A DNA stretch of 64,000 bases, from positions 12,580-76,579 of the IMG/VR virus record IMGVR_UViG_2597490201_000002. One strand, given 5' to 3'. Positions 1 to 64,000 of this stretch are shown in pieces (position 1 is the first letter of the stretch; each line of letters begins with the position of its first letter). The stretch is from a virus. Its lineage: Duplodnaviria; Caudoviricetes. Both the position numbers and the translations under genes were made by a program. The notes below the pieces were generated by a model. The model was not told the origin of the DNA. It saw nothing but the letters and a program-made list of their open reading frames with translations, and did no database searches.

Positions 1-82
1 TCAAATGCCTTGAGGAAAGACGCTTGGGCCGCCGAGGATGGTGGTAGGGGCTGCATCGGTTGCTCCGGTTCGGGACAACCAA

Positions 83-145
83 TGCATAACCAATCAATTT
101 GTGATCAGCAACAAAAAAGATGGTTATGCGACAAATCTTTTGGTT
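83..145 (-). promoter_or_regulatory. Unit 1 left operator/promoter (OL/PL-like)
   Basis: Three 15-bp ACAAA-N5-TGGTT sites (88-102 reversed, 111-125, 131-145); minus-strand TTGCTG(111-106)-17-TATGCA(88-83). Confidence 0.7.
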
Positions 146-302
146 TTTTGCCATTGACAGAGGCATGGCAAATCCCCCTATAACCCCCTTGGGAGTTCTG
201 GGTGAAATCGAGTCACACTGAGGATCTGGAGATAGTTTAGGGGCCGTAAGGCCCCCTATGTACATACCTAGTAGATATACCGCGCGAGGCTTACGCCGCG
301 CT

Positions 303-899
303 TTATTCCTCGAAAAACTCTAGCTGAAAACAAAACTGGGGTGGAGTGATGCCGCCCCATTCCGGCGTCGTATAGGCCCTGGCGAACCAGCCTTGGGCAA
401 GAACGAGGTCGTCGGAGGTGCCGTGAGGAATGTTGTCTCCTCGTACCAGGGCATTCTGCAGGTCTGCGGCAGCTTGTGCAAACAAGGGCTCGGCTTCGAC
501 ATCTGGGATGTTCAGCTTGTTCTCAACAGCGTTCAGCAGGGTCGCAATGACCTGCTCAAATCTACTCACCAGGTACTTATCGTCACTTTCCGGGACCAGG
601 TTGGCGCAGATATCCAGAAGTGCAAAGGAGCCGTCTGGCCTGCAGTCGAGATAGCCAGTGTGGTTCTTGATCGCTATTTGAGGTTGCTCCATCCGGTCTT
701 CCAGGACCGCCTCGCCGACTGTCGCGTGGCGCAGTTCATCAAAGTGAAACGGCTTGTCGAATAAGGCCGGGACCGTCGAGCGCGTGGATCGGAGATCTTC
801 GAACTCATCGACCAATGCTTGGCAAGACAAGCCGGCATCACTTGCAACGGCCGGGGTTGCGAAAATAACCAAGCATACCAGCCAATGTGCTCGCATCAT
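303..899 (-). CDS. Exported protein in the cI operon
   Basis: N-terminal signal-peptide-like segment; overlaps stop of upstream ORF. Confidence 0.65.
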   Translation of the reverse strand: MMRAHWLVCLVIFATPAVASDAGLSCQALVDEFEDLRSTRSTVPALFDKPFHFDELRHATVGEAVLEDRMEQPQIAIKNHTGYLDCRPDGSFALLDICANLVPESDDKYLVSRFEQVIATLLNAVENKLNIPDVEAEPLFAQAAADLQNALVRGDNIPHGTSDDLVLAQGWFARAYTTPEWGGITPPQFCFQLEFFEE

Positions 900-1147
900 T
901 CGATCTCCGGTATCTCGCCTTCAGAAAATAGCGTGACCGGCTCCCCGAATTCACCGTTGATCAGGTCAGCCTCGCGGGACCAAGCGATCACGCCTTCATA
1001 TTTTCCGCTCGCCCAAAGTAGCCTTGCCTGTTGCTTCGCTCCAGATTCGGACTGAGCTTCCCGGGCTTCAAATGCGGGCCGAAGTTCGCCCTCTTCGTCA
1101 CGAGCAAACGCTACATAAACGATGAGTTTCGTTGGCAAAGGGCTCAA
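896..1147 (-). CDS. Small uncharacterised protein, homologous to 24138-24395
   Basis: TTG start overlaps cI stop (TTGA); C-terminus GVIAWSREAD..GEFGEPVTL..GEIPE. Confidence 0.7.
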   Translation of the reverse strand: MSPLPTKLIVYVAFARDEEGELRPAFEAREAQSESGAKQQARLLWASGKYEGVIAWSREADLINGEFGEPVTLFSEGEIPEIE

Positions 1148-1935
1148 TTGATTCTTCCAAATCTCCAGAGCACCGCTCCAATAATTTGGACCTCGTCCAA
1201 ATTCCACTCGCGGGGAGCGTGTTTGGGGTTGTCCGAAATAATCCGAACGGTCTGGATTTCGTCGTTAGGCTTGCTCGTAAGCTCGAGGCGCTTGATGACA
1301 ATCCCGCCAAAGGCGTCTGTGAGAGCATAGATCCCGTCCGGCGAGGGAAGGCGATGCTTCGTGTTCACCACAACGAACTCCCCATCCAGAACGGTGGGCG
1401 ACATGCTGTCGCCCGAAGACGGAAGTATCGCTAAGTCCTCAGGGCTAACGCCTGCGGCCCGGAGTAGTGCAAGGGGAAAGCGCCAAAAGTCGCTTACCGC
1501 TTCGGCTGAGAAGGTCATTCCATTGCGGCCGGGCACTCCTTCGTGGACCAGCGTTAGGCCGCCCCCGCCCATTCCAGCAATGACATCGATCTGAGGGACA
1601 GTGCCTTCGGGTATGCCTTGGCGGCCCGTTTCAGAGCCGACTGTCATTCCCTCGGGCAGGGCTGCATCGACTGCATCCGGGTCGAAGCTCTCAAAGACTC
1701 TAGGTCGCGGGGCCCGGGGCATCTCCTGTTCGTCGTAAAGATAGAGAACATCGACCTGCAAGGATCTAGCCAGAACGTCCGTGTAGGTGGGGTTCTTCGT
1801 TACACCCATCTCAACCGCGGCAATTGCCTGCTGTGTCTTTCCTACACGTTTGGCCAGCTCTTGCTGAGATAGCCCCATTGCTTCTCTGGCCTGGATTACA
1901 CGTTTCGGATTTATCGATCTCTGAGACTTTTTCAT
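1144..1935 (-). CDS. cI: CI-like repressor (XRE HTH + S24 peptidase), unit 1
   Basis: HTH LSQQELAKRVGKTQQAIAAVE; AG cleavage-site motif, GDSM serine and IVIKRL lysine motifs. Confidence 0.92.
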   Translation of the reverse strand: MKKSQRSINPKRVIQAREAMGLSQQELAKRVGKTQQAIAAVEMGVTKNPTYTDVLARSLQVDVLYLYDEQEMPRAPRPRVFESFDPDAVDAALPEGMTVGSETGRQGIPEGTVPQIDVIAGMGGGGLTLVHEGVPGRNGMTFSAEAVSDFWRFPLALLRAAGVSPEDLAILPSSGDSMSPTVLDGEFVVVNTKHRLPSPDGIYALTDAFGGIVIKRLELTSKPNDEIQTVRIISDNPKHAPREWNLDEVQIIGAVLWRFGRIN

Positions 1936-1971
1936 GCGGCAAACCTAGGCTGTCGCTCACAAATCGTCCCC

Positions 1972-2013
1972 ACAAAGAAAATGGTTGAAACCAACCAATT
2001 CATTTGTTATTGA
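1972..2013 (+). promoter_or_regulatory. Unit 1 right operator/promoter (OR/PR-like)
   Basis: ACAAA-N5-TGGTT at 1972-1986 and reversed at 1993-2007; TTGAAA(1985)-17-TATTGA just before cro ATG. Confidence 0.72.
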
Positions 2014-2020
2014 TTTGTGC

Positions 2021-2254
2021 ATGGAACCAAAAACAGCACTCGAAAAAGCGATTGAAGCCGCTGGAAGCCAGCGAGCACTCGCCGCGATCCTGAAGGTCTC
2101 TCAGCAGGTGGTCTCGTACCGGGTGCAGTCCGGCAAAGGTCTATCCGCTGAAGACGCGCTCAAGGTGGAAGCATCGACCGGCATGTCCAGGCATGAATTG
2201 CGGCCGGACATCTTTGGTCCACCACCAGAGCCGGCGCTTCAGGCGACCGGCTAA
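2021..2254 (+). CDS. cro: Cro-like regulator, unit 1
   Basis: Divergent from cI; GSQRALAAILKVSQQVVS HTH and ELRPDIF tail. Confidence 0.88.
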   Translation: MEPKTALEKAIEAAGSQRALAAILKVSQQVVSYRVQSGKGLSAEDALKVEASTGMSRHELRPDIFGPPPEPALQATG

Positions 2255-2320
2255 CTACCACGCTTTCCATCATCTCCGAGCCCTCCGAGCAGCACCCCGT
2301 GGTGCGCTGACGGCTCCTCT

Positions 2321-2665
2321 TTGCCTGAAGGATGTTCTGAAGTGTCAGAAAAGATCAAAGCCAGCTCAGAACTGCCCCGCGCCGAACTCCGCGGTCGTAT
2401 CCAGAAAATCGCTGCCCGCGTTGCCCCCGGCCTCAAGCTGTCCCGTCAGCTCGCCATCCTTGCCAACCTCATCTCCACCCAGTCGGGCAAGGAAGTCGGG
2501 GCAGGGACCGTCAAGGACTGGTGGTACGCGCTCGACGATGACGACCGTGCCGTCGACAGCCGCCACATGGACTGGGCGCGTCAGCGCGACCGCCAGGTTG
2601 CCGCGAACGACAACGGCTACCGCCTTCCATGCCCTCTGAATTTTCCCGCGGCTGCGGCCGCATGA
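2321..2665 (+). CDS. Putative CII-like DNA-binding protein
   Basis: Position after cro, HTH-like TVKDWWY segment, followed by terminator. Confidence 0.45.
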   Translation: MPEGCSEVSEKIKASSELPRAELRGRIQKIAARVAPGLKLSRQLAILANLISTQSGKEVGAGTVKDWWYALDDDDRAVDSRHMDWARQRDRQVAANDNGYRLPCPLNFPAAAAA

Positions 2666-2668
2666 CGA

Positions 2669-2700
2669 CCCCGTCGGCAATGGCGCCGGCGGGGATTTTT
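2669..2700 (+). terminator. Intrinsic terminator
   Basis: ccccgtcggc/gccggcgggg stem then atttt. Confidence 0.7.
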
Positions 2701-2713
2701 ATTGGAGTGACCA

Positions 2714-2983
2714 ATGCCCCTTAAATCGCTTTCCCAGCGTGGGTTGATCCGCATTCCCCGCAATGCCCTTCAGCGGCAATTTCTTGAAGGCGGCACCAAG
2801 CCGAGCCGAAAGACCCTCGAGTCTTTTAACGAGCACCAGGAAGATCGTCAGCTCCACCCGACAAAGGGCTTTCGGGGCCTCAGCGTTCGTCGTGGCCGCG
2901 CCCAGTATTTGATGGCGCACATCTTCGACGGTGGCACCGCCGACACGGCCACAATGCGCCGTTTCCTGCAGCACGGCTACTGA
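2714..2983 (+). CDS. Hypothetical basic protein
   Basis: GGAG RBS, in operon. Confidence 0.6.
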   Translation: MPLKSLSQRGLIRIPRNALQRQFLEGGTKPSRKTLESFNEHQEDRQLHPTKGFRGLSVRRGRAQYLMAHIFDGGTADTATMRRFLQHGY

Positions 2984-2994
2984 GGAGCAGCGCG

Positions 2995-3333
2995 ATGTCA
3001 GAACAGCGCCCAAATACCTATGACGACGACGATCTCGCCGCCAAGCTCGAAGAGATCGAAGCACTGGTAGCGCAGAAGGCCTCCATTATGGCCACGGCAA
3101 TGGCCGAGTGCGGCAAGATCTCCGAGAAGATCAAGACCGCCAAGAAGGAAGCGAAGGACGACCTCAGCATTCCGCTGAAGGTGCTGAACCCGCTCCTCAA
3201 GCGCCGCAAGCTCGAGCGTGAGATCGAAAAGATCGACGAGGGCATCGACGAGGACTTCGCGGATATTTGGGCCGACGCCTCCGGCCAGTTCTGCATGTTC
3301 GCCCCCGTCGAATCCGAAGCCGAGGCGGCGTAG
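2995..3333 (+). CDS. Coiled-coil protein, distantly GapR (DUF2312)-like
   Basis: GAGGAG RBS; pattern IE.L...K..I.E.IK..KKEAK....P.K.L..L.KRRK resembles GapR. Confidence 0.5.
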   Translation: MSEQRPNTYDDDDLAAKLEEIEALVAQKASIMATAMAECGKISEKIKTAKKEAKDDLSIPLKVLNPLLKRRKLEREIEKIDEGIDEDFADIWADASGQFCMFAPVESEAEAA

Positions 3334-3335
3334 CC

Positions 3336-3848
3336 ATGACTACGATCGGCATGGACCCCGGCGTCACTGGCGCCATCGCTTTTCTCACCGATGACGGCGA
3401 CCTGCTCTCGGTCGTGGACATGCCGGTCTTCGCCGTCAAGAAGATGGTGAAGGGTAAGGAGCGGACCCGCAACCACATCAACGTGCACTCCCTCGGCGAC
3501 ATTCTGCGCCCGTATGCCGGTGCGCAGGCTGTCATCGAAGATGTCCATTCGCGCCCTGACGACGGCGGTGTGCAGGCTTTCTCCTTTGGCTTTGGCACTG
3601 GAACGCTTCACGGCGCTGTTGGCGCGCTGGGGATGCAACTCGATACGGTGGCCCCCGCCAGGTGGAAGAAGCACCACAGGTTGACCGCTGACAAGGATGA
3701 AGCCCGCAGGCTGGCCACCCGCCTTTGGCCGCAGCACTCGTCGCTTTTCGCCCGAAAAATGGACGCCGGCCGCGCCGAGGCGGCGCTGATCGGTCGTTTC
3801 CGGATCGACGTTCAGCGCCAGGTCCGCAACGCCGACGTGGTGTTCTGA
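3336..3848 (+). CDS. RuvC-like Holliday junction resolvase
   Basis: IGMDPG, VIED and GRAEAALI motifs. Confidence 0.82.
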   Translation: MTTIGMDPGVTGAIAFLTDDGDLLSVVDMPVFAVKKMVKGKERTRNHINVHSLGDILRPYAGAQAVIEDVHSRPDDGGVQAFSFGFGTGTLHGAVGALGMQLDTVAPARWKKHHRLTADKDEARRLATRLWPQHSSLFARKMDAGRAEAALIGRFRIDVQRQVRNADVVF

Positions 3849-4048
3849 TGAAGGTCGCAGTTCCCCCGCAATACCGCCACGACCTTTTCAATTTCGTCTG
3901 GTCGCTCGCGCAAATGGATCGCCTTGCGGACCTAATCCGCGCCGGCAACAGCCCTGTCGAAATCGCCCGCGTGTTCGCGGTCACTCCCCAAGAAATCCGC
4001 GACGTTGTCGCCCGCAACGCGGCCTATCTGCCGCAGATGAAAGCATAG
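3848..4048 (+). CDS. Small HTH protein resembling the GcrA N-terminal domain
   Basis: WS....DRL..L...G.S..EIA pattern; coupled to upstream stop. Confidence 0.5.
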   Translation: MKVAVPPQYRHDLFNFVWSLAQMDRLADLIRAGNSPVEIARVFAVTPQEIRDVVARNAAYLPQMKA

Positions 4049-4050
4049 TC

Positions 4051-4569
4051 ATGGCTGGAGATCTCAATCGCGGCACTCTTATTGGCCGCCTGGGCAAAGA
4101 CCCAGAAATCCGCAACACCGGCGCCGGCAAACCCGTCGCCAGCTTCTCGATCGCAACGTCTGACAAATGGAAGGACCGCGACGGGAATGAGAAGGAGACC
4201 ACCGAGTGGCACAACATCGTTGTGTTCCGAGAGTCGACGGCACGCTTCTGCGAGCACTACCTGAATAAGGGTGACCAGGTCTACGTCGAGGGCGCGATCA
4301 AGACGCGCTCGTGGGAAAAGGACGGCGTAAAGCGCTACTCGACTGAGATCGTCGTCTCCGACTTCAATGGCGAGGTGCGCAAGCTCGGCAGTGCTGGCGA
4401 AGGCAAAGGCAGCCGCGACGAAAGCCAGTATGGCTCCACGCGTGACCGCGACCACGGCGGCAGCTTGACCGGAGGATACTCCGGTGGCGGACGGCCGTCC
4501 GGCAACCGCCCAGCGTTCGACACAGGTGGGCTGGACGATGACATTCCGTTCGCTCCGGAATGGCGGTGA
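4051..4569 (+). CDS. ssb: Single-stranded DNA-binding protein
   Basis: LIGRLGKDPE, TEWHNIV, acidic DDDIPF tail. Confidence 0.96.
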   Translation: MAGDLNRGTLIGRLGKDPEIRNTGAGKPVASFSIATSDKWKDRDGNEKETTEWHNIVVFRESTARFCEHYLNKGDQVYVEGAIKTRSWEKDGVKRYSTEIVVSDFNGEVRKLGSAGEGKGSRDESQYGSTRDRDHGGSLTGGYSGGGRPSGNRPAFDTGGLDDDIPFAPEWR

Positions 4570-4759
4570 GGGCCGCCATGAACCTCTACAGCCTTGTGCT
4601 CCACTGCGAGATAGCCACGGTACCTGTGAAGGTCTTGCCGAGGACGCTGCATGATCCGCAGATCCTAAAGTCGGATCCTGTCGCTTTCATTTTCGCCTCT
4701 CCGCCCTGCGTCGCATATGCTCGCCCCAAGGGCGGCGAAGCACCATCGGCAGGTGCAAA

Positions 4760-7033
4760 ATGAACGCCATCCTCCACAATTCCTTCCTGTCTTTCGCCGA
4801 GGCGCATGGCTTCGACGTCAACCAAGAGCTGATCATCGACTGCTTCGCAGGTGGCGGCGGAGCGAGCGAGGGTATGGAGATGGCTATGCGCGACATGCGC
4901 GCGGCTGGGCTTCTTCCTGACGACCACCGTTGCGCTGTCGACATAGCCATCAACCATGATCCCAAGGCCATTGCGATGCACGCCGCCAATCACCCGCGGA
5001 CTATGCATCTCACGGCCGATATCTGGACCGCTGATCCGCTGACTGTGACGGGCGGCATTGCCGTCGGCGCTCTCTGGGCTTCTCCCGACTGCCGCGGCTT
5101 CTCCAAGGCCAAGGGCGGCGCTCCTGTCAGCAAGTCGGTGCGTTCGCTCGCTTGGGTGGTGGCGCACTGGGCCGACCAAGTGCGGCCGCGCGAAATCTAC
5201 ATGGAGAACGTCGAGGAGTTCCAGGATTGGTGCGATCTCGACATGACGAGCCGGCCCGACAAGAACCTCAAGGGCAAAGAGTTCAAGCGCTGGGTGAAGC
5301 GCTTCAAGAAGATGGGCTACACGGTCGAATGGCGAGTGCTGCGCGCGAACTTCTTCGGCGCCCCCACGATCCGGAAACGCCTCTACATCATGATGCGCTG
5401 CGACGGCGAGCAGATCATCTGGCCGGCCGAAACCCATGCGGACCGCAAGTCGGAACAGGTGGCCAGCGGTGAGATGCAGGCTTGGCCGGTGGCTGCCGAT
5501 ATTCTCGATTTCAATAGGCCTTGCCCGTCCATCCTGATGACGAAGGAAGAGGCCAAGGCCTACACCAAGGCGACGGGAACCCGCATCATCCGTCCCCTGG
5601 CGCGCAACAGTGAGGCGCGCATCGCCATGGGCACTCTGCGCTATGTGCTGGAGCGGGAAGAGCCGTTCATCGTTACCCTCAATCATGGCGGAGACTGGTT
5701 CCGCGGGCAGGGCGGGCTAGACCGGCCGTTCAATACCGTCGCCGCTGCGCGTGACGCCCACGGGCTCGTCGTTCCCCACCTCAGCGCCTACCACAGCCCC
5801 GGTGCTGGCGGCCTCGACCGCTCGTCGGATGTGAACGAGCCGATCCGCACGATCGATACGGCCCCGCGCCATGCTTTGATCGGTGCGACGGTCGCGCCGC
5901 ATCTGATGACGATGCGGAACTCGGGCAAGCCGTTTGCTGGGGCCGACGAACCAACCCACACCGTGACCGCCGGCGGTGCGGGTCTGAGTGTTGTGGAAGC
6001 GGAACTCGCTCCATTCCTTTCTCATGGCCAGCACGGAGGTCGGAGCCGGTCGGCTGAGGATCCTGCGCACACAATCGAAGCGTCGACCAAGGACACCAAC
6101 CAGGTTGTGGCCGTTTACCTGAACAAGCACACGTCAGGCGGTGTAGGGACTGCGGCCGACGAAGCGGTTCCAACAGTCACGGCCAATAGCTTCATCAAGC
6201 GCCCGGGCGGCGCGTCGCCGCTTGGCGCGACGGCCGTCTACCTGGCCCAGCATAACGGAGGCCCGAGGGCGCCTATCGGTCGTGAGGTTACCGATCCGCT
6301 GTCAACTGCAGCGACGACGGGATCTCAACAGGCGGTAATCGCCGCGCACCTAGGTCGCCAGTTCGGAAACTCGGTCGGCAGCGACATGGAAGAGCCGGTC
6401 GGCGCGATCATGCCTGGTGGCGGGGGAAAGACGCAGGTTGTTTCCGCGCATATGATTTCGATGAAGGGCAGCGATCGTCGCGCCTCGTCTGTTGAAGAGC
6501 CGGCACCGGCTACCACTGCGCAAGGTCAGCATACCGGCGTCGTTATGCCTTTCATGACGGCGTATTTCGGTTCCGACGAGGTTGGTGGTGCCCCAGACGC
6601 GCCTGTTCGAACCGTCACCGTCAAGCCGCGCTTCGGTCATGTCGAAGCCGAGGTGGAGGTCGCGCCGCTTACTGACGCTCATCTCGATAGTGCGCGCAAG
6701 GTCGCGGCTTTCCTGCGCAAATACGGCTGCTGGGATGATCGCGAGTTCGTAACCGTCGGCCCGTGGATCGTAATCGACATCGGCATGCGCATGCTGACGC
6801 CCCGCGAACTCGCTCGGGCGCAGGGTTTCCGTGAAAGCTACATCCTGGCCGCCCCCTTCAATGGCGGCTTCCTCACCGAAACCGACCAGCGGCACAAGAT
6901 CGGCAACTCGGTCTGCCCCGACATGGCCTATGTGCTCTTCCGGAACAATTACCGCCCAAGGCCCCGCCTTGTCGTCAACAACGATCAAGGGTGGCTGTTC
7001 TCGGCGCCCTCGACCCAGAGGGCCGCAGCATGA
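4760..7033 (+). CDS. DNA cytosine-5 methyltransferase with repetitive variable region
   Basis: FAGGGG, SPDC, MENV, RKR, RMLTPRELARAQGF, IGNSV motifs. Confidence 0.93.
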   Translation: MNAILHNSFLSFAEAHGFDVNQELIIDCFAGGGGASEGMEMAMRDMRAAGLLPDDHRCAVDIAINHDPKAIAMHAANHPRTMHLTADIWTADPLTVTGGIAVGALWASPDCRGFSKAKGGAPVSKSVRSLAWVVAHWADQVRPREIYMENVEEFQDWCDLDMTSRPDKNLKGKEFKRWVKRFKKMGYTVEWRVLRANFFGAPTIRKRLYIMMRCDGEQIIWPAETHADRKSEQVASGEMQAWPVAADILDFNRPCPSILMTKEEAKAYTKATGTRIIRPLARNSEARIAMGTLRYVLEREEPFIVTLNHGGDWFRGQGGLDRPFNTVAAARDAHGLVVPHLSAYHSPGAGGLDRSSDVNEPIRTIDTAPRHALIGATVAPHLMTMRNSGKPFAGADEPTHTVTAGGAGLSVVEAELAPFLSHGQHGGRSRSAEDPAHTIEASTKDTNQVVAVYLNKHTSGGVGTAADEAVPTVTANSFIKRPGGASPLGATAVYLAQHNGGPRAPIGREVTDPLSTAATTGSQQAVIAAHLGRQFGNSVGSDMEEPVGAIMPGGGGKTQVVSAHMISMKGSDRRASSVEEPAPATTAQGQHTGVVMPFMTAYFGSDEVGGAPDAPVRTVTVKPRFGHVEAEVEVAPLTDAHLDSARKVAAFLRKYGCWDDREFVTVGPWIVIDIGMRMLTPRELARAQGFRESYILAAPFNGGFLTETDQRHKIGNSVCPDMAYVLFRNNYRPRPRLVVNNDQGWLFSAPSTQRAAA

Positions 7034-8124
7034 CCCTGTTCCCCCAGCATACGCAGCGTGACATCCGCAACCTGGCGACGGCCTCCTTGTCGATGATCGC
7101 CTATTTTTACCAGTGCGAGGTCTCTGACGTCCTCGGCACCTTGATTACGCAGCCGACCTCCCATGCACCGGCTGCGGCGGCGCCCGTTCCTCCAGCGGAC
7201 GCCACGGCGGAGGACGACGCCCTCTCGTCCTCCGCCGATCAATCCCAAGCGAAAGCTGCTGATGACGCAACCTCAGGGTCTGCGATGTCCGAACCGTCGG
7301 CACCGGCCGGCGGACCTCAGGAAGCCGAGGCAGTGAGTAGGGTTGGCGGTGACCGGGCACCGTCTGCAACGTCTGAGGGTATGGACGTGACGGCGGGAGA
7401 GACCGCACCCAATTCGCCAGAAACGGCACCGAGTGGCGAGGAACGGGAAACCGGCTCCGCGGCGGGTGAAAGCCCCGTCATCCGAGCTGCCGGGGATACC
7501 GGAGCGCAACCCGCGGGAGGAGAAAATGTAGCCCCGAAGAAAAGTAGGCGTACGAAAAACTTGGACGCCGCCTTGGCCGGCGGCACCCGAACTGGCGGGA
7601 CGACCAGTAGCGCCGTGGGATCCGGCGCGCTCACCGACTTCGACAAGGCCGTGCTGGCGCTGCACACGGCCGATCCGCAGCTTACACGACGGGAGATTGC
7701 CGCTCGGCTTGGAAAGTCTGTCCACTACACCTCGGCTTCCGTGCGCAAGCAGAAGCTGCCCGTTATGACGGGTCGAGCGGGCGACGTCGTCCCAGAGCCA
7801 CCGATCGATATATCGAAACTGCAGCGGGCCCAGCCCAAGAAGCCAGGGCCGATCGATGGCTTCACGCTGAAATACCGCGTCCAGAAGATCCACGAGCAGC
7901 ACCCGAACCTTACTGCGTCGCTCATCGCGAAGCAGCTCGGGGCGAAGGTCTCTAGCGTGTCGACCTACCTGGTGCAGTTTCGCACCGCGCCCGGCGTTGA
8001 GGTGACAGACGAGAGCATGGCGCAGGCGGCCCGGGTGCTGCCGAATGGAGTGGCAGGCGAGGTCGAAGCCCGCATGAGGTCCGACGCGCAAGCCCGCAAA
8101 GCTCGGCTCGGGAAGACCTCTTAA
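7030..8124 (+). CDS. Low-complexity protein with two C-terminal HTH-like domains
   Basis: ATGA overlap; PQLTRREIAARLG and PNLTASLIAKQLG. Confidence 0.7.
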   Translation: MTLFPQHTQRDIRNLATASLSMIAYFYQCEVSDVLGTLITQPTSHAPAAAAPVPPADATAEDDALSSSADQSQAKAADDATSGSAMSEPSAPAGGPQEAEAVSRVGGDRAPSATSEGMDVTAGETAPNSPETAPSGEERETGSAAGESPVIRAAGDTGAQPAGGENVAPKKSRRTKNLDAALAGGTRTGGTTSSAVGSGALTDFDKAVLALHTADPQLTRREIAARLGKSVHYTSASVRKQKLPVMTGRAGDVVPEPPIDISKLQRAQPKKPGPIDGFTLKYRVQKIHEQHPNLTASLIAKQLGAKVSSVSTYLVQFRTAPGVEVTDESMAQAARVLPNGVAGEVEARMRSDAQARKARLGKTS

Positions 8125-8792
8125 TGGCCCAGAATACCTCTTCCGCCGTGATGCAGCAGCGTCTGGATCACGGCGACAAGCTCAACTACTTCCCAACGCC
8201 GCTTTGGGCCACGCGCGCTCTTATCCGCTGGATCATTGAGAATATCGGCCCGGTCGAGGGCTTGACGTGTCTGGAGCCCGCGTGCGGTCAAGGGCATATG
8301 GCGCGGGCACTGGCGGAGTTCTTTCAGTCGGTGTCGGCGTCGGATTTGGTCGATCGCGGATACGGCACCCAAGCAGACTTCCTCTTCCCAGACGACACTA
8401 GCGAGTTCGACTGGATCATCACCAACCCGCCGTTCTCGCTCGCCGAGGAATTCATCTTGCGCGCGCTGCTGCGCGCCAGAGTGGGCGTGGCGATGCTCGT
8501 CCGCACGGCGTTCATCGAAGGGGAAGGGCGCTACCTGAAGCTCTTCCGTCCGGCACCGCCTCGAGCATTTCTACAGTTCGTAGAACGCGTTCCGATGTTC
8601 AAAGGGGTGGTCCGCAACCCTGCAGAACTCTACTGGGACGAAGAAGCACAGAAGTGGCGGCGTCCGTCGTCTGCGACGGCCTATTCGTGGGTGGTCTGGG
8701 TCAAAGACCATGACGGACGGCCCGAACTGGCCTGGATCCCGCCCAGCCGGCGCAAGCTTGAGCGGCCCGGCGACTATGAGGTGACGCCATGA
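8124..8792 (+). CDS. Amino (N6A/N4C) DNA methyltransferase
   Basis: FPTP, LEPACGQG, ITNPPF. Confidence 0.88.
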   Translation: MAQNTSSAVMQQRLDHGDKLNYFPTPLWATRALIRWIIENIGPVEGLTCLEPACGQGHMARALAEFFQSVSASDLVDRGYGTQADFLFPDDTSEFDWIITNPPFSLAEEFILRALLRARVGVAMLVRTAFIEGEGRYLKLFRPAPPRAFLQFVERVPMFKGVVRNPAELYWDEEAQKWRRPSSATAYSWVVWVKDHDGRPELAWIPPSRRKLERPGDYEVTP

Positions 8793-9088
8793 GCCTCGGC
8801 GTGTCCCAACTCTTCGACCTCGAGCACAAGATCCGTGCCGAGGCCGAGCGCATCCGCTTCCGCTGGCCCGCCGAGATGCTTGCAGACCCAAAGGTAGCGG
8901 GCGAAGTCAAAGTCCACGTCCGGAACAAGCGGGCCTTCGCCGACGACCTCGATCAGGTCGGCAACCTGCTGTGCGGCATGCAGGCAGATTGGCCGCTGGT
9001 TGGGCCGCTGCTGCGCAAGGGCTACCTGGCTATGCAGCCGCCCGCACCCATGGACGACAGCCCCACCGAAGAGGATAGCGCGGCATGA
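8789..9088 (+). CDS. Hypothetical protein
   Basis: ATGA-coupled on both sides. Confidence 0.65.
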   Translation: MSLGVSQLFDLEHKIRAEAERIRFRWPAEMLADPKVAGEVKVHVRNKRAFADDLDQVGNLLCGMQADWPLVGPLLRKGYLAMQPPAPMDDSPTEEDSAA

Positions 9089-9963
9089 CCGTTCCTCGTC
9101 CTACGCTTCGTTGGCACGGGGGGAAATGGCTGCTCGCGCCCTGGATCATCGGTCATTTCCCTGCGCACAGGGTATATGTCGAGCCCTATGGTGGGGCCGC
9201 GTCAGTCCTCATGCGCAAGCAGCGCTCATATGCCGAGATCTACAATGACCTCGACGATGACGCCGTGAACCTATTTCGCGTGCTGCAGGACGACACCCTT
9301 GCCGGCGCGCTCAAGCGTAAGCTCGAGCTCACTCCTTTTGCGCGAGCGGAATTTGAGATTGGCTGGGACGAGACGACCGATCCCGTCGAGCAGGCTCGGC
9401 GCCTGATCATCAGAAGCTTCATGGGTTTCGGCTCTAACGCTCACTCCGACAAAGGGCGCGGGCACAAAACCACGGGCTTTAGGTCGAGTTCCAACCGATC
9501 GGGAACGACACCAGCGCACGATTGGCGCAACTATCCCGAAGCCCTTGCTGCCATGACCGACCGTTTGCGCGGGGTTATCGTGGAACGGCGCCCGGCACTA
9601 CAGGTGATGGAGACGCATGATGGGCTCGATGCGCTGCATTACGTGGACCCACCATATCTGCCCGAGACGCGGAACAGAGCTAACCCTTACGACCCAAAGC
9701 GCCAGTATCGGCACGAGCTATCGGTCACCGATCACGAAGACCTGCTGAGCTTTCTTGCCACGTTGAAGGGCATGGTCGTGCTGTCGGGGTACCCTTCGCC
9801 TCTCTACGACGATGCGCTGCAGGACTGGCGCCGGGTTGAGCGCGAAGCTCTGGCCGACGGCGCCCGCCCACGGACTGAAGTTCTCTGGATCAATCCAAGA
9901 TGCGCTGCCGAACTGGACCGCCAGTCCGCGCAACTGTCGCTGCTGGAAGACGCCTATGACTGA
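9085..9963 (+). CDS. Dam/D12-class adenine methyltransferase
   Basis: WHGGK, EPYGGAASV, YND, DPPY. Confidence 0.93.
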   Translation: MTVPRPTLRWHGGKWLLAPWIIGHFPAHRVYVEPYGGAASVLMRKQRSYAEIYNDLDDDAVNLFRVLQDDTLAGALKRKLELTPFARAEFEIGWDETTDPVEQARRLIIRSFMGFGSNAHSDKGRGHKTTGFRSSSNRSGTTPAHDWRNYPEALAAMTDRLRGVIVERRPALQVMETHDGLDALHYVDPPYLPETRNRANPYDPKRQYRHELSVTDHEDLLSFLATLKGMVVLSGYPSPLYDDALQDWRRVEREALADGARPRTEVLWINPRCAAELDRQSAQLSLLEDAYD

Positions 9964-12349
9964 CCGCTTCTCCGACGCATTCCTGCAGCGCATTAAGGAC
10001 AAGGTGCCGATCACCGAACTGATCGGTCAGTACGTAGCCTGGGATCCGACCAAGTCGATGCCGGGCAGGGGCGATATGTGGGCTTGCTGCCCGTTCCACA
10101 GTGAGGCCGATCCGTCCTTCCACGCCCTTGAAAAGGAGGGGTTCTTCAAGTGCTTCGTCTGCGGCGACGGGTATAGCGGCGACCACTTCCAATTCCTCCG
10201 GCTTCACATGGGCATGGAGTTTGTCGACGCCGTGAAGCTCGTGGCAGAGATGGCCGGCGAAAGCCTGCCAGACGATCCGGGGTCGCCTTCGTCGCGGCCT
10301 GCGCGCGCCCCTGCGCCACGACCGGAACCACGGCAAGAGCAGCAACCCGAGGCGCCACAGCCAAAACGCGAGCGCCAGGGCAAGTGGACGCTGTTCAAGA
10401 CCTACGACTATGAGGATGGCGACGGCACGCTGATTTACCAAAACTGCCGCATCCAGTTCAAAATGCCGGACGGCTCGTGGGAGCTAGATCCGAAGACCGG
10501 CAAGCCAGACAAGGATTTCCGCCAGCGCCGACCATCAGGTCTGCCTGATGGCTCGTGGGTTTGGGGCCTGAAGGCCGGCAAGTTCATGCGCATTCGCAAG
10601 GGCGATGATTTCCTTAAATACGACACGGATCTCCACGCCCGATACCCTCAGGCAGAGCTGCTGACGCTCGACGAGGATGTGCCTCACGGGCTCTACCGGC
10701 GGCGCCAGGTCGAACTGGCGATTGAGGCTGGCAAGACGATCTTCATCCTCGAAGGCGAGAAAGCGGTCGATTGCGGCGTAGAGCTTGGTATCGACCCGAC
10801 CAGCAACAGCGGCGGCGGCGAGAACTTCGATCAGTCGCTGGTCGCGGTTTTCCGCGGCGCTGACGTCGTCATCATCCCCGACAACGACGCACAGATGACC
10901 GACAAGAAGACTGGGGAACCGCTGTTCCATTCCGACGGTCGACCGCGCATCAAGGGCAAGGACCATGCCGAGAAGGTTGCCGCGATGCTCCGCCGTGTGG
11001 CGCGCTCGGTGAAGGTCTTGGAGCTGCCGAATATCCCGCTCAAGGGCGACCTGGTGGAATGGGTGCAGCAGGGCGGGACATTGGTCAAGCTGTTGGAGCT
11101 GGCTGCCGCATTGCCGGTCTGGCGGCCGCGCCGGCCGGTCTCACAGTTCGGGGCCGTTGGCGTCCATGACCTGCACCGCAAAGATCTGCAGCACGAGTTC
11201 CTTATCGATGATTTCCTCGACCGTCAGGGCGTTGTTATGGTTCCCGGCTCGTCAGGATCCGGCAAGACGTTTCTCATTCTGGAGATGTGCGGCAACATCG
11301 CAATGGGCTGGGATTTCTGGGGCATGAAGACGCTTCCGGGTCTCGTGCTGTACCAAGCTGGCGAGGGCAAGCAGGGCGTTGCTAAGCGCATCGATGGCTG
11401 GTTGCTGGACCGCGGAATTGAGGACCGCAGCAATATCCCATTCGAGGTTCTGACGCGACGCATCAACCTCTTCGTCGACGACAAGGATACCGACGAGCTC
11501 ATAGCGGAGGGCCGCCGCTGGGCCGAATACTACGACTTGCCCATCCGGATGGTCGTCATCGACACCTTCAACAAGGCAATCACTGGCGCCAATGAAAATG
11601 CGGGGCAGGACATGACGAAGGTGCTGGCCCGACTTGAGAGGATTTCGGTTGAGCTGGACTGCGCGGTTGTGGTGCCAATTCACAAGAGCGCCGAAGGCAA
11701 GATGCGCGGCCACACCTCCTTAACGGGAGACGTGGCGAACGTCCTCAACGTCACCGAGCTCGAAATCCGGGACCAGAACCAGCGCATTATCCGAACAGCC
11801 CAGCTCGACAAGAACAAGGATGGCGAGAAGGGGCCTCCACACCGGTTCGTCCTTCGCCAGGTCCCGGTTGGCGAAAAGCCTGATGGCAAGCCGATCACTA
11901 CATGCGTCGTCGATCGCCCGAATGGTGACGAAAACGGACTCGTCGCCGAGGGCAAGCTGTCCGCAAACCAGACGATTTTCTTGCGGGTCTTGCGCGACGC
12001 GATCGACATTGAGGGCATAGATGCCCCCATGAGCGTGGTGGGCGTGCCGCGCGGTAAGCGCGTAATAGGCGCGAAGGCCTTCTTCGACAGGCTCTGGCGT
12101 AAGTGGCCATTCACAACACCGGATAACGAGCCCGAGAACCGGAAGAAAGAGTTCGACCGTGCGGTCGGCGTAGCCGGTAAGGCCCTCGTGCTGCACGGCT
12201 ACGTCGAGCGCGATAACGACGCAAAGCTCATTTGGTGGACCGGTAAGTCCGACCGCACCGAGCGAAAGGCAAAGGCCGTCCCCGCTCCGGGGGCCGGCAT
12301 CGATCCCGCGGTTAAGCGCGAGATCTCTCAGATGGATGCCCCATTTTGA
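9956..12349 (+). CDS. Primase-helicase fusion (CHC2 zinc finger, TOPRIM, RecA/AAA_25 helicase)
   Basis: CPFH..C..C, EGEK..D, PDND, GSSGSGKT, VVIDT. Confidence 0.92.
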   Translation: MTDRFSDAFLQRIKDKVPITELIGQYVAWDPTKSMPGRGDMWACCPFHSEADPSFHALEKEGFFKCFVCGDGYSGDHFQFLRLHMGMEFVDAVKLVAEMAGESLPDDPGSPSSRPARAPAPRPEPRQEQQPEAPQPKRERQGKWTLFKTYDYEDGDGTLIYQNCRIQFKMPDGSWELDPKTGKPDKDFRQRRPSGLPDGSWVWGLKAGKFMRIRKGDDFLKYDTDLHARYPQAELLTLDEDVPHGLYRRRQVELAIEAGKTIFILEGEKAVDCGVELGIDPTSNSGGGENFDQSLVAVFRGADVVIIPDNDAQMTDKKTGEPLFHSDGRPRIKGKDHAEKVAAMLRRVARSVKVLELPNIPLKGDLVEWVQQGGTLVKLLELAAALPVWRPRRPVSQFGAVGVHDLHRKDLQHEFLIDDFLDRQGVVMVPGSSGSGKTFLILEMCGNIAMGWDFWGMKTLPGLVLYQAGEGKQGVAKRIDGWLLDRGIEDRSNIPFEVLTRRINLFVDDKDTDELIAEGRRWAEYYDLPIRMVVIDTFNKAITGANENAGQDMTKVLARLERISVELDCAVVVPIHKSAEGKMRGHTSLTGDVANVLNVTELEIRDQNQRIIRTAQLDKNKDGEKGPPHRFVLRQVPVGEKPDGKPITTCVVDRPNGDENGLVAEGKLSANQTIFLRVLRDAIDIEGIDAPMSVVGVPRGKRVIGAKAFFDRLWRKWPFTTPDNEPENRKKEFDRAVGVAGKALVLHGYVERDNDAKLIWWTGKSDRTERKAKAVPAPGAGIDPAVKREISQMDAPF

Positions 12350-12753
12350 AGAACCGAGGAGATAAGCGGCCGATGCTGAGCATTCGTCGTACCAGCCGCA
12401 ATCGTGGCGGCAATGCCTACACTGAGACCCGGACGAACGCCTGGGCGGGGATGCTCGGCTTTCTCACCGGCCGAGGGTACTCGTCGGTGGCCATAGCCGA
12501 AGTGCTGGGCGAGGGGACCACTTCGGAGACCGTGCGCAGCATGTGGACGAAGTGGGGCTTCCGCGGCCGTGGTTTGAAGAGCAGGGAAGTCAGCCTTCAG
12601 GTGCCGTTTAGGGAACGGGAAAGGGCCCATATCGCGGCCCGCGCCGCGCAGCACGACTTGTCCCCCGAAGAATACTGCAGGCGCATCATGTTGTGCGCGT
12701 CGATGCCCCGGGATCGGTATGACGAAATTGTGCCGGCCGACCAATTCGAATAA
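12346..12753 (+). CDS. Putative HTH protein
   Basis: GYSSVAIAEVLG..TSETVRSM; start uncertain. Confidence 0.55.
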   Translation: MKNRGDKRPMLSIRRTSRNRGGNAYTETRTNAWAGMLGFLTGRGYSSVAIAEVLGEGTTSETVRSMWTKWGFRGRGLKSREVSLQVPFRERERAHIAARAAQHDLSPEEYCRRIMLCASMPRDRYDEIVPADQFE

Positions 12754-12809
12754 TTCATCCTTCGCGCTAAATATGTTCTCCAAGGTCCTTTGAGGAAATA
12801 CGAATCGCC

Positions 12810-13346
12810 ATGAAATCTGCGGCTCTGCTGATCCGACGAGAGGACGTGACTGACCTTCCTGACCGTGCCGGCGGGAAAGAGCCTCTTTGGACACCTAAGC
12901 TCGTCAAGGCTGCGCTGGTCGAAGCCTATGAGGTCTATCGCTACAGCATGGGCCGCGTTGGCCATAAGGCCAGCAAGGCGGCCTGGCCAAGCTATTATCG
13001 GGAATGGGGCGACTGGATCGAGCAGGCGGAGACCAGCGGCAGCGATGCCGTACGCCGCCGGCGGCGCCCCAGCGGTATCGACATCCAGCGTGCGGACACG
13101 GTTCTGCTTGGCTGGACGGATCATGCGGGCGTCCAGCATCCGGCCTGGTTGAATGGAGATGTCACCGAATACGAGCGAGCCCGCAAAAGCCTGGTGGCGT
13201 GGGTGATGGCCAAGCATCATGGTGTGCCGGAAGTGGCGCTCTGCCAGCGGTGCAACTGGCCGCTCGCCACATTCAAGCGTCACAAAGACTTTGCGGCTGG
13301 TCGCATTGCGACTACCCTAAATCAGGCCGGGTTGGCGGTTTGGTAG
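12810..13346 (+). CDS. Putative late-gene regulator (Q-position protein), unit 1
   Basis: End of replication operon; C-terminal HTH-like segment; GAGG RBS. Confidence 0.5.
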   Translation: MKSAALLIRREDVTDLPDRAGGKEPLWTPKLVKAALVEAYEVYRYSMGRVGHKASKAAWPSYYREWGDWIEQAETSGSDAVRRRRRPSGIDIQRADTVLLGWTDHAGVQHPAWLNGDVTEYERARKSLVAWVMAKHHGVPEVALCQRCNWPLATFKRHKDFAAGRIATTLNQAGLAVW

Positions 13347-13351
13347 GGGCA

Positions 13352-13720
13352 ATGGCGGGTTTGACGAGGGGCCAGCAGCGCGTGCTGGCATTCATCCAAG
13401 AGACTATCTTCGAGACGGGTGTCGCGCCGAGCTACGAAGAGATCGGTGCTGGTCTAGGTTATGCGAGCAAGAGCGTTGTTCATCGCATAGTCCAGCAGCT
13501 CGTCGAGCGCGGAGCGATTTCCATTCTTCCCAATCGAACGCGCTCCATTCAACTCCTGGGCCACCATCGTCATAAACGCTGGGTGGAGGTGCCTGCTGAG
13601 CCTCCAGCCGGCGAGCTTGACGAGGCACGTGCGGCGGCAGAAACCGCTCGTGCTCAAGGTGAAGACCCGTACTGGGTGTTCTGGCAGGCTATGCTTGATC
13701 GATACCAGCGGGAGTCTTAG
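13352..13720 (+). CDS. LexA-type winged-HTH protein without peptidase
   Basis: LTRGQQRVLAFI...GVAPSYEEIG..LGYASKSVVHRIVQQLVERGAI. Confidence 0.82.
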   Translation: MAGLTRGQQRVLAFIQETIFETGVAPSYEEIGAGLGYASKSVVHRIVQQLVERGAISILPNRTRSIQLLGHHRHKRWVEVPAEPPAGELDEARAAAETARAQGEDPYWVFWQAMLDRYQRES

Positions 13721-14487
13721 TGGGCCGCAACGTCGCTGACGTCGACCCCAGGGAAGCTTGGACCGAACATCTCCCGGCCTGCGGGCCCAATCTGGGAATT
13801 TAGGTCGATTGCCGCCTTCAGCATTGCCTCAGCGCGAGGCTTAATCTGCTGGATAAGGCTTTCCATCTCCACAGTATGCGGCCGAATTTTAGCCTCTGTT
13901 TCGGGAGTGGCCGGCGTGTAGAGCAAGGTGCCGTCGGCCGATGTCGCTGAAAGCATGTCTTTCAGGTTGGCCCGCAACTTGTTGTATAGGTCAACGCTGT
14001 CGTTGAGCACTTCGTGTTGCATTGTCAGTTCGACATACTTCGACACCAGGTCATATTTCCTGGCATCGATGAATGGGAGTAGCTCGTCAATCTCTAACGG
14101 CTGCAACCGGGACCCGCCAACGACGCCAGCAATTCTTGCCCAAAGTGGCGCGCCCGTAAGCCGGTGCTGATTGGCCTTATCGAGCTGATTGTGGATCGCA
14201 TCGACTGTCGACTTCACGTCATTGAGCATAATTGAAGCACGCATCATCAGTTTGATCGCATTTGCCCGAGCGATAGCGGTTCGATCCGCCTCCGCTTGCT
14301 TTGCGGCGTCCTTAGCGGCATTGTTTTGCAGCTTGGCCGAGATCGCGCCGCCGACTACCGCGCCGATAACTGCACCGGCCAGACCAGAGCCGATCGCTAC
14401 CCAGTCCGATATTGCAAAGCCCAGCCACAGTTCAGGCGACGAACTCTCGTAGAAGATGGGCAGCCAGGGGCCAAGCTCAGTCGTCAT
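13717..14487 (-). CDS. Membrane-anchored helical protein
   Basis: N-terminal glycine-rich TM segment; last gene of leftward operon. Confidence 0.7.
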   Translation of the reverse strand: MTTELGPWLPIFYESSSPELWLGFAISDWVAIGSGLAGAVIGAVVGGAISAKLQNNAAKDAAKQAEADRTAIARANAIKLMMRASIMLNDVKSTVDAIHNQLDKANQHRLTGAPLWARIAGVVGGSRLQPLEIDELLPFIDARKYDLVSKYVELTMQHEVLNDSVDLYNKLRANLKDMLSATSADGTLLYTPATPETEAKIRPHTVEMESLIQQIKPRAEAMLKAAIDLNSQIGPAGREMFGPSFPGVDVSDVAAH

Positions 14488-15881
14488 AGGATACCTGCCA
14501 TAAGTGATAGGGCGCCCGCTGCTGCAATCAAGGCGAGACCGGTCATCAGGGTTCTTAGGTGGTGCGAACCGCGGGCAGCTTGAAGCGTCGTCAACGGCGC
14601 CAACACATCGTCCATCGACATGGGCGCGCGCTCGCGTACTTCCGTCTCGGGGAGGGGGCTGAGGCCACGCGCCGCACGCTGGCGGTTCTGGAATTCCCAG
14701 ATGTAGCGCGCTCCTTCGGTCACCGACGGGTACTTGGCGCGGAAAGGCGAATTGGCTATGGCTTCATCGCGCTCAAGGTCGGATAGCGGCCCAAGCTGGC
14801 CACTCGGCTTGGCGACCTTGATGCGCTCAACCGGCATCGGCACGCCGTCGTCCACAAGCGTGGACACCAGTGCTTCGCCGACGCCCATGGACAGCACGGC
14901 CTCTTCCACATTGATTGCCTTGTTCGGGCGGAACGCACGGGCCGCCGCCTTTACAAAACGCTGCTCCTTCGGCGTGTAGGCGCGCAGCGCGTGCTGGACG
15001 CGGTTACCGAGCTGGGCAAGGACATTGTCCGGCACGTCGGCCGGCGACTGGGTGACGAAGTAGACGCCAACGCCGCGCGATCGCACCAGGCGAACAATGC
15101 GCTCGATGGACTCGAGCAGGTGCTTGGGCGCGTCCTTAAAGAGTAGATGGGCTTCGTCGAAGAAGAAGACGAGCTTGGGCTTATCGAGGTCACCGGCCTC
15201 CGGCAGCCGCCGGAACAATTCCGTCAGCAGCCAGAAGATGAGCGAGCCGTAGAGCTTCGGGGCTTCCATGAGGTCGTCGGCGTGTAGGAGGTTGACCACC
15301 CCCTTGCCATCGACCTCTCGAATGAAGTCGGAAATCTTAAACGGCGGCTCGCCGAAGAGCCGCGCGCCGCCCTGTTGCTCAAGCGTGAGGATATTGCGCT
15401 GGATGGTGGCGATGGAGGACGCGGTGATGTTCCCGTAGACCTGGCACACGGTTTCGCGGTCGTCCTGCATGTCCTGCAATTGCCAGCGCAGATCGTCCAG
15501 CGACAGGAGGAAATCGGATTGATCCTCGGCGCGCTTCAGCGCGATTGCCAGCGTTCCCGCCTGGGTATCGTTGAGGCTGAGCATTCGGGCGAGGAGAACC
15601 GGGCCCATCTCCTGCACGCTGGCGCGGATCGGGTGGCCTTTGCGGCCGAACACGTCCCAGAAGGTGACCGGGGCGGCCGTGGCGATGCCCGAGAGGTCGC
15701 CTTTAACGTCCGCTGCGAACACCGGCACGCCGGCCGCCGAGAACTCCTCGGCCATGCGCTGCAGCGTCACCGTCTTGCCGGTGCCGGTGGCGCCAGTGAT
15801 CAGGCCATGGCGGTTGGCGAAGCGGAGGGGAAGGGCGATAGACGTGGCGGCATCGGTCTTGCCGATCGAGATCGCAGTCAT
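14484..15881 (-). CDS. HerA-like ATPase (DUF853/YjgR family)
   Basis: ANRHGLITGATGTGKTVTLQ, FFFDEAHLLF, QLGNRVQHALRAYTP; C-terminal hydrophobic tail. Confidence 0.92.
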   Translation of the reverse strand: MTAISIGKTDAATSIALPLRFANRHGLITGATGTGKTVTLQRMAEEFSAAGVPVFAADVKGDLSGIATAAPVTFWDVFGRKGHPIRASVQEMGPVLLARMLSLNDTQAGTLAIALKRAEDQSDFLLSLDDLRWQLQDMQDDRETVCQVYGNITASSIATIQRNILTLEQQGGARLFGEPPFKISDFIREVDGKGVVNLLHADDLMEAPKLYGSLIFWLLTELFRRLPEAGDLDKPKLVFFFDEAHLLFKDAPKHLLESIERIVRLVRSRGVGVYFVTQSPADVPDNVLAQLGNRVQHALRAYTPKEQRFVKAAARAFRPNKAINVEEAVLSMGVGEALVSTLVDDGVPMPVERIKVAKPSGQLGPLSDLERDEAIANSPFRAKYPSVTEGARYIWEFQNRQRAARGLSPLPETEVRERAPMSMDDVLAPLTTLQAARGSHHLRTLMTGLALIAAAGALSLMAGIL

Positions 15882-16105
15882 AGCACACCTTCGTTGTCGA
15901 AAGGGTCGCAGCTCAAACGGTCGGCAAGGTCGCGAACCTGTGCTGAAGTCAGTGCGGGGTGTGCTCCGTTACTGGTTGCAAGGGCAGCCACCGGCCCGCT
16001 CAGACTAGATGCCTCAGCCAGAAGGGCTAGCCCTGCCAGCACGGCGCCCGCCTCGGCGTCAGTGAGGTGTCGGAACGGGTGATCCTCGCCATCGGTTTCA
16101 GCCAT
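15878..16105 (-). CDS. Hypothetical protein
   Basis: AAGGAG RBS, coupled in operon. Confidence 0.55.
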   Translation of the reverse strand: MAETDGEDHPFRHLTDAEAGAVLAGLALLAEASSLSGPVAALATSNGAHPALTSAQVRDLADRLSCDPFDNEGVL

Positions 16106-16355
16106 TGCTTTCCTCCTTCGCAAACTTCTGCGCCACCGCGCTTGCCATCGGCAGTGCGCCCGGCAGGGTGAAGAGCGCCAGGGTGACCGGCACCCAATTG
16201 GGGATGTCCTTTTCGTCTGCCAGCCAGCGCTCGGCCGTCTTAACGCCCGTGCCTGTTAGGCGGCAGAACTCGCGCAGCGTCAGCTTGTTCTGATTGAGCG
16301 CGGCCGAGAATTGCTCGGGGGTCATCCGGTTCGGTGCGCGTGGGTAGTCTGTCAA
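16098..16355 (-). CDS. Small HTH protein
   Basis: MTPEQF..AL....LT..EF.RLTG....T.ERW; GGAGG RBS before TTG. Confidence 0.65.
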   Translation of the reverse strand: MTDYPRAPNRMTPEQFSAALNQNKLTLREFCRLTGTGVKTAERWLADEKDIPNWVPVTLALFTLPGALPMASAVAQKFAKEESNG

Positions 16356-16423
16356 AGTGGCCCCTCCTTCGTGGTTGGCATAAGCGCCTGGGCTTGGTGG
16401 TCCGCGTATATTGCCACCGGGCA

Positions 16424-16708
16424 TTAGGAGCCGTAAATCGGCAAATCGGGTATCTGTTCGGCGTCGTGGTCGAACAGGATGTATTCGGCGCCGAGCGTGC
16501 GCGCTCGGTCGCACACCAGCAAAAGGTCGGGCGGGAAGTCCGAAGGGGCATAGTCGACCGGCACACGGCACCACCAGCCGTGATTGTGCTGGGCGACGTG
16601 CCAGTACGCGCCCCCGGCATCGAAGTTCAGTGCCGCCTGGTCGGAGAGCCATCTGTGAGTGGCGTTGCCGACATGAGTGCTGGAAAGATCGAGGAATTGG
16701 CGGATCAT
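16424..16708 (-). CDS. Conserved phage hypothetical protein
   Basis: LDLSSTHV...YILFDHDA; coupled in operon. Confidence 0.7.
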   Translation of the reverse strand: MIRQFLDLSSTHVGNATHRWLSDQAALNFDAGGAYWHVAQHNHGWWCRVPVDYAPSDFPPDLLLVCDRARTLGAEYILFDHDAEQIPDLPIYGS

Positions 16709-17142
16709 TGTGCGCCCTCCTGTAGGGCGGCGGTGGCCGTGTTTGCGCGGATCAGGGTTTCGGTCGATTGCTTTGCCGTCAGCCGGTTCCCAGCTATCTG
16801 CGCGTCCAGCTCTTCTCTCAGCCGTGCATTATCGGCGGAGAGAGAGGTGAGGAGGGCGGCAATACGGACGCCCTCGAACGACGAAAGGTGAATCTCACCA
16901 TCGAACTCTTCGCCGTTGCGGCGGGCGAGCAATTTCACCATCTCCCCCACTTCCCCTTCCAGGGAGGGTTGAGCGGCAGAGATCAGTTCGCGGAACTTTA
17001 CGCGCCACCAGAAAGCTCGCGCGGCCGGGGCATCGTCAGGCGCATCGCCAAACCAATGCCCGTTGGCGTCGGGGCCTTCCCCCATTAGCCATTTCAACGC
17101 GCTTTCTGGCACCAGCACCATATTGGCTACAGGCTTATCCAT
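16705..17142 (-). CDS. Hypothetical early protein
   Basis: Coupled ORF in leftward operon. Confidence 0.6.
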   Translation of the reverse strand: MDKPVANMVLVPESALKWLMGEGPDANGHWFGDAPDDAPAARAFWWRVKFRELISAAQPSLEGEVGEMVKLLARRNGEEFDGEIHLSSFEGVRIAALLTSLSADNARLREELDAQIAGNRLTAKQSTETLIRANTATAALQEGAQ

Positions 17143-17392
17143 GGGTGGGCTCCCGTTCGGCTAAGGCAGCCCGCAAAGCGTCCGTGCTTAACCCTTCCAT
17201 GAGGTTCCAGATTATGGCGATGCGCTCGGCTGCCTGATGCATCTCCTCATGAGAGAGCTTGTAGGAATAGGCTACAGTTGCCAGTCCCTCGCCGGAAGCG
17301 AAGCGCACCGACCGGTGGCCGTCCCACACTGCTTTCTGGATGTGCATAGGGTTGTTGTGCCCGAAGAGTGGTTCGGTGTTTTCCGTGGCCAT
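17135..17392 (-). CDS. Hypothetical early protein
   Basis: AGGAGG RBS, coupled. Confidence 0.6.
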   Translation of the reverse strand: MATENTEPLFGHNNPMHIQKAVWDGHRSVRFASGEGLATVAYSYKLSHEEMHQAAERIAIIWNLMEGLSTDALRAALAEREPTHG

Positions 17393-18024
17393 TACACGCC
17401 CTCCTGTGAGAGGGCGGCGATGAGGATTTCCCGCATGGCCGCGCTGTTTGTCAGAGTGTTGAGGTCTTTGCCTCTTTTTCGCGCAAGCGCTCGCTCCACC
17501 ATCTCCTCCGTCACCTTCCCCTCACAGACTGAAGGGGAGGGGAAAAGGGGATCAAGGGCGGACAGTTTGCCGTAGTATGGGCTGGCGGGGTGTTCAACAT
17601 CTGGACGCTTGAGGCCAAGACACCAATCTCCGGTCGGCCCCCATTTCCAGCGCCACGCCACCGGTTCTTGTTCCTGCTCGATGGTGGAGAGAATGCGGTC
17701 GTCGTGATAATCTTGGGCAAGAGACTGCGCGGACTTCTCAGTGTCCCCATAAATTTGAAGCGCTGTGCCATTGAGGCGAACCGACCATTTAGGGGCCGGA
17801 GCCTCATAGTGATGGAGGGAAAACAAGCCCAAAATGCTTGAGGCTTCACCTTGTTCCCACTCCAGCCCCTTCACCTTCACCACACCCCGAGGGATAGCGC
17901 GGAGGGATTGGAGTTCGGTGAGGACGGCGGAAATGTCGCTGGATGGCAGGCTGACATAGAGGCCGTCTGCCGGCGTTCCTACCATATGCTGAAGTTCGCC
18001 CAGCCGTTCATCCGATATCGTCAT
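17392..18024 (-). CDS. Hypothetical early protein
   Basis: AGGAG RBS; mosaic motifs VKGLEW and EPVAWRW typical of phage early genes. Confidence 0.65.
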   Translation of the reverse strand: MTISDERLGELQHMVGTPADGLYVSLPSSDISAVLTELQSLRAIPRGVVKVKGLEWEQGEASSILGLFSLHHYEAPAPKWSVRLNGTALQIYGDTEKSAQSLAQDYHDDRILSTIEQEQEPVAWRWKWGPTGDWCLGLKRPDVEHPASPYYGKLSALDPLFPSPSVCEGKVTEEMVERALARKRGKDLNTLTNSAAMREILIAALSQEGV

Positions 18025-18392
18025 TTGGAGGACTCCTGAAGGGAGAGGAGAAGGGCGAGGCAGAGGGCGAGGGGCCAAGTGTCATGGTCTGCTGTCGCGG
18101 CCGGACCAGAAATGGCGACAATCTGAGCGCGCACCGATCCATCGTCTGGGTTGTCAAAGACCCGCTTCATGCACCCCGGAAGCTTCTTCTCGATCAAGGC
18201 AGTGATGGCGTCGATGGCGGCGGTAAAGTGAGGCGGAGCAGTCGTGCCCTCGATGTCGCGGAGAGCATATTCGATGTCCACGGTGCCCCATTCTCCTGCC
18301 TGGGCGACGAGTGCAAGGATCAGCAGGTCAATGGTTCGATCCGGTCCCTCTGCCTTCCTCACTCTCTCGAAAAGGTCTGATAGGTCTGTCAT
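18021..18392 (-). CDS. Conserved phage hypothetical protein
   Basis: GPDRTID...FTAAIDA...LALCLALL pattern. Confidence 0.65.
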   Translation of the reverse strand: MTDLSDLFERVRKAEGPDRTIDLLILALVAQAGEWGTVDIEYALRDIEGTTAPPHFTAAIDAITALIEKKLPGCMKRVFDNPDDGSVRAQIVAISGPAATADHDTWPLALCLALLLSLQESSK

Positions 18393-18790
18393 TGCTGGGG
18401 AGCCTCCACGATTTGGCCGGTGGCGCGGTCAACCCAAACGCCTCGAGCTCGGGAATACTTGATGCGGGCGCCGGGCAGTGTGCCGGGCTGGGAAATGCCG
18501 AGATGGCGCGTTGCGACCCGCTTGCCCTTGGCCTGCATCGGCACGTCATAGGTCGCGGTCTTATGGCCATGGCATTTGGTGCAGCAGGCAACGGCATTTT
18601 CGAGGACATCGCTGCCTTCGTCCGTCGCTGGAATTGGATAGTGGTCTATCTCGACGCGCTTGCCCGCCAGAGCGGCATTGCAGCGCTGACCGGGCGGAAG
18701 GCCATAGACCTCGCCAACGGCCTCGCAGTGTCCACCGGAGCGCTCGTGCGCCTGCCGTTTGACCTTGGCGGAGAAGTTATGCCGGGGCAT
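18389..18790 (-). CDS. HNH endonuclease
   Basis: CE...C, EIDH, N....CTKCH..K. Confidence 0.82.
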   Translation of the reverse strand: MPRHNFSAKVKRQAHERSGGHCEAVGEVYGLPPGQRCNAALAGKRVEIDHYPIPATDEGSDVLENAVACCTKCHGHKTATYDVPMQAKGKRVATRHLGISQPGTLPGARIKYSRARGVWVDRATGQIVEAPQQ

Positions 18791-19484
18791 CGATGTTCCC
18801 CTGGTGGACGGTGAAGGTGTAAGCGGCAACCCATGGGTTGGCTTCCCATGCTCCTTCGCCGTTGATGTGGTCCCAAAGGTCTGCATACCAATCGCGGGCG
18901 TTGTCCCAGCCGCGATATCCGATGCCGCTGGGGTCCGCTTCCTCGGCAGGGAAGAAACCGCCCACGTCATCTGGCTCGCCCTTTGCGCAGCCTTCGGCCC
19001 ACGCATCTTGCTCGCTGACGCTCTGCAGCCGCTCGACCCGCACATCGGTGACGGTGAGCGTCAGGCGCGAGGCCCATCTGGGCATATGTATCGAAGGGCG
19101 CCACAATGGCCGGCCGGATCGGTCAAAGCCTTCGCGGAAGAGCGCGGCCGAATAATCGTCGGTCGGATGCTCCATTTGGGCGATCGTTCCAACACCGATG
19201 CTGCCGCGGTAGGCGGTGCGGGGAAGGATTGCATGTGCCTCGCGGACCCAAAGCCGATCACCGACGGCGCATTTCAGCTTCTGCGCAGTGATCACTCGAC
19301 CATGATGGATGCGGGGCAGGGCATCGCCTTCGACATGGATCACGCCGACCTCGCAGAGCGTCCCCTTGTCATCGATGGGGAATTGCTCCGGCTGAGGCTT
19401 CAGGATGCGCCGCGTCTGCGTTTTCGTCCCTGCCAGCAGCGCGCGGACCATCGGGCCTGAGAACAGCATCGGACGGTCAGCCAT
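18777..19484 (-). CDS. Conserved phage protein (ASCH/PUA-like)
   Basis: MLFSGPMVRALLAGTKTQTRR, WVREA, WRPSIHMPRWASR, WEANPWV. Confidence 0.82.
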   Translation of the reverse strand: MADRPMLFSGPMVRALLAGTKTQTRRILKPQPEQFPIDDKGTLCEVGVIHVEGDALPRIHHGRVITAQKLKCAVGDRLWVREAHAILPRTAYRGSIGVGTIAQMEHPTDDYSAALFREGFDRSGRPLWRPSIHMPRWASRLTLTVTDVRVERLQSVSEQDAWAEGCAKGEPDDVGGFFPAEEADPSGIGYRGWDNARDWYADLWDHINGEGAWEANPWVAAYTFTVHQGNIDAPA

Positions 19485-19695
19485 TTGCTTCCTCCTGCCC
19501 TTGAGACGTGAGGGTAAAGCGAGGGCCGTCGTCGGTGTCCTCGATCGTGAGGAAGCCGTCCTTCGCCATACGCTTGAGCGACTTGTGGCCGTCCCTTGGA
19601 ATGCGGGCGGTGGTATCGGAGCCTGGGCAGAATGATCCGCCGGCTTCAGAGACGAAGCGCAATAGCTGGCGCTCTTGGTCGGCCAGTTTACGCAT
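19477..19695 (-). CDS. Small winged-helix-like protein
   Basis: LKRMAKDGFL....FTLTSQG. Confidence 0.55.
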   Translation of the reverse strand: MRKLADQERQLLRFVSEAGGSFCPGSDTTARIPRDGHKSLKRMAKDGFLTIEDTDDGPRFTLTSQGQEEANG

Positions 19696-20293
19696 TGGCG
19701 GTCAACTCCCAGTAGCGCGTCAGAAATCGCTCTGCCGCCTCGTCTGGACCCCAAGGGATGATCTTGAAATCGTAGGGCTCCGCGCCCTTGACCCAATCCC
19801 ATTCCTCGCCGCCCCAGCGCATCAAGTCGCGGCGCTCGGTGGCCAGCATGCGAAGGTCAATGAGCTTCAGTTCCGTCGGATCGGTGAACACGATACCGAA
19901 GCGGGCGGCGTTTGCGGCCTCGCAGCGCTTCTCGATGGTCTTATATTCCGGGCACAGCGACTTGAGCGGCCCAGTCATGTCTCCGCAAACCGGCTCCCCG
20001 GTCTCGTGCATCAGGAACTGCAGCGCCAGGTCCGGTCGGCCACTTGCTTCGGCCGCCCAGCTTCCCCGGACACAATGCTCGGCGACGACATACATCACAC
20101 GTCGGTTGAGATGCGGGCTAAATGTCTGCCCCGCAAAGCGCGCGGTATAGGCCAAGCCATAGGCAATGTCCTCAATGGTGATCTGCGAGCTTTCTGGATC
20201 CTCGAAGTCGTAATAGGTGCCCGACCCGAGAAGGATCGTCGGCCCCTTGATGCGGCGGATAGATGCCGCCTTCATCTGCTCGATGTCGGTCAT
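19688..20293 (-). CDS. HD-superfamily phosphohydrolase (YfdR-like)
   Basis: IEDIAYGLA..RFAG, VAEH, LMHE (variant HD), LATERRDL. Confidence 0.8.
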   Translation of the reverse strand: MTDIEQMKAASIRRIKGPTILLGSGTYYDFEDPESSQITIEDIAYGLAYTARFAGQTFSPHLNRRVMYVVAEHCVRGSWAAEASGRPDLALQFLMHETGEPVCGDMTGPLKSLCPEYKTIEKRCEAANAARFGIVFTDPTELKLIDLRMLATERRDLMRWGGEEWDWVKGAEPYDFKIIPWGPDEAAERFLTRYWELTANA

Positions 20294-20429
20294 GCTGCTT
20301 CCTTCCGATCAGCCCCAGCAGAAGGCGTGGGAGGTTGAATAGGGACAAGACGCTGAGTGAACATGTCGAAGGCTTTTCCGACAGGGAGATCGAACAGAGG
20401 GCGACCAGAGCCAATGGGGTAGGTGGCTT

Positions 20430-21332
20430 TCATGGCTTCACCTGCGGAAAGCCATTGTGTTCGACACCATCGAGGCGGCGGCCGGCGGCCTTCTTCCCCA
20501 CCCGGTTCATCGTGTTGGGTTCCGAAGCCTGAACTGGAGACATTGTTCCAGTCCAGTCACCGTCCTCTGTTAGCCGGCGCTCTTCTGACGACCAAGCGGA
20601 GGGCACCTGTGAGGATGGCGCCCATTCGCCCCATTGCTTGAACAGGAACGGCACGCCGGCGGCTGCGCACTGGTCGCGGAGGCTGCGGAACCAGTCGGGA
20701 TGCGATGGGCGTGCCTGCGGGCCGCTTTCGCCGCCAGCAATCACCCAATCAATTCCCATGCCCCAGTTCATCAGCCCTTCAAGCGTGTTCGGCTTTGTCA
20801 TCTCGACAGGGCCAAGCATCGGCTCAATCGAAAGGAACCGAACGGCACTATCGTGCTGGGTAAGGTGCTTAATGTTGTAGTCAGCTCGCTGCTGGTCCTC
20901 GACTGTCGTGCCAAGCCAGACCGAAGACTTTATGTCGTCCCAAAAGCTGGGAAGCATCTTGCCGATGTTCTGCGGACGCTTAGTGAGCAGCAGCCAGTCG
21001 AGCGCCGGCGTTCCGCGGATAAGCGCCCAAAGGTCATCACGCCACTCGGTAGGCACCTGATTATCGAACACATCGGCGAGGCTGGAGCAGAACACGCGCT
21101 GGCGCCGACCGTGCTCGGCAAAGAACGCCTCAGCCTGCTTTTGCCAGCGGCGCGGCTGCTGCCAATTGCTTTCGCTGGTCCGCGAACGATCGCCGCCCCA
21201 CTTCACACGATGGTGGCGCGTATCCATCAGCGCCTCGGCATAGCAATGGTCGCAAGCCGGGCTAATCTTGGTGCAGCCGATCCACGGGTTGAACGTGGAA
21301 TCCGTCCATTCGATAGCGCTGGTTTCAGCCAT
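20430..21332 (-). CDS. Gp37/Gp68-family (DUF5131) protein
   Basis: IEWTDSTFNPWIGCTKISPACDHCYAE, LLTKRP, GGESG, FKQWGEW. Confidence 0.92.
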   Translation of the reverse strand: MAETSAIEWTDSTFNPWIGCTKISPACDHCYAEALMDTRHHRVKWGGDRSRTSESNWQQPRRWQKQAEAFFAEHGRRQRVFCSSLADVFDNQVPTEWRDDLWALIRGTPALDWLLLTKRPQNIGKMLPSFWDDIKSSVWLGTTVEDQQRADYNIKHLTQHDSAVRFLSIEPMLGPVEMTKPNTLEGLMNWGMGIDWVIAGGESGPQARPSHPDWFRSLRDQCAAAGVPFLFKQWGEWAPSSQVPSAWSSEERRLTEDGDWTGTMSPVQASEPNTMNRVGKKAAGRRLDGVEHNGFPQVKP

Positions 21333-21506
21333 TTGCCTTCACCTCCGGAACAAACCGATAGTGGGTAACGAAGCCCAAGAAGCCGTCTTGCCTGGTTTCA
21401 AGGGTGAAGCCAGGAGGAGGTTGGGGCGGATCGACGTACATGCCGCAAAAGATCCATCCGGGGCGGTTCACAAGGAAATCGACGAGCCTTAGGACGGGAT
21501 GGGTGC

Positions 21507-21707
21507 TCATTCGTCCGCCCCATACTGTTCGTCATCGGCGGGGTCGTAATCCCAGCAGGAGCAGCCACGGAAGGCATCGCACCCGCAATCGAGAACATCA
21601 GGATCATCGACGACGTCATAGACAGGCTGGGGATGCTCGCGCTCGTATTGGAGCGCGCAGCGCTCACAGCCGCACATGTCGGAGTGCTGGATATATCGCT
21701 TGCCCAT
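21507..21707 (-). CDS. Small Cys-rich acidic protein
   Basis: CGCERC and CGC..C motifs; GGAGG RBS. Confidence 0.5.
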   Translation of the reverse strand: MGKRYIQHSDMCGCERCALQYEREHPQPVYDVVDDPDVLDCGCDAFRGCSCWDYDPADDEQYGADE

Positions 21708-21846
21708 CAGAAGGCCTCCCAGATGGGATAGCCATGGCGAAGCCAGAAAGCACAAGCCAACAGGCCATAGAAGAACGCCAGCATCGCCAAGCCTGTAATC
21801 ACGGCCAGAGCGTCATGGGCGAGGGACTGGGGCTTGGCTGCGGCGT

Positions 21847-22119
21847 TCATGCTGCACCAGCCTGAGCTGCCTTCGCCTCTTTGAAGGCGGCAGACGTGAG
21901 CGCGTCGTATGCATCGATCGCTTTTTGTGCGACGGACTGCATCAGTCGGGCATCAAGGGGCCCATCAAGGATTTCGCCCAAGGCCTCCCGGAAGAGCTCT
22001 TCAGCCTCGCAGCTGTCGCCCACCGAGATCGTCTGCACCTTTCCGAATGGCGTCACCACATCGAACGGATTGCCATCGATCTTTGATGGGTGGCCTTCGA
22101 AAACTACGGTCGTAGCCAT
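21847..22119 (-). CDS. Hypothetical protein
   Basis: GGAGG RBS, in operon. Confidence 0.6.
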   Translation of the reverse strand: MATTVVFEGHPSKIDGNPFDVVTPFGKVQTISVGDSCEAEELFREALGEILDGPLDARLMQSVAQKAIDAYDALTSAAFKEAKAAQAGAA

Positions 22120-22120
22120 C

Positions 22121-22405
22121 TCATCCCTCCAGATTGTCATGGTTGAGGTCGGTATCGCCTTCGACGGCTTTACGGGCTTCGCGATCATCGTTGCGATCAA
22201 GAGCGGCATTGCCCTCACGGATAGCCGCGAAGAACTCTTCTGCTTTGCCGGATTCGAGGGCCGCGCAAGCAGCATCCATCTTGGCGTTGAACCTGGCCTG
22301 CTGCTCAGCAGTCAAAGGAGGAGCAACCCGCTTCTTCCTGCTTCCATAGAGCGTGTAGCCGGGGCGATTGCCGCTGCGGGTGCGAAGTCCAGGAGTGCCG
22401 GCCAT
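22121..22405 (-). CDS. Hypothetical protein
   Basis: Coupled ORF. Confidence 0.55.
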   Translation of the reverse strand: MAGTPGLRTRSGNRPGYTLYGSRKKRVAPPLTAEQQARFNAKMDAACAALESGKAEEFFAAIREGNAALDRNDDREARKAVEGDTDLNHDNLEG

Positions 22406-23091
22406 CAGTAGTCACCCACGCTGGTGACCACATCGTCCTCATCGAGGATGATCTTGGTTCCGCATGCGAAATACGCCCGAAGCTTCTGACCAAGCCCGTA
22501 GGTGCGGCCGATATGCTTGGTGCTCTTGAGATCGCGGTTATCGATGGTGCCGCCACTGATCGTGCCGTCCTTGCTGATCAGGATGCGGTGTTGGCACTGG
22601 TATTCGGCCCGCGCGCCTTCGTGATGAGTTTCTTCATCAAGCGAAAGCCAGGTCGAACCATATTCGTTTTGCTCGACAATAACCGTGATGACCGACCCGT
22701 AGCTTCCGTCATCGCGATGAGGCTTCAGCATCTCCTCGGCAATTTCTGAGAGCTTGATCTCCTTTGGCGCGAGCTTCAGAAGCTCTGTGACGTCCTCGGC
22801 AAGTCGTCCTGCCACAAGCTCGCTGACATTGGCCTCAATCTGCGCCTTGACCATGTGAGCCACGACGGTGCCGTACGAGGGAAGATCGAGCCGCTCCACT
22901 CGCAGGGCCTCTTCAACCGCCTTCTCGATCAGCTTGGCAGTTTCGGAATAGCCGCGTAGCGCCCGGTCGACGGCTTCGACCACGAGTTTGGAAACTCGCG
23001 TCTCAACTTCCTTCTCAACGAAGGACGCATCGAGCTGCTTGGCAACGGTGGCGCTGATGATGTCGCCCAAATTCAAGTCGTTCGTGGTCAT
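22405..23091 (-). CDS. Conserved phage hypothetical protein
   Basis: 228-aa ORF with ordinary protein-like composition in operon. Confidence 0.7.
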   Translation of the reverse strand: MTTNDLNLGDIISATVAKQLDASFVEKEVETRVSKLVVEAVDRALRGYSETAKLIEKAVEEALRVERLDLPSYGTVVAHMVKAQIEANVSELVAGRLAEDVTELLKLAPKEIKLSEIAEEMLKPHRDDGSYGSVITVIVEQNEYGSTWLSLDEETHHEGARAEYQCQHRILISKDGTISGGTIDNRDLKSTKHIGRTYGLGQKLRAYFACGTKIILDEDDVVTSVGDY

Positions 23092-23151
23092 TGAAATAAA
23101 TCGGCGGGTGCATTGTCCTCATCCCGCCGTCCCTAAGGTTGGGGAAGGGGG

Positions 23152-23415
23152 TTAGGCGGGGATGCGATAGCGCTCGCGGCTGGCTGCCATGGTGACATAG
23201 CCCTGCGCGCTCGTGCCGCGCTCCCAATGCTCATGCGCCTCGTCGATCGAGTAACCATCACCCTTGCCGTCAGGGTCGTTTCCATCCAGGGAGTGGCCGA
23301 ACAGGCGCTCGCACTCGTCGGCGAACTTCAGCCACGACCGCTCGGAGCGATCAGGGGCACCGCTCTCGCTCGCGACATTCTCGGCACTGAACGGGTGGTC
23401 AGCCAAATCCTGCAT
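23152..23415 (-). CDS. First gene of unit 2 PL operon
   Basis: GGAG RBS directly downstream of PL. Confidence 0.6.
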   Translation of the reverse strand: MQDLADHPFSAENVASESGAPDRSERSWLKFADECERLFGHSLDGNDPDGKGDGYSIDEAHEHWERGTSAQGYVTMAASRERYRIPA

Positions 23416-23460
23416 TTCCATCTCCCTAGAGGCGCTCGCCTCGGTGATCTGATGGGTAGA

Positions 23461-23514
23461 AGTATGATGCGGCACTTGTGCCGCGTCAACAGGAAAATGC
23501 GGCACGTGTGCCGT
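23461..23514 (-). promoter_or_regulatory. Unit 2 left operator/promoter (OL/PL-like)
   Basis: GCGGCA-N4-TGCCGY at 23469-23484 and 23499-23514; TTGACG(23489-84)-17-CATACT(23466-61). Confidence 0.85.
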
Positions 23515-23579
23515 ATCTGAAAATTCTCTTAAAATTCCGACTCGACTCGCCGCCTGCTCTGCGCAATCAATACAAACCA

Positions 23580-23594
23580 GAACATAACAGGAAC
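23580..23594 (+). promoter_or_regulatory. Alphaproteobacterial LexA (SOS) box
   Basis: GAAC-ataacag-GAAC, 6 nt before ATG 23601. Confidence 0.8.
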
Positions 23595-23600
23595 AAAACG

Positions 23601-23837
23601 ATGTTTGAAGGAACGCGTCCGGCCCGCATTTTCGTCCTCCATTGCCTCTGCGCCAACTGTCAGCGGCCCACGACAAGGCGCGTCCAGATCCCGCGGATGG
23701 AAGGGGCGCCGACGACAGTGGACGAATTCATTGAGGGGCTAGAGCACAACCCGGTGCCCTTTGCCTGCGGGCATTGCGAGAGCCTGATCGGTGAGCTGGT
23801 GGGGGTGACTATAGAGAACGACCATGTCGCAGCATGA
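23601..23837 (+). CDS. Small zinc-ribbon protein
   Basis: CANC...CGHC; follows SOS box. Confidence 0.7.
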   Translation: MFEGTRPARIFVLHCLCANCQRPTTRRVQIPRMEGAPTTVDEFIEGLEHNPVPFACGHCESLIGELVGVTIENDHVAA

Positions 23838-24138
23838 TGTGAGCGAGTTCATCGTCGTAGCGCCGGCGATGCTGGGGAAAGCCGTCGAATGGGCGGAGCC
23901 GCGGCTGCTCGAATTCTTAGGCGATCAGTTCCCGAGCTATCGCTTCCGCATCGAGCCTTTCGGGCCATTCGCAGACGACGAAGAATTCACAGTGATCCCG
24001 ATCATGAACCGGCCGCCTGTGCCTGGCGAAGATCGTGATCCTGACGAGTTGCACATGTGCCAGCTCCACCCCGAAGCCATTCCGCAGATTCAGCAGGCTC
24101 TGCGTTCATTCGATCCAGACAAGACCAGGAGCCACTGA
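23824..24138 (+). CDS. Hypothetical acidic protein
   Basis: Overlapping gene of the SOS-boxed operon. Confidence 0.65.
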   Translation: MSQHDVSEFIVVAPAMLGKAVEWAEPRLLEFLGDQFPSYRFRIEPFGPFADDEEFTVIPIMNRPPVPGEDRDPDELHMCQLHPEAIPQIQQALRSFDPDKTRSH

Positions 24139-24395
24139 TGCAGACCGCGCGTATAGACCACAACAGCCGAGTTACCCACTACGTGGTGCAGGCCTATCGG
24201 AAGATGGGGAAGAAGATCGTCGCCGACGAACCGAAGATCGCGACCGACGAGCGGCACTGCTTGCGGATGGCAGAGGCCGCCGCGCCGCGCCGCCATGGCG
24301 TTATCGCCTTCTCACGAACCGGCGATGCCGATACGGGCGACTTCGACGATCCGGTGATCCTTGCCACCCACGGCGAAGTGCCTGAAATGTCCTGA
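24138..24395 (+). CDS. Small uncharacterised protein, homologous to 896-1147
   Basis: AGGAG RBS, TGATG coupling; GVIAFSRTGD..GDFDDPVIL..GEVPE. Confidence 0.75.
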   Translation: MQTARIDHNSRVTHYVVQAYRKMGKKIVADEPKIATDERHCLRMAEAAAPRRHGVIAFSRTGDADTGDFDDPVILATHGEVPEMS

Positions 24396-24455
24396 CGCTT
24401 CTACAGGCCCTGTATGGCTCCGGCACGCGATGCTTCAGCCATATCGAAGGGGCGG

Positions 24456-24576
24456 AAAAGCAAAGGCCCCGCCGAGGCGAGGCCTTTTACAGCACCATAC
24501 GAGAGTTTGCTTTCACTCCGGTGTATGGTGGCCCCTGGTGGGGTCTTAATGCCGATCCTTTCGGAGAGCGGCTGAC
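24456..24576 (-). ncRNA. Putative structured ncRNA downstream of the PemK/MazF gene
   Basis: Own promoter TTGACG(24611-06)-17-TATGTT(24588-83), three hairpins including a GAAA tetraloop, and an intrinsic terminator. Confidence 0.68.
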
Positions 24577-24593
24577 GCGTGAAACATAATGTT

Positions 24594-25019
24594 TCATGGG
24601 GTTTTCGTCAAGGAAGAAAGCCCAAGGCTATTGAGCAGACAATGATGCGCGGTCAGCAGAAGTTCCTTGCCGACGGGTGCTTTTAGGTACTGCCGATTAC
24701 CGGAACGGTCTTTCCCTAGCCGGATCAAGTCTATGCGGTGAAAGCCGACGGTATTCACCATATCGCCTTTGATCCACATGGTTGGGGAATCGTACGGCTC
24801 GGGCAGTGCAAACGGGAGCGCGATCTCTGCATGATATGGCATGACCACGTTCGGGGCGGTGGTGCTGAGGGCAACTACCGTGCAAAGACCTGGCCTCGTC
24901 GCAATCTGCGGACAGATAACCAACGCTGGACGGCGTTTTATCATTTCCGGGGTGCGGAAGCCCTGATCGAAGTCAACAATAACGACGGCACCTTGGCCCG
25001 GATGATACTGAATCGCCAT
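24594..25019 (-). CDS. PemK/MazF-family endoribonuclease (YifN-like), no protein antitoxin adjacent
   Basis: VDFDQGFRTPEMIKRRPALVI, TVVALSTT, WIKGDMVNTVGFHRID. Confidence 0.88.
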   Translation of the reverse strand: MAIQYHPGQGAVVIVDFDQGFRTPEMIKRRPALVICPQIATRPGLCTVVALSTTAPNVVMPYHAEIALPFALPEPYDSPTMWIKGDMVNTVGFHRIDLIRLGKDRSGNRQYLKAPVGKELLLTAHHCLLNSLGLSSLTKTP

Positions 25020-25121
25020 TGCCGATATTTACGCTAGGCCGGTTAATTTAACCAAGCGGATTTCAGGTCCAAAGTCGTCAACTCAGCGCTGCGATCTTCG
25101 CCAGTTCATCAGCCGTCCCGA

Positions 25122-25475
25122 CTACCAGCCGCACGTTTCTCGAACTGGCGCAAGCGCTGTCTCCAATCCGGCAAGGTTGAACGTAACTTCGATGGCCGGT
25201 TCGCTCACCGTCAGCGTCTGAGCGAATAGGGAATTCGCCCCGATGAACTGTTTGATCGATCGAATAGCCTGCCCGCTCGGGATCATTAGAGACGTTCTGT
25301 CGTTGGAAGCAATCATCTGAACCGCGAACGCTGGGTTGCTGTCAGCCCTGAAAGTCACTTTACCCAAGCCGCCAATGTCCGAGGTGTAGAGAGACGTGCT
25401 CTTGTGCGTTTGCCACGCGGTGGCTGGTGCCGCTGAGGCCATCACTACGATCAGACCGGTTGCCAGTGCCCTCAT
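25122..25475 (-). CDS. Exported protein in cI operon
   Basis: Signal peptide; C-terminal FNLAGLETALAPVRETCGW. Confidence 0.65.
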   Translation of the reverse strand: MRALATGLIVVMASAAPATAWQTHKSTSLYTSDIGGLGKVTFRADSNPAFAVQMIASNDRTSLMIPSGQAIRSIKQFIGANSLFAQTLTVSEPAIEVTFNLAGLETALAPVRETCGW

Positions 25476-25483
25476 GCTTCCCC

Positions 25484-26233
25484 CTACAGCGGTAAGTCGT
25501 TTCTCACCGATCTTACCAAAGCAATAATCTCGACGCTCACGCCATCGTCGGCCTGGGTGTCGCGCTTCACTACGATAGGCATGAGGCTTTTGTCCGACGA
25601 GCGCGGGTGAAACTCGATCCTGTCCTCATAGAGTTCGATCTGCTTCACTGACCATTCGCGGGTGTGGCCTCCATCGCGGGTGCGCTCGACGACAACGACC
25701 AAGCCATCCTTGATCCTCACCTGGTGAGCGACATCCTCATAGGCAACGCCGATGATGCGGTCGCCGGGGAGGATGGGGCGGGGATGAAGCTCATTCATAG
25801 AGATTCCATCAACGTCCCACGCCATACGGCGGGCGTTCGGGAATTTCTCGTCAGGCGGCTCCCAGACGCGTTCTGGTGCCGACTGGTCGAATTCGTTGGC
25901 TTCCCTGAATACGCCGGCTGCGACCTTGCCGTTGACCTTGATTGGCAGCAGCGGACGATGATGCGCCGGCACGATCTCAGAAGGCTCGGTTGGTTGCTGG
26001 GCCACTTCATCCGCGTCTGACGTCAGCCACTCCACAGGTTGCTGAAGATAGTCGGCAAGTCCCTGCAGGTTTGCTCCTCGAGGGAATGCTGATCGCCCCT
26101 GCTTTATGGCTCGCAAGAGGTCAGGGTTCTTTCCTCCAGTGGCAGCCAGAGATGCGGCGCGATCACTAGTTCCGGGGTGCAGTTCGTCAATGCGGGCGCG
26201 GATGCGCTCATAGGCTGTCGTCATGTGCGGCAT
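25484..26233 (-). CDS. cI: CI-like repressor (HTH + S24 peptidase), unit 2
   Basis: VAAG cleavage motif, GISMN serine, SVKQ lysine; start may be 26224. Confidence 0.9.
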   Translation of the reverse strand: MPHMTTAYERIRARIDELHPGTSDRAASLAATGGKNPDLLRAIKQGRSAFPRGANLQGLADYLQQPVEWLTSDADEVAQQPTEPSEIVPAHHRPLLPIKVNGKVAAGVFREANEFDQSAPERVWEPPDEKFPNARRMAWDVDGISMNELHPRPILPGDRIIGVAYEDVAHQVRIKDGLVVVVERTRDGGHTREWSVKQIELYEDRIEFHPRSSDKSLMPIVVKRDTQADDGVSVEIIALVRSVRNDLPL

Positions 26234-26316
26234 TCTTGCCGCTCCCCTCTATGAAAACTAGCGGCACGTGTGCCGCATTTTGTGCTTGACGATGCGGCAC
26301 AACTGCCGCATACAAT
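26227..26316 (+). promoter_or_regulatory. Unit 2 right operator/promoter (OR1-3/PR-like)
   Basis: GCGGCA-N4-TGCCGC at 26227-42, 26261-76, 26294-309; TTGACG at 26286 and CATACAAT at 26309-16. Confidence 0.88.
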
Positions 26317-26322
26317 TCGGGC

Positions 26323-26664
26323 ATGGACCTGAGAACTCAACTCGTCACCGTCGCAGATGCATACGGCCTTCTCACGGGTCGCGGACGCAAGCGTGTCTCC
26401 ACCATGGCCCTCAAGCAGGGCAATCGGCTGGACGAATTCGCAAGTGGCCTGCGCAGCCCAACTGTCGAGGTGCTTGAGCGGGCGATGAGGTGGTTTTCAG
26501 AAAACTGGCCCGATGGCGAGCCGTGGCCAGATGGGGTCGGGCGCCCAATCAACCCCGCCCTTTTTGACGAGCAGTTCGATCCAAAATTGAGGGAGCCGCA
26601 GCATGACCCTTCCATCCGATATCCCCGAAGACATCGCCGATCGTGCTGCCATCCTCATGGATGA
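26323..26664 (+). CDS. cro: Cro-like regulator, unit 2
   Basis: Divergent from cI; WFSENWP..EPWPDGV.RP alphaproteobacterial Cro-like tail. Confidence 0.78.
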   Translation: MDLRTQLVTVADAYGLLTGRGRKRVSTMALKQGNRLDEFASGLRSPTVEVLERAMRWFSENWPDGEPWPDGVGRPINPALFDEQFDPKLREPQHDPSIRYPRRHRRSCCHPHG

Positions 26665-26986
26665 GCTTCGGCACATCGAAGACGATCTCGAATACACGGC
26701 TAGGATCATCATGGCGGTGGAAGCGTCTGGCCCCGTTGGTCTGAGCAAGAAGCAGGCGAACGCGCTGGCCTTTATCGAAGGCTTTATCGACGATCGCGGC
26801 TATTCGCCGACCTTCGAGGAAATCTCTCACGGCCTCGGCCTGAGTAGCCGCAGCGGCGCACATCGTGTCGTGCAGCAGCTCATTGAGCGCGGCGCTGTCC
26901 GTCGCATGGCAGGGCGCGCGCAGACCATCGTCATCGTGAAAAACGGCGATGTAAGCACTGCTCACAAAAATTCTGAGGTGGCGTAA
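26603..26986 (+). CDS. LexA-type winged-HTH protein without peptidase
   Basis: LSKKQANALAFI...GYSPTFEEI..LGLSSRSGAHRVVQQLIERGAV. Confidence 0.82.
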   Translation: MTLPSDIPEDIADRAAILMDELRHIEDDLEYTARIIMAVEASGPVGLSKKQANALAFIEGFIDDRGYSPTFEEISHGLGLSSRSGAHRVVQQLIERGAVRRMAGRAQTIVIVKNGDVSTAHKNSEVA

Positions 26987-28096
26987 ATGGCCGTCGAGGA
27001 CAGCGTAGCGCAGGATCAAATCCGCGCCTTCGTCGAACGCATTGAGCGTCTCGAGGAAGAGAAGAAGGCAATCGCCGAAGATATAAAATCGATCTACAGC
27101 GAAGCCCGCGGAAACGGGTTCGACGTCAAGATCCTCCGCCGTGTCGTTGGCATCCGCAAACAGGACGCTAACGAGCGCATGGAGCAGGAGGCTATCCTTG
27201 AGCTCTACATGTCCGCCCTGGGCATGGTCCCTGCGCCGGATGAGGAAGTTTACGACGGTGAGCGCGAGCGCCTGAATTCGATCGCTGCTCAGCTGCGCGC
27301 CGCGCCGACCAAGCCAAAGGCTGATCCTCTGGCCGCTCTGCGCGCTGATCCGGCCCTCGCCATCGTCGAGGCCGCGGCCATCACACCGAAACCCCAGCCG
27401 ACCAAAGCGGCTGGCAGCGACCTGACCTCCCTTGCCCCACATGAGGGTCAGGTCGCACCAATTCAGCCGGAAACGGCGAACGAGGCAGGCGACGAAGTTG
27501 GTCACGTCGCCCTGGACGCTGCTGACCACAGCTTGGATGGAACCGGCAATGCTGCCACCCAGCACAACCCAGGAGGCGAAAATGTAGATGCTCCTGACGT
27601 ACCCGCGACCCATGAACATGACCGCGCAGCTGAGGCTGACGCGCCTGGTAAGCCGGCGGAGGTTTCGGCCTCTGTCGCTCCGGCATCCAAATACTCCGAG
27701 CCCGGCGTCGTAGTGTGGGAACACACTCCGCCCGAGCCAGTGCGCCGCCATCGATACAGCGAAGCTTTCGGGGTTCTCGGCCAAGACCTGGTTGTGATCG
27801 ATGACGACATCGCTGGCGCGAAGTCGGACCCGATCGTCCGCATCGGGAATGAAATCCTCGACGGCTGGGCCAGGTACAACGTCGCCCGCGGCATGATCGG
27901 CGGAAGCGGCATGTCTACGGAATATCCGGTCATGCAGTACGCGGGCACCGATCCGCTGCTCGACTGCATCCGCATGAACATCGCCGGCCGCGTGCTGTCC
28001 CCGAAGGACAAGCAGACGGTTGCTCAGCGTCTTATCGCCATCGAGCCCAAGCGTAAGGCTGAAATCCTCAAAGCGATGGCGGAGCTGGCGATATGA
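26987..28096 (+). CDS. GapR (DUF2312) domain fused to a linker and a ParB-N-like C-terminal domain
   Basis: [41 protein letters not shown]; C-terminal PIV....ILDGWARY. Confidence 0.85.
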
Positions 28097-28506
28097 GGTC
28101 GCGCCACACCAATAGCTTTGTTCGCAACTGCTCTGCTGGGTTCGCACTCGTCTTTGCATTTGCCTTCGTGCTCGGCGTTGTTGGGGGCCTGACCTGATGT
28201 CAGCTTTTCCCGCCATCAATTATGAACCAGCCAGGCAGCCCCCAGATGGGGCGCACTCTGGGTTTCAGTTTCGGGCTGTCCCTCCGGCCCGAAGGCGAGT
28301 GTCGCCGCTTGCGATCCTCCTCCCCGTAAACCGGGGCACTCGCCAAATCATTCGAGGCCTTAGCCGCGCCAACGGCTGCCGGCCTCATACCTTCGCGCAT
28401 CAGCTGCCAGTGAAGCTCTTCGCTGCTGCGCTCATCCATCGTCGTTCACGCCTTTCGTCGTCCATCTCTCTCGTTGGCTTTGACGCTAACGAGAACGGAT
28501 TGACCT

Positions 28507-28917
28507 TTGCGCAAACATTCTTTGCTTCCGGAGCAAACCCCGATGACTGACTACACCGTCGTCGATGAGGCCGCCCATTGGGCTGACTGGCTGGTTCGCC
28601 GCGAACATCGCGGTCCCGGCGATACGGTCGAAGCCGCAAGGCAGCGCGCCGCCCGGAAATACAAGCTGCCCGAGCGTCTGCTTTGGGCGCTCCGCTATCG
28701 CAAGCCCAAGCGGATCTGGGCTGACCTTTACGTGAAACTTCAAGAGGCGGTCGAAAGCGAAATCGCCCGTCAGGAGAGGGCACTTGAGCACGACATCGCA
28801 ATCACCCGAGCCCGGCAGCTTACGCCGTCTGGCAGTGCTGCTGTTGCACAGGCTGAGGCTTTTCTGGCTTCGCCGCATCAGCCGGAAGCACGAGCGGCTT
28901 CCGACCGAGCCGCGTGA
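28507..28917 (+). CDS. Putative CII-like regulator
   Basis: RGPGDTVEAA..RAAR....LWALRYRKPK; start may be 28543. Confidence 0.6.
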   Translation: MRKHSLLPEQTPMTDYTVVDEAAHWADWLVRREHRGPGDTVEAARQRAARKYKLPERLLWALRYRKPKRIWADLYVKLQEAVESEIARQERALEHDIAITRARQLTPSGSAAVAQAEAFLASPHQPEARAASDRAA

Positions 28918-28938
28918 GAAACCCAAGGGGCCGCTCGA

Positions 28939-29145
28939 ATGAAGACCGCGCTCAAGCCCCAACTGACCCAGTGCGAAGGCAAGAAAGCCTACGCGACCTA
29001 TCACGAGGCAACAGCGCACCGCCTGAAGATGCACGGCCTCCAAGCATACCGCTGCCCGCACTGCGGACAGTTCCATCTCGGAAACAAGCCGAAGGGATTG
29101 GGGCGTCCTAAGCCTCCTCCGCCGGCGATCGAACTGGAGTTCTGA
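28939..29145 (+). CDS. Small zinc-finger protein
   Basis: C.GKK.Y...AYRCPHCGQFHL. Confidence 0.7.
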   Translation: MKTALKPQLTQCEGKKAYATYHEATAHRLKMHGLQAYRCPHCGQFHLGNKPKGLGRPKPPPPAIELEF

Positions 29146-29148
29146 TCG

Positions 29149-29343
29149 ATGTACCTCGACTTCGACATGTCGGTTTGGTCATGGCCGCAGTGGACGTTCA
29201 TGTCCATCTACGTGATCAGCGTCGTGATGGCGGCTTTCCTGCACGGTCATCGACGGACTGGCGAACATAGCTTCCCCGTTTCGATCACGATGTCGGCTCT
29301 GGGCATATTCGTCCTGACCGCCGGCGGCTTCTTCGGAGGCTGA
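29149..29343 (+). CDS. Small two-TM membrane protein
   Basis: GGAG RBS, two hydrophobic segments. Confidence 0.65.
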   Translation: MYLDFDMSVWSWPQWTFMSIYVISVVMAAFLHGHRRTGEHSFPVSITMSALGIFVLTAGGFFGG

Positions 29344-29344
29344 C

Positions 29345-29587
29345 ATGAACCGTTCTATGCCCAAGTCCCGTCAGCAGTTTCGCAAGGAACTGGCTATCGA
29401 AGAAGCCTTGAAATCAGGACTTCGCGCTCACGGCGTCACCCGTCATTCCCAGCGTGAAAAGCTCATGCGGAAGGCGGCATCGTCGAGGCCTGCCAATCTG
29501 CCCCAGATAGCCCGAGCGGAGTTGGCCAAATGGCGCCGCAACCGTGAAATCCAAAAGGCTCTCGATACTATCGCGGGGCAGGCATGA
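29345..29587 (+). CDS. Hypothetical basic protein
   Basis: GGAGG RBS, coupled. Confidence 0.6.
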   Translation: MNRSMPKSRQQFRKELAIEEALKSGLRAHGVTRHSQREKLMRKAASSRPANLPQIARAELAKWRRNREIQKALDTIAGQA

Positions 29588-30915
29588 CCATCCGGTACGG
29601 CAGCGTGTGCAGCGGGATCGAAGCGGCAACGATGGCCTGGCATGTGCTCGGCTGGGAACCGGCCTTCTTCTCCGAGATCGAGAAGTTTCCGTGTGCCGCG
29701 CTGGCTCACCACTATCCGCACGTCCCCAATCACGGCGACATGACCAAGTTCCAGGAGTGGTCCGACCATGCAATTGACCTTCTTGTCGGAGGAACCCCCT
29801 GCCAGTCGTTCTCGGTCGCAGGCCTCCGAGCCGGATTGGCTGACCCCCGCGGCAACCTCATGCTCACCTATCTTGCCATTGCTGCACGATATCAGCCCCG
29901 CTGGCTGGTCTGGGAGAATGTCCCCGGTGTTTTGTCCAGCAACGGAGGACGGGATTTCGCTGCCCTCCTCAGGGGGCTGGGGGAACTCGGGTATGGGTTC
30001 GCCTACCGAGTGCTGGACGCTCAGTTCTGTCGAGCACATGGCTACGATTTCGCCGTCCCCCAGCGTCGACGCCGTGTGTTCGTTATCGGATATCTTGGAG
30101 ACTGGCGACGTGCCGCAGCGGTACTATTTGACGGCCAAAGCATGCGGGGGGATCCTTCGCCGCGCCGAGAAGCGGGGCAAGCAGCTTCCGCCACAACTTC
30201 AGAGGGCGTTGGAAACAGTCGCCTTATCGGGGGCATAGACTACGAGGGCAACGGCCACGGCCCAGATGACGCTACCGGTCCGCTCTTAAAAGGTAGTTCG
30301 ACAGGTGGCGGGCACCCACTACCCGCGGCTGCATTTGCCGAACCCATCGTCCTCATGGAGCGCGGCCGCGGCGATGGTCCAAACTTGGAAACTCGCCAGG
30401 ATGGGACGGCTAATGCGATCCTGACGCCTAACGGCGGACGTGGTGGCTTGGGAGTTGGCGCGGTTGCCTATGGCATTCAGGCCGGCGCTCTACGCGATAA
30501 CCCGTCAAGCGGCCCTGATGGCGTAGGCGTTCAGTCCGACATTGCCTACACGGTCGAAGCGCGGGCCGAAGTGCAAGCTGTTGCCTTTGCGGAAAACAGC
30601 CGTGGAGAGCTTCGCTTGCAGGGCGGCGACGGCGCTGTCGCGCCACAACTGACCACAGGCGGCGGGAAGCCGGGCCAAGGCCAGCCATGCGTTGCAGAGG
30701 CTTGGCGCGTGCGCCGCCTAACGCCCCGCGAGTGCGAACGCCTCCAAGGCTTCCCCGACGATTTCACTGCCATCCCTTATCGCGGCAAGCCGGCTGCGGA
30801 TGGTCCTCGATACAAAGCCCTCGGCAATTCCATGGCCGTCAATGTCATGCGTGTGCTCGGCACTCGTATCGCGATGGTGGACGCCCTGGCTCAATCTCAA
30901 GAGGCAGCAGCATGA
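29584..30915 (+). CDS. DNA cytosine-5 methyltransferase
   Basis: CSGIEA, GGTPCQSFS, WENV, QRRRR, RRLTPRECERLQGFPD, KALGNS. Confidence 0.94.
   Translation: MTIRYGSVCSGIEAATMAWHVLGWEPAFFSEIEKFPCAALAHHYPHVPNHGDMTKFQEWSDHAIDLLVGGTPCQSFSVAGLRAGLADPRGNLMLTYLAIAARYQPRWLVWENVPGVLSSNGGRDFAALLRGLGELGYGFAYRVLDAQFCRAHGYDFAVPQRRRRVFVIGYLGDWRRAAAVLFDGQSMRGDPSPRREAGQAASATTSEGVGNSRLIGGIDYEGNGHGPDDATGPLLKGSSTGGGHPLPAAAFAEPIVLMERGRGDGPNLETRQDGTANAILTPNGGRGGLGVGAVAYGIQAGALRDNPSSGPDGVGVQSDIAYTVEARAEVQAVAFAENSRGELRLQGGDGAVAPQLTTGGGKPGQGQPCVAEAWRVRRLTPRECERLQGFPDDFTAIPYRGKPAADGPRYKALGNSMAVNVMRVLGTRIAMVDALAQSQEAAA
29768..30238 (+). CDS. Nested +1-frame ORF, candidate methyltransferase second polypeptide
   Basis: AGGAG upstream of ATG; protein-like C-terminus SLSDILETGDVPQRYYLTAKACGGILRRAEKRGKQLP. 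Confidence 0.68.
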   Translation: MQLTFLSEEPPASRSRSQASEPDWLTPAATSCSPILPLLHDISPAGWSGRMSPVFCPATEDGISLPSSGGWGNSGMGSPTECWTLSSVEHMATISPSPSVDAVCSLSDILETGDVPQRYYLTAKACGGILRRAEKRGKQLPPQLQRALETVALSGA

Positions 30916-30955
30916 CCCATCCATTCCTATCCACTGGGAAGAAGAGGGCAGGGGA

Positions 30956-31528
30956 ATGACTGCCTGGCCTTTCGGCGCAATGCCGATGTTCTCTTTCGAT
31001 GTCGTGATGGCCGATCCGCCGTGGTCCTTCGACAACTGGTCGGAGGGCGGAAACGCCAAAAACGCCAAGGCACAGTATGACTGCATGCCGACGCCTGACA
31101 TCAAGCGTTTGCCCGTTGGGCATCTGGCGGCAGGCGACTGCTGGCTGTGGCTCTGGGCCACCTATCCCATGCTCCCCGACGCGATCGAGGTGATGGACGC
31201 TTGGGGGTTCAGGTATGTGACCGCTGGCCCTTGGGTTAAACGCGGCACTTCCGGCAAGCTCGCGATGGGCACCGGCTATGTGCTGCGCTCGTGCTCCGAG
31301 ATCTTCCTCATCGGGAAGAACGGCGAGCCAAAGACCCATGCCCGAGATGTTCGCAACGTCCTCGAGGCGCCGCGCCGCGAACACTCCCGCAAGCCAGACG
31401 AAGCCTATGCCATGGCTGAAAAGCTATTCGGCCCAGGCAGGCGTGCTGATCTCTTCTCGCGCGAAACTCGCCCCGGCTGGACGTCGTGGGGCAATGAATC
31501 GACCAAGTTCGATGAGGTAGCAGCATGA
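30956..31528 (+). CDS. MT-A70-family adenine methyltransferase
   Basis: ADPPW, LWLWAT, WGFRY, REHSRKP, DLFSRE..WGNE. Confidence 0.93.
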   Translation: MTAWPFGAMPMFSFDVVMADPPWSFDNWSEGGNAKNAKAQYDCMPTPDIKRLPVGHLAAGDCWLWLWATYPMLPDAIEVMDAWGFRYVTAGPWVKRGTSGKLAMGTGYVLRSCSEIFLIGKNGEPKTHARDVRNVLEAPRREHSRKPDEAYAMAEKLFGPGRRADLFSRETRPGWTSWGNESTKFDEVAA

Positions 31529-31574
31529 CCTCCGTCCTCCAATCCCAGCACGAGCACTATGCCGAGGTGCGGCC

Positions 31575-32249
31575 ATGAATATGCGCTGGCTCCCTGAAGA
31601 ACTGTTCCTGCCGATGCACAGGGCTGTTGACCTTCAAACCTATCCGTCTTGGCGAAGCATTCTCGCTCTTGTGGCGATGAAGCACGGCGTAATGCAGCGC
31701 GATATCCTCGGGTCTTGCCGTTTTCGCCATATCGTCGCGGCGCGTCATGAGGCTGTCCTGCTGATCTTCCGTCACACCAAGCTTTCGCGCGCTGCAATCG
31801 GCCGTCGGTTCGGTCGCGACCATACGACTGTGCTTCATGTCCTTCGGAAGTTTGATGTCGAGGACAGACTGCTGGAAATGCCGCCTAGGCCGCAGAAAGC
31901 TGTGTCTGGCAGGCCTAACTATCGACATAGCCTCAGAGGCCCAGACGGGCGCTTCTTGGTCAAGGGGAGCGAGCCTCCGAAGTCAGAGCGCGCCAAGAGA
32001 GCTGAAGCGATTCGTGAAGCGATCAGGGAAGGCTATGCCGCGGGTGAAACGGCAATGTCGATTGCAGCCCGTTGCGGGTCGACGCCAGGTAGCGTCCGCG
32101 TCATTGCGCATCATATGGAACTCACCAGCAAAACCAAACCTCACCTGCGCCATCTGACGCCGCAACAGCGCGAAGATCATCGCGTTCTGGTTGAGGTTGG
32201 CCGATATAGCAGCGCTGCTGCTCTCGAGATCGTTGGATCGCGCTCATGA
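31575..32249 (+). CDS. Protein with DnaA C-terminal (domain IV)-like HTH
   Basis: IVAARHEAV....LSRAAIGRRFGRDHTTVLH. Confidence 0.82.
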   Translation: MNMRWLPEELFLPMHRAVDLQTYPSWRSILALVAMKHGVMQRDILGSCRFRHIVAARHEAVLLIFRHTKLSRAAIGRRFGRDHTTVLHVLRKFDVEDRLLEMPPRPQKAVSGRPNYRHSLRGPDGRFLVKGSEPPKSERAKRAEAIREAIREGYAAGETAMSIAARCGSTPGSVRVIAHHMELTSKTKPHLRHLTPQQREDHRVLVEVGRYSSAAALEIVGSRS

Positions 32250-33106
32250 GCCATGAGGCGACCAACTGGGCCGTGAAGCTGAAAGGGCTGAGGCCGATCG
32301 CAAAGATCGTGCTTTGGCACCTGAGCGACTGCCATAACCCCATTCAGGGGTGTTTTCCGACGCAAGACTATTTGGCCGAAATGGCAGAGGTGAGCAGAGC
32401 CTCGGTCAATCGCATCCTGTCTGAGCTTGAGCAGGCCGGCATCATCCGGCGTGAGCTACGCATTGATCCTGAGACGAAGCGCCGACTGGCGACCCGCTAT
32501 CGACTTGCGTTCGAAAAGGGGTTCGAACCACTAGATGTTGCGGTCCATGTCGCAGGATTGGACATGGATGAAAACGCCGATCCATGTCTCAAAAATGATG
32601 AGATCCATGTCTCAAATTCGGCAGTTTCCATGTCTCACAGCTCTGAGACACTAACCAGTAATAGAACCAGTAATGGAACCGGTAATTCCCCCCAACCCCC
32701 CGAAAACGGGGGGCATGGCTTCGCCGATATTTTGAATGTCTGGCCGAAGGAACATCGTGGTCGACGTGACAACGCCGAGGGCGCATGGAGCAAGCTTTCC
32801 AAAACCGACCGCACAGCAGCGACGACACTAGCCGAAGCGGTTCTCATCGGCCTCGTTCGCCGCAAACGCCGGGTACCAGCATTGGTGGTCTATCTGCGCA
32901 AGCAGCTTTGGGCGGAATACATCGATGCTCCAGAGATCGATACCGACGGCTATTTCGTCATCCGCCCTGGAACGCCTGAATGGAACGAGTGGCTTGGATG
33001 GGCACGCCGGACTGCCGGGGAGAAGGGCGTTGAGCGGGTCGTAAGGCAGGGCAAGCTGCTCACTCGCAGCCGCTGGCCAGAACCAGCAGAGAAGGGCGCC
33101 GCATGA
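32246..33106 (+). CDS. Replication initiator (N-terminal winged HTH), unit 2
   Basis: AKIVLWHLSD..CFPTQDYLAEMAEVSRASVNRIL; internal iterons. Confidence 0.82.
   Translation: MSHEATNWAVKLKGLRPIAKIVLWHLSDCHNPIQGCFPTQDYLAEMAEVSRASVNRILSELEQAGIIRRELRIDPETKRRLATRYRLAFEKGFEPLDVAVHVAGLDMDENADPCLKNDEIHVSNSAVSMSHSSETLTSNRTSNGTGNSPQPPENGGHGFADILNVWPKEHRGRRDNAEGAWSKLSKTDRTAATTLAEAVLIGLVRRKRRVPALVVYLRKQLWAEYIDAPEIDTDGYFVIRPGTPEWNEWLGWARRTAGEKGVERVVRQGKLLTRSRWPEPAEKGAA
32544..32686 (+). repeat. Iteron cluster, putative replication origin
   Basis: TCCATGTC(T/G)CA at 32544, 32581, 32604, 32627; AACC(A/G)GTAAT at 32653, 32665, 32677. Confidence 0.78.
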
Positions 33107-33378
33107 GCCCCCAAGAATGGCTTGATGCCAACGGTGGCCCGCGCCGCTTCCGACAAGGCGACACGGCCGATCCATTCAGTCTTCAACCCTGGCTCCAAAA
33201 GCGAGGATACGAGCTCCTCCTCGGTAAGAACCAGTTCAAGCTGAAGCCCATCACCAGCAAGCGGGTCAAAGGCGTCGTTCTCTCCCGTCCCGACTTTCTG
33301 GCCTTCGTCGACCAACTGCGGATCGCAGAAGGCCTTGAACCCATCATCCCATCCAACAAGAGGCAGCAGAATGGCTAA
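33103..33378 (+). CDS. Hypothetical protein
   Basis: ATGA coupling. Confidence 0.65.
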   Translation: MSPQEWLDANGGPRRFRQGDTADPFSLQPWLQKRGYELLLGKNQFKLKPITSKRVKGVVLSRPDFLAFVDQLRIAEGLEPIIPSNKRQQNG

Positions 33379-33955
33379 GGGCCGTCCCCGTAAATCGAAT
33401 GTCCGTCGTACCAAGTCCGGAGCGATTAGCCGCGCCGCCAGTGCCTACCATGAAAACGCCGAGGCTATAGCGCTGCGCATGCGCGTCTTCGGCCTTACCG
33501 AGATTGAAGCCCGCGATCAGAAGGCATCGACGTATGTCGGACGCCTCTGCCTGGCCGGTATTCGCAAATCAACCGACGGCATCAGCGAGGCCCAATACGA
33601 TGCGGCTGTGGCCTATCTGGAAGCCCAGCAGAACTTCAAGCGGGCTGTGAAATCGCCGGATGCGCTTTCGACCGGCAGCGGCGGCGCCAGCGGCCCGGAT
33701 GGGGCAGGGTACGATACTTGGTGCCAACGAGCAGTTGCGAAGTGGGAAGGAATAGAAGCGGCGATCCAAACCGAGCAAGGCTTCCATGAGAACCGCGGCG
33801 CCAACATGTGGGCCGCGCTGGACTATCTGCTATGCAGGGATCAGGGGATGCCGCATATGATCGGCGATCTGCGCTTGGCGCTAAACGCTGTGGGGCATCA
33901 TCTGGGGATGATCGCAAGACCAGTGAAGAAGCATCCTAATGCCAATGCAGCTTAG
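33371..33955 (+). CDS. Putative late-gene regulator (Q-position protein), unit 2
   Basis: Basic GRPRK N-terminus; last early gene before late promoter/terminator. Confidence 0.55.
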   Translation: MAKGRPRKSNVRRTKSGAISRAASAYHENAEAIALRMRVFGLTEIEARDQKASTYVGRLCLAGIRKSTDGISEAQYDAAVAYLEAQQNFKRAVKSPDALSTGSGGASGPDGAGYDTWCQRAVAKWEGIEAAIQTEQGFHENRGANMWAALDYLLCRDQGMPHMIGDLRLALNAVGHHLGMIARPVKKHPNANAA

Positions 33956-34039
33956 CCAGGTTTCATAGGAAATTATGAACACGCTTCCCATATTGTGCGT
34001 TGTGAGTAGTATCCGATCAAAAGTGAACCGCTGAGCGAT

Positions 34040-34306
34040 ATGGCCGTCTTCTTGGTGCTTGGGGAAAGCCGCCCCGATTTAGAATCCGCTGTGAGCACGA
34101 GATTTGCAAATGGGCAGTCGCTCAAGGTTGCTCCAGGCCAATGGCTTGTGGCCGGCAACTTCACACCACAAGGCGCGAGTGATTACTTGGGCGCAAGCGG
34201 TGGTGCTTATGGGCGCGTTATGATTAGTCTCGTGACCAGCTATTACGGTTGGCATGAGCGCAATATTTGGGACTGGATTGTTTTGAAGAGCAGTTCGAAT
34301 GGCTGA
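34040..34306 (+). CDS. Small accessory protein
   Basis: Lower-GC insert; ends SYYGWHERNIWDWI. Confidence 0.65.
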   Translation: MAVFLVLGESRPDLESAVSTRFANGQSLKVAPGQWLVAGNFTPQGASDYLGASGGAYGRVMISLVTSYYGWHERNIWDWIVLKSSSNG

Positions 34307-34706
34307 ATCTCGCAGCCGCTCCGGCGGTGGTCAGGAAGCAAATCCCAGCCGTGAGGGACGGCCTTCTGCTGGTGCTTACGACCAGATGCAGATTGTTGCT
34401 CAGGTCATCGACCTACGAATGGATGTTCGAGGGCTAGAAACCAAAACAGAACGGGCCATTAGCGATATCGGCGCCCTAACTTCCGAGGTGAAGACTGGAT
34501 TAAGTGCGGCGAACAAGTCGACCCACGCGGTGGAAGTTGACATGGCCAAGTTGGTTGAGCGTGTCAATCACCTGCCCAGTAAAGGCTTTATTGTCGGTGC
34601 GCTGCTGCTGTCACTGACGGTGATTGGTGCCCTCGTTATCTTCCAAGGGAACATCGCGAGGCTGGTTGGTGCGGCACCGGCTGTGAGCTCAGTCACTACA
34701 CGTTGA
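34299..34706 (+). CDS. Coiled-coil protein with C-terminal TM helix
   Basis: Overlaps previous gene; HLPSKGFIVGALLLSLTVIGALVIF. Confidence 0.7.
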   Translation: MAESRSRSGGGQEANPSREGRPSAGAYDQMQIVAQVIDLRMDVRGLETKTERAISDIGALTSEVKTGLSAANKSTHAVEVDMAKLVERVNHLPSKGFIVGALLLSLTVIGALVIFQGNIARLVGAAPAVSSVTTR

Positions 34707-34715
34707 CGTGGGCTA

Positions 34716-34810
34716 TTGACGGGCCTGCACAAATCACCCTAAATGCACGTAATGCGATTTTCAGACTACCGTCTGAAGAATGAGCCGCCCGGAAACGAGG
34801 CGGCTTTTTT
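34716..34810 (+). promoter_or_regulatory. Late promoter with leader hairpin and terminator (pR'/tR'-like)
   Basis: TTGACG-17-CTAAAT; ttcagac-tacc-gtctgaa; agccgcc/ggcggct stem + T run. Confidence 0.7.
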
Positions 34811-34847
34811 GTTGCTCGCAGATACCCCTCCATCGAAAGGCCTGCCC

Positions 34848-35156
34848 ATGATCCGCAAGTTCATTGCGATCGCGGCGCTCTGTCTGGTCGGCTCCATGGC
34901 TTCTATGGTTCCTGCCACTGCGGCGCCGTTTGATGACGTCTGTGTCCTCGATCTCTCCCAGCCCGCCACTGTTGACTATGCCATCGGCATTCCCGACGGC
35001 GAAGATTGCCCGGTCGTCGTTGCCGATGTTCGCCTCGATCCGACCAGTCTTGGCGGCGACCAGGGCGAAGCCGCTCCGGCCCTGTGCAGCATTGCTTCTT
35101 TCGCTCCGATCTCGCTGGCCTATCGCCATGAAGATCCGGGCCGCTGCTCGGTCTAA
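34848..35156 (+). CDS. Small exported protein
   Basis: Signal peptide MIRKFIAIAALCLVGSMAS. Confidence 0.55.
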   Translation: MIRKFIAIAALCLVGSMASMVPATAAPFDDVCVLDLSQPATVDYAIGIPDGEDCPVVVADVRLDPTSLGGDQGEAAPALCSIASFAPISLAYRHEDPGRCSV

Positions 35157-35263
35157 CCATTTAGAAGAGTCCCCTCGGTCGGGCGCTGCGGCGCTCGGCC
35201 TGTTTCTCCAGATAGCCATGGCCATCTCGACAAGCAGGCGCCCCAATACAGACATCGGAGAGC

Positions 35264-35419
35264 ATGATGGATCAGGTGAAGCGCATCGCTCGCGGCGCCC
35301 TCGGAGTGGTCGTCTTGGTCGGGATGCTCGTCGTGTTGTGCTTCGGCATGGCGGAGATGCAGCGGGAATATCCAGATGGCCTGCCGTTGCTGGTGATCCG
35401 CTCTACGCCAGCGAACTGA
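35264..35419 (+). CDS. 51-aa membrane peptide
   Basis: GGAG RBS; single TM; stop abuts HNH start. Confidence 0.5.
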   Translation: MMDQVKRIARGALGVVVLVGMLVVLCFGMAEMQREYPDGLPLLVIRSTPAN

Positions 35420-35797
35420 ATGACCAAGCTTACCATCCTCAAGCCCCGGCAAAGCAAGTGGGATGCTCGCAGCCCAGAGGCCGAGCAGTACCGAAAGCTC
35501 TACAAGACGGCGAGATGGCGACGAGTGCGTGCACTTCAGCTTTCGGAACAGCCGCTCTGCGAGAACTGTCAACGACATGGCAGGGTGACAGCGGCCACGG
35601 TCTGCGACCACGTAGACCCGAAGACGAAGCTCAACCCCGCGACGTTCTTCACTGGACCATTTCAAAGCCTATGCGACGATCCACGCTGGCGCTGCCATTC
35701 GAGCGTGAAGCAGAGCATCGAGAAGTCAGGATTCGTCAAAGGCGTGGCGGCCGACGGTCGCCCCCTCGACGCATCACACCCCTGGAACCGGGCCTGA
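35420..35797 (+). CDS. Terminase-associated HNH endonuclease
   Basis: PLCENC, ATVCDH, QSLC...CH; upstream of terS. Confidence 0.88.
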   Translation: MTKLTILKPRQSKWDARSPEAEQYRKLYKTARWRRVRALQLSEQPLCENCQRHGRVTAATVCDHVDPKTKLNPATFFTGPFQSLCDDPRWRCHSSVKQSIEKSGFVKGVAADGRPLDASHPWNRA

Positions 35798-35890
35798 CCG
35801 GACACCGGGGGGGTGGATGGAAAGTCTGGAGGCCTTCGGCCACGGACCGGTGGACACCCTTCGTACGCACTGCGAGCAGTTTGAAACATA
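35798..35890. other. Probable cos (packaging) region
   Basis: G-run-containing spacer between HNH and terS, as in HK97-like cos phages; exact cut site unknown. Confidence 0.5.
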
Positions 35891-35925
35891 AAAGTTGGGG
35901 CCACCCCCGTAGGGGGTGATGTGTC

Positions 35926-36366
35926 ATGAACGTTGTGAGCATCGACGGCACCGGCGAAATCGCACCGGAACCAGATTGGGAATCGCTCTTCTCGGATGTG
36001 CTGGAAGTGGCCGGGGCTCGCGAGCACTGGCGCATCATCACCACTGAGCTTCGCGAGCGCCAGTTGATGGCCGCCGGCAACGCCCATGCGCTTCAGCGCC
36101 TGGTCATCGCATACGTGCTCTACGACCGCGCGGTTCGCGAGGTTGCCGAGCATGGTGCTGTCACGAAGCCAAGGCGCGGGAACAGCAAAGCGATCGCGCG
36201 GACGTCGCCGCATTTCACTGTGATGCGCGAGGCCGCGTCCGACGCCGCGGTGCTCGAACAGGAATTCGGTCTTTCGCCACGTAGGCGCGCGGCAGCGACC
36301 AAGGTGCAGCATGGCAAGAAAGCGCCAAGGGCAGCCGACAAGTACCGGACGCCGAAGCAAGCCTGA
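35926..36366 (+). CDS. terS: Terminase small subunit (P27-like)
   Basis: EQEFGLSPRRR motif; position. Confidence 0.88.
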   Translation: MNVVSIDGTGEIAPEPDWESLFSDVLEVAGAREHWRIITTELRERQLMAAGNAHALQRLVIAYVLYDRAVREVAEHGAVTKPRRGNSKAIARTSPHFTVMREAASDAAVLEQEFGLSPRRRAAATKVQHGKKAPRAADKYRTPKQA

Positions 36367-38164
36367 TCCTACCACTGCCTATGCTGAGGCAGTCGCGAAA
36401 GGTCGGCGGCCTGATGGCAGCTTGCCGGGCGAGTTTGAGATCGCTGCATGCAAGCGGCATCTCGACGACCTGAAACATGGGCCTGATCGCGGGCTTCGAT
36501 GGGAGCCAGATCGAGCGCAGCACGCGATCGATTTCTTCCCGGCGATGTTGACGATCAGCGAGGGCGCCAAGGTCGGTCAGCCCTTTGAGCTTTTGCCTTG
36601 GCATGTGTTTGTCGCCGGTTCTCTTTTCGGCTGGCGCAAGTCTTCTGGGAGAATGCGTTTCCGATCGGCCTGGCTAGAAACCGGGAAGGGACAGGCAAAG
36701 TCGCCATTTATGGCGGCCATGGGCCTGTATATGACCGGGTTCTATGGCATCCCTCGTGCCAAGGCGTTCGCAATTGGCCAGGACAAGAACACGGCAAACG
36801 TCCTGTTCAAGGACGCCGTCGCTATGTGCCGTGGCCCGATTCCTCCGGCACCTGGTGATGAAGTCGACGAAAGCGACACGTTGGCCAACAATGGCGACGT
36901 GGTCATTCGCGGCGAAGGCGACAACGCGTGGAAGATCGAATTTCCGGAGACGGGTGCACTGTTTCAGGCCCTGGCAAACGGCGAGGCGGTCTCTGGTCCT
37001 AAACCAGTATTGGTCGCTGCCGACGAAATCCACGAGTTCAAATCGAATTCGTCGATTGAGCTTTGGAAGGCCGCAATCGCCAAGATGCCAGGCGATGCAC
37101 TGATGCTGCTGGGCACGAATACGCCTGCGGTCGACCAGATCGTCGGCTCGAACTATTCGGCTTTCTACCAGAAGGTGGTCACCGGCAAATTCTACGACGA
37201 TGAGGCCTTTGCGTTCATCGCGCGGGTCGATGCCAAGGACCACGAAAACATCTTTGAGACGCCGGAGGTCTGGACGAAGTCGCTGCCAGCACTGGGCATC
37301 ACGTTCCCTCGAGAGAACGTCGACGGCATGGTCAATACGGCCAAGCAAATGCTCTCGACCGCGCTGTCGACCAAGAGGCTGTATTTCGGCATCCCGGTTG
37401 GCGCCAGTGAATTCTGGATCGCCGAAGATGCCTGGATGGCGGTGCTCGGAGAGGTCGATCCCGACAGGCTGAAGGGCTGCAAGTGCTGGCTATCGCTGGA
37501 CTTGTCGAAGAAGAACGATTTGACCGCGCTGACAGGCGCGTGGCTCGATCCCAAGGGCCATCTCTGGGAGAAGACTTGGTACTGGACGGTGCGAGATCGC
37601 TTGAAAGAGCGCTCGCTCGCTGATCAGGCGCCGTATGTAGAATGGGTGGAAGCCAAGCTCATCACAGCCGTGGACGGCGCAGTGATCGACAAGACCTTCA
37701 TCGCACAACAAGTTGCGGCGATTTGCGCCGAGCACGAAGTCGATTTTCTGGCATTCGACCCGGCACACATCGCGGACTTCATCGCAGCCTGCGAGCAGAT
37801 CGGTTTCCCGGTCTGGAGGTTCGAAGGGCCTGACAAGCCAGAAGGCGAGGGGCTGAAACTAGTCAGCCATGCTCAAGGCAAGTTGGTTCGGTTCGAGGAA
37901 AAACAACTGACGATGCCTCGGAGCATCGAGCGGTTCGAAGACCGCATCCTGAACAAGACGATCACGATTGAGGACTCCCCGGTAACGACGTCCTGCGCGG
38001 CAAACGCGCATGTTGTCAGCGACGGTCAGGCGAACAGAGCCTTCGATAAGGACCGGAGCAGGGGGCGCATTGACGGCCTTGTGACCAGCGCTATGGCCGC
38101 AGGCGCCGCCGACAATGAGCTCGGCGAGACGCCGGTCACAGATATTGCCGCCATGCTCGGCTGA
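36311..38164 (+). CDS. terL: Terminase large subunit
   Basis: GKGQAKS Walker A variant, ADEIHE, LDLSKKNDLTA, RIDG. Confidence 0.94.
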   Translation: MARKRQGQPTSTGRRSKPDPTTAYAEAVAKGRRPDGSLPGEFEIAACKRHLDDLKHGPDRGLRWEPDRAQHAIDFFPAMLTISEGAKVGQPFELLPWHVFVAGSLFGWRKSSGRMRFRSAWLETGKGQAKSPFMAAMGLYMTGFYGIPRAKAFAIGQDKNTANVLFKDAVAMCRGPIPPAPGDEVDESDTLANNGDVVIRGEGDNAWKIEFPETGALFQALANGEAVSGPKPVLVAADEIHEFKSNSSIELWKAAIAKMPGDALMLLGTNTPAVDQIVGSNYSAFYQKVVTGKFYDDEAFAFIARVDAKDHENIFETPEVWTKSLPALGITFPRENVDGMVNTAKQMLSTALSTKRLYFGIPVGASEFWIAEDAWMAVLGEVDPDRLKGCKCWLSLDLSKKNDLTALTGAWLDPKGHLWEKTWYWTVRDRLKERSLADQAPYVEWVEAKLITAVDGAVIDKTFIAQQVAAICAEHEVDFLAFDPAHIADFIAACEQIGFPVWRFEGPDKPEGEGLKLVSHAQGKLVRFEEKQLTMPRSIERFEDRILNKTITIEDSPVTTSCAANAHVVSDGQANRAFDKDRSRGRIDGLVTSAMAAGAADNELGETPVTDIAAMLG

Positions 38165-38179
38165 ACAGGAGCAATCCAC

Positions 38180-40087
38180 ATGACCAAGGTCATTCATAAG
38201 GTTCTCGCCAGTAAGGGCGAGGGCCTCGAATTCGTTCTGTCTGATGCCACGGTCGACCGCTACGGCGATATCGTCGAGCCCGATGGTTGGGATCTCCAGA
38301 ACTTCAAGGGTAACCCGATTGCACTCTTCGGCCACGCTTCCAGCTTCCCTATCGGGACGTGGGAGAATGTTCGCGTCGAGGGTAAGAAGCTCGTCGGACG
38401 GCTGAAGCTCGCTGCGCGCGGCACCAGTGCCCGCATCGATGAGTTGATCGGCTTGGTCGAGCAGGGCGTTCTGCGCGCCGTCTCGGTCGGCTTCGCTCCG
38501 ATCGAATGGGAAGCCATCGACCCGAAAGATCCTTGGGGCGGCTCGCGGTTCATCCGCCAGCAGTTGCTCGAATGTTCACTCGTATCCGTCCCGGCAAATC
38601 CTTCGGCCTTGGCTTTGGCCAAGTCGATGGGGCTGTCGAGCGAAACCATGTCCCTGGCCTTTGGCGAGCAAGCCGAAACGAGGCGGCGGGATGTGTCTGC
38701 AACCGGCAAGCACGCCGAAACCTCCTCCCGGAACCGGTCGCAGACCGTCGTTCCTCCTCCCTCAACCGAAAGGTCAACGACCATGAAAACTCTCGCTCAG
38801 CGCATCGATGAAAAGACCGATGCTCTCGCCGCCAAACGTAAGGAACTCGACACGCTGCTCGGCGCCGACGATCTCGATCATGACGCGATCGATGCTGCCA
38901 ATGACAGCATTGAAACGCTGGAAAAGGATCTTACCGTCCTGAAGCGCTCCGAAGGCACTGCTGCCAAGGCAGTCGTCAAAACCAACGTCAACCGTCAGCC
39001 CCTGGGCTTCAAGGCCGAGAAGCTGAACGGTCTGGACCTGATGGTCCGGCGTGCAGTCGTGCATGGCGTTGCTCTCCACACTGGAGCGCAGGTCGAGAAG
39101 GTGCTCGAAGAGCGTTATCCCGGCCACGACGAAGCCACCCATGCCATCGTCACCCGCGCCGCAGCTCCGATCGCCACGACCACCACTTCCGGCTTTGTTT
39201 CGCAGTTGGTCGAAAGCACCTGGGCCGATTTCCTCGAAGCCCTTCGCGGCCCGTCGGTTTACCCAGCGCTTCGCGATCGCGGTTATGGTGTCTCGTTCGA
39301 CGCCGCCGGCACTGCCTACCTGCCGCAGCGCACCGGTTCCGGCGCCAACGGCTCCTTCTTCGCTGAAGGTTCTCCGATCCGCGTCGGCCGTATCACTGTC
39401 GCTGCCCCGACGTTCACCGCTCGCAAGATGGGCGTGATCATCCCGTTCACCCGGGAAGCTGCCAAGCGATCGACGCCGCAGCTTGAGGGCGTTCTACGCC
39501 GCGCAATCGTGGAAGACACGGCCGTCACCCTGGACTCGATCCTGCTCGACGCAACTGCCGGCGACACCGTGCGTCCCGCAGGTCTTCTCTATGGCGTGTC
39601 GGCGACTGCTTCCGGTTACGGCGGCGGCGATCACACCGCCGTAAAGGAAGACTTCAAGGCGCTGCTCACGCCGTTCATCAACGCCAATGCTGCCAGCGGC
39701 ATTACCGTGATGATGAACCCGAAGCAGGGTCTGAACATCTCCATGATGGACGGCCCGGAAAACAACCCGGAATGGTTCTCGAACCTGGCCAGCCGCGTAA
39801 CGATCCTGGAATCGACCAACGTGCCCGACGGTCGCCTGATCGCCATCCGCAACACCGACTTCGCCACTGCGCTTGGCGATATGCCGGAGTTCGAGATCAG
39901 CAACCAGGCCACAATCCATATGGAAGACACGTCGCCTGCTGAAATCGTGGCCACTGGCCCGACCGCTGCCGCTCCGGTGCGTTCGCTCTGGCAGACCGAT
40001 TCCTCGGCTCTGCGCATGATCATGGACGTGTCTTGGAAGATGGCTCGCGACGGCATGGTGAGCTGGATCGACGGCACCAGCTACTGA
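38180..40087 (+). CDS. Prohead protease-major capsid protein fusion (HK97 fold)
   Basis: DRYGD, PIALFGH, AVSVGF, ECSLVSVPANP then coiled coil and capsid domain. Confidence 0.92.
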   Translation: MTKVIHKVLASKGEGLEFVLSDATVDRYGDIVEPDGWDLQNFKGNPIALFGHASSFPIGTWENVRVEGKKLVGRLKLAARGTSARIDELIGLVEQGVLRAVSVGFAPIEWEAIDPKDPWGGSRFIRQQLLECSLVSVPANPSALALAKSMGLSSETMSLAFGEQAETRRRDVSATGKHAETSSRNRSQTVVPPPSTERSTTMKTLAQRIDEKTDALAAKRKELDTLLGADDLDHDAIDAANDSIETLEKDLTVLKRSEGTAAKAVVKTNVNRQPLGFKAEKLNGLDLMVRRAVVHGVALHTGAQVEKVLEERYPGHDEATHAIVTRAAAPIATTTTSGFVSQLVESTWADFLEALRGPSVYPALRDRGYGVSFDAAGTAYLPQRTGSGANGSFFAEGSPIRVGRITVAAPTFTARKMGVIIPFTREAAKRSTPQLEGVLRRAIVEDTAVTLDSILLDATAGDTVRPAGLLYGVSATASGYGGGDHTAVKEDFKALLTPFINANAASGITVMMNPKQGLNISMMDGPENNPEWFSNLASRVTILESTNVPDGRLIAIRNTDFATALGDMPEFEISNQATIHMEDTSPAEIVATGPTAAAPVRSLWQTDSSALRMIMDVSWKMARDGMVSWIDGTSY

Positions 40088-40108
40088 GCCCGCCGGGCTG
40101 ACAAATCG

Positions 40109-40140
40109 AGGCGCTGGACCGTTCGGGCCCGGCGCCTTTT
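40109..40140 (+). terminator. Intrinsic terminator after capsid gene
   Basis: aggcgctgg/ccggcgcct stem + T run. Confidence 0.65.
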
Positions 40141-40174
40141 CCACATGTGCAGATAAGTCTGCGGGAGAAACACC

Positions 40175-40546
40175 ATGGCACTTCGCCGCTTCGTTGTTCC
40201 CGTGACCGTCGATGGCGATGGTGACGCGGAAGTCTTCAGCCCGGTTCTATCCGGCAAGCTCATTTCCTTCCGGTATGTGAAGGACGACTTCACTGACGGC
40301 GTCGACTTCACGGTTACCGCCGAAGCCAGCGGCGAGACACTTTGGGCCGAGGAAAACGTCAACGCCTCCGCCACGCGCTACCCGCGCGGAGCACTCCATT
40401 CAACTGCCGGAGCCGCCTCCCTTTATGCGGCACTTGGCGAAGCCGTGAACGGAAAGATCACGCTGTCTCAGGACCGCGTGAAATTCGTTGTCGCTGCCGG
40501 CGGAGACGAGACCTCCGGCACCTTCCACATCACCATCGACGGCTAG
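40175..40546 (+). CDS. Putative head decoration protein, paralog A
   Basis: Beta-rich; aligns over its length with 40574-40957. Confidence 0.65.
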   Translation: MALRRFVVPVTVDGDGDAEVFSPVLSGKLISFRYVKDDFTDGVDFTVTAEASGETLWAEENVNASATRYPRGALHSTAGAASLYAALGEAVNGKITLSQDRVKFVVAAGGDETSGTFHITIDG

Positions 40547-40573
40547 GGTCTTCGGACCAGAAAGGACTATCCC

Positions 40574-40957
40574 ATGGCCATTCGTAAGTTTGAGGTGACT
40601 GCTGTCACCGGCACCGCGACCGCAACGGCATACAGCCCCTATCTCTCGGGCTATATCGAGAGCATCGAATACGTGAAGGACGGCTCCATCCCCTATGCCG
40701 ATGGCGTCGACTTTACCATCACGTCCGAAGCAACCGGGGAATCCATTCTGGCGCTGACGGATCAGAATGCTTCCGTCGTGAAGCGTCCGCGCGCCGCCAC
40801 CCACTCTGTTGCCGGCGTGGCCGCCGTCTATGCTTCGGGCGGCACTGCCGTGAACGATCGCATCGCGCTCAGCCGCGATCGCGTGAAGGTCGCCATTGCC
40901 CAGGGTGGCAACGGCAAGTCCGGCAAGTTCATCATCACTGTCGACGACGGCCGCTGA
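40574..40957 (+). CDS. Putative head decoration protein, paralog B
   Basis: Shared SP.LSG, YVKD, DGVDFT, LS.DRVK motifs. Confidence 0.65.
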   Translation: MAIRKFEVTAVTGTATATAYSPYLSGYIESIEYVKDGSIPYADGVDFTITSEATGESILALTDQNASVVKRPRAATHSVAGVAAVYASGGTAVNDRIALSRDRVKVAIAQGGNGKSGKFIITVDDGR

Positions 40958-41014
40958 TCATAGCGGGGCGGCTTCTGGCCGCCTCACCCTTCCCCTCAAT
41001 TCGGAGGCGAGCAC

Positions 41015-41374
41015 ATGCGCGCAACCTGGTTTGTCCTCGAAGACGGCAATGCCGCCGATCCCGCAGAATGTGCCGATCAGGATGGCGTTCTGACCCATTC
41101 GTCCGGTGTGAAGGTCGCGATGCGCTCTCCGGGCGTGCCGCGGTCTCGCGGCGTTGACCTCGATGAGAGCGGCAAGCAGCTCTTTGGCGGCAAAGGCGAC
41201 CATGACGGCAATGGCGCTGCTGGTGGCGCAAAGCCGACCGACGAGCCGAAGCCTTCAACGCCTGCCGCGACGGAAACGTCTGCAGTGGTCACGGAAGATA
41301 TGCAGCCTGCCCAGCGGCCAGCTCCTGCTCGAAATCCTGGTTACCAGACCCGTCAGGGCAAGGGTCGCCGGTAA
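41015..41374 (+). CDS. Hypothetical head-region protein
   Basis: GGAGG RBS; DHDGNG motif. Confidence 0.65.
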   Translation: MRATWFVLEDGNAADPAECADQDGVLTHSSGVKVAMRSPGVPRSRGVDLDESGKQLFGGKGDHDGNGAAGGAKPTDEPKPSTPAATETSAVVTEDMQPAQRPAPARNPGYQTRQGKGRR

Positions 41375-42861
41375 TGGCCAACTGGATCAGCCGGATTTTC
41401 GGCGGCAAGCAGAAAGCAGCCGAGGGCGAATACCGTCCTGGCCCGTATCAGGCCGATAACGGCTGGCTTTCCGCGTCCGCTGGCCGGCTGATGAACTGGT
41501 GGCAGGCTGGGCATTCTCCCGGCCCATACGGCGAATCCGGCGCCATGGTTGAGGCTTGTGTCTCGGCTTATTCGCAGACGGTCGCCATGTGCCCCGGTGG
41601 CCATTGGAAGATGTTGCCGGATGGCGGCCGAGAGCTCGTTACCACGTCCGCACTTGCACGCATCCTGAAGCGCCCGAACGATTACGAATCGATGTCGGAC
41701 TTCCTGATGAACCTGACAGATCGTCTCTACCGGGATGGCGAGGCTTTTGCCTATGCGCCCCGGAACGATCGTCAGGAAGTCGCTGAAATTCATCGGATGC
41801 GTTTCGGCCGGCCATATGTCGGCGACGATGGATCTATCTATTATGGCTTGTCCGGCAATGAGGTTGTCGACGCGCGGTTTGATCTTTCCTATCCGGTCCC
41901 GGCCCGCGACGTTCTGCATGTCAGGCTTCGGACGCCTAAGCACCCACTGAAGGGCGTAAGTCCCATTCTGGCTGTTGCCGTCGATCAGGCATTGGCCGGC
42001 GCGGCAATGAGCCAACAGGTTGCGTTTTATCTCAACCAGGCGCGTCCCTCGATCATGCTCGAGACCGACGCGAAGCTCACGAAAGAGCAGACCATTGAGC
42101 TGCGCGAGCTATGGGACTTGCAGACCAAGGGCGAGAAGGCTGGCGGCACGCCGATCTTGACCAACGGCCTCAAGGCCAAGGCGATCGGGCAGAGCGCCAA
42201 CGATTCCAAGCTGGCCGATATGCTCAAGCTCAGCGATCAGAACATCGCCCTGGCTTTTCGGATGCCGCTTCAGATCCTCGGCATCGGCGGGACACCATTT
42301 GCATCGACCGAGTCTTTGATGTCGGCATGGAAGTCGACCGGCCTTGGTTTCGCGCTCAACCATATCGAGGAAGCCTTCGGCCTGCTTTTCAAGCTCAAGG
42401 GCATGCCCGACGAGTATCTGGAATTTGATACCGATGCGCTGCTGCGCTCCTCATTCAAGGAAATGATCGACGCGCTCACGACTGGCGCCGGCAAGGTTAT
42501 GACCCGCAACGAGGCGCGCGCGAAGATTGGACTGGGCAAGAAGGAAGGTGGCGACGACCTCTATGTCCAGATGCAGGATATCCCGCTGGCCATGGCTGCG
42601 GAGCTGCAGCAGCAGACACTGAATGCTGAGCCTGCACCGACTGTTGAAGAGCAAGCCAGGTTGTTTGGCGAAGCAACGCGCACGGCCGTCGAGCCGATCG
42701 TGGAGCGTGTTGAGGCTGTCGAGGTTGCACAGCGCGAGGCCATCGCAGCCATTCCCGACCGCGTTCTTGAGGCTTTGCCGGCGCCCCTTGAGCGCGATGA
42801 TACCGAAGACGCCATTGCGGCGATCAAACGAGGCTGGGAGACCGCCATTGAAGCCGCTTGA
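41374..42861 (+). CDS. Portal protein (HK97 family)
   Basis: VEACV, RPN, DVLH, GVSPI, IALAFRMP, TRNEAR. Confidence 0.93.
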   Translation: MANWISRIFGGKQKAAEGEYRPGPYQADNGWLSASAGRLMNWWQAGHSPGPYGESGAMVEACVSAYSQTVAMCPGGHWKMLPDGGRELVTTSALARILKRPNDYESMSDFLMNLTDRLYRDGEAFAYAPRNDRQEVAEIHRMRFGRPYVGDDGSIYYGLSGNEVVDARFDLSYPVPARDVLHVRLRTPKHPLKGVSPILAVAVDQALAGAAMSQQVAFYLNQARPSIMLETDAKLTKEQTIELRELWDLQTKGEKAGGTPILTNGLKAKAIGQSANDSKLADMLKLSDQNIALAFRMPLQILGIGGTPFASTESLMSAWKSTGLGFALNHIEEAFGLLFKLKGMPDEYLEFDTDALLRSSFKEMIDALTTGAGKVMTRNEARAKIGLGKKEGGDDLYVQMQDIPLAMAAELQQQTLNAEPAPTVEEQARLFGEATRTAVEPIVERVEAVEVAQREAIAAIPDRVLEALPAPLERDDTEDAIAAIKRGWETAIEAA

Positions 42862-44152
42862 TCACGAAAAGCTCGCCGCGGCATTAGTCGACGGTGCGCG
42901 TCAGTACATCGACAAGGCAATGGCGCCGCTCATGGAGCGCTTGGCAGATGCCGAGCAGCGAGCAGAAGCGGCTGAGGCGACGATCGCCAACATGGTCGCC
43001 AAGGCTGTGGCCGATATCCCTCTGCCGCAGAACGGCGCCGATGGTGCTCCGGGTCGTGATGGCGTCGACGGCATCGCTGGCGAACGGGGCGCCGACGGTA
43101 TGCCTGGTGCCCAGGGCCGCGGCATTGCCAAGCTGATCATCAAGTCGGATGGGCACCTCGTCGCAACATTCACGGACGGCACGACAGATGATGTCGGCGT
43201 GGTTGTCGGTCGTGATGGCGCCGACGGCAAGGATGGTGCGCCTGGCGAAAAGGGGGCGGACGGCAAAGATGGCCGAGATGGCGCTGATGGTGCGCAAGGT
43301 GAACGGGGCGCCGATGGCGCGCCCGGCCGAGATGGTGAGGTCGGCCAGTCGGGGCGTGATGGCGTCGATGGTAAGAGCGTCGACGCGGACGAACTGGCTG
43401 AAATGGTGAAGTCTGAGGTCGAAAAGGCGTCGATCGCCGATCTTGTGCAGCGGGCAATCGACGCGATTCCTCGTCCTCGCGATGGCAAGGATGGCGAGCG
43501 TGGCGAAAAGGGTGAACCTGGCGCTGATGGGGCCAACGGTCGTGATGGCGCCGATGGCGCGCCAGGTGAACGAGGCGCCGACGGACTTCCGGGCCGGGAT
43601 GGCATTGATGGAGCTCCTGGCCGCGATGGCGCGAATGGCAAGGATGGGCGTGACGGTAAGCTGCCCATCGTCAAGGCTTGGATCGATACGGTTCACCGCG
43701 AAGGCGATGTCGTCACGCATGAGGGCGTGACCTATCAGGCCAATCGAGACACCGGCAAAGCGCCGCCCCATGCGGACTGGATTTGCCTTGCGGCACGAGG
43801 CGAAGACGGCAAGCCCGCCGAGCAGATTGAGGTCCGCGGCACCTTCAGTCCTGACGCGGAATATGGCCGCCTCAACATTGTCGCGCTCAACGGCAGCGCA
43901 TTCATCTCCCGCAAGGCAGATCCGGGCCCGTGCCCTGGCGACGGCTGGCAGGTCATTGCGATGCGCGGCAAGGAAGGCAAGCCGGGGCAGAGCATCAAGG
44001 GCGATCCCGGCCCGTCCGTGAAGGGCGATCCCGGCCCGGCGATCCGCTCGATGTCCGTGGATGACCAGGGTTTGCTGGCACTAGTAAATGCTGACGGCTC
44101 CAAGATTGAATGCGACCTCTACCCGGTTCTGGTGAAGGTGCAGGGCTCATGA
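42848..44152 (+). CDS. Collagen-like (Gly-X-Y) head-associated protein
   Basis: GGGAG RBS + TTG; several GRDGADG/GERGADG triplet blocks. Confidence 0.85.
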   Translation: MKPLDHEKLAAALVDGARQYIDKAMAPLMERLADAEQRAEAAEATIANMVAKAVADIPLPQNGADGAPGRDGVDGIAGERGADGMPGAQGRGIAKLIIKSDGHLVATFTDGTTDDVGVVVGRDGADGKDGAPGEKGADGKDGRDGADGAQGERGADGAPGRDGEVGQSGRDGVDGKSVDADELAEMVKSEVEKASIADLVQRAIDAIPRPRDGKDGERGEKGEPGADGANGRDGADGAPGERGADGLPGRDGIDGAPGRDGANGKDGRDGKLPIVKAWIDTVHREGDVVTHEGVTYQANRDTGKAPPHADWICLAARGEDGKPAEQIEVRGTFSPDAEYGRLNIVALNGSAFISRKADPGPCPGDGWQVIAMRGKEGKPGQSIKGDPGPSVKGDPGPAIRSMSVDDQGLLALVNADGSKIECDLYPVLVKVQGS

Positions 44153-44748
44153 AAATGAATAGGCCTGTCCTCATCCAAGCGCCGGAAAGCTTTCCCGTTA
44201 CCCTCGAAGAGGCCAAGGCGCACCTCAGGGTTGACTGGGATGACGAGGACGGGATTATCAGTGCCTTCATCGCGGCTGCTGTGTCCTATCTGGACGGCTG
44301 GAGTGGCATCCTCGGTCGGTGCTTGGTCGAGCAGACCTGGCGCATGGATTTCAGCAAGTTCTGCCGCGAGTTGCCGCTGCCCTTGGCGCCGGTGACCTCG
44401 ATCGCGAGCATCACTTGGCGGAATGCCGACGGGCAGACCGCGACCATTGATGATGACGAATATCTGCTCGAGGTGGACAGCGCCGGCAACTCGTTTGCGC
44501 GCTTCCGCAATGCCTATGTATTTCCCTCCAGTCTTTATGAGCGGGACGCAATCTCCGTCACTTTTGTCGCGGGCTATCCCGCCGACGAGGACGATAACAG
44601 CACAGTCCCTGGCGCTCTTAAGGTCGCCATCCTCCTGCTCGTGGCCGAATGGTTCAACAACCGTGAGGCGTCGGTACCTGGTTCGGTCGCCGAACTGCCG
44701 TTTGCCGTGAATGCGCTCATCTCGCCCTTCCGGCGGATGGTCCTTTAG
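44149..44748 (+). CDS. Head-tail connector (gp6-like)
   Basis: PVTLEEAKAHLRVD, AILLLVAEWFNNRE. Confidence 0.9.
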   Translation: MKMNRPVLIQAPESFPVTLEEAKAHLRVDWDDEDGIISAFIAAAVSYLDGWSGILGRCLVEQTWRMDFSKFCRELPLPLAPVTSIASITWRNADGQTATIDDDEYLLEVDSAGNSFARFRNAYVFPSSLYERDAISVTFVAGYPADEDDNSTVPGALKVAILLLVAEWFNNREASVPGSVAELPFAVNALISPFRRMVL

Positions 44749-44777
44749 CCAAACCTCGAAAACCAAGGGAGGCCAGC

Positions 44778-45188
44778 ATGGCCGACATTTCCATTTCCGC
44801 TGCCAATGTGAAACTGGTCTCTGGACCGACTAAGAGCCTTATTGCCGCTGCCGTTCTGACGGCTGGGCAGGCTTGCTATCAGGCTTCTGTCACGAAGAAG
44901 GCAGGGCTCGCCGATAACGACAGCGCTACGGCTGAGATCCGCTCCATCGGCGGCCTGGCGCTCAACGGTGCCGCTGCCGATCAGCCGGTGGTGCTGGCGC
45001 TCAACGGCGCTGTCGTCAACGTCGGCGCCGTGCTGACCGCCGGCACAGATTATTACCTTTCCGGGACGCCCGGCGCGATCTGCCCGCGCGCCGATGTCAC
45101 GACCGGCGATGATCCAATCCGTATCGGTATCGCGCTCACCACGTCGAACCTGCAGCTGGATTTCGCTGACCCCAACGTCACGCTGTAG
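44778..45188 (+). CDS. Putative virion structural protein
   Basis: GGAGG RBS; Ala/Gly/Thr-rich beta protein. Confidence 0.65.
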   Translation: MADISISAANVKLVSGPTKSLIAAAVLTAGQACYQASVTKKAGLADNDSATAEIRSIGGLALNGAAADQPVVLALNGAVVNVGAVLTAGTDYYLSGTPGAICPRADVTTGDDPIRIGIALTTSNLQLDFADPNVTL

Positions 45189-45190
45189 CG

Positions 45191-45361
45191 ATGCCTTGGG
45201 TCCGCTTCACTGCTGACTTCGACTTTAAGCCGACGCGCCAAACCACGATCGCATACCGCGATGGCGACGAGAAGCTCGTGACGACTGTCTGCGCAAATGC
45301 CGCCGTGGGCGCATCCAAGGCAGTCAGAATCACCAAGCGAAAGGCCAAGACATATGGCTGA
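45191..45361 (+). CDS. 56-aa protein
   Basis: MPWVRFTADFDFKP..; fills gap, overlaps next start. Confidence 0.6.
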   Translation: MPWVRFTADFDFKPTRQTTIAYRDGDEKLVTTVCANAAVGASKAVRITKRKAKTYG

Positions 45362-45725
45362 GAGTTTCCGTCGAGCTGGCGGCTTGCGCGAGCGCCTGCA
45401 TTTCCAGCAGCGCGGTGATGGTGACGACGGCATGGGCGGCCCCGGTATGCCGGGTGCCGGCGAGTTCGAAACCGTCTTCACGGCTGCGGCCGGGATGAAG
45501 CCGCGCACCGGTGGGGAAGGCGTCGATGCGGCCCGCCTCGGTGGCACTCAGCCGTTCGTCGTCACGGTGCGCAACACAACCAACACGCGAGAGATCACCG
45601 TGGCGTGGCAACTCGTCGACGCTCGCAATGAAGCCCGCATCTTTGCCGTGGTTTCGCCGCCGGCTGACCCCGACGGCAAAAATCAGTGGCTGGAATTCCT
45701 GGCCACCGAAGGAGCGCCATCCTGA
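45354..45725 (+). CDS. Head closure/head-tail adaptor
   Basis: AGGLRERLHFQ..DGMGG motif. Confidence 0.85.
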   Translation: MAESFRRAGGLRERLHFQQRGDGDDGMGGPGMPGAGEFETVFTAAAGMKPRTGGEGVDAARLGGTQPFVVTVRNTTNTREITVAWQLVDARNEARIFAVVSPPADPDGKNQWLEFLATEGAPS

Positions 45726-45726
45726 G

Positions 45727-46182
45727 ATGGCCAAGGTGCAAGGCCTCGATAGCCTCCGGAAGAAGCTTCAACGTTTCCCCTCGGTGGTCGAGCAGGAAAT
45801 TCGTGCGGCCATGGAGGTCGGCGCGAACGAGATCGTAACGCTCGCAAAATCGCTGACCCAAAGTGATCGGGTAAGGGAATCCATAGGCTGGGCTTGGGGC
45901 GATGCGCCAGGCGGCACGATGGCGATCGGTGCCGTGACTGGCCCTGAGGGAAACCTGAGGATCACGATTTACGCCGGCGGCGATGACGCGTTTATGGCGC
46001 GCTGGGAAGAGTTTGGTACCGCTCCGCATATCAATGGCGGTCGCTTCGCGGGAACGCAGCACCCAGGCACGGCCGCAAGGCCCTTCTTTTTTGTCTCTTA
46101 TCGCGCCAATCGGCGGCGAGCTCGCGGCAGGATTACGCGGTCCGTCAATAAGGCCGCTAAGCGGATCGCAACCGGGGGCTGA
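45727..46182 (+). CDS. HK97 gp10-like tail component
   Basis: EEFGT, HPGTAARPFF. Confidence 0.87.
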   Translation: MAKVQGLDSLRKKLQRFPSVVEQEIRAAMEVGANEIVTLAKSLTQSDRVRESIGWAWGDAPGGTMAIGAVTGPEGNLRITIYAGGDDAFMARWEEFGTAPHINGGRFAGTQHPGTAARPFFFVSYRANRRRARGRITRSVNKAAKRIATGG

Positions 46183-46184
46183 GT

Positions 46185-46625
46185 GTGGAACCAATCTATG
46201 AACTCCGGCTGGCGGCGCTGAATAAGCTTCGTCAGGTGCCGGCACTTACAGCAATCGTCGGGACCAAGATTTATGATCGCGTTCCCGAGAGGCAGGTCGG
46301 CGGGCAACTGGTGGCCGACGTCACCAGCCCGTACATCAGCCTTGGGCTCGCAACAGCGATCAGCGACGATGCGGACTGCATCGAAGGCTTGGAAGTCACA
46401 TTCCAGATCGATGGTTGGTCTTGGGGCTCCGGCCTTGCGTATAGCTCAGTCCAAGCAAGCCAGATTGCAGGGGAAGTTCGCAAGGCGCTGCACGGCGTCG
46501 AGCTTAATCTGTCGGTCAACGCGCTCGTGTCCATCCGTCACGAGCTTACCCGCATCCTTCGCGACAGCGACGGTATCACCAACCATGCCGTGATCCAGTT
46601 CACGGCCCTGGTCGAAGTCAAATAA
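46185..46625 (+). CDS. Tail terminator (DUF3168-like)
   Basis: IYDRVP, PYISLG, DGITNH. Confidence 0.85.
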   Translation: MEPIYELRLAALNKLRQVPALTAIVGTKIYDRVPERQVGGQLVADVTSPYISLGLATAISDDADCIEGLEVTFQIDGWSWGSGLAYSSVQASQIAGEVRKALHGVELNLSVNALVSIRHELTRILRDSDGITNHAVIQFTALVEVK

Positions 46626-46647
46626 CCCCTCAACATCGGAGAATGCC

Positions 46648-47094
46648 ATGGCCCCGCCCAGCAGGATCAAAGGCGGCAAGGTTCGTGTGATGCTCGGCAA
46701 TAGCGCCGATCCCATCGTCTACGCGGCCCTTTGCGGTTTCACTTCCAAGTCGCTGACCCTCACCAAGGGTCTCGAAGAAATCAACCTTGGCGATTGCGAC
46801 GAGCCTGATGCCGTCAACTGGCTTGGCCGCGATGCGGTCTCGCTCAGCATGGCGGTCTCCGGCGAGGGCGTGCTTGCCGCTGAAAGCGTCGAGCAATGGC
46901 TTGATGCTTGGGAAAGCGTTGACAGCGTTCCCGTCAAGGTCGAGCTGGAATTTCCCAGCACCACCTACACCTATACCGGCTACATGCAGGTCGAAACGCT
47001 GGAAATCGGCGCTCCTGACGGCCGCACCGTGACGAACAACGTCTCGATGCAGTCGGACGGCAAGATGACCCGCACATCGGCGCCGACTGCCTGA
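46648..47094 (+). CDS. Major tail tube protein
   Basis: CGFTSKSLT, VSGEG; position. Confidence 0.87.
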   Translation: MAPPSRIKGGKVRVMLGNSADPIVYAALCGFTSKSLTLTKGLEEINLGDCDEPDAVNWLGRDAVSLSMAVSGEGVLAAESVEQWLDAWESVDSVPVKVELEFPSTTYTYTGYMQVETLEIGAPDGRTVTNNVSMQSDGKMTRTSAPTA

Positions 47095-47486
47095 TGGGTG
47101 TCTCGCAGACGATCGGCCCGTTGGATTGGGCCGATGGGGCATACACGTTTCGCCTGGCCAATGGCGAACTGATCATGCTTCAGGATGCCACGGATTGCGG
47201 TCCATTTTTCCTGCTCGACAAGCTCGGCGGCAAGCATTGGAAAGTTCAAGAAATATCGCACATCATCAGGCTCGGTCTGATCGGTGGCGGCATTGAGCCG
47301 GCTAAGGCCCTGAGCCTTGTGCGCGACTATGTCGAGAGCCGTCCCCCAATGGAAAGCGTGCCGCTGGCATTTGCTGTCCTCGCTGCCGGCGTGCAGGGGG
47401 CGCCGGACGATCCAAAAAAAACGGTGGGGGAGGCGACGGGCAGCGGCTCGACGGTCTCCCCAACGGACGATTCCGCTGGGGCCTGA
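47094..47486 (+). CDS. Tail assembly chaperone G (GTA-like)
   Basis: WADGAYTFRL, IRLGLIGGG. Confidence 0.85.
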   Translation: MGVSQTIGPLDWADGAYTFRLANGELIMLQDATDCGPFFLLDKLGGKHWKVQEISHIIRLGLIGGGIEPAKALSLVRDYVESRPPMESVPLAFAVLAAGVQGAPDDPKKTVGEATGSGSTVSPTDDSAGA

Positions 47487-47752
47487 TCCTCGGTTTGGGA
47501 GCGGCCATGGGGTGGACCGCCGAAGCGGTTAAGCGCGCCTCCCTGTGGGAATTTTTCTCCGCATGGGATGGCTATGTTCAGGCCAATACTCCTGCCCAAA
47601 AGGGCAAGCTGACGCCTGAGGAAAAGGCGGAGCTTATCGCCGATATCGAGGCCTACGGTTTCTCGCGAGGCGGCGTCCTGTCGACCCAAACCTATCTGCT
47701 GGCCGGTCTGCACCTGGTGCCGGCTGGCATTGTGACGTTCGAGGTTCACTAG
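47414..47752 (+). CDS. -1 frameshift extension of the tail chaperone (GT)
   Basis: In-frame A AAA AAA (47414-20) and G GGG GAG (47426-32); -1 frame open to 47752. Confidence 0.75.
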   Translation, partial: KKNGGGGDGQRLDGLPNGRFRWGLILGLGAAMGWTAEAVKRASLWEFFSAWDGYVQANTPAQKGKLTPEEKAELIADIEAYGFSRGGVLSTQTYLLAGLHLVPAGIVTFEVH

Positions 47753-47753
47753 C

Positions 47754-49997
47754 ATGGCGACTGAAATAGAGCGCTTGGTCGTGAGCCTCGAGGCTTCGAT
47801 CACCAAGTTCGATCGCACGATGCAGAAGGCCTTGGGCATCACCAACAACACGATGCGCAAGATCGAGCAGCGGCAGGCAACTGCGATTCAGAAGCTCAAT
47901 GCCGGCTGGTCGGGACTGCAACGAGGTGTCGCTTCAGCGTTCGCTACGGCGGCTGCCCTGCGCGGCGCACAGCAGCTTGTTGATGCGAGCACGCGCATCG
48001 AAAACTCGCTGAAGGTCGTTGGCCTCGCTGGCGAAGAACTCGATCGCGTCTATCAGTCGCTGTTCCAGTCGGCGCAGCGAAACATGGCGCCAGTGGAGAC
48101 GCTGACAACGCTATTCAGCCGCCTCGGTCTCGCCCAGAAGGAACTCGGCGTCACGACCGACGAGCTGTTGAGCTTCACGGATAATGTGGCTCTTGCGCTC
48201 CGCGTGCAGGGCACGACTTCCGATGAAGCCCGAGGCGCGCTGATCCAGCTTAGTCAGGCCATGGGTTCCGGCATTGTCCGGGCTGAAGAATTCAACTCTG
48301 TCGTGGAAGGTGCGCCGTCCATCCTTCGCGCCGCTGCCGCCGGCCTGAAGGAAGCCAACGGCTCTGTCGCCGCGCTGCGCAAGTTGGTCATCGATGGCAA
48401 AGTCAGCAGCGAGGCATTCTTCCGCGCCTTCCAAGCTGGTTCCGTCATTCTGCAGGAGCAGGTGGCCGGGGCTGAAGTTACGATCTCCCAAGGCTTCGTT
48501 CGCCTGCAGAACGTGCTGATCGACACGGCAGGAAAGCTTGATGAGGCTACTGGGGCGTCGGTGCGCATTGGTGCGGGCCTGACGGACCTTGCCAACATTA
48601 TAGATGCCCTCGGAAACACTGCCGTTGATAACAAGGACAGCGTTAGCAGTTTCATTGATCAGGTTGGCATCTCGGCACAGAACCTGCCGATTTTTGCGGA
48701 CATCAGGCGCGGTGTTGAGGCGCTTCGTGCGCTGACGCGCGAGGGCTCGGAAGCCCGCGCCATCATAGACGAGTTGACCGCGAGCTTCGACAAGTTCGGT
48801 CCGACCGTTTCCGATACAGATATCGCCTTGGGGGAGGCGGAGCAGACCTTGGCGAGTTTCGCTGACAACACCGTCGGCAAAATGGGTGAGATCGATGCGG
48901 CAGCGCAAGATCTCTTCCAGCAGGTGTTGGAGGGGAAGGGGTCTGCCCGGCTCGCCGCCGAAGCCATTGAGGCCCTCGGTGATGCCAATCCGGACTTCGC
49001 TCCCTTGCTGTCGAAGATCGGCGCGACGATCCAGCAAATCTACGCCCTGCGAGCGGCGGCTATTTCCGCTACCCGGATGGACGAAATTGGCGCGGCGCCA
49101 AAATTCTCCGAGCTTCAATCTTTTGGTGCCAGCCCTACTGTCCAGCCGGTGAGCCTGAGCGACTATAAGGCGCCAGCCGGTGTAGGTGGCGGCGGCGGAT
49201 CGAAGCGCGATCAGTATGCTGCGGCAGTCGCAGCTCAGCAGGAACGCATTGACGCCCTGACCCGCGAGACCGCTCTGCAGGCCCAACTCAACCCGCTTGT
49301 GAACGACTATGGCTTCGCGGTCGAAAAGTTGCGGGCTCAGATCGAGCTTGAGAACGCGGCAAAAGAGCAAGGCTTGGCTCTCGATGAGCCGCGGCGCCAG
49401 CAGATCGAAGAGCTTTCATCCGGATATGCTCGAGCAACTGCCGAAGCTGCCCGTCTTGCCGAAGCTCAGGATAAGGCCCGCCAGTCGGCAGAAGACCTTG
49501 CCAATGCCGGACGAGAGGCCCTCGACACCATCATCGACGGCTTCCTCGAAGGAAAAGACGCCGGGGAAATCTTCGGGAACGTGCTGAAAGATCTCGGGCG
49601 CAATCTGCTGAATATGGGTTTGAATGGCCTCTTCAGTGGCTTTGGCGGCGGTGGAAATCCGCTGGCGGCACTCTTCGGTGGTTTCCGCGCAGGCGGCGGC
49701 CCTGTTCAGGCTGGCAAAGCCTATGTTGTGGGTGAGAAGCGCCCGGAACTCTTCGTTCCCGGCCAGAGCGGCACGATCGTGCCCCGCATTCCCGATGTCG
49801 CGGGCATCTCCGCTCCGCCCACGACCGCAACGAGCAGCATCACGTTGATGGCAGGTGCCATCCAAATCGACGGTAGCGGCCTAAACCAAGCCCAAATGAC
49901 AACGGCCATCTCTGATGCGCTAGAGCGCTATGACCGGAAGACCTTGCCGCGCCGCGTCAACGAGCTGAAGAACAACACGATGGTGGTCAACGGATGA
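47754..49997 (+). CDS. Tape measure protein
   Basis: QLSQAMGSG..RAEEFNSV, RAGGGPV..VGEKRPELF. Confidence 0.94.
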   Translation: MATEIERLVVSLEASITKFDRTMQKALGITNNTMRKIEQRQATAIQKLNAGWSGLQRGVASAFATAAALRGAQQLVDASTRIENSLKVVGLAGEELDRVYQSLFQSAQRNMAPVETLTTLFSRLGLAQKELGVTTDELLSFTDNVALALRVQGTTSDEARGALIQLSQAMGSGIVRAEEFNSVVEGAPSILRAAAAGLKEANGSVAALRKLVIDGKVSSEAFFRAFQAGSVILQEQVAGAEVTISQGFVRLQNVLIDTAGKLDEATGASVRIGAGLTDLANIIDALGNTAVDNKDSVSSFIDQVGISAQNLPIFADIRRGVEALRALTREGSEARAIIDELTASFDKFGPTVSDTDIALGEAEQTLASFADNTVGKMGEIDAAAQDLFQQVLEGKGSARLAAEAIEALGDANPDFAPLLSKIGATIQQIYALRAAAISATRMDEIGAAPKFSELQSFGASPTVQPVSLSDYKAPAGVGGGGGSKRDQYAAAVAAQQERIDALTRETALQAQLNPLVNDYGFAVEKLRAQIELENAAKEQGLALDEPRRQQIEELSSGYARATAEAARLAEAQDKARQSAEDLANAGREALDTIIDGFLEGKDAGEIFGNVLKDLGRNLLNMGLNGLFSGFGGGGNPLAALFGGFRAGGGPVQAGKAYVVGEKRPELFVPGQSGTIVPRIPDVAGISAPPTTATSSITLMAGAIQIDGSGLNQAQMTTAISDALERYDRKTLPRRVNELKNNTMVVNG

Positions 49998-50653
49998 CGG
50001 CAATCACCTTCCCGATTCCTCAGGCAGACCTTGGCGACCTTCTGCCGGTTCAGTCCGTCACATGGGAGCTTGTCCGACAGCAGGAATTTAGCGGCTTGGG
50101 ATCGGGGGAGGGGCTGGCAGCAGACCTTGCCCCGGCTCTTTGGGAGGGCGACGTTTCCCTTCGACCTTTGCTTCACACGAAGGCGCGCGGGCTGGTCGCA
50201 AAGTTTGACGCTCTTGATGGAGCAATCCAAACATTCTTCCTGGCTAACCCGCTTGGCTGGTGGCCGGCGACTGATCCTGGCGGCGTCATCTATGGGGCGT
50301 CCAATCCTGAAATCGGCTTCATCGCCACGAACAGGAAGGAACTGTCGTTCACCGACTTGCCGCCCAACTATGTCCTCTCCGCCGGTGACATGTTCATGGT
50401 GGAATATGGAACGCCGGCACGTCGCGCGCTGCATCGCCTGGTTGGGGACATCACTGCCAACGGTTCGGGTACCACTGGCCTGGTGGAAGTGAGGCCGCAC
50501 CTTCGGTCGGGCATCGTTGAGGGCCTCGCCGCCAGCTTCAAAAGACCAGCGGCCAAGGTGAAGCTCATCCCCAACACACTGACCCAGCAGTTTCACTCAG
50601 CGAACCGGACCCGCATCAGCTTCCGTGTCCGTCAAACCCTGGCAGCAGGATAG
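49994..50653 (+). CDS. Distal tail protein
   Basis: Position after TMP, ATGA coupling. Confidence 0.7.
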   Translation: MTAITFPIPQADLGDLLPVQSVTWELVRQQEFSGLGSGEGLAADLAPALWEGDVSLRPLLHTKARGLVAKFDALDGAIQTFFLANPLGWWPATDPGGVIYGASNPEIGFIATNRKELSFTDLPPNYVLSAGDMFMVEYGTPARRALHRLVGDITANGSGTTGLVEVRPHLRSGIVEGLAASFKRPAAKVKLIPNTLTQQFHSANRTRISFRVRQTLAAG

Positions 50654-50659
50654 CACTTC

Positions 50660-51292
50660 ATGGTCAGAGTTTTGGACGCCGCGACACAGGGCGCTGTGCG
50701 AAATCGCTCGGCTATAGTTCCGCGCGACTTCGTGCTTTTCACCCTGACAGCGGGCGAGACTGTCACCCGCTACGGTTTCACCAACGTCGGCGAAGACGTC
50801 GCGGTCAACGTTGTCACCAACGGCGCGGGAACGGTCGAAAACTACACTTTCTATGGCGACAACGCGCCGATCCAGGCCATCGACGCTATCCCGCTGAAGG
50901 TCGGTCTTGAGGTCGATACCATTCAGGTTCGGCTGAATCCGATCCATCCAATTGTGAAGCTTTTAGCGCGCGCCGATGAGACTGCGCTTCGGGTTGCTCG
51001 GGTGCAGATCTTCCGCGGCTATCTCGATCCAGATTCCATGCTGCTGGTTGCCAACCCTCGGAGCCGCTTCGTCGGCCAGGTCAACACTGCGCCGGAGACG
51101 GTCGCGGGTCCGGGAGGCGAAAGCATTCGTACGATCAACGTGCGCTCGCACACCCAAGAGATGACCCGAACGAACTCGGCGAAGAAGAGCGACGAAACCT
51201 ACCGGCTCCGCTCCGGCGATCGGTTCGGCCAATACGCCGGAACCGCCGGGAATTGGGAGCTTTGGTGGGGTGAAGTGAAGGGCACGACTTAA
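50660..51292 (+). CDS. Tail tip/hub protein
   Basis: Position; ends GDRFGQY...WWG. Confidence 0.7.
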   Translation: MVRVLDAATQGAVRNRSAIVPRDFVLFTLTAGETVTRYGFTNVGEDVAVNVVTNGAGTVENYTFYGDNAPIQAIDAIPLKVGLEVDTIQVRLNPIHPIVKLLARADETALRVARVQIFRGYLDPDSMLLVANPRSRFVGQVNTAPETVAGPGGESIRTINVRSHTQEMTRTNSAKKSDETYRLRSGDRFGQYAGTAGNWELWWGEVKGTT

Positions 51293-51295
51293 GCC

Positions 51296-54193
51296 ATGGG
51301 CTTCATTTTTCAGATCATCATTGGGCTGGTTCTCAGCCTCGCATCGACGCTTATCCAGTCGATGTTCCAGCAGGACCAGAAGCAGAAAGTCCCTGGCGTC
51401 CGTGGGTCGATCCAGACCGGCGGCGATATCCCGCTTTCCTTCATCATGGGCTTCTACGCCACTGGTGGGCATCTGAAATACGCCGGCACTTGGGGCAATT
51501 CTGGGGAGACTCCGAATGCCTATTTCTCCAAGGTCGTGTCGGTTTCGGACCTGCCTGTTCGTGGACTATCGGGCTTCTTCGTCAACGGCGAGCGCGTCAC
51601 TTTGGCCGGGATGCCGACGGGAAGTCTCGGATATGCCGTTCTCGAATATCGAGTGAATGGCGTCGATCACCTATGGGTCAATTTCTACAACGGCAATCAG
51701 ACTGCCGCCGACCCGCTGATGCTGGCGCAGTTCGGCGCCGATCCGAACCGGCCCTACACGTCAGATATGGTGGGTCGTGGCGTGGCTTACTTCGTCGCGA
51801 CGGCATTGGTGAACCGCGAGCTTTTTTCGGGCTTCCCGGAGTATTTAGCTGAGGTTCATGGCATCCCGCTCAGCGATCCTCGCGGGGATAGCCAGCACGA
51901 CAATCCAATGGTCGGCATCTACACACTCGCCAAGGGGCTCTACTTCGGCGGCCAGTGGGTCTATGGCCCGCAGAACATCACCGACGCCAACTTCATCGCG
52001 GCTAACCTAGAAGGCCAGATGGACAAGTGCGACACGCTGCGCGACGGCACGACCGAGAAGCGGTTCCGCTTCGGCATGGAAGTCAGCGTGGACGCCGAGC
52101 CTCATGCCATTATCGGTGAAATGCTCAAGGCCTGCGAAGGCCGCGTGGCTGAGATTGGCGGGATATACAAGTTCTTGGTGGGTGAACCGGACGCGCCAGT
52201 CGTGTCTTTCACCGATGAAGACCTTGTGATTTCCGAAGGCCAGACCTACGAACCGTTCCCCGGCCTCGAAAGCCTATTCAACGGCATGGGCGCCACCTAT
52301 CCGGAGCCTGCTGAGGGCTGGGAGCTTAAGGAAGCGCCGCCGCGGTACCGCAGCGACCTTGAGGTGCTGGACGACAACCGCCGTCTGCCCTTCACTACGC
52401 AATACAAAGCCGTTCCGTTCGCCCTGCAGGTTCAGGAGCTGATGCGGGCCGCCATCGAGGAGGTACGCCGCTTCCGCCGGCACACGCAGACGATGCCGCC
52501 GGAATGGTGGGAATACGAGCCGCTCGACGTAGCTGCGTGGACCAGTGCCCGCAACGGCTATGTGGGGAAAGACTTCCTCATCACGGCCATGGACGACCTG
52601 CCGAATGCCAACCAGTTCGTTGGCCTGCAGGAGATGGACCCGAGCGACTATTCATGGTCGACCGACAATGAGCTCCCCTATGACGTCGCGCCGCTGGTCA
52701 TTGCTCGGCCGGCTCCGCAGCAGATCACCGGCTTCGCTGTCGAGCCTTATATCGGGGAGGACAATAATGGGATTGCCCGTCGTCCGGGCTTCCGCATTTA
52801 CGGGTTCGGCGCTGGGCTGGTCGACGTCAGCGAGGTTTGGGTTCAGGCTCGGCTTGCCGAGACAGGCGCGCTGGTTATCGATGGCAGGGCTCCATACGAT
52901 CCCGAAGAGATCGAACCATCGGCGCAATGGTCTGGCGACCCAATCCTGCCAGCGGTCCAATACGAGGTACGCGGCAAGCTGGTCCCGTTCTCCGGCCGTG
53001 CCACTGAATGGTCTGCGTGGCTGCCGGTCACCACGCCTGATGTAAAGCTCGGCCCCCTCGATGTCGTCTATGGCGACATCGATCTGGATGAACTTGGCGA
53101 ACAGGTTCAGGGCTATTTCGATTGGATGGGTCAGAACATCCGCGAGCTGATCGAGCAGGCCCAGGCTCAAGCTACATTGACTGGCGACCAGGAGCTGGCA
53201 AACGCCTACCAGTTCGATGAGGTCCGGCGCAGTCTGGCTGTCGTATCCGGCGAATTGTCCGCGTCGTTCGAAGAGACCATCACCGTGGCTATTGTCCCGA
53301 TGCAGGGGCAGTTGGTCGCGATGGCCGATGCGTTGACCGAGTTGTCAGCGGCCAACGATGGCGACGTCAATTCGGCTCGCATCCGGTTCACAGCGGTTTC
53401 TGGACCCACGGGTTACAGCCGCGTTGGCATCGAGACCCGCTTTGATCCGCTCGACAGTGGCGACTTCCGCTTGGCAGGTAGTTACTGGGACACTCCCAAC
53501 AACAACTCTTTGCCGACACGGCGCATGGAGATTGCCGAGCAATTCGTAATCGCCGAGAGCGCGGCAGCGGCGGCTTTCCAGCCGTTCATCTTCCAGTCGG
53601 GGGTGCTGCGGGTTGCAAACGCCATGGTCGGCAGTGCCGCCATTGTCGATGCCGCAATCACCAATGCCAAGATCGCCGATGCGGCAATCACGAACGCCAA
53701 AATCCAAGACGCCACGATCACAGGCGCCAAGATCGCGAATGCGTCTATTGGCAGCGCTCAAATCGGTGATGCGGCGATCACCAACGCGAAAATTGCCAAT
53801 GCGACCATTCAGACGGTCAACTTCGCGAATGGCGCGATCGCTCAATACACAACCGGTGGCAGCTTCGTTTCAGCAGGAAAGGACTGGGTGTCAGCCACAT
53901 TCACTTCCTATGGCTTCCCCGTCTTGCTGGGCATTCAAGCTCAGATTAGCCGGGACTCCACAGGGTCGAACCCAGATTTTTACATCTATATCGAGCTCGA
54001 AAACCTGACGACGGGCGCGGTAACTGTTTTAGCGCTGGCCGTCGGTGTCACGGACATCGTGACGTTCCGCACACTCACTACCGGCCAAGTCTATCGTATT
54101 CGCTTGATTGAACGAGCTGCTAGCTCAGGGGCTACCGGCGGCGCGACAATCGTTGGAACACCATCCGTCGTCGTCCAGGCGCCTAGAGTTTAA
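51296..54193 (+). CDS. Tail tip/host-specificity protein (J-like)
   Basis: Large tail gene; C-terminal ITNAKIADAA repeats. Confidence 0.85.
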   Translation: MGFIFQIIIGLVLSLASTLIQSMFQQDQKQKVPGVRGSIQTGGDIPLSFIMGFYATGGHLKYAGTWGNSGETPNAYFSKVVSVSDLPVRGLSGFFVNGERVTLAGMPTGSLGYAVLEYRVNGVDHLWVNFYNGNQTAADPLMLAQFGADPNRPYTSDMVGRGVAYFVATALVNRELFSGFPEYLAEVHGIPLSDPRGDSQHDNPMVGIYTLAKGLYFGGQWVYGPQNITDANFIAANLEGQMDKCDTLRDGTTEKRFRFGMEVSVDAEPHAIIGEMLKACEGRVAEIGGIYKFLVGEPDAPVVSFTDEDLVISEGQTYEPFPGLESLFNGMGATYPEPAEGWELKEAPPRYRSDLEVLDDNRRLPFTTQYKAVPFALQVQELMRAAIEEVRRFRRHTQTMPPEWWEYEPLDVAAWTSARNGYVGKDFLITAMDDLPNANQFVGLQEMDPSDYSWSTDNELPYDVAPLVIARPAPQQITGFAVEPYIGEDNNGIARRPGFRIYGFGAGLVDVSEVWVQARLAETGALVIDGRAPYDPEEIEPSAQWSGDPILPAVQYEVRGKLVPFSGRATEWSAWLPVTTPDVKLGPLDVVYGDIDLDELGEQVQGYFDWMGQNIRELIEQAQAQATLTGDQELANAYQFDEVRRSLAVVSGELSASFEETITVAIVPMQGQLVAMADALTELSAANDGDVNSARIRFTAVSGPTGYSRVGIETRFDPLDSGDFRLAGSYWDTPNNNSLPTRRMEIAEQFVIAESAAAAAFQPFIFQSGVLRVANAMVGSAAIVDAAITNAKIADAAITNAKIQDATITGAKIANASIGSAQIGDAAITNAKIANATIQTVNFANGAIAQYTTGGSFVSAGKDWVSATFTSYGFPVLLGIQAQISRDSTGSNPDFYIYIELENLTTGAVTVLALAVGVTDIVTFRTLTTGQVYRIRLIERAASSGATGGATIVGTPSVVVQAPRV

Positions 54194-54223
54194 CTGTCTT
54201 TACCAGACACCCGGTCACATTGC

Positions 54224-54245
54224 GCCGCCTCCGGGGCGGCTTTTT
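54224..54245 (+). terminator. Intrinsic terminator
   Basis: gccgcc/ggcggc + ttttt. Confidence 0.65.
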
Positions 54246-54259
54246 CTATTGGAGCCAAC

Positions 54260-55786
54260 ATGGCCGTTCTCTCTGACTATGTGTCGGGCACCATCAGCCT
54301 GACCAATGGCTTGGTGGATTTCACCGGCACGGGCACTGGCTGGCAGCTCGCACAAATCCGCGAAGGCGACACGATCTTCTATCTGCCGGGAACGCCCTAT
54401 CAGGGTGTGATTTCTGAGATCACCTCCAACGTCGCTGGCAAGCTGGACAGGGCATGGGAGGGGCCTGACCTCGTCGATGTGGCATACCGCATCCGCATCC
54501 TCTCGGATGGAAGCCGATCCACATCGCAGTCGGCCATGCTGCGCGAGCAGCTTGGCAATGGGAATATTCAGGCTGTTGCTGGGCTGACGGGATCGGCTGA
54601 TCAGGTACTTATGTTCACCGGCCCGGGCGCGATGACCACTGTGCCCAAGTTGTCGCTTGTCTCGGGTGCGGACTATGATGTTCAGGTTGATGATCTCTCC
54701 GCGCGCGCCACATACGATGGGCAGGCGGCCGGTTTCTCGGTGCTTGTGTCCGATGTCGGCGACGGTCGTTCCGCCATCTATTCCAAAGCCAGCAATGCTA
54801 GTGCGGATTGGACCGATCCTGCGTTCGTGACTGGACCTGTTGGTCCGTTGCCCGATGTGACCGTTGGTGATGTCACCACAGGCTTGCCCGGAACAGACGT
54901 TGAAATTACTCCGACGCCGACTGATGATGGCGTTGAGCTTAGCTTCGTGATCCCAGCAGGCGAAGGTTTCGTCTATGTGCCCGGCGGGTACGACGACGAA
55001 TTCGCCTACGGCAAAGGTTACGTGATCAATGAAGCAGGGTCGGCTTGGATAACTCTTCAACCCACCACTGGCAATGCTCCTCCAACCCTTCCAACTACAA
55101 GCAATGCCTATTGGGAGTTGTTGGTTCAGAAGGGTCAGGATGGCACTGGCACGGGTGACATGGTCGGGCCGGCCGATTCCGCGAATGACGAGATCGTGGT
55201 CTTCAGCGGCACCACGGGCAAGCTGACCAAACGTGGCGGCAAAACCATCGCTGAACTTGTTCCGGGCGATGGCAGCGTGACGAACGCCAAGCTCGCAAAT
55301 ATGGCCAATGCTACAGTCAAAGGCCGCAACACGGCCGGCGCTGGGGTACCCGAAGACGTTACCATGACCCAGCTTCTGGCGCTATTGAAAGCGACAGGCG
55401 CCTACGCCAGGGACAACATTCTCGGCGCGGTTTCCCAATCAGGCGGCGTACCGACCGGTTACATTATCGAGCGCGGAAGCAATGCCAATGGACAGTATGT
55501 GCGGTTTGCAGACGGAACCCAGATTTGTTGGCACAAGTCACCCGGCTCATTTTCTGCAACAAATGCGGCTGGGTCAGTTTTTGCAAGCGGGTTGGCTACA
55601 TTCACGTTCCCGGTCGCCTTTAGTGCCGCCCCCAACGTGACATATAATGCGGCGTTCTCTGCCGTTTCCGCCCCGTGGGTTTCGGGAGCCGCCATTACAA
55701 CGACAACAGCATCATTGTACCTGCTGGGTGCTCTTAGTGGTGCAGCGGGCGTGCCTGAATATATTGCCGTAGGAAGGTGGTTCTAA
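54260..55786 (+). CDS. Tail fibre protein
   Basis: GTISLTNG..GTGTGW N-terminus; ERGSNANGQYVRFADGTQICW...AVGRWF C-terminus. Confidence 0.88.
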   Translation: MAVLSDYVSGTISLTNGLVDFTGTGTGWQLAQIREGDTIFYLPGTPYQGVISEITSNVAGKLDRAWEGPDLVDVAYRIRILSDGSRSTSQSAMLREQLGNGNIQAVAGLTGSADQVLMFTGPGAMTTVPKLSLVSGADYDVQVDDLSARATYDGQAAGFSVLVSDVGDGRSAIYSKASNASADWTDPAFVTGPVGPLPDVTVGDVTTGLPGTDVEITPTPTDDGVELSFVIPAGEGFVYVPGGYDDEFAYGKGYVINEAGSAWITLQPTTGNAPPTLPTTSNAYWELLVQKGQDGTGTGDMVGPADSANDEIVVFSGTTGKLTKRGGKTIAELVPGDGSVTNAKLANMANATVKGRNTAGAGVPEDVTMTQLLALLKATGAYARDNILGAVSQSGGVPTGYIIERGSNANGQYVRFADGTQICWHKSPGSFSATNAAGSVFASGLATFTFPVAFSAAPNVTYNAAFSAVSAPWVSGAAITTTTASLYLLGALSGAAGVPEYIAVGRWF

Positions 55787-56121
55787 TGCGCATTTCGTTT
55801 TCACCTCAGCGCCGAGACGACACGTTGGCGCTAGAAAAAAGCAGCGGTGATCGTCTCCGGATCAACGGCGAGTTGTTCAACTTTAATCCGCTGGCTGAGG
55901 GCGACATGATCCCGGCCGGCGCCGTTCCGTGCGCATGGATTGTCGGACCAGTCGAGCGGATCGCAGGAGAGGTCAGGCTGACGTTGATCCTGCCACACGG
56001 ACCGACTCCGTCTCAGGCGGTTGCTTTTCCTGAGCCCGTCACAGTCGCCGAAGATGGGCCGATCGAAGTGCCACGTGATCCAGAACCGCAGCCAGAGGAG
56101 CCCGCCAATGTGGAGCCCTGA
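55786..56121 (+). CDS. Tail fibre-associated protein
   Basis: MRISFSPQRRDD..INGELFNF..LILPHG. Confidence 0.75.
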   Translation: MRISFSPQRRDDTLALEKSSGDRLRINGELFNFNPLAEGDMIPAGAVPCAWIVGPVERIAGEVRLTLILPHGPTPSQAVAFPEPVTVAEDGPIEVPRDPEPQPEEPANVEP

Positions 56122-56446
56122 TCAGTCGATCATCGTCACAGCAGAGCAACGCACAGCGGAAGAAGCTGCCGCGGCCCGAAAGGCGGAGTTTCCGAACCTT
56201 GAGCCCGACCAGTTCTGGTTCGTGGTTCGGGCCTCCGGAAACGAGCAGGAGCTTCGCGACTGGGTTGCGAGCCTCAACGATCCGGAGGGCCCGGATTATG
56301 ACCCAATGGCCTGGGCTGTCGCGTCGGCCAAGCTCGACTTCGCCAAGTTTTTCGAACGTGATCATCCACTCGTGGAAGCCGCGCGTGAAGCGCTGTGTAT
56401 CACCGTAGATCAACTGGATGATCTATGGAGGTTTGCGGCCGCATAA
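56108..56446 (+). CDS. Tail fibre assembly-like protein
   Basis: FERDHPLV....QLDDLW. Confidence 0.7.
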   Translation: MWSPDQSIIVTAEQRTAEEAAAARKAEFPNLEPDQFWFVVRASGNEQELRDWVASLNDPEGPDYDPMAWAVASAKLDFAKFFERDHPLVEAAREALCITVDQLDDLWRFAAA

Positions 56447-56447
56447 G

Positions 56448-56478
56448 AAAAAGGCCCCAGATCGCCGGGGCCTTTGTT
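56448..56478. terminator. Bidirectional terminator
   Basis: aaaaaggcccc/ggggcctttgtt between convergent genes. Confidence 0.7.
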
Positions 56479-56485
56479 GCAAGTC

Positions 56486-56647
56486 CTACCAGGGCTTGTT
56501 CGACTGGCTCGACAGCGACGGGTTTTCCGTACGCTTTCCTTCACCCCACGAAGCGGCATTACCGTCTTTGTTAAGATATTTCGGCCCCGTGCTGGCGGCG
56601 CAACCGGCAAGAATTACGACCAAGGCAAAGATAGCAGCAAACCGCAT
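56486..56647 (-). CDS. 53-aa lipoprotein
   Basis: GGAGGA RBS; MRFAAIFALVVILAGC lipobox (absent from ORF track). Confidence 0.75.
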   Translation of the reverse strand: MRFAAIFALVVILAGCAASTGPKYLNKDGNAASWGEGKRTENPSLSSQSNKPW

Positions 56648-56745
56648 TAAGGAATCCTCCGGAACAATTGGAGGATTCTATATCTTCGAAACCGGTCGAT
56701 GCAACTGACATGGATAATCGTCCATCGGGGATGGGATGTATCGCA

Positions 56746-57102
56746 CTAGCTGGGCATTGGGCCTGGTGCGCAGTTCTTGGCAATTATGGTCTTGTCGACA
56801 GCAACCATTTGGCCCTTGAGACTAGCGACTTCGGCCGCAACGTTCCCGCCCGAAAGGCTGGATGTCGGCATGCCAATGAGGAAAACGCCCCAAGCATCAC
56901 CGGTGCGAGCATCGTTTTGCGCTTTTGCTGTCACTGCGTATGCCTGTTCGAGCCTGCCCTTCTCCTGACCAAGTTGGGTACAGGAATAGGATTGATACTG
57001 GACCTCCGAAACGTACGACGGTGCTATACTCTCAGGCGCTTTTGCGCAGGCTGCGAGAGACGCCACGACCAGTCCAGTCGCTGCGATAGTCTTCAAGTTC
57101 AT
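56746..57102 (-). CDS. Lipoprotein
   Basis: LAAC lipobox, glycine-rich hydrophobic segment, GAGGGG RBS. Confidence 0.85.
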   Translation of the reverse strand: MNLKTIAATGLVVASLAACAKAPESIAPSYVSEVQYQSYSCTQLGQEKGRLEQAYAVTAKAQNDARTGDAWGVFLIGMPTSSLSGGNVAAEVASLKGQMVAVDKTIIAKNCAPGPMPS

Positions 57103-57236
57103 GATAGCCCCCTCAATGAGGAGGTTATCGAAATATTAATGAAGAGCGAGAGTCAATGAGGCGCCCCGCGAAAGAGTTAACCACTGACAGTCCGAATGAA
57201 AGCCTTACATCGTTGCTCTATTGGGATACGCGGCGG

Positions 57237-57726
57237 ACAAGGAAGACCCCATTCGGCGAAATGGAGCCTTCCCCTGCCGGTAGCGTCCAAGGCCTGCTGA
57301 CTACGGCATGGGACGGCCCTGGGCGATCTCTATGAATAGCGTCCTGCCGGTGCCGTCTATAACGTTCGACAGGTCGAGCATGAAAAAGCCGCCTGTCGTG
57401 ATCTCTGTTGGATCACGCGGCGGCTTTGGTTGAGCATCCAGCCACTCGGTTGAGCGTCAACAACCGGGCCAGATGCTCGGCTCTATGAACTGAGCCGCAT
57501 GGTTTTGGTTCCGTCTTGGAAAAGAGAAGGCTTCGACCGCCCCTCACAGCCGAAGCCTTCCCATACCCGGGAGCGTGGGGCAAACCGCGCGCCGGAATTT
57601 TAGGCTAGACGGCATTCATTAAAAAAGCCCCGGCGTGCAGGCCGGGGCTCAGTGGAGCACTCAGTGCCCTGGGGACATGCGCGTGGGCACCGATGCCGCT
57701 AAACGCGCACGCTGCGATTAGGTTCA
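57237..57726 (-). ncRNA. Array of about four putative small RNAs
   Basis: ORF-free; four hairpin+terminator units whose G-U pairs all favour the minus strand; two EcfG-like promoters. Confidence 0.58.
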
Positions 57727-57736
57727 TCAGCAATTT

Positions 57737-57765
57737 GGCCTCGCTTCTGCGGGGCCTTTTCTTTT
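57737..57765 (+). terminator. Intrinsic terminator upstream of lysin
   Basis: ggcctcgc/gcggggcc + ttttctttt. Confidence 0.7.
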
Positions 57766-57787
57766 CCATCCATCACAGGAGGCCGAT

Positions 57788-58522
57788 ATGGCCCTAAAGG
57801 CTGCGTTCTTCGACGCGGTTCGCTCGACGCTGGCCGACGGCTCGCTCAGCCAGCACCAGGTCGACGTTCTCAACGCCATCTCGGCGGCTTGGGACAAGTA
57901 CGGAGACGACTTCGGTTATTCCGATATGCGCTTGGCCTATGTCCTTGCGACAGCATGGCACGAAACCGGCCGCTTCAAATGGCTCAAGGAAATCTGGGGC
58001 CCGACGGCTGCGCAGAAACGCTACGAGGGCAGGGCGGATCTCGGCAACACGGTCGCCGGCGACGGCAAGAAGTTCATGGGCCGCGGGCTCGTGCACATCA
58101 CCGGCCGGGCGAACTACACCGACTGGTCGCGCCGCCTGGGCATCGATCTGCTCAAGGAACCGCAGCGTGCCGAAGAGGTGTCGATCGCGGCCCGCATCCT
58201 CGTCGAGGGAATGACAAAGGGCACCTTCACCGGCAAGAAGCTGCAGGACTACATCAACAGCGACCAGTGCGACTATGTCGAGGCTCGCCGGATCGTCAAC
58301 GGCAAGGACGAGGCTGCGCTTATCGCCGGCTATGCCGAGAAGTTCGAAGCGGCGCTCATTGGCGGGCGTTCAGCCTCTCCCGCACCTTCGCCCTCACCCA
58401 GGCCATCAACGCCGCCCGCTGGCGGCGCCAGCAAGTCGCCGGCTGCCGCAATAGTGGCGGTCCTGCTCGCCATTGCCGGCGGCATATACGCCTTCCTCAA
58501 GAACCAAGGGATTCTGCCATGA
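57788..58522 (+). CDS. Endolysin (GH19-like) with C-terminal hydrophobic helix
   Basis: AYVLATAWHET, GRGLVHITGRANY, ARRIVNG. Confidence 0.9.
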   Translation: MALKAAFFDAVRSTLADGSLSQHQVDVLNAISAAWDKYGDDFGYSDMRLAYVLATAWHETGRFKWLKEIWGPTAAQKRYEGRADLGNTVAGDGKKFMGRGLVHITGRANYTDWSRRLGIDLLKEPQRAEEVSIAARILVEGMTKGTFTGKKLQDYINSDQCDYVEARRIVNGKDEAALIAGYAEKFEAALIGGRSASPAPSPSPRPSTPPAGGASKSPAAAIVAVLLAIAGGIYAFLKNQGILP

Positions 58523-58833
58523 AAGCTGCCATCAATCAGGTCTGGGACTTCATCGTCCGCTGGCGCACGCGCCTATTCAACGGCATCGGCGCGCTGCTGG
58601 TGCTGGTCGCCCCTCTGCTGGGCGCCCCCGAAGTCCAGGCTGTCATCCCGGCGAAGTATCTGCCGTATGTGATCGCGGCAGTCTTCATCATCAACGTCTG
58701 GATGCGCCCGCGTGTGGCGGCAACGAAGGACGATGCTGAGGTGCAGGTTCGCGAAACCCTGAAGGCTGCCGATGGCCCGGCCGTCATCACGGTCAAGACG
58801 CCCAGCAATTCGAAGACCATCGTCAATGTTTAG
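58519..58833 (+). CDS. Two-TM lysis-cassette protein (holin candidate)
   Basis: ATGA coupling, two TM segments. Confidence 0.65.
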   Translation: MKAAINQVWDFIVRWRTRLFNGIGALLVLVAPLLGAPEVQAVIPAKYLPYVIAAVFIINVWMRPRVAATKDDAEVQVRETLKAADGPAVITVKTPSNSKTIVNV

Positions 58834-59227
58834 GGCCATCCTCGATTGGCTCGGTGGCGGCGTCATCAAGCAATTCACCGGGCCGCTGCTGGCGGCCTAT
58901 CAGGCGAAGCTCGACGCACAGAACAGCGAGCAGCGAATTGAGGCAGAGAAGACCATCACCCGCATCGAGGCGGCGCGAGATATCGCCGTCGCCGAGGCGG
59001 GCAGGGCGTGGTCAGCAACGTCCGTCGGCCGGTGGCTGATCGTCGTTCCCTTCGGCCTCTGGTGGGCTGCGATCTACCTCGTCCAGATCATCAACCCATG
59101 GTTCGGCCTCGACCTGGTGGTGATCGACGTCCCCGCCCGCATTCACGACATGGCTCTGGTACTCGTCCCGGCCATAGTCATTGCCGACGCTGGCGCCTTC
59201 GCGGCGCGGCAGTTCAGAGGAAAATAG
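58826..59227 (+). CDS. Holin-like membrane protein
   Basis: Amphipathic N-terminus, coiled coil, C-terminal TMs. Confidence 0.65.
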   Translation: MFRAILDWLGGGVIKQFTGPLLAAYQAKLDAQNSEQRIEAEKTITRIEAARDIAVAEAGRAWSATSVGRWLIVVPFGLWWAAIYLVQIINPWFGLDLVVIDVPARIHDMALVLVPAIVIADAGAFAARQFRGK

Positions 59228-59231
59228 CCTG

Positions 59232-59615
59232 ATGACGGCACCGCCTGAAGAAGATCCACTTGGCCGCGGCAAGCTCACCTTGAGCAAGCGCGTTGATCTG
59301 CTCGAACGCGATCGCGCTCAGCAGTCCCGCGTCCTCACCGAGATCGTCAACGCAGGGAAGACGTTCACGCCCGAGCAGATCGCTCAACTTAGGGCGGTGA
59401 TGCGGGAGGAGTGGGCTGACGCTGGCCTACGCCTGGATGATGCCGGGCACCAGGATGAAGCGCGCGAAGATTTCCGCTTCCTACGCCGCCTTCGGCTGAC
59501 ATGGGATGGCTCAACCAAGAAGGTTGGAACGGCCGTCCTCACGGCCCTGATTGGTGTTGCACTGATAATCTTCGGGTCTGGATTCTGGCAGTGGATCAGC
59601 AACGCTGGAAAATAG
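59232..59615 (+). CDS. Coiled-coil protein with C-terminal TM (lysis cassette)
   Basis: REDFRFLRRLR then TM. Confidence 0.65.
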   Translation: MTAPPEEDPLGRGKLTLSKRVDLLERDRAQQSRVLTEIVNAGKTFTPEQIAQLRAVMREEWADAGLRLDDAGHQDEAREDFRFLRRLRLTWDGSTKKVGTAVLTALIGVALIIFGSGFWQWISNAGK

Positions 59616-59703
59616 CCTGGTGATCCTTCTCGGCTTGGGTATCGCATTCTTGTGATCAATTGCCATCCAGTGATGGCAAGTCGTTCTATCAATCTGCTAG
59701 GTA

Positions 59704-60045
59704 GTGCGAGTCCCTGTACTGGTGCCCGTGCTGATGTTTCCTCAGTTGTGCTTGACCTATCTGAAGGTGGTTTTGTCTTATCCCGCCTCAGTGGCCTTTT
59801 TGTTTGGCCTTCATGAAGGTGCCAAGGCAACCGGGTTTCATCTCGAACATCCTCAAAAGTTCACCCAGTTTTCAAAGTTCGCTAATGCTTTCTTCGCCCT
59901 TCTCGTTCAGCATTGGTTGCTATGGTTGATTGTTAGTGCTTTGATTGCGATATGGTGGACTGCAATGGTTTCGCAACCAAAAGCCGATTCCAAACGTACG
60001 TTCGATAGCCGGCGCGCTTCGCCGGCGAAGAAAGCCAAGAGGTGA
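59704..60045 (+). CDS. Putative membrane protein
   Basis: Lower GC, hydrophobic; start uncertain. Confidence 0.4.
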   Translation: MRVPVLVPVLMFPQLCLTYLKVVLSYPASVAFLFGLHEGAKATGFHLEHPQKFTQFSKFANAFFALLVQHWLLWLIVSALIAIWWTAMVSQPKADSKRTFDSRRASPAKKAKR

Positions 60046-60584
60046 GCGCTATGGACACCGCCGTGTTTGACGCCGCCGTCATCGCATCGGATCAGTTTCC
60101 GTTTGCGATTGCCGTTATCTCAATAGCTGTCGCGTGGCTGGCATATGCCGTGCTCTCGCGCGGGCTTTTTCTGGTGACTGATCCCATTCGCCAAGGTTTG
60201 CTGGATTTGGCAGAAGCGCTTTGTGACGAGCCGACCTTCCCGGAGGAAGACAAACTGCTCGTGTCTGCGGCGTTGGATCAAGCTTACAGCACCCGCACCG
60301 CCTGGTGGATGGTTGGTAGGAGCGCGTTGCTCGTTGCTGGGTTGCTTACACGTACGGCCAAGCGCCCCGACAAGGTGGAATACCCGCGGGTGTACGCTAG
60401 GACTTATGTCGATTTCCAAATTCGTTGGACTATGGCTGTCCTCGGCAACAGTGCCGGCGCCACCTTGTTGTTTGCGACCCTTCTAATGGTTATCGCGGCG
60501 TTCACCCTGTCCGCGTCAGCTTTGGCGCGCCTATTGATGGGCAAAAACGGTGGTGGCCACAACGGGTCTGCAATGGCGCATTAG
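60042..60584 (+). CDS. Membrane protein
   Basis: Several TM segments; GTGA overlap. Confidence 0.6.
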   Translation: MSAMDTAVFDAAVIASDQFPFAIAVISIAVAWLAYAVLSRGLFLVTDPIRQGLLDLAEALCDEPTFPEEDKLLVSAALDQAYSTRTAWWMVGRSALLVAGLLTRTAKRPDKVEYPRVYARTYVDFQIRWTMAVLGNSAGATLLFATLLMVIAAFTLSASALARLLMGKNGGGHNGSAMAH

Positions 60585-60586
60585 TT

Positions 60587-60611
60587 GGAACGGATTTCCC
60601 GGTTCCTCATT
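60587..60611 (+). promoter_or_regulatory. EcfG/RpoE2-type promoter
   Basis: GGAAC-N16-CATT upstream of ligase. Confidence 0.55.
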
Positions 60612-60637
60612 GAATCGCCCATGAACCAGAGCCTGCC

Positions 60638-61582
60638 ATGGCGGCCTTGACGCCCGCCCCCAGCAATAAGCGGCAATCCCGCAAAGACTCTGAATCTACC
60701 CTCATCATCCCGAAGTTCATTAAGACCATGCAGCCGACGTTGGTGGACGATCCGCCTGCGGGTGGCGCCTGGCTGCATGAGATCAAATACGACGGCTATC
60801 GAACGCAACTGGCGATCGCTGGCGGGCAGGTGAGGGCCTTTACCCGCAATGGCCACGATTGGACCAACCGATACCTTGGTATCGTCGAGGCGGCTGCCGG
60901 CATCGACTGCAGGTCGGCGCTGATCGATGGCGAAGTTTGCGTGCAGGATGATCTTGGGGTCACCGACTTCGGCCTCCTGCAATCCGCCATGACGAAAGAG
61001 CCGTGGCGGCTCGTGTTCTTCGCCTTCGACCTGCTGCACCTCAATGGCGTCGATATGAGGCGCAAGCCGCTCGAGGAACGTCGCGCCCATCTGCGCTGGA
61101 TATTGGAAGGCAGCAGCACCAAGCACATCCTCATCTCCGACGAATATGACGGGGAGGGTGCTGACTTCTTCAAGCTCTCCGACCAGATGGGCCTTGAGGG
61201 CATTGTCTCAAAGCGCAAGGGCAGCACCTACACCTCTGGGCCGACGCAAACTTGGCTCAAGACCAAGTGCTGGCACACGGACACCTTTGACGTGATCGGT
61301 GTCGACAAGGGCAGCGACGGTATTCCCTACGCGCTCTTGGCCGATGAGGCGGGTTATCGAGGCGCGGCCTTCATATCCCTCCCGGCATCGCTCCGCGACG
61401 TGTTCTGGCGCTATGTCGAGGGCAGGGGAGTGGCAAAGGCCCCGATCATCGGCACCGGACGGAAGAAGGCCACATGGATCAGCCCAGGCTTGCGCGCCAC
61501 GGTTCGCCACCTCAAGGGCAGCGACAAGCTTCGGCACGCGACCGTTGAAGCCATCGAGATCGATCCGGCCGATAGAGGCTAG
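60638..61582 (+). CDS. ATP-dependent DNA ligase (LigD ligase-domain type)
   Basis: EIKYDGYR, DGEV, FDLL, EGIVSK, WLKTK. Confidence 0.93.
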   Translation: MAALTPAPSNKRQSRKDSESTLIIPKFIKTMQPTLVDDPPAGGAWLHEIKYDGYRTQLAIAGGQVRAFTRNGHDWTNRYLGIVEAAAGIDCRSALIDGEVCVQDDLGVTDFGLLQSAMTKEPWRLVFFAFDLLHLNGVDMRRKPLEERRAHLRWILEGSSTKHILISDEYDGEGADFFKLSDQMGLEGIVSKRKGSTYTSGPTQTWLKTKCWHTDTFDVIGVDKGSDGIPYALLADEAGYRGAAFISLPASLRDVFWRYVEGRGVAKAPIIGTGRKKATWISPGLRATVRHLKGSDKLRHATVEAIEIDPADRG

Positions 61583-61950
61583 TGCCGGTCGTTTGGCGAG
61601 AATTCCATGTCGTCGAACTCTCCCAAATATGGCTGGCCAGGAGGAACTGCCTCGCCCGGATAGAGGGCGATGACATCGATCTGCTCGCTAAAGAGGTCGA
61701 CTCCGTCCCAGTCCCCAACCCTGGTCCAATCCCGTCGCGAGGCGAAATCCGTGGCGATATGGAACGCCCGGTTTTCGTCGCAGAGAAGGATCAGCAGGGT
61801 AGGGCCGCTGGCTAGGGCAAGCACGCGATAGAGCGGGTCAACTTCGCCCGTCACCATGTCGGCGACTTCCCAAAGCTCCAGGCCGCCAAAGGCAAAGCCT
61901 CGATCCTCTCCCTCGCCAAAAGGGGCAACGTCTTTCCACAATTCTCGCAT
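61579..61950 (-). CDS. Hypothetical acidic protein
   Basis: GGGAG RBS. Confidence 0.6.
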   Translation of the reverse strand: MRELWKDVAPFGEGEDRGFAFGGLELWEVADMVTGEVDPLYRVLALASGPTLLILLCDENRAFHIATDFASRRDWTRVGDWDGVDLFSEQIDVIALYPGEAVPPGQPYLGEFDDMEFSPNDRH

Positions 61951-61966
61951 CGTGATCGCTCCCATC

Positions 61967-62007
61967 TTGACTCTTGGGCTCACTCGGAATGAGAACATAA
62001 TGAGAAC
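61967..62007 (+). promoter_or_regulatory. Promoter with LexA (SOS) box
   Basis: TTGACT at 61967; GAAC-ataatga-GAAC at 61993-62007. Confidence 0.8.
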
Positions 62008-62033
62008 AAACGACGCAGCGAGTCAATTCCCGA

Positions 62034-62447
62034 ATGCCAAAGACCCCCAGCACTGGCTTCGCGCACCAAGCCTTCCTCTACGCCGTGGCGAATGCTGGCA
62101 TGCTCGTCAGATGCGAGTGCAAGGCATGCAAGCGGGTCAGGCACTACCTGGCTTCCGATCTGGTGCACGTCTTCGGCGGCCGGGCTGTTGTGGGAGAATT
62201 GTGGGGTAGGTGCCCCAAGTGTGGGACGACCTTTAGATGGATCGAACAGGAGCGCTATCCCACCAGTGACGATGTTGGCCATACGCTGATCCGCAGACCC
62301 AATGGCTTCAGGTACATCATGCAATGGGTGGATGAGCACTACGGGCCGCCGGCAACGGGCCCGCAGCAACAATATCACCTGATGACCCCGATCAGTCGCC
62401 CCGACCTAAAGGCCGATTTGGTTACTCGGCGTCGAGATCCATCATAG
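62034..62447 (+). CDS. Zinc-ribbon protein, SOS-boxed
   Basis: CKAC...CPKCG. Confidence 0.7.
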   Translation: MPKTPSTGFAHQAFLYAVANAGMLVRCECKACKRVRHYLASDLVHVFGGRAVVGELWGRCPKCGTTFRWIEQERYPTSDDVGHTLIRRPNGFRYIMQWVDEHYGPPATGPQQQYHLMTPISRPDLKADLVTRRRDPS

Positions 62448-62457
62448 GGAGGACGCC

Positions 62458-62646
62458 ATGTGGGGTGATAATAAGTGGGACCCGACCAAAGCCACGGCTT
62501 TGGCGAAGGAATTCGAAGCCGAACAGCAGCGGAAACACCAGGAGAAATTGGCCAAGAACAAGGCAGATCGAGAGGCCAAGAGGCGTGCGGCCAAAATCAA
62601 GCCTCCCGAGGAATATCCTTGGATGAAGGACAAGCAGGGCGACTAA
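62458..62646 (+). CDS. Small charged helical protein
   Basis: GGAGG RBS. Confidence 0.6.
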   Translation: MWGDNKWDPTKATALAKEFEAEQQRKHQEKLAKNKADREAKRRAAKIKPPEEYPWMKDKQGD

Positions 62647-62656
62647 AGCGAGTTGA

Positions 62657-62866
62657 TCAGTCCGTATCCTTCGACTTTAGCCGCTCACGCCGTTTGATCT
62701 CCCGATCGACCGCCTCGCGGATCATGTCGAGACGCGGCTCTGCTTCAGACAAGACGGTATCGATCTTCGCCAGCACGCCTTCGGCCAACGGGAGAGTGAT
62801 CCTGTCTGGATATTCCTTCTTGCGTCCCACACGAGGACTTGAAGCGTATATATGATTTAGAGTCAA
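62657..62866 (-). CDS. Ribbon-helix-helix DNA-binding protein
   Basis: GRKK...ITLPL..GVLAKID....RLDMIREAVDREI; true start probably GTG 62830. Confidence 0.72.
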   Translation of the reverse strand: MTLNHIYASSPRVGRKKEYPDRITLPLAEGVLAKIDTVLSEAEPRLDMIREAVDREIKRRERLKSKDTD

Positions 62867-62935
62867 GCGTCACCTTTTCGTATGTACGGTATTGACGTTT
62901 ATCATACATACGCTATATCTTCAATCATAGATACG
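62845..62935. promoter_or_regulatory. Promoter with four related operator-like sites
   Basis: TCATA-N-ATACG-like sites at 62845, 62879 (reverse) and 62902, 62925; TTGACG at 62892. Confidence 0.6.
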
Positions 62936-62945
62936 ATTGGAGGTG

Positions 62946-63212
62946 ATGCAATTGACTTACGCAAGTGATCAGGCTGTGCTTAATGCACAGTTCAGTGCTG
63001 CGGAGATGGCGTATGGCACTGAAGCCAAACGGCAGCAACCACACGTTCTTATGCGACCCTCCGTCTTTCCAGACGGAGATATGTGGTGCGCACTGTATGG
63101 CGTGAATATTCAAGAGGGCGTGGCTGGTTTTGGCTCTACTCCCGAATTGGCCTGCCTCGCTTTCGATGCGAACTGGCACGAACAACGCGCCTCTATGGAG
63201 CATGCATCATGA
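62946..63212 (+). CDS. Small phage protein
   Basis: GGAGGT RBS; DGDMWCALYG..QEGVAGFG.TP. Confidence 0.7.
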   Translation: MQLTYASDQAVLNAQFSAAEMAYGTEAKRQQPHVLMRPSVFPDGDMWCALYGVNIQEGVAGFGSTPELACLAFDANWHEQRASMEHAS

Positions 63213-63736
63213 CCGACAAGTATAGAGACGCAAAACTTCTTGAGCACCACATTCCTGACAACTCTGAGGGCTACGTGCTGCCGGGGCGGCGCTCAGAAAC
63301 CGCTCTTTCAAATGCACCTGACGATCATTTTAAAGAGCTTCGCGAGGCATATGGACTGCGCTGCATTGCGATGTCTGTTTATTCCAGTCGGGTGCACGTC
63401 TTCTTGAACCGGGAACAATCCTCGGGCGACGACGACTGTGTGTTCGGGTTTGGCTCGACTTTCAACGAGGCGTTCCAGAATGCTCTGCTGGAATTCGACC
63501 GGTTCGGGTTGCCTTGTCGGCCTATCATGCAGTCGAAGGGTGCAGAAGCGGGGCCCCTGAGCGAAGACATCCTGCGGCGCAGTGCCGCTATCGCTATGGA
63601 TAAACTCAATGTTGCCGGCTTGTTGCACCCAACTCGCCCGTCCTCAGAGAAATTCGTGAGGGACTTGGCGAAAGCCATCCTCGACGAGGCTATGATTGGT
63701 GAAGCGTCCACACATTGCTATCCCCCTTCACATTGA
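63209..63736 (+). CDS. Hypothetical protein
   Basis: ATGA coupling, GGAG RBS. Confidence 0.55.
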   Translation: MTDKYRDAKLLEHHIPDNSEGYVLPGRRSETALSNAPDDHFKELREAYGLRCIAMSVYSSRVHVFLNREQSSGDDDCVFGFGSTFNEAFQNALLEFDRFGLPCRPIMQSKGAEAGPLSEDILRRSAAIAMDKLNVAGLLHPTRPSSEKFVRDLAKAILDEAMIGEASTHCYPPSH

Positions 63737-63793
63737 TGCGCTCGCGCAACGCGGGGACAATGGCACAAGTTCAATTCGATTCCACCTGAGACC

Positions 63794-64000
63794 ATGCCGA
63801 CAAAGTACCAATCCGACAAAGGCGATATCTCGCCGGTCCAGACTGCTGAGCATAAATTCCCGATCTATTTCTGTGAGGAGTGCAATGCACCCCATGCGGG
63901 CTTCGGGCGTGTTCGTGGGGAAGTCCGGCTGAGCTATTGCGGCTGGGATGGCCATCAGGGCGTGTGCGTCGGGAAGGGCAGGGCGGAGAACGCCAACTGA
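63794..64000 (+). CDS. Small zinc-binding-like protein
   Basis: CEEC..AGFG...YCG. Confidence 0.5.
   Translation: MPTKYQSDKGDISPVQTAEHKFPIYFCEECNAPHAGFGRVRGEVRLSYCGWDGHQGVCVGKGRAENAN

Follow-up and report, generated by a model that had tools for sequence, protein, structure and literature searches.

Toxins of the MazF/PemK type are among the best-studied toxins of toxin-antitoxin (TA) systems, and genes of this type that occur as "orphans" tend to be written off as remnants or to go without explanation. According to PMC5086642, type III antitoxins are defined by a tandem array of short repeats, followed by a terminator and then by the toxin gene, and the toxins of these systems have the MazF/Kid/CcdB fold in common. 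A single RNA, rather than an array, is reported to act as the antitoxin for phage defence in AvcID and in the phage-encoded AbiF of C. difficile (PMC10511110; bioRxiv 10.1101/2025.04.15.648962). In addition, the pemK RNA motif (RF02913) is presented in two sources as a structured RNA named after pemK genes (PMC7657543; bioRxiv 10.1101/2021.11.03.467129).

In the 64,000-nucleotide stretch of DNA analysed here (the window), a gene for a YifN-like putative endoribonuclease toxin of 141 aa with the PemK/MazF fold (24594..25019, minus strand) is accompanied by a predicted small RNA gene of ~120 nt (24457..24577, minus strand). The 5' end of the latter was deduced from the promoter and its 3' end from the U-tract of the terminator. 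With a probability of roughly 55%, the sequence evidence points to a toxin paired with an RNA antitoxin in a type III-like system whose architecture is new and which resides in a prophage's lysogeny module.

This candidate pair resembles type III systems (ToxIN, CptIN, TenpIN; AbiQ) in joining a putative endoribonuclease toxin to an adjacent non-coding RNA without a protein antitoxin, in its mobile-element and putative phage-defence settings and, in a few viral loci, in the location of the RNA upstream of the toxin, where it is followed by GC-rich sequence that looks terminator-like. However, the RNA found here is a single three-helix unit without repeats, has a promoter of its own and usually lies downstream, and the protein belongs to PemK_toxin (PF02452) and not to the ToxN, CptN or TenpN families. 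The toxin fold, the Pfam family and the positions aligned with MazF R29/T52 are shared with the type II systems MazEF, PemIK (Kis-Kid) and ChpBIK, but no conserved MazE/PemI-type gene was found in 81 cellular and 80 viral loci, and the gene upstream of the toxin in the window encodes a 117-aa leader-peptide protein. Type I systems differ from the present case in that the RNA lies here on the toxin's own strand, and preferential antisense pairing was not found. As for AvcID and AbiF, the likeness consists in a single RNA in place of a repeat array, whereas their toxins are unrelated to the PemK-fold protein, AvcD being reported as a deoxycytidylate deaminase. With the RF02913 model (61 positions, gathering score 34.8 bits), neither the window nor its whole genome was matched at E <= 10, nor were 17 related loci at the gathering score. 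Similarly, no family of Rfam 15 reached its gathering score on the RNA, the best being rsmX with 26.5 bits against 56, and no match on the RNA was obtained at the gathering score in the 17 related loci. Judged by titles and abstracts, supplementary sRNA lists aside, no published description of a YifN/PemK toxin with a downstream structured RNA was found.

The assignment of the protein is based on several comparisons. It matched PF02452 with E 1.3e-9 (38.6 bits, cut-off 23.1), the sole Pfam family listed at E <= 0.1. Its AlphaFold2 model has a mean pLDDT of 88.4, and the best Foldseek matches of this model were MazF structures (probability 1.00, TM 0.6-0.77). In the alignment of the family profile, R30 and S52, both invariant in 21 sequences, stand opposite R29 and T52, respectively, of the E. 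coli enzyme MazF, which we take to be its catalytic residues. The sequences of solved MazF structures were matched by the family profile only at E 0.03 or worse, only 1007 representatives were recovered by the profile search at E <= 0.001, and the protein is not covered by any PADLOC model. From its fold and residues, the 141-aa protein is a plausible toxin with putative endoribonuclease activity.

A preceding interpretation of the locus, made from the letters of the window (the sequence-only reading), had stated that no protein antitoxin lies nearby, and the survey of neighbours bears this out. The largest cluster of neighbouring proteins, from 2382 ORFs, was present in 7 of 81 loci, and among the 80 viral loci no conserved protein neighbour was detected, the largest cluster comprising 10 of them. 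An 85-aa ORF at 24138..24395, with a TacA-like match at E 0.046 (below the cut-off) and a match to PADLOC PDC-S02 at E 0.005, was considered as a possible antitoxin and discarded, because it is convergent and lacks a counterpart in the other loci.

The RNA is predicted to form three helices. In the 5' part, the fold contains helix P1 (24551..24572, minus strand), in which GCCG pairs with CGGC; its internal loop, CUCU...AU, is conserved, and its inner hairpin, UCC-GAAA-GGA, is variable. The model alignment places next a single-stranded linker, AUUAAGA (24544..24550, minus strand; family consensus UAAGAC), which leads to helix P2, CCCC-ACCA-GGGG (24532..24543, minus strand), defined by fold and covariation. 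Helix P3 of the fold (24493..24530, minus strand) is formed by CACCAUAC/GUAUGGUG with an inner GGAGU/ACUCU helix and the loop GAAAGCAA, for which the family consensus is GAnnnCAA. All the helices described in the sequence-only reading, together with the terminator, were reproduced by the minus-strand fold (-58.5 kcal/mol, z -3.96), and only 1 of 200 shuffled sequences folded as well. The assignment to this strand, argued earlier from G-U pairs, agrees with the comparative data, where such pairs fit the minus strand at columns 98-142 (GU:6) and 102-138 (GU:6 and UG:4).

Covariation was counted on a MAFFT alignment that had not been fitted to any structure, and compensatory changes were found in 17 of the 20 base pairs. 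Paired cells amounted to 96.4%, compared with 76.1% in shuffled alignments, none of which (0 of 500) reached the observed value, and to at most 47% when the partners were slid. In P1, changes on both sides affected three of the four outer pairs across 72 sequences, with 99.0% of the cells paired; in P2, the pairs at columns 75-91 and 76-90 covary as CG/UA/GC; in P3, changes on both sides were seen in all six outer and all four inner comparative pairs. A conserved covarying structure behind the homologs, on whose presence the sequence-only reading had staked its proposal, was thus clearly found. Conservation also extends to unpaired positions, since UAAGACC and the A...CAA of the P3 loop show a conservation of 90% or more when the model matches are aligned. 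A pseudoknot was sought by mutual information over all column pairs and discarded, as the top-scoring pairs correspond to the nested helices only.

The description of the RNA as single-copy also stands, in that neither tandem nor direct repeats were found at the locus, the only hit of the tandem-repeat scan being CGCCG x3.2 at 24278. On the other hand, the earlier statement that no ORF exists on the RNA strand was incorrect: a 36-aa ORF occupies 24487..24597, and its ATG overlaps the toxin stop codon (ATGA). The relatives do not share this ORF: in 35 of 73, no ORF of at least 30 codons starts at this place, and the lengths range from 0 to 458 codons. The idea that the RNA strand hides a peptide gene was discarded on the basis of this lack of conservation and of the compensatory changes, which are atypical of a coding region.

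The association between RNA and toxin gene was explored with the covariance model, R1, built from relatives. In the window, R1 matched 24469..24588 on the minus strand with 94.7 bits (E 5.2e-28), and this was its only match in the window's own genome (5.05 Mb). Eighty alphaproteobacterial loci with a protein identity of 45-60% were fetched; the RNA was located directly behind the toxin gene in all 78 with downstream DNA, a count outside which L067 and L104 fall, as their sequences end ~30 nt past the stop codon. In 151 genomes of the bacterial family, R1 had three matches, all adjoining the toxin gene, and in 151 genomes of the class it had five, four of which did so. The linkage spans alpha-, beta- and gammaproteobacteria, plasmids and phages, and the module was encountered on small plasmids, in prophages and phages, and beside IS-like genes. 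Together with covariation, these counts rule out a chance similarity or an artefact.

In most loci the RNA comes directly behind the toxin stop codon on the same strand. Nevertheless, it is found upstream of the toxin gene, also on the same strand, in four viral contigs (L193, L188, L203 and L202) and, with a weaker match (E 0.07-0.2), in L189, while in L140 it is downstream but in the opposite orientation; one locus, L076, carries a copy of the RNA without toxin. Because position and strand vary among the viral contigs, the RNA is best regarded as a linked gene and not as a 3' untranslated region. Several loci retain the RNA beside a damaged toxin gene, which is frameshifted in L106 (RNA at 83.2 bits), split into two pieces in L115 (26.8 bits) and interrupted by in-frame stops in L116 and L117 (20.4 and 12.2 bits, respectively). 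Conversely, an intact close homolog devoid of the RNA was not found among the loci examined. Broken toxin with retained RNA is the asymmetry expected of an addiction module.

The range of the model is bounded. In 25 of the 80 viral loci, R1 was absent at E <= 0.1 with default filters; when 17 of these 25 were searched unfiltered, L194 and L198 yielded nothing at E <= 1 and five others only matches at E 0.1-1. R1 found no match by three distant PemK-like genes (G110, G200 and G197) of the same bacterial family. It never exceeded 3.2 bits with a relative on the E. coli plasmid p5217 (170 aa, matched over residues 1-111), nor 3 bits with yifN of E. coli K-12. When 243 family genomes were searched at the DNA level, nothing but terminator-like matches was returned, all of them to the last 40 nt; the body of the RNA is too diverged for BLAST.

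The promoter proposed in the sequence-only reading was recovered by a promoter scan as TTGACG-17-TATGTT (24611..24583, minus strand). Its -35 box, TTGACG, lies in the last Leu-Thr codons of the toxin (24606..24611, minus strand), and its -10 box, TATGTT, 17 nt past it (24583..24588, minus strand). Promoter-like sites numbered two in the 2.5 kb scanned, compared with 0.8 expected. Once duplicates are set aside, 69 of 73 loci have TTGAC, and 66 of these read it in frame as Leu-Thr. The in-frame leucine is encoded by TTG in 66/66 loci, whereas this codon accounts for 180/776 leucines (23%) elsewhere in the same genes; the corresponding figures for threonine encoded by ACA are 55/66 and 82/431. 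With the spacer fixed at 17 nt, the -10 hexamer of the relatives showed A2 in 60/69, T3 in 44/69 and T5 in 57/69. The -35 box is thus kept at the nucleotide level inside the toxin's last codons, in line with the earlier claim that the RNA is separately promoted, and the predicted promoter would be of the sigma-70 type, with its -35 box built into the toxin reading frame.

At the other end, a predicted intrinsic terminator occupies 24456..24484 (minus strand), with the stem at 24478..24466 (minus strand) and the tail CTTTGCTTTT. On the plus strand, a T run comes after the same stem; since the sequence looks usable on both strands, the terminator may be bidirectional and may also end the convergent plus-strand genes. 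The perfect palindrome reported previously, TGAAACAT-A-ATGTTTCA, is indeed present at 24580..24596, over the toxin stop codon and the -10 box, and is unique in the window even when three mismatches are allowed; a comparable palindrome was not seen in the sequences inspected downstream of the gene in relatives. Separately, contigs from three runs (X1-X3) span no more than parts of the locus; X1 and X2 match 24456-24588 with two differences and then continue into unlike DNA, an observation that has no bearing on expression.

Any obligate protein-RNA pair could show such strict linkage, conservation of unpaired nucleotides and a gene order that varies. Linkage, in particular, is equally compatible with an RNA that is not an inhibitor and that the PemK-fold protein needs as cofactor, scaffold or specific substrate, for instance in an RNA-processing enzyme or a sensor complex, in which the protein alone may be non-toxic. 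The small number of profile representatives and the lack of a PADLOC model would also agree with such a ribonucleoprotein. Nevertheless, the fold and catalytic positions of a known toxin family are retained, and small plasmids, prophages and IS-like neighbours are settings typical of addiction and defence modules. Moreover, the RNA stays intact beside broken protein genes, whereas a pure cofactor should decay with its enzyme. This explanation is considered unlikely, though less so than the two that follow.

Size, own promoter and terminator are, for their part, typical of bacterial sRNAs, and the weak Rfam look-alikes of the RNA (rsmX, and istR at 20.4 bits), far below gathering scores, are themselves sRNAs. 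A regulatory RNA that base-pairs with the toxin mRNA, as in type I systems, or with host or phage mRNAs, without binding the protein, is not favoured by the data: no excess complementarity of the cognate RNA to the toxin mRNA was observed, and conservation is confined to short loops and junctions, with no long seed among them. Indeed, cognate and non-cognate duplex energies did not differ either in the translation start region (p 0.31) or in the toxin coding body (p 0.08), and, since they are alike, the RNA does not appear to be an antisense RNA. Host targets, in turn, differ by lineage, which makes linkage to one protein family across lineages hard to explain, and base-pairing regulation is regarded as improbable. 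Even less credible, and very improbable in our view, is a cis-acting 3' element of the toxin mRNA, that is, a stabiliser or an elaborate terminator without a separate function. That the RNA mostly follows the toxin stop codon directly, in the same orientation, would suit this explanation, but it has a conserved promoter of its own, lies upstream or on the opposite strand in some loci, and exists without toxin in L076.

Under the preferred reading, that of a toxin and its RNA antitoxin, the locus would be a two-gene module in which a MazF/PemK-fold endoribonuclease has the ~120-nt structured RNA as its constant partner. Because it has its own promoter, the RNA would be made independently of the toxin mRNA, probably in excess. 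In the mechanism that we infer, which includes toxicity, direct binding, RNA lability and a role in defence, the RNA would bind the toxin directly through its conserved unpaired elements (internal loop CUCU/AU, linker UAAGAC and loop GAnnnCAA), blocking the RNA-binding groove of the toxin in the manner of type III RNA antitoxins. A transcription shut-off, caused by a second phage infection or by loss of the element, would then release free toxin if the RNA is the less stable partner, and growth would stop. The broader proposal gives the YifN-like MazF/PemK branch, whose seemingly orphan members are as a rule annotated as type II toxins, a dedicated structured sRNA that neutralises it, as a new architectural class of type III systems disseminated among Proteobacteria by plasmids and prophages and used by the latter as an abortive-infection switch expressed in the lysogen; we see its chances as about even.

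If the branch is indeed controlled by RNA, annotation pipelines mislabel its genes as type II and miss the partner gene. The list of RNA antitoxins would also gain a family with one three-helix RNA, as opposed to repeat arrays, and an unusual coupling in which the promoter of one partner is encoded inside the reading frame of the toxin. The pair is small (~560 bp), and it would be relevant to phage defence, plasmid stability and RNA-protein recognition.

The surroundings of the pair are those of a prophage. Upstream of the toxin, on the same strand, lies a cI-like repressor gene (25484..26233, minus strand), whose product matches PHROG 4 "transcriptional repressor" at E 8e-8 and Peptidase_S24 at 18.1 bits, below the cut-off. 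The 117-aa protein encoded between repressor and toxin (25122..25475, minus strand) has a signal-peptide-like hydrophobic N-terminus, a weak match to VasI (PF11319; 26.7 bits, cut-off 26.5) and a match to PHROG 1848. On the downstream side, convergent plus-strand ORFs end at 24395. In phage lambda, the accessory genes rexAB of the lysogeny module follow the repressor gene in the same orientation. The "rexAB-equivalent slot" of the sequence-only reading proved a fair description of this arrangement as regards position only, since rexAB are unrelated to the toxin/RNA pair in sequence and mechanism. As the pair is placed behind the repressor, it would be expressed in the lysogen. Some relatives are placed in a comparable way: a Vibrio phage homologue sits directly behind a LexA/S24-type repressor, and a repressor with HTH and S24 domains adjoins the toxin in 9 of the 80 viral loci, in 8 of which it lies upstream on the same strand.

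The association between the PemK/MazF-like gene and a structured RNA is confirmed, far beyond chance. A search among 5.8 billion proteins yielded 127 relatives of the 141-aa gene product, mostly of about 141 aa and alphaproteobacterial, and the protein alignment A1 (21 of these relatives) gave access to 80 loci at 45-60% identity on one-genome-per-species contigs. When the DNA downstream was printed, the same RNA element was found after the stop codon in almost every fetched locus. It opens with a GCGG/CCGC-type helix, which encloses a variable hairpin and an internal loop of the form CUCU...AU, and continues through a UAAGAC linker to a hairpin of 4 bp. Next comes a long helix that holds an inner helix as well as the loop GAnnnCAA, and a terminator closes the element. 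Conserved covarying structure behind homologs, the check attached to the sequence-only reading, was thus found: in a plain MAFFT alignment of 72 downstream stretches (A2), the RNAalifold consensus contains 20 pairs, and compensatory changes occur in 17. Indeed, 96.4% of the cells in this alignment can pair, compared with 76.1% in shuffles (none of 500 as high), and 329 cells carry changes on both sides, where 101.5 would be expected. When the partners are slid by 1-3 columns, pairing falls to 29-47%, a control biased in favour of the structure because this was taken from A2 itself, which does not explain the double-change count. A mutual-information scan revealed no further, non-nested pairs. 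The invariant nucleotides cluster in unpaired junctions and loops, as expected of a protein-binding surface.

The promoter proposed from the sequence, TTGACG-17-TATGTT at 24611..24583 on the minus strand, was recovered by a promoter scan, a terminator was placed at 24478..24466 (minus strand), and folding of the intervening minus-strand sequence reproduces the helices originally listed (-58.5 kcal/mol, z -3.96). The first helix begins approximately 10 nt past the -10 box, which would place the 5' end of the RNA near 24577. The claim that this strand holds no ORF stood only in part, since a 36-aa ORF starts at the toxin stop codon, but it is not conserved. Also borne out was the perfect 8+1+8 palindrome at 24580..24596, which lies over the toxin stop codon and the -10 box of the RNA, occurs once in the window and was not seen in the printed downstream stretches of relatives; an operator role or a weak plus-strand hairpin may explain it. 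The terminator hairpin (24456-24484) is flanked by an A run and, on its other side, by a T run; it lies 60-90 nt beyond the end (24395) of the convergent plus-strand genes, so that it may terminate transcription in both directions.

The promoter of the RNA is conserved at the nucleotide level. TTGAC is present near the gene end in 69 of 73 non-duplicate loci, 66 of which read it in frame as Leu-Thr. The Leu codon at this site is TTG in 66/66 cases, whereas elsewhere in the same genes TTG accounts for 180 of 776 Leu codons; likewise, the Thr codon is ACA in 55/66, compared with 82 of 431 Thr codons elsewhere. In the -10 hexamer, 17 bases on, A is found at the second position in 60/69 loci, T at the third in 44/69 and T at the fifth in 57/69.

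A covariance model built from the RNA of relatives (R1) finds the element right behind the window's gene, at 94.7 bits, and does likewise for 78 of the 80 fetched loci; in the other two (L067, L104) the sequence ends about 30 nt past the stop codon. There is one match in the whole 5.05-Mb genome. Among 151 sampled genomes of the bacterial family, R1 matches in three, each time at the gene, and the protein profile finds nine at E <= 1e-10. With filters off, three of the six protein-only genomes show weaker matches directly downstream (26.1, 20.4 and 12.2 bits in G191, G237 and G242), and G110, G200 and G197 show none. R1 matched five of 151 genomes taken from across the class; in four the match lies directly behind a homolog of the gene, and in the fifth (23 bits) it falls within a 158-aa ORF of the opposite strand and is probably false. 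Four loci (L106, L115, L116, L117) have broken toxin genes that keep the RNA, and no intact toxin gene without RNA was found among close homologs. A second, toxin-less RNA copy (L076:885-1004, 46.6 bits) sits about 300 nt past the first, behind a short ORF whose product we take to be DUF2283-like. Two sequencing-run contigs (X1, X2; two runs of one sample) match the window at 24456-24588 with 2 differences and continue into unrelated sequence past 24456, so the RNA gene also occurs, nearly identical, in a different genomic context.

The linkage extends beyond alphaproteobacteria and to mobile elements, with R1 matches behind the gene in a Polaromonas plasmid (32.0 bits), a 13.8-kb Vibrio phage of the Vinavirales (27.7 bits) and a 6.9-kb Citrobacter plasmid (13.7 bits). 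The Vibrio phage gene lies directly behind a LexA/S24-type repressor, and the window gene nearly so. IMG/VR contributes 88 relatives, from which 80 loci were kept. Under default filters, R1 matched 55 of these loci at E <= 0.1: 54 of the matches follow closely behind the gene on its own strand, and the one in L193 lies just upstream. A filter-free search of 17 of the remaining 25, plus L193, gave adjacent matches at E <= 0.1 in ten of the 17 and at E 0.1-1 in five, and none in L194 and L198. The RNA lies immediately upstream of the gene in L193:2345-2467, L188:2319-2443, L203:2364-2457, L202:2364-2483 and, at E 0.07-0.2, L189:2362-2479, and downstream on the strand opposite to the gene in L140:2912-3036 (minus strand). 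Order and orientation thus vary while linkage is kept, which favours two genes with cooperating products over a cis-acting 3' UTR. In the viral loci, the proteins most often encoded next to the module are an upstream HTH protein (10/80), an HTH+S24 repressor (9/80), integrases (8) and terminases (7); the module therefore tends to occupy lysogeny modules or their vicinity, and the ends of prophages.

The 141-aa ORF (24594..25019, minus strand) matches PemK_toxin (PF02452, E 1.3e-9, above the curated cut-off). AlphaFold2, run on 21 family sequences, gives a confident model (mean pLDDT 88.4), whose top PDB matches are the MazF toxins of S. aureus, B. subtilis, M. tuberculosis and E. coli (probability 1.00, TM 0.6-0.77). 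Solved MazF sequences are reached only weakly by the family profile (E 0.03). In the profile alignment, nevertheless, the invariant R30 and S52 of the family align with R29 and T52 of E. coli MazF, presumably its catalytic residues. Counted as 50% identity clusters among 1.84 billion proteins, the family comprises 1007 representatives at E <= 0.001, 634 at E <= 1e-10 and 92 at E <= 1e-30. PADLOC holds no model for this protein.

PHROG families 2045, 2600, 4, 3502 and 4212 matched around the site identify the region as prophage. The sequence-only reading had placed an exported protein upstream, convergent genes downstream and no protein antitoxin beside the toxin. The analysis recovered this arrangement: between a cI-like repressor and the toxin gene, all on the same strand, lies a 117-aa product with a leader-like N-terminus (25122-25475, minus strand; PHROG 1848), and downstream two plus-strand ORFs converge on the toxin gene. 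The 117-aa protein resembles the C-terminal part of VasI, a type VI secretion protein, with a score barely reaching the Pfam cut-off (26.7 vs 26.5 bits), an odd cargo in a lysogeny module. When 2382 neighbouring ORFs (>= 50 aa, <= 2.5 kb from the gene, 81 loci) were clustered, even the largest cluster covered just 7/81 loci, and thus no conserved protein partner was seen; this largest cluster, the commonest cellular neighbour (L042:3616-4482 and six others), resembles, by eye, an IS-type transposase with an N-terminal zinc-ribbon. An 85-aa plus-strand ORF (24138-24395) weakly matches a TacA-like antitoxin (E 0.046, below cut-off) and PADLOC PDC-S02 (E 0.005), and is not conserved beside relatives of the toxin. 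The DNA upstream of the toxin gene shows no conservation among loci.

As far as computation reaches, these data support a toxin/RNA-antitoxin interpretation. The RNA lies on the same strand as the toxin gene, and its complementarity to its own toxin is no greater than to those of other loci, either at the start region (p 0.31) or in the coding body (p 0.08), which leaves an antisense mechanism without support. Broken toxins that keep the RNA, the toxin-less copy and the lack of intact toxins without RNA form the asymmetry expected if the RNA is an antidote. This asymmetry, the conserved unpaired nucleotides and the absence of antisense support favour direct neutralisation of the putative MazF-type RNase by the RNA, to which we assign a probability of roughly 0.55. 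The main rival, an obligate ribonucleoprotein with another role, is given clearly lower odds.

The passages of PMC5086642 cited here define type III systems by an array of tandem repeats that, together with a terminator, precedes a ToxN-like gene; they also state that type III toxins share the MazF/Kid fold. By that definition, the locus differs in both the repeats and the toxin family; the classical layout with RNA upstream is matched in viral contigs L193, L188, L203, L202 and L189. The locus would be type III-like in its working at most, and lies outside the known type III families. Rfam 15 contains no family for the RNA, the pemK motif (RF02913) matches nowhere in the genome, and titles, abstracts and selected passages of the literature gave no description of the toxin/RNA pairing.

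R1 matched none of three distant PemK-like genes, E. coli K-12 yifN among them. Inspected by eye, all three still carry a TTGAxA box where the gene ends, followed by a -10 box and a short hairpin RNA with its terminator: L119:920-1060, from the window's own genus, L121:860-970, from the same family, and L126:560-740 (minus strand), the yifN locus, where TTGACA-17-TAATGA precedes the hairpin. The short RNAs of L119 and the yifN locus have GGGACCUGCG and CCCUAA in common, and these hairpins may form a further class of RNA, shorter than the first, that goes with this toxin superfamily.
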